Part shown: in pieces, positions 1 through 13,812 of the stretch | How positions within the stretch are numbered: position 1 is the first letter of the stretch | How the letters are laid out: each line of letters opens with the position of its first letter | NCBI GenBank assembly: GCA_016840035.1 | Contig: JAEOTC010000052.1 | Coordinates: 1-13,812 of the forward strand | Length of the DNA stretch: 13,812 nucleotides | From: Candidatus Hodarchaeota archaeon | GTDB lineage: Archaea; Asgardarchaeota; Heimdallarchaeia; Hodarchaeales; Hodarchaeaceae | Direction: 5' to 3' | Notes under the pieces: generated by a model | Told to the model about the DNA's origin: nothing | The model's database searches: none | Seen by the model: only the letters and a program-made list of their open reading frames with translations | Made by a program: the position numbers and the translations under genes

Positions 1-1
1 A

Positions 2-601
2 AGATCTACCACAAACCGTGTAATCCGAGAATACATTGCTTCTCATTTAGCATCTAAATTGGGAATAAATGTCCCACAAGCACTTTTAGCACAAAAAGAC
101 ACACAAATTGGTTTACTCTATGAATGGCTAGATGAAAGCATTGAATTACGAGAAAGTAGTGATGTTATATTAAATAAGTGTCCTCCAAGGGATGTTATCC
201 AATTATTGCTCCTTGAAGCATTGATCGGTGCTTCTGATCGACATTCTGGAAATTACCTTATTGCTAAAGATAAAATATGGGCTATAGATTTAGAGAGAAG
301 TTTTAATACTGATCCTCTTGATAGTGAACTTTCTCTTTACTTTGAGTGGATAAATGAATCGCAATCGAAGATTAAGGAAAGGATAGACGATTTTAAGAGT
401 TTGATTCAAGATCATCAAATTCTTCAAGAAGACTCTAATATTAAAAATATGATCGAATCTCTACCAATTGATGATAGGGCTAAAATAGCAATGAAAATTC
501 AAGTAGAAGAGATGTTTAGCAACTTAAAGAAAAATTTCATGAGTATATCAACACGGATTGATAGTTACTTCCAAAAGTCTGATAATCTCTCCCTTTTCTA
601 A
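2..601 (+). CDS. HipA/PI3-PI4-kinase-like atypical kinase, 5'-truncated by the window edge
   Basis: The frame is open from base 2 (RSTTNRVIREYIASHLASKLGINVP), so the track start at 59 is internal. E-x2-A-x2-LA-x2-LG-x2-VP is the alphaC-helix motif of HipA/PI4K-like kinases. The catalytic loop DRHSGN and Mg-binding AIDLE are present. Confidence 0.8.
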   Translation, partial: RSTTNRVIREYIASHLASKLGINVPQALLAQKDTQIGLLYEWLDESIELRESSDVILNKCPPRDVIQLLLLEALIGASDRHSGNYLIAKDKIWAIDLERSFNTDPLDSELSLYFEWINESQSKIKERIDDFKSLIQDHQILQEDSNIKNMIESLPIDDRAKIAMKIQVEEMFSNLKKNFMSISTRIDSYFQKSDNLSLF

Positions 602-605
602 CCAC

Positions 606-642
606 AATCAGAATTTCTTTGATCACAGAGAATTTCCTGATT
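606..642 (+). other. Intergenic stem-loop
   Basis: AATCAGAATTTCTTTG-ATCA-CAGAGAATTTCCTGATT folds into a ~16-bp stem (one G-U, one U-U, one bulge) with a 4-nt loop. It fills most of the 57-bp spacer. Confidence 0.55.
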
Positions 643-658
643 AAGTTGGTCTATTTTT

Positions 659-1066
659 ATGGATAAAAAAGAAGTCTCAGGTAATATTTGTCGAAAACAA
701 AAATGCCATCATTGCTGTGTAGAGACAGAAATGCTCTTACTAAAAACTGATTCTATGCGAATCAGTAAATCAACAGGAATTCCTATCCCTGAATTTTCAT
801 TTCTAACTAAAGACAATCAAAGAATGTTAAGGAATAAGAAAGCTGATAATGAAGAAATTTGTTTCTTCCTGGATGAGAGTGGAACCTGCACCATTTATAA
901 TATTAGGCCAGAAGGATGCACCTATTATCCAATTATTTGGGATTTAACAAATCATCAAGCGATTTCTGATGATTACTGTCCTTACCATGAGAATTTTAAA
1001 GACAATATCGAGAAAATTCAATCCAACCTCGAGATATTTGTACTAAAACTTTATGGCTGGTTATAA
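659..1066 (+). CDS. YkgJ family cysteine-cluster (putative Zn/Fe-chelating) protein
   Basis: Motif C-x4-C-x2-CC ... CFFL ... CTIYxxRPxxCxxYP ... CP matches the CxxCxxCC/YkgJ (UPF0153) signature. Confidence 0.9.
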   Translation: MDKKEVSGNICRKQKCHHCCVETEMLLLKTDSMRISKSTGIPIPEFSFLTKDNQRMLRNKKADNEEICFFLDESGTCTIYNIRPEGCTYYPIIWDLTNHQAISDDYCPYHENFKDNIEKIQSNLEIFVLKLYGWL

Positions 1067-1100
1067 AGAATAAAAAAAAAGAAGAGAAGGATAGATATCC
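1067..1100 (-). terminator. Archaeal-type oligo-T terminator for the 590-aa gene
   Basis: The minus strand reads CCTTCTCTTC-T9-ATTC just after the stop codon at 1101. The A9 run is at 1072-1080 on the + strand, in a convergent gene junction. Confidence 0.65.
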
Positions 1101-2873
1101 TTATCTTTTTGATTTACGAATCACTGGAATTGCCATGACGAGGGCTAAGAGGCCAAAAATAGTTTCAAACCCAGGAGTAAGGGTTGGAGTAGTAGTATCA
1201 TCTTTTCCAGGATCAGTTGTATCGTCGATGATACCGACTTTTACACTGTACCTTGCCTCTAACTCACCTTTATTGGTGGAGGCGATGATTCTGAAAGTAT
1301 ATTCACCCTTGATGGGAATGGTCAAATTGAAGTGGACATCGAAGAAACTGTCAGCGGGGAATGTACTATTCACGGGAACGACCTCAATAATGGTACCATT
1401 TAACCATAATAATTTAACTTTTGAAATGTGAAGATCGTCATCTGCTCCTGAATAAACCTCTGCTTTGATATTGAAGGTTTCATTAACATCTACATTATCA
1501 GGACCATAAATGGAAATCGATGGACCAGATTCAGTAACATACCAATCACAGCTTGTGTACCATTCACTTCGGATATCATCATAAAGCTCGAAGTGGACAA
1601 TATACTTGCCAACCTGGGTAAAAGTATAATTTAAATCGTATTCCCAGACCTCATAGGCATTAATGGGAACATCAACCTCCAGTAATAGCTCGGTATACCC
1701 TGTTGGATCTTCCATACGGATCTTGATGATGACACTGGGCATATCATGACCAAAGTTGCTTTGAGCTTTGAAGTGCATCCATCGGTTTTCACCGACTTTA
1801 GCCTCGTAGTCTTGGTCAATATATAATTCATAACCATCCATCGATCCATCATCGACTTGCCACCAGCACCAGAATTCCCAAACTTGACCTGTATCATGAT
1901 CAGTGACTAACAACGCCACATCATAATATCCAGGTTCAGAGAAAAAGTATTCAACATAATTGGACCAAGAATCACCCGGAGTGAGCCATACAGTCTCATT
2001 TATTAACATATCTTCGCCATCGGACCACATTATTAAAGCATAAATTGAGATCGTTTTATTGATTGAAAAGCGATTCTCAATCACAAAGTCCATCCAACCA
2101 TGTTCACCAACCATTCGATGATAATCCTGATAAATCCATAATGCAAAATAATCTGGGTCTTCATAGACTTCCCACCAGCAGTGAGATTCCCAATAGCTAA
2201 ATCCATCAGAAACTGAGAATAATACCTCATAGTATCCTGGAATCGTGAACTGATAGGATACATCATCATACCAATAATCAAAAGCCATTAGGAATACTGT
2301 ACGATTTTCATAAAGAAGAATTTCTTGTGAATCAGGAGTTTTTAACACAACTTTGGCGGTAACAGACATGTTCGCATTGAAATGTGATTGGATATCGAAA
2401 GCCATATACCCTATATCACCCACGGAAGCATAATTGTCTTGAGAAATCCAGAGATCCATCCAAGGCTCTACGACATCCCACCAGCAATCAGCTTTCCACT
2501 CTTGACCGTATTCATCATAAACGAAGAGAGCAACATCGTAAAATCCATTTTGCTCAAATAGTATACTTACTTCGTCATAAAAGTACCCATAGGCCGAAAG
2601 ATTGGCTGGACCACTATAAAGTGTCACAAGTTGATCTTCGGGAGTATTTACGATCAAGGAAATATTTACATTCATACTCATATTATAATAGGAAACAATG
2701 TCAAATCCCATTACTCCTACCTCGCCTACTGCTGCATGAGTACTTTGGTAGATATTTACTTCTAAATATCCTTCAGGTACAACATCAGCAGCAACAAGAG
2801 TAGGATTGAATGATATGAATGAAATAGCAATTCCAAATACAAGAATTGCTAATAAAAACTTATGGTGTTTCAT
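1101..2873 (-). CDS. Cell-surface (glyco)protein with four ~102-aa Trp/Tyr-rich beta-sandwich repeats, a fifth divergent domain and a PGF-CTERM-type anchor
   Basis: N-terminal signal peptide (MKHHKFLLAILVFGIAISF...LVAA). Repeats follow IxQxxxAxVGxxGxMxF...GYYxV...W...CWWxV. About 12 N-x-S/T sequons. C-terminus has a Thr-rich linker, TPGF (PGF at 1175-1167), a hydrophobic helix and RKSKR. The Ig/CARDB-like fold is inferred from the strand pattern. Confidence 0.88.
   Translation of the reverse strand: MKHHKFLLAILVFGIAISFISFNPTLVAADVVPEGYLEVNIYQSTHAAVGEVGVMGFDIVSYYNMSMNVNISLIVNTPEDQLVTLYSGPANLSAYGYFYDEVSILFEQNGFYDVALFVYDEYGQEWKADCWWDVVEPWMDLWISQDNYASVGDIGYMAFDIQSHFNANMSVTAKVVLKTPDSQEILLYENRTVFLMAFDYWYDDVSYQFTIPGYYEVLFSVSDGFSYWESHCWWEVYEDPDYFALWIYQDYHRMVGEHGWMDFVIENRFSINKTISIYALIMWSDGEDMLINETVWLTPGDSWSNYVEYFFSEPGYYDVALLVTDHDTGQVWEFWCWWQVDDGSMDGYELYIDQDYEAKVGENRWMHFKAQSNFGHDMPSVIIKIRMEDPTGYTELLLEVDVPINAYEVWEYDLNYTFTQVGKYIVHFELYDDIRSEWYTSCDWYVTESGPSISIYGPDNVDVNETFNIKAEVYSGADDDLHISKVKLLWLNGTIIEVVPVNSTFPADSFFDVHFNLTIPIKGEYTFRIIASTNKGELEARYSVKVGIIDDTTDPGKDDTTTPTLTPGFETIFGLLALVMAIPVIRKSKR
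1536..2768 (-). repeat. Four tandem ~102-aa protein repeats (aa ~36-134, 138-236, 242-340, 347-446)
   Basis: Repeat starts: NIYQSTHAAVGE, WISQDNYASVGD, WIYQDYHRMVGE, YIDQDYEAKVGE. Repeat ends: DCWWDV, HCWWEV, WCWWQV, SCDWYV. Confidence 0.9.
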
Positions 2874-3130
2874 TATTAATCAACCCAAATATCTAGGATT
2901 TAATAAACGTAAATCCAAGTTAAGTTTGTATGGTGGTTCTTTCATATAAATAATTCTGAATTGATCCTCCGCAGAATTTAATGACTAGTGTAGATGGGTT
3001 AGATTAAATTAAAACACTCACTTTGCTGAATTTGGATTCAGTAATAGTTAAAAACAAATTTTCATTATAATGAATAATTTGTCGGGATATTAGATAGAAT
3101 CAAAAATAAACGAAAAAAGGGATAAGGTTA
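2874..3130. promoter_or_regulatory. Divergent promoter region with TATA-like boxes and several inverted repeats
   Basis: TTTATATG on the minus strand at 2950-2943. TTATAA at the centre of the perfect palindrome TTCATTATAATGAA (3061-3074). Further inverted repeats at 2893-2919, 2952-2978 and 3026-3041. Confidence 0.6.
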
Positions 3131-6100
3131 ATGAAAATAACTAAAACTAAATCACTATTAATAATTGCGCTTTTTATTATGAATTTTGGATTTCTTGTGC
3201 AAACTGAAGGGATCAGTCCAAATAAGCTTACGCAAGAAAGTATTCCAAAATTAGAACAAACTAGTAGTTCAGTAGAAAGGTCTACAGGTCAGAATGATCG
3301 TAAATTAGTATATAACAAAAATGACTGGGAACTAGAGTCTCTTAATAGGGAAACTTCGCCTCTAGAAAAACCCATCGGAAAAGTTGATTCACCTTCTTTT
3401 TCAACTACCGCTACCCAATATGTATCTCATACAATAATACAAATTGACGGAAATGCAGACTTTATAGCATATAATTTTACGGGTAACGGAATCGTTACCA
3501 ATCCATACAAGATTGAAAACTTGAATATCTCTGCTTCACACACCCATTTAATCTATATTAGAAACACAGATGCTTATTTTGAAATCAGAGGGAATTGGCT
3601 CGATGGAATTAATGCATCATATAATGCAGTATTTCTCCAAAATGCCACCAACGGACTGATAATTAATAATACTATTATTAATGGTGAAATCGGTGTTTAT
3701 TTAGAGGGAGCACATGGCAATGAGATCAGGAGCAATAGCATCAACTTTTGTTCTATCGATGGACTTAATCTTTGGGCCTCAAGTGGTACAATGATTGTGG
3801 ATAATCATATTATGGCTGGTGGTACAAACGGAATCTCTGTTTCAGATGCGTGTAATGTAACCGATATCACTGGAAATATCATATCAGGAAACGATGGTTG
3901 GGCAGGAATCTATCTTGGAGGATCGTATCAAAGTACCGTTAGCAACAACTTTATCAACTATCAGTATAATGGGAATGGAATTGTACTAGGATATTATGGG
4001 ATGAATCCCACCGATACATACGCGGCAATCAACAATAATACTATCTATGAATGCAGATATCGTGGAATTCGTGTTGAATTTGCCAGTCGTAATACTATTA
4101 CGAAAAATCATGTATTTTTAAATAATGAAGATGGAATTCATTTGTATCGGTCGTCAAATAATCTGCTTGAATTAAACCGAATCCATGATAATGAATGGGA
4201 TGGTCTCCTTATCGAAGCTTTTTCCATGTATAACCAAATGTATTCAAATATAATTTCCAATAATTCCGTTGGAATCTATAATTACAATTCTTCAAACAAC
4301 GAAATATATGGGAATGGAATTTTTACATCCAGAGCTCAGGGAATCGTTGTTTCTCGCTCAGATAGTGTGGAATTGTCTTTTAATGAAATATCGAGTAGCT
4401 GGGGTTCAGCTATTTACTCTTGGGGTTTAAATAGAAATCTGTATATCGGAAATAACAGTCTGTACTTAAATTCTAGAGCTACATTAACTAATCCAGAAGT
4501 ATGGGGTTCAGGAATCTATGTAACCGACTTTGGAGGTATCATTGCCGGAAATTGGATCTATGATAATTATTACTTTGGAATTTACGTAGAAGTAGGTAAC
4601 AACGCACAAATCTATGGAAATCATTTAACAGAAAATGGATACACTGGGATTTCATTGATCAATGTTACTTATTCAGGAATTAATGACAATAACATCATAG
4701 AAAACGGAGGTAACGGAATATTTGGAGTGGGTTGTCATCATAACCAGATGATCTGGAATAAGATTCTTGGAAATGGAGGAAATGGAATATTCCTCATTGG
4801 ATCAAATTATAATACCATAGACGATAATGAAATAGGTGGAAACCTCGGAGTGGTGGAAAATCCCCTTCAATCAGATATAAAGTTCTCCATTCAAGCCGTA
4901 ACAAATGGACACGGTGTCTTTTTAGATCCATGCATAGGAAATACCATCTCTAATAACCAAATTTATGGTAATGCAGGTAACGGCGCATATCTATTTGAAT
5001 CGAGTGATAATGAAATTTTAGACAATTATATCGAAAATAATAACGAAAATGGGGTATTCTTAGAAGGTTCTAGTGGTAATAAAGTCCTAAGAAATCAGAT
5101 TAGAAGTAATGGTAATCCAGATCTTCTGCGTGCTGTTACTCAAGGTGAAATCTCCCTTAAAATTTGGGCTGTGACCAATGGCCATGGTGTGTTTCTCGAT
5201 CCAACTTCAGACAACGATGTGAGCGGTAACATAATTGAAAATAACGTAAGAAATGGAATTCACCTCTATATGACAAATAATTCACTGATTAGTGACAACC
5301 ACATGTCTGGAAATGAGAATGGGCTAGTTTTAGAAGATTCGAATTTTAACAATATTTCGCTTAATCTAATCTACGAAAATGGAATGTTGAGTAATCAACG
5401 ACGTGAGGAATATCCATTCTTGAAATTTTCGTTACAAGCGGTAACTAATGGTCACGGTGTGTTCTTAGATCCCTCTGATGCCAATTATCTTTATGGAAAC
5501 AATATTTATGGAAATTCAGGTTGTGGAGTCTATCTAGTTGATTCAGATAATACCAAGATTATATCTAATGTCATTTCAGTAAACAATTTGTGGGGTGTAC
5601 ATGTAGATTACTCCTCTGTGAACACAATGGTAAATAATAATGACTTCTATGAAAATAATTTTCAACCAGGTTCACAAGCTTCTGATGATGGACAACATAA
5701 CGACTTTGTTCACAACTATTGGAGTGATTGGATTGGCGAAGGTAGTTATGCATTAGATGGTGAAGCAGGTAATTCAGATGACAATCCCTCTGATACTCCT
5801 TTCATGGATCCTGGATATAGTTTTTCAAGTCCAACGGTGATTTACCCAAACGGTGGAGAAGTACTTTCAGGTATCGTAACAATTGAGTGGGAAAGAGTAT
5901 TTTCACAGTTCACTCCCCCTGACTTAATCAAATATTATCTCTCCTTTTCACAAGATGGTGGATATTCGTGGGTTCCCATTCCACTGGAAGATTATACCGT
6001 AGTAACTGCTCAAGATGGTACTGAAAGAATGAATATCGATTGGGACACTGTAAAAGTAGCTAATGGAGATCAATTTTTGATCAAAGTGACTGCAGTTGAT

Positions 6101-6295
6101 CTTTATGGATTCAGCACTCTGGATACATCAGATGATGTTTTCGCAGTGAAAAACAATGGTGGAGAACCTACTGACACTACAACCTCTCCCTCTGATACCA
6201 CCACAGGTCCACGAATAACACCAAGCTGGTCGTATTTGATCACTTCAATTGGATTAATTCTTCTTTTAGGACTGAAGAAGAGAAAAAAGAAATAA
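3131..6295 (+). CDS. Surface-anchored right-handed parallel beta-helix (NosD/CASH/pectin-lyase-like) protein with C-terminal Ig-like domain and CTERM anchor
   Basis: Signal peptide. Typical archaeal N-cap (HxxIxIDGNxDF...GNGxxxNPYxIENLNI). Many ~22-24-aa GIxL...NxIxxNxIxxN coils. PTVIYPNGGE...YYLSFSQDGGYSW...WDT...DTSDDVF Ig-like domain (~5831-6157). Thr-rich linker, TPSW (6218-6229), hydrophobic helix, KKRKKK. Confidence 0.9.
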   Translation: MKITKTKSLLIIALFIMNFGFLVQTEGISPNKLTQESIPKLEQTSSSVERSTGQNDRKLVYNKNDWELESLNRETSPLEKPIGKVDSPSFSTTATQYVSHTIIQIDGNADFIAYNFTGNGIVTNPYKIENLNISASHTHLIYIRNTDAYFEIRGNWLDGINASYNAVFLQNATNGLIINNTIINGEIGVYLEGAHGNEIRSNSINFCSIDGLNLWASSGTMIVDNHIMAGGTNGISVSDACNVTDITGNIISGNDGWAGIYLGGSYQSTVSNNFINYQYNGNGIVLGYYGMNPTDTYAAINNNTIYECRYRGIRVEFASRNTITKNHVFLNNEDGIHLYRSSNNLLELNRIHDNEWDGLLIEAFSMYNQMYSNIISNNSVGIYNYNSSNNEIYGNGIFTSRAQGIVVSRSDSVELSFNEISSSWGSAIYSWGLNRNLYIGNNSLYLNSRATLTNPEVWGSGIYVTDFGGIIAGNWIYDNYYFGIYVEVGNNAQIYGNHLTENGYTGISLINVTYSGINDNNIIENGGNGIFGVGCHHNQMIWNKILGNGGNGIFLIGSNYNTIDDNEIGGNLGVVENPLQSDIKFSIQAVTNGHGVFLDPCIGNTISNNQIYGNAGNGAYLFESSDNEILDNYIENNNENGVFLEGSSGNKVLRNQIRSNGNPDLLRAVTQGEISLKIWAVTNGHGVFLDPTSDNDVSGNIIENNVRNGIHLYMTNNSLISDNHMSGNENGLVLEDSNFNNISLNLIYENGMLSNQRREEYPFLKFSLQAVTNGHGVFLDPSDANYLYGNNIYGNSGCGVYLVDSDNTKIISNVISVNNLWGVHVDYSSVNTMVNNNDFYENNFQPGSQASDDGQHNDFVHNYWSDWIGEGSYALDGEAGNSDDNPSDTPFMDPGYSFSSPTVIYPNGGEVLSGIVTIEWERVFSQFTPPDLIKYYLSFSQDGGYSWVPIPLEDYTVVTAQDGTERMNIDWDTVKVANGDQFLIKVTAVDLYGFSTLDTSDDVFAVKNNGGEPTDTTTSPSDTTTGPRITPSWSYLITSIGLILLLGLKKRKKK
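4895..5473 (+). repeat. Three exact copies of the peptide AVTNGHGVFLDP at 91- and 90-aa spacing
   Basis: Copies at 4895-4930, 5168-5203 and 5438-5473. Amino acids are identical while most third codon positions differ. Confidence 0.92.
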
Positions 6296-6318
6296 TTTCG
6301 ATGAAATTTTCTAATATA

Positions 6319-6358
6319 TTGGGCGATAGTTAATTCGATCGCCTAAACAAATTTTTTT
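6319..6358 (+). terminator. Hairpin plus oligo-T terminator after the beta-helix gene
   Basis: TTGGGCGAT (6319-6327) pairs with ATCGCCTAA (6338-6346) with one G-U and a 10-nt loop. T7 follows at 6352-6358. Confidence 0.65.
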
Positions 6359-6444
6359 ATTAGGGTACAATTTCTGTAGCTGAAAGAGAATATTCTTCAA
6401 TATATTTTCTGAGATAGGATTAAATTGCTTAGAGGATTCTAAGA

Positions 6445-8658
6445 TTGCCCACTCAGCGTATTAAACATATAATCAAACGTATTAAAGGACCTGATCTTAC
6501 TTTATCCTTTACTCTCGATCAACAAAAAGCACAAATACTATTTTATGAGGGTTCATTTGATGAGGCCCTTCAATTGATTGAAAGAGAAATCTCAAGCGCA
6601 GATCTTTCTGAAATTGAACAAATTCAGTGGACGATCTTAAAAAGTAACGTTTTAAATGAAATGGGGGAAAGACAGAAAGGATTTGAACTAGCAATCCATG
6701 CTTCCCAGAAAAGTCAAGCAATTGACCATCCACTGTTACAAATAGAATCCTTAAGAGCTCAGTTCAATTCATTATTTCTACTAGGAAATTTAGACCAGTG
6801 TCAACAGGTTATCGAAGAAAGCGAGCTTTTACTGAAGAATTCACGTAGATTAGGAAAAACCGATAAAACTAAATATCAAGCTATTATCCAACATTTTAAT
6901 GGTAAAATTTTGCGGAAAAAGGGAGAACATTCCGAAGCAGACATGTTTCTGAAGAATGCTCACCTAGTATTAAGACAACAGGGGAATGAATATGAACAAG
7001 CCACCCTCTATAATGATCTTGGTATAAATAATGCCATGAAGGGGACTACAGATCTCGCGTTAGAGTACTTCAAGATGAGTTTACATTTGTACGAGAGTTT
7101 AGAAAATTCTTCTTCTTCAATTAAGCTCTATAACAATATAGGACAGATTTTATGGCAAAAAGGAGAATTAGAAGGAGCGTTGGATCACTACTTACGTGGT
7201 CAAGAGTTAAGTGAAAAGGCAGGTCAGAAAAGATTTAGCGCAGCATTGTTAATTAATATAGGATTAATAAATGAAAGTAAAGGGGATTTAGACTTAGCTT
7301 TAGACTATTATCAACAAAGTCTTACACTTTTTCAAGAATTAAATCATTTTAGTGAAGTAGCGATTTGCCACAATAATATTGGAAATGTGTATCAAGCGAA
7401 AGGAGAATTAGACATAGCTCTAAGTTACTATGAGAAAAGTCTGGCACATTTCGAAGAAATTGATAATAAGTACGAAGTTGCAGCCTCTTATGCAAATATT
7501 GGGGCAATTTACCGCGAAAAAGGAAATTATGTTGAATCTTCTGCTCAATTGACAAAAACATTGATCATTCAGGAAGAGCTCGGGAACCCACTAGAAATTT
7601 CGGTTACTCTTCTGAGTATGATCCAGAACTATATATCATCTGGAACAAAAGACTCAGCGGAACATTATTTAGCGAAATTAAAAGATCTGACCAGAGAAAA
7701 TAAGGTCATCGAACAACGATATCAGTTGGCTCATGCTTTAGTCTTACAGATGAGTGGAAGAACAGTTCACCGTGCTGAAGCACAGAAAATTCTGACAGAA
7801 ATCGCTCAATCTGAAATTTTAGATCATGAATTAACTGTCGAAGCAATGTTTAAGCTTTTTGAATTACTACTGTTTGAATTACAGACCTCAGGGAACGAAG
7901 AGGTATTAGGAGAGGTTAAGGACCTTTCTCTGAAAATAATTGCTATCGCTGAGTCGCAAAAAAGCTTTTCTGACTTAGCAGAGATATATCGATTACAATC
8001 CAAACTTGCTTTATTAGAACTTGACATAAGAGAGAGTCAACGGTTGCTTGGTCAAGCTCAGATCATCGCAGAAACTAAAGGTTTACATAGATTGGCACAG
8101 TCGATATCTTATGAATATGACTCATTACTGAATGATTTGACGAAGTGGAACGACTTTATTGAGCGGAATGCTTCAATAACAGAACGATGGGAATTAGCAG
8201 AACTAGAGTCGATGATGTCAGCAATATTAGAACGTAAAGGAACACAGTATGATGACATCCCTGAAGAAGACCCCATGATGTTATTAATCTTAGATGATGC
8301 GGGATTATGCTTGTTCTCCAAAACGTTCCCATCTGAGTCCTTTTTACAGGATCAATTAATCGGAGGCCTATTAACATCCATTAATGCGTTCATGCAAGAG
8401 GCATTTTCACTAAGTGGTTCAATTGAACGTATTAAACATGAAGAAAACACATTATTACTTAAAAATGTTGATCCCTATCTCTTTGCATATGTCTTCCAAG
8501 GCCAATCATATTCTGCAATGCAGAAGCTAGAAAAATTCATTACAGTGGTTAAAGAATCACCTTTATGGAATGACATATCTAAAATTCGATCAACAGGACG
8601 ATCAGACAAAGTAAACAAAGCAATGGATGAGGAGATCTCTAAAGTTTTCTTGAAATGA
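6445..8658 (+). CDS. Tetratricopeptide-repeat protein with C-terminal longin-like domain
   Basis: About 40-aa TPR units (NxIGxxxxxKGELDxALxYYxxSL). From ~aa 607 (nt 8263) MLLILDDAGLCLFSKTF...QLIGGLLTSINAFMQE...IERIKH...LFAYVF...KLEKF shows the bb-a-bbb-a longin/profilin-like pattern. The start is uncertain: TTG at 6445 with AGAGGA upstream, first in-frame ATG only at 6661. Confidence 0.88.
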   Translation: MPTQRIKHIIKRIKGPDLTLSFTLDQQKAQILFYEGSFDEALQLIEREISSADLSEIEQIQWTILKSNVLNEMGERQKGFELAIHASQKSQAIDHPLLQIESLRAQFNSLFLLGNLDQCQQVIEESELLLKNSRRLGKTDKTKYQAIIQHFNGKILRKKGEHSEADMFLKNAHLVLRQQGNEYEQATLYNDLGINNAMKGTTDLALEYFKMSLHLYESLENSSSSIKLYNNIGQILWQKGELEGALDHYLRGQELSEKAGQKRFSAALLINIGLINESKGDLDLALDYYQQSLTLFQELNHFSEVAICHNNIGNVYQAKGELDIALSYYEKSLAHFEEIDNKYEVAASYANIGAIYREKGNYVESSAQLTKTLIIQEELGNPLEISVTLLSMIQNYISSGTKDSAEHYLAKLKDLTRENKVIEQRYQLAHALVLQMSGRTVHRAEAQKILTEIAQSEILDHELTVEAMFKLFELLLFELQTSGNEEVLGEVKDLSLKIIAIAESQKSFSDLAEIYRLQSKLALLELDIRESQRLLGQAQIIAETKGLHRLAQSISYEYDSLLNDLTKWNDFIERNASITERWELAELESMMSAILERKGTQYDDIPEEDPMMLLILDDAGLCLFSKTFPSESFLQDQLIGGLLTSINAFMQEAFSLSGSIERIKHEENTLLLKNVDPYLFAYVFQGQSYSAMQKLEKFITVVKESPLWNDISKIRSTGRSDKVNKAMDEEISKVFLK

Positions 8659-8668
8659 GAATGGTAGT

Positions 8669-9679
8669 ATGCGTGTTTTGGTTGTTGGAGTTGGAGCAAT
8701 TGGAGGACTAGTTGCTGCACATATTGCAGAAAACAATATAGACGTTACAACAGTTACAAAATATGCTGATCTCGCAAATCTCATTCAAACAAAGGGAATC
8801 AAGCTTCAAGGATTAGAGCAAGAACGTTATGTACAGATGAAAGCCGTTCCTGAGGTGAAGTATTTACAAGGGAGATTTGATATAGTATTTTTTGGTATGA
8901 AGGCCATGGATGCATGTGATGCTGCTCATGCAATACTCCCATATTTGAAAGATGACAGTGTAATAGTTACTCTTCAAAATGGAGTTGTGGAAGAAGAAAT
9001 TGCTAGAATTGTAAAGCCTCAAAGAGTTATAGGTGCTGTTGTAGTTTGGGCCTCAAAAATGATTTCACCTGGAATAATCGAAAGAACTTCTGATGGAGGA
9101 TTCTTTATAGGTACTCTTGGCAAGAAAGGAAATCAAAGTCGAGTAGAAGAAGTAAAAACGCTACTTGGATATCTATTACCCACAGTAATAACAGATAATG
9201 TATTAGGAGCACTTTACGCGAAATTAGCAATAAATGCAGGAATAAATGGATTAGGAGCTCTTAGTGGATTTACCATAGGTGAAATAGTTGATAATAAGCA
9301 ATATGCAAAACTATTCATGCAAATTATCAGCGAATTATTTGCCATTGCCAATAAAGAGGGTATAGAAGTGTTTCAATTAAGTGAAGCATACCATCCACGT
9401 GAGCTAATACTCGTGGATAAATATACCCAATCTGAATTTGAAACTAAGCACAATCTTCTCAAAACAATATTCCAACCTTATCGAACCATTAAATCATCAA
9501 CCTTGAGGTCTTTAAAACGGAAACAAAAATCAGAAATTGAGTTTCTGAACGGATATATTTCGAGAAAAGGGAAGGAATTAGGAGTTCAAACACCAATTAA
9601 TTCTAGAATTAAAGCAATGGTGAAAGAAATTGAAGCAGGTCGTCGGGAAATCAGTCCGCAAAATCTCCTTAGTCTTTGA
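8669..9679 (+). CDS. panE: 2-dehydropantoate 2-reductase (ketopantoate reductase, PanE/ApbA family)
   Basis: Rossmann VVGVGAIGG, K-A-x-D, TLQNG, catalytic-Lys helix AKLAINAGINGLGAL, and KSS...SEIEFLNGYI...GVQTPIN. Family assignment is secure, but the substrate may differ in paralogues. Confidence 0.88.
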   Translation: MRVLVVGVGAIGGLVAAHIAENNIDVTTVTKYADLANLIQTKGIKLQGLEQERYVQMKAVPEVKYLQGRFDIVFFGMKAMDACDAAHAILPYLKDDSVIVTLQNGVVEEEIARIVKPQRVIGAVVVWASKMISPGIIERTSDGGFFIGTLGKKGNQSRVEEVKTLLGYLLPTVITDNVLGALYAKLAINAGINGLGALSGFTIGEIVDNKQYAKLFMQIISELFAIANKEGIEVFQLSEAYHPRELILVDKYTQSEFETKHNLLKTIFQPYRTIKSSTLRSLKRKQKSEIEFLNGYISRKGKELGVQTPINSRIKAMVKEIEAGRREISPQNLLSL

Positions 9680-9682
9680 GGA

Positions 9683-10702
9683 TTAGTCCTCTATTGCTTC
9701 AATCTCACCGTAACACTTAGCAGTGGCATAAAGGATTCCAATCAGATGTTTAGGTGCTTGAATATCCCCATCAACGGCTAGTTGGTAAATTACTTGTTTA
9801 AAATCGTCTGAAGTAATATCCGTATCGATTCTGAGTTCACCATAAACCCTTAAATCAACCTGTTGATCCGTTTCAAGAAAATATTCAAAGAATGAACTCG
9901 TAAGGTGGACATCAGAGTCAAAGCTTTTTGTAACAACTTGAGGGAGACGACTGCCTTTGAATTTCTCGATTTTATAGCAATTATTAACTTTCTTTAACAG
10001 GAGTAGATAAAGATGAGACGGAACCCAGATTTGTTCAATGTTATCTATACGTTTAATTTTTTGAAAAGTTTCGGGGCTTATATCGGGGCTTAGGAGTAAT
10101 TTCTTCACATTGACAATATTTATTACCTCGTCATCAAGATTTAGAAGCTCTTCTTCATAAAGCTCGAGAGTATTGATATTACTAATCGTATTACCATTTT
10201 CTTGATTCGATCCTTTGGAATCATATCGATATTTTGCAAAAAGACGATTGATTAAGTCTGCTACGCTTAAACCATTTTTACGGGCAATTTTACCAATATC
10301 CTTGTACAATCGGGCGTCTAAACCACGTATACCGATTACTTTCTCTGACTTTGATATCTCGAATTCGGGAGGAAGAGGTGGTATTGGGGGTACAGGAGGT
10401 AATGGAGGAATATGTGCACGTTGGGTTCGAGCAGAACGCATTTCGCGTTTGATTCTCTGACGTTCACGTTTAGCTTTTTCCCTCTCACGGTGAACTCTTT
10501 GACTTGCATGTTTTATTTGTTCCATTGCTTGCTTTCTGGCCTCCTTTACGATTTCATCCCGATCTGGGAGAATATTCTCTATAATATCGGAGGGATCGTC
10601 TTCAGCTTCTTCATCAGGAGACCAATTCTCCCCTACTGATTCTAAGTATTCTTCATCATCTTCATCAAGAATTTTCTTCTTCTTCTCATTAGGATCAAAC
10701 AT
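9683..10702 (-). CDS. Uncharacterised protein: acidic N-terminus, charged coiled coil, (hydrophobic-Pro-Pro)5 tract, ribbon-helix-helix-like domain, duplicated C-terminal domain
   Basis: 339-aa ORF. IPPLPPVPPIPPLPP at aa 98-112. KVIGIRGLDARLYKDIGKIARKNGLSVADLINRLF fits the CopG/Arc RHH pattern. The C-terminal halves align (DISPETFQK..VPSHLYLLL..CY versus DITSDDFKQ..APKHLIGIL..CY). Confidence 0.85.
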   Translation of the reverse strand: MFDPNEKKKKILDEDDEEYLESVGENWSPDEEAEDDPSDIIENILPDRDEIVKEARKQAMEQIKHASQRVHREREKAKRERQRIKREMRSARTQRAHIPPLPPVPPIPPLPPEFEISKSEKVIGIRGLDARLYKDIGKIARKNGLSVADLINRLFAKYRYDSKGSNQENGNTISNINTLELYEEELLNLDDEVINIVNVKKLLLSPDISPETFQKIKRIDNIEQIWVPSHLYLLLLKKVNNCYKIEKFKGSRLPQVVTKSFDSDVHLTSSFFEYFLETDQQVDLRVYGELRIDTDITSDDFKQVIYQLAVDGDIQAPKHLIGILYATAKCYGEIEAIED

Positions 10703-10742
10703 GGATAGACTTCCATTTTAAACTAGTAAACTCATTTTCTTG

Positions 10743-10943
10743 TTATAAAATACGGTTGATTGACAATTTCACGTACAAATCCTTTATATCCCGAAAATTT
10801 TTCGAATGGAGGGTAGACAAATATGATTCAGAAGTTGATCGCGATTTCTCATATTCTGCAATGATTTTTCGGGCCATAGCTATATATGAAGCAGGATCAA
10901 ACTGATTAAAATCGTCTAAATGTTTTTCTACGGGATTGAACAT
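10743..10943 (-). CDS. Small hypothetical protein (66 aa)
   Basis: ATG-initiated, overlaps no other ORF, co-oriented 40 bp upstream of the RHH gene and downstream of a BRE/TATA-like element. No recognisable family. Confidence 0.5.
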   Translation of the reverse strand: MFNPVEKHLDDFNQFDPASYIAMARKIIAEYEKSRSTSESYLSTLHSKNFRDIKDLYVKLSINRIL

Positions 10944-10991
10944 GTAAAATCAACATTAAGGTTTTGTTAACTCTGTACAACATATGCTTGA

Positions 10992-11010
10992 CTTATATTA
11001 AAAAGCTTTC
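10992..11010 (-). promoter_or_regulatory. Putative BRE/TATA promoter for the 66-aa ORF and RHH gene
   Basis: The minus strand reads GAAAGCTTTTTAATATAAG (purine-rich BRE-like run, then a TTTAATATA box) about 50-65 bp upstream of the ATG at 10943. Confidence 0.5.
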
Positions 11011-11456
11011 TAGTTAAGTATAATTTGATCTATTGAGTTTTTTCAACAAAAATAGAGATTAAATAGTATGAATACACAGAAAGAAGGTCTAGAATTAATT
11101 AAAATTGTTTTACAATATCTGAATATTTTACATCTTTGTAGTGTGTTAACACAGTTTTTGTACGTTGTGGAAGAATAACACAAACAAATCTAGTATAAAA
11201 AGGAGGAAAATACATGAAAATTCTTAAGTGAACTTCAACCATAATTTGAAGAATGCTTCCCTTAATAATGTTAATTTAAACTTTATAGATGTTATGATAA
11301 TATTAAAAAGTCATAATTATTTAAGTAAAACAATGATTGGACTGTCAAATTGGAGATTGATATCAATTTTCTAAATAGAGAATGTCTTTTTACCTTTTAA
11401 ATTCATTAAATACAAGTAATTTGATATTATAAACATATTACAAAGTGTTGATCTGA

Positions 11457-12812
11457 ATGAAATGTAATTTTAAATCACAAAAACTAGTTATTTTCTATTT
11501 AGTGCTATTTATGGTGTTCCATACAACAAATCTAGTCGATTCCACTATCTCTTTACCTACAACGTACTTTCCTATTGATGACTGGCGTAGAGCTACTCTG
11601 GATGAATTTGGAATCAATTCTACACGTATAGGTATGATGAACAATACCATTGTTACCCAAGATATTGGGGTTGATAGTATTCATATCATTCGCCACGGAT
11701 ATTTAGTTTATGAACGGTATTTCGAGTATTATAACCATTCTAACCTTCATCATCTTATGTCTGTTACTAAAAGTGTTACTAGTATTCTTGTTGGGATTGC
11801 TCAAGCAGAGGGATTTATTTCAGATCTTGATGAACCAGTTTTAGAAATATTTACAGATAGGAATTTTTCTAATGTTGATTCACGAAAAGAAGCATTAACT
11901 ATTCGCCATCTTCTGCAAATGCGTTCTGGTCTGGAGTGGAATAGCCAGGATGTTCCATTTTTAATTGGAACGATTGACAAACATGATTATGATCTTGTGA
12001 CCAATATATCTAATTGGTGGGATTTGTTTCCCAGTAATCCTGTGATAGATTGGAATCTAATGATCCATAGTCCAGATTGGATTCAATTCGTATTGGATAA
12101 ACCCATGGTTGCTGATCCTGGAACCGAGTTTTATTATAATTCTGGATGCTCCCATCTTCTTTCGGCCATTATTGCCAAAAAAACTGGAATGAATACAGAA
12201 CGGTTTGCTAAACAATATTTGTTTGATCCACTGAACATCAATAACTATACCTGGCAAAATGATTCTCAAAGTCTTAGCATGGGTGGTTTTGGATTATGGT
12301 TACAACCTAATGACATGGCTAAGATCGGGTATTTATGCTTGAACAACGGTCAATGGAATGGGGAAGAGATTATCCCTCCCGATTGGATTTTTGATTCTAC
12401 TCAAGATTATAGTCCTGGAAGTGGGTATGGTTACCAGTGGTGGACATTTTATGATAGTGATCATGAAAGTAGTTATTACAAAGCAATTGGTTTTGGGGGC
12501 CAATATATTATTGTCATTCCCGATGCTAGCGTAGTTGTTGTTCTTACATCGAGTGAATTTCATAATTCCAATCCTAATGCTTTGTTCGTTTCCTATATCT
12601 TACACTCCATCGATTTTGACTTCACGTATACGGAACCTACTACTTCTACTCCAGTGTCATCAACCTCAACCACTTCTGAAGTATCAACCGATGAACCATC
12701 TAGTATTACAGATACTTCACTACCTTCAACTTCTCCACAGACTACAAGTTTCATTAGTATTACTGCAATAATAGGATTCGTATTACTAATAGTCGTAAAG
12801 AAAAAGGAGTAG
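11457..12812 (+). CDS. Surface-anchored serine hydrolase, beta-lactamase class C / CubicO / NylB-like family
   Basis: Catalytic SxxK (SVTK, aa 102-105, nt 11760-11771), LTIRHLLQMRSGL, PGTEFYYNS (catalytic Tyr region), LQPNDMAKIGYL, YGYQWW, AIGFGGQ. Signal peptide, Ser/Thr-rich stalk, TTSF, hydrophobic helix, KKKE. Confidence 0.92.
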   Translation: MKCNFKSQKLVIFYLVLFMVFHTTNLVDSTISLPTTYFPIDDWRRATLDEFGINSTRIGMMNNTIVTQDIGVDSIHIIRHGYLVYERYFEYYNHSNLHHLMSVTKSVTSILVGIAQAEGFISDLDEPVLEIFTDRNFSNVDSRKEALTIRHLLQMRSGLEWNSQDVPFLIGTIDKHDYDLVTNISNWWDLFPSNPVIDWNLMIHSPDWIQFVLDKPMVADPGTEFYYNSGCSHLLSAIIAKKTGMNTERFAKQYLFDPLNINNYTWQNDSQSLSMGGFGLWLQPNDMAKIGYLCLNNGQWNGEEIIPPDWIFDSTQDYSPGSGYGYQWWTFYDSDHESSYYKAIGFGGQYIIVIPDASVVVVLTSSEFHNSNPNALFVSYILHSIDFDFTYTEPTTSTPVSSTSTTSEVSTDEPSSITDTSLPSTSPQTTSFISITAIIGFVLLIVVKKKE

Positions 12813-12835
12813 CTTCCTTTTTCGATTTTTTCTCA
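12813..12835 (+). terminator. Oligo-T terminator after the serine hydrolase gene
   Basis: CTTCCTTTTTCGATTTTTTCTC directly after TAG, in a convergent junction. Confidence 0.55.
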
Positions 12836-12872
12836 CTAAGATTACTTTGCATCTCCTCCAAATCCCCCTAAG

Positions 12873-13505
12873 TCAAAGGTTTCTGCGGTAGCGTACTAAA
12901 TTTCGTCGTGACTCCTTTTTACGACTAATAATCCAGGAATCTAAATCAGGTAAATATCCCCTCAAACTGGAATATGTAAAGCGTTTTTGACTCCACCAAG
13001 GATTCTGGAAAATGATTTTTCGCTTATTTCCATAGATCCACATCATATAGATATCATCTTTTTTTTCATCAATTGCGATATGAGATATATGTTCCCATTG
13101 AATAGCACAATCGGCAAACTTGTGGTGTGTATGGCCTATTCCTTTTCTTGAAGTATAAAGAGAATTAATCCTATAGATATAAATTCCTCCACCTGCTAGT
13201 AATAGTACAATACCAGATATCGCGATGAATACACTATTTTCAAGAATTGTTGTTGGATCGTTCACTATGTCCAAAATTGCATAGATTGCAAGGGATAATC
13301 CCAGAATTGAAAAGAAGAGAAACCCGATAATTCCACTAATTAGATTTGCTGAACCTTCTTTGTAGGTTTCACAATTTCTATCAGCACGAATTTCTTTTAA
13401 TAAAGTAGCAGACGAGAAACTACCACTAACATTCTGTGTACGAGGAGTACCATCGCTATCAGGGTCCTCTCGGTTTACCCATTTCTCATCTTCATCTTCG
13501 TGCAT
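12873..13505 (-). CDS. Hypothetical membrane protein (two TM helices plus a soluble C-terminal beta domain)
   Basis: 210-aa ORF with hydrophobic segments LISGIIGFLFFSILGLSLAIYAIL and VFIAISGIVLLLAGGGIYIY. The downstream ...SRKGI...IQWEHISHIAI resembles bacterial/archaeal PH-like domains (inference). Confidence 0.72.
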   Translation of the reverse strand: MHEDEDEKWVNREDPDSDGTPRTQNVSGSFSSATLLKEIRADRNCETYKEGSANLISGIIGFLFFSILGLSLAIYAILDIVNDPTTILENSVFIAISGIVLLLAGGGIYIYRINSLYTSRKGIGHTHHKFADCAIQWEHISHIAIDEKKDDIYMMWIYGNKRKIIFQNPWWSQKRFTYSSLRGYLPDLDSWIISRKKESRRNLVRYRRNL

Positions 13506-13812
13506 TTGATTTATCTAATCCAGTTTAAATTCGTTAATTATGAATGTTCTAGATCTTACTTAGTTCCTATAAAAGGGTAATTAAATTCCTTTGTAACATC
13601 GTATTCCCCAATATTGACTCTCTTCCAATTATTGAGTTAAACAAAAACTTCATCTTTCTAGTTCATTTGTTGTTAACATTGTGTTTCAGAGCTTCTTTCT
13701 TTGTTCAGGAATGTGAAGTAATAAAAAGCTACTTGGAGAATTATTAGTTGTGAAAGATAGTAGACACTACACTTTTCCAGGTTCCACCAGAAGACGTTTT
13801 AAGAGAGGATTA

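Follow-up and report, generated by a model that had tools for sequence, protein, structure and literature searches.

The gene analyzed here lies on the minus strand of the window, a 13,812-nucleotide stretch of DNA from a Heimdallarchaeial archaeon, and encodes P0001, an archaeal surface protein of Ig-like repeats that is predicted to be secreted and PGF-CTERM-anchored. The repeats are a new sequence family within a very common fold class, and each of those in P0001 contains one conserved Gln on its first strand and one conserved Cys on its last strand. These residues were proposed in a first-pass annotation to form an autocatalytic thioester. We instead consider it probable that the two make up a polar pair, buried and non-covalent, of a new Heimdallarchaeial stalk repeat that resembles PKD and CARDB domains. 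The features of the protein and their coordinates are given in Table 1.

Table 1. Features of P0001 and their positions in the window
Feature	Position	Strand	Remarks
Whole gene, P0001	1101..2873	-	590 aa; predicted secreted, C-terminally anchored surface protein; from ORF list and translation
Probable Sec signal peptide, aa 1-29	2787..2873	-	Basic N-terminus and hydrophobic helix; inferred cleavage site
Repeat 1, aa 33-136	2466..2777	-	Gln43 2745-2747; Cys130 2484-2486; profile match 2466-2774
Repeat 2, aa 137-238	2160..2465	-	Gln145 2439-2441; Cys232 2178-2180; profile match 2160-2468
Repeat 3, aa 239-343	1845..2159	-	Gln249 2127-2129; Cys336 1866-1868; single-repeat AF2 model
Repeat 4, aa 344-449	1527..1844	-	Gln354 1812-1814; Cys442 1548-1550; CDW; profile match 1530-1838
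Fifth beta-sandwich domain, aa 450-548	1230..1526	-	Membrane-proximal; without the Gln or Cys; AF2 strands 452-546
Asp/Thr/Pro-rich disordered linker, aa 549-565	1179..1229	-	From sequence; pLDDT about 30
PGF-CTERM-type sorting signal, aa 566-590	1104..1178	-	PGF, transmembrane helix and basic tail

The region first singled out (1536-2768) corresponds to residues 36-446 of P0001, whose gene is the sole long open reading frame beneath it. The reading of the product as a secreted archaeal surface protein with Ig-like repeats is supported, and the N-terminus is typical of a signal peptide. In the full-length AlphaFold2 (AF2) model (pLDDT 77.9), a signal helix (residues 3-19, of low pLDDT) precedes five β-sandwich domains, and a disordered linker connects these to a transmembrane helix at the C-terminus (residues 569-588). 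The C-terminus scores 17.3 bits against the Pfam PGF-CTERM family, just below its cut-off of 18.8, and 19.6 bits against the NCBIfam Heimdall-CTERM family, below its cut-off of 24. For archaeosortase A (TIGR04125), the source genome, which is 87% complete, has a single weak match of 24.5 bits against a cut-off of 75. With a pI of about 4.05, the mature protein is acidic; its aromatic content is 17.7%, and 12 N-x-S/T sequons are present in the whole sequence. The fifth domain is matched by no Pfam family, and the repeat profile gives no match there.

Repeat 3, modeled by AF2 from an alignment of 28 repeats, is a confidently predicted all-β sandwich (pLDDT 96.8) with eight strands (residues 5-11, 14-16, 20-29, 35-45, 48-59, 64-72, 77-87 and 93-103 of the model) and no helices. 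All four repeats are likewise all-β, without a helix, in the full-length model. The closest solved structures among the matches listed are the FnIII-type domains of Vibrio cholerae RbmA (PDB 4be6, Z of 14.1), with the CARDB domain of PF1109 from Pyrococcus furiosus (PDB 3idu) at a Z of 13.1. These superpose on the repeat with rmsds of 1.5-2.6 Å over about 101 residues, at sequence identities of 11-14%. RbmA serves as a scaffold of the matrix, and CARDB as a module linked to cell adhesion. Neither of these families is known to have a conserved Gln/Cys pair. Transglutaminase C-terminal domains and macroglobulin domains of complement and α2-macroglobulin (A2M) follow with Z of about 12; the matches to C3, C4 and A2M fall on the macroglobulin (MG) β-sandwich domains and not on the thioester domain. 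No entry for a thioester domain (TED), an ester-bond domain or CnaA/CnaB is found among the best 50 Foldseek and the best 50 VIA-align matches. Neighbors in the ESM Atlas are clusters of CARDB and DUF11 proteins (TM-scores of 0.82-0.85), a likeness by shape only, and Pfam CARDB (PF07705) has no match to P0001 at E ≤ 1. The N-terminal domains of TRAPPC13 were, unexpectedly, also among the ESM Atlas neighbors.

In sequence, the repeat resembles PKD domains in one motif. P0001 is matched weakly by PF00801 (24.8 bits, cut-off of 23.5) and by PF18911 (26.6 bits, cut-off of 27), each covering only residues 300-327, where a single repeat has its GxYxVxLxVxD motif, and not a whole domain. This F-strand motif also aligns with the PKD domains of collagenase ColH in a profile search of PDB sequences, where matches beyond it were due to chance only, and it is shared by hundreds of PKD proteins in the search with the repeat profile. 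PKD domains, which occur in surface proteins of archaea and bacteria, are likewise β-sandwich repeats of ~100 residues and have this F-strand motif in common with the repeat. However, the alignment extends over only ~27 residues, and the remainder of the repeat falls outside the PKD profile, with its Gln-bearing strand, its W-x3-C-W-W strand and its ~18% aromatic content. Classical PKD domains have a WxFGDG region. In these sequence comparisons, GxYxVxLxVxD is the sole tie of the repeat to any known family.

What was first noticed about the two residues is, one detail of the Cys motif aside, confirmed by the translation. P0001 contains exactly four cysteines, one in each repeat of ~103 residues, and one invariant Gln per repeat, with Gln-to-Cys spacings of 87, 87, 87 and 88 residues; the fifth domain contains neither Cys nor Gln. 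The motif CWWxV, which was described as common to all the repeats, holds in repeats 1-3, while repeat 4 has CDW. The AF2 models place the Gln on the first strand and the Cys on the last strand of all four repeats, as expected. The Gln closes strand A in repeats 2-4 and directly follows it in repeat 1, and the Cys takes the sixth place in the 11-residue strand G of every repeat. Among 28 repeats from seven orthologues, the Gln is present in 28 and the Cys in 27, the exception being P0006, in which Asn replaces Cys130 and Gln43 is retained. This pattern of conservation is far beyond chance.

The wider family allows the two residues to be compared with the rest of the domain. Among 162 repeats from 45 proteins, the most conserved columns are Gly78 (92%), Gln11 (89%), Tyr80 (88%), Phe74 (86%) and Cys98 (86%), such that Gln11 ranks second and Cys98 fifth. 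The Gln and Cys are, therefore, signature residues, yet their conservation does not exceed that of Gly, Tyr and Phe, whose roles are plainly structural. Along strand A (Leu7, Ile9, Gln11) and strand G (Trp94, Cys98, Trp100, Val102), the conserved residues alternate, and, for this reason, both side chains appear to point into the core. Mutual information with average product correction (MI-APC) over 186 repeats recovers the strand registers of the sandwich: A'-B (15-21), B-E (sum 93), C-F (sum 127) and F-G (sum 178), the last of which sets Gly78 opposite Trp100 and Tyr80 opposite Cys98. It also yields the A'-G pairs 13/14-99 and ranks the column pair 11-98 fifth of all pairs. Since 11-98 ranks so high and A'-G contacts are seen, the Gln and Cys are probably neighbors and in contact, in keeping with the initial suggestion that they adjoin. 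A Fisher test on columns 11 and 98 in 142 non-orthologous repeats gives an odds ratio of 10 (p = 0.016), with double loss enriched, a co-variation carried only by the 18 exceptional repeats of the 142.

Both residues are retained in 124 of these 142 repeats (87%). Twelve others have the Gln but replace the Cys by Ser, Asn, Asp, Thr, Tyr or Ala; three have the Cys with the Gln replaced by His (twice) or Met; and three have neither. The Gln-bearing repeats without Cys are otherwise normal: their median profile score is 67.7 bits compared to 71.4 for normal members, they retain 7.4 of the 8 signature columns compared to 7.5, and one of them scores 100 bits. Whole proteins of the family, P0034 and P0057, contain no cysteine, and P0023 has one Cys among four repeats. 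The domain persists without the Cys and, as 12 otherwise normal repeats keep the Gln without it, the role of the Gln does not need the Cys.

These observations can be combined into a structural model of the repeat. P0001 would be a Heimdallarchaeial cell-surface protein that is acidic, very rich in aromatic residues and open to glycosylation. Its signal peptide would precede four tandem, lineage-specific β-sandwich repeats of the PKD/CARDB/FnIII type, after which the fifth, Ig-like domain and the disordered linker lead to a PGF-CTERM anchor in the membrane. The Gln would be located at the kink between the end of strand A and the start of strand A', where its amide may satisfy hydrogen bonds along the open edge of the sandwich, and the Cys in the middle of strand G, flanked by core-facing Trp residues. 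Position 98 would then be a "small polar" slot, filled mostly by Cys and at times by Ser, Asn, Thr or Asp. The replacements seen there are mostly small and polar and not aliphatic, which fits a residue hydrogen-bonded to the Gln. On this view, the pair may be a signature of folding and stability with no reactive bond, and the repeats may serve as rigid spacers or as modules of a coat. We infer the burial and contact of the pair from sequence periodicity and co-variation; its hydrogen-bonding role and the stalk function of the repeat are likewise proposals.

A rather unlikely alternative is that the two residues have separate roles and do not interact, the Gln capping hydrogen bonds of the backbone at the A/A' kink and the Cys acting as a small residue between Trp rings. 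In antibody variable domains, the buried Gln or Glu of position 6 plays the same capping role. The retention of the Gln in 12 of the 15 Cys-less repeats indicates that its conservation is independent of the Cys, and the opposition of Gly78 to Trp100 and of Tyr80 to Cys98 implies tight packing around the Cys. However, separate roles are at odds with the fifth rank of columns 11/98 among all co-varying pairs, and the replacements of the Cys are mainly polar (Ser, Asn, Asp, Thr) and not Ala, Val or Gly, which points to a polar partner.

The thioester itself fares less well, and such a cross-link is unlikely. It would join the first and last strands autocatalytically, with an ester formed in the Ser/Thr variants, and would serve as a staple or as a latent warhead for covalent adhesion that is exposed by force; we give this scheme little chance of being correct. 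It would account for the single Gln and single Cys of each repeat, for their fixed spacing and joint retention, and for co-varying columns whose side chains appear to face the core from strands A and G at roughly equal height in the sandwich, within an aromatic (Trp) core of a surface-anchored stalk protein. The preferred reading, a non-covalent pair, has to contend with the fact that a covalent bond predicts the same joint retention (87%) and enriched double loss, and that the Ser/Thr variants could, in principle, form an ester bond with the Gln. Nevertheless, the Cys is lost in 12 normal Gln-bearing repeats and the Gln in three, and family proteins free of Cys exist; homologues can, therefore, lose either residue independently, an observation that the first-pass annotation had named beforehand as contrary to its proposal. 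Furthermore, at least 8 of the 15 Cys-less repeats (with Asn, Asp, Ala, Tyr or Gly) have no nucleophile capable of such a bond, and thioesters are regarded as poor stabilizing staples (PMC10619420).

The repeat also differs from the known thioester proteins. The fold of the bacterial TEDs (classes I and II, with Cpa, SfbI and BaTIE as examples) is a six-stranded β-barrel with a three-helix bundle (PMC6194298), whereas the repeat model is all-β and without a helix. The TED motifs [YFL]CΦζ and TQxxΦW are both absent from P0001 in a regular-expression scan, the residues preceding its four cysteines being Asp, His, Trp and Ser. There are similarities: TEDs also belong to surface-anchored proteins, their single Cys and single Gln are separated by about 90-180 residues, and aromatic residues adjoin the bond (PMC6194298, PMC4450167). 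However, TEDs are single N-terminal warheads, while the Gln/Cys domains are tandem stalk repeats whose natural homologues can dispense with the Cys. In the thioester proteins C3 and A2M, a CGEQ motif lies within a helical thioester domain; the repeat has neither feature, as CGEQ is absent from P0001 in the same type of scan. There is no conserved His or Lys column in the repeat family, with His never above 17% in any column and Lys reaching 12% at most. The missing His or acid is not decisive against a thioester, because TEDs have no conserved catalyst either: universal conservation in them is confined to the bonded Cys and Gln (PMC6194298), which can be counted in favor of the thioester.

The ester-bond domains (Cpe0147 type) and the isopeptide domains (CnaA/CnaB, DUF11/CLIPPER) are also tandem Ig-like stalk repeats with partner residues on the first and last strands (PMC10619420, PMC12617251). 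Their bonds link Thr to Gln, or Lys to Asn/Asp, with His/Asp or Glu/Asp catalysts. In the Cpe0147-type ester domain, a Thr or Ser of the first strand is bonded to a Gln of the last strand, with a catalytic motif HxDxxDxxQ (PMC10619420) that a regular-expression scan did not find in P0001. In contrast, the Gln of our repeat is on the first strand, its partner is a Cys, and the columns next to the pair include no conserved His, Lys or acid. Cross-linked Ig-like stalks have been predicted in archaeal surface proteins, as DUF11/CLIPPER isopeptides (PMC12617251), which lends the thioester proposal some plausibility. We found no thioester within an Ig-like stalk repeat in the literature. An adhesin of Mobiluncus, described as having "51 Ig-like domains" and thioester bonds, was considered as a precedent and set aside, since its thioester is that of an N-terminal TED and not of the Ig repeats. 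Were a thioester present, it would be without precedent outside TEDs and complement-type domains, in Ig-like stalk repeats and in archaea. Ig-like domains of a PKD/CARDB-type fold that are cross-linked by autocatalysis on the surface of Heimdallarchaeia would then constitute a new class, with protein-engineering uses of the SpyTag kind.

It is very improbable that the cysteines are functional thiols, forming intermolecular or inter-repeat disulfides for a surface lattice or attaching a metal, cofactor or lipid. Such a role would suit the presence of a single Cys in each repeat and the even total of four in P0001, but the Cys is in the middle of a strand on the conserved, apparently core-facing side with Trp on its flanks, members of the family have 1 to 9 repeats, odd numbers among them, and some are free of Cys, for which reasons inter-repeat disulfides were rejected, and neither a CxxCH motif in P0001 nor a second ligand column in the family was found.

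The repeats form an uncatalogued, lineage-restricted family with the signature Q...F...GxYxV...W-x3-C-W-W. Six full-length orthologues of P0001 (54-72% identity) are found in Heimdallarchaeota, Hodarchaeales and Kariarchaeaceae metagenome-assembled genomes, and several of them carry the NCBI name PGF-CTERM sorting-domain protein. A search of 1.84 billion representative sequences with the repeat profile matched 1698 proteins, mostly through the PKD motif alone; true full-length repeats were identified in about 45 proteins among the 150 best matches listed, with 1 to 9 repeats each. Among 301 genomes of the phylum, three families of the source's own class are positive (15 of 20, 15 of 29 and 3 of 11 genomes), one other family has a lone match (E about 1e-3), and the remaining families searched have none. 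Heimdallarchaeia are the closest archaeal relatives of eukaryotes. If the non-covalent reading is correct, its significance is modest, namely an uncatalogued, Heimdallarchaeia-restricted repeat family that builds PGF-CTERM-anchored surface proteins; the family may aid the annotation of the poorly known cell envelopes of Asgard archaea.

The source genome contains two paralogues of P0001. Four Gln/Cys repeats are present in the one at C264, and the one at C177 combines three degenerate repeats with a single repeat in which the Gln is accompanied by a Ser. Many paralogues have an N-terminal head of ~190 residues, which P0001 lacks. By analogy, their head-stalk-anchor layout resembles that of fibrillar adhesins, for which a jelly-roll-like head on a stalk is the typical architecture. 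The heads may be jelly-roll-like. All five that were compared with Reelin subrepeat B gave weak matches of 18-24 bits, below the cut-off of 27.

Two other genes of the window, both on the forward strand, also appear to encode surface proteins. The NosD-like protein carries a signal peptide and a Thr/Ser/Pro-rich linker, and its C-terminus consists of a hydrophobic helix followed by a KKRKKK tail, in which a PGF motif is lacking. The gene thereby probably specifies a further protein of the cell surface, one whose sorting signal differs from that of the repeat protein. The beta-lactamase-family protein begins with a signal sequence followed by a Ser/Thr/Pro linker and ends in a helix and basic tail similar to those of the NosD-like protein; it brings the likely cell-surface proteins in the 14-kb window to three.

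Features in the window and in the genome to which it belongs (G000; C, contig; L, locus)
Feature	Location	Strand	Remark
NosD-like right-handed beta-helix protein, 1054 aa	window 3131-6295	+	transcribed divergently from the repeat-protein gene
Beta-lactamase-family (serine hydrolase) protein	window 11457-12812	+	
Repeat 3 of the repeat protein	window 1845-2159		modelled alone
Archaeosortase A-like ORF, 274 aa	L001 (G000:C112:38448-41765)		
Repeat-family paralogue, 652-aa ORF	L002 (G000:C177:27500-32500)		same genome as the window
ORF containing paralogue P0014	L003 (G000:C264:1000-6000)		

The only match to archaeosortase A (TIGR04125) in the genome, the ORF at L001, scores 24.5 bits, far below the cut-off of 75 bits. 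The enzyme that processes the PGF-type and Heimdall-type C-termini may be divergent or absent from the assembly.

The L002 paralogue has four repeats and a PGF-type anchor. Degeneration affects three of the repeats, in which the first strand is unaligned and position 98 (that of the conserved Cys) is Lys, Gly or Val; the fourth combines Gln with Ser, and the sole Cys of the protein lies elsewhere. In P0007, the most distant orthologue of the window's protein, repeat 1 contains two additional adjacent cysteines (residues 45–46, QDCC) two residues past the conserved Gln, a pair absent from all six other orthologues.

Five paralogues (P0008, P0011, P0014, P0023 and P0028) carry an N-terminal domain of ∼190 residues (residues 1 to about 200), which the window's protein lacks. 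It is matched by Pfam Reelin_subrepeat-B at 18–24 bits, below the cut-off of 27, in all five proteins tested. The repeat stalk may in these paralogues be topped by a head of jelly-roll or carbohydrate-binding type.

The top ESM Atlas shape matches of the repeat 3 model are N-terminal domains of eukaryotic TRAPPC13 (TM-score of 0.87, rmsd of 1.6 Å for 104 residues), with CARDB/DUF11 clusters ranking below them. The likeness of this predicted structure to TRAPPC13 probably reflects generic Ig-fold similarity. It is nonetheless a curious likeness to meet in an Asgard archaeon.
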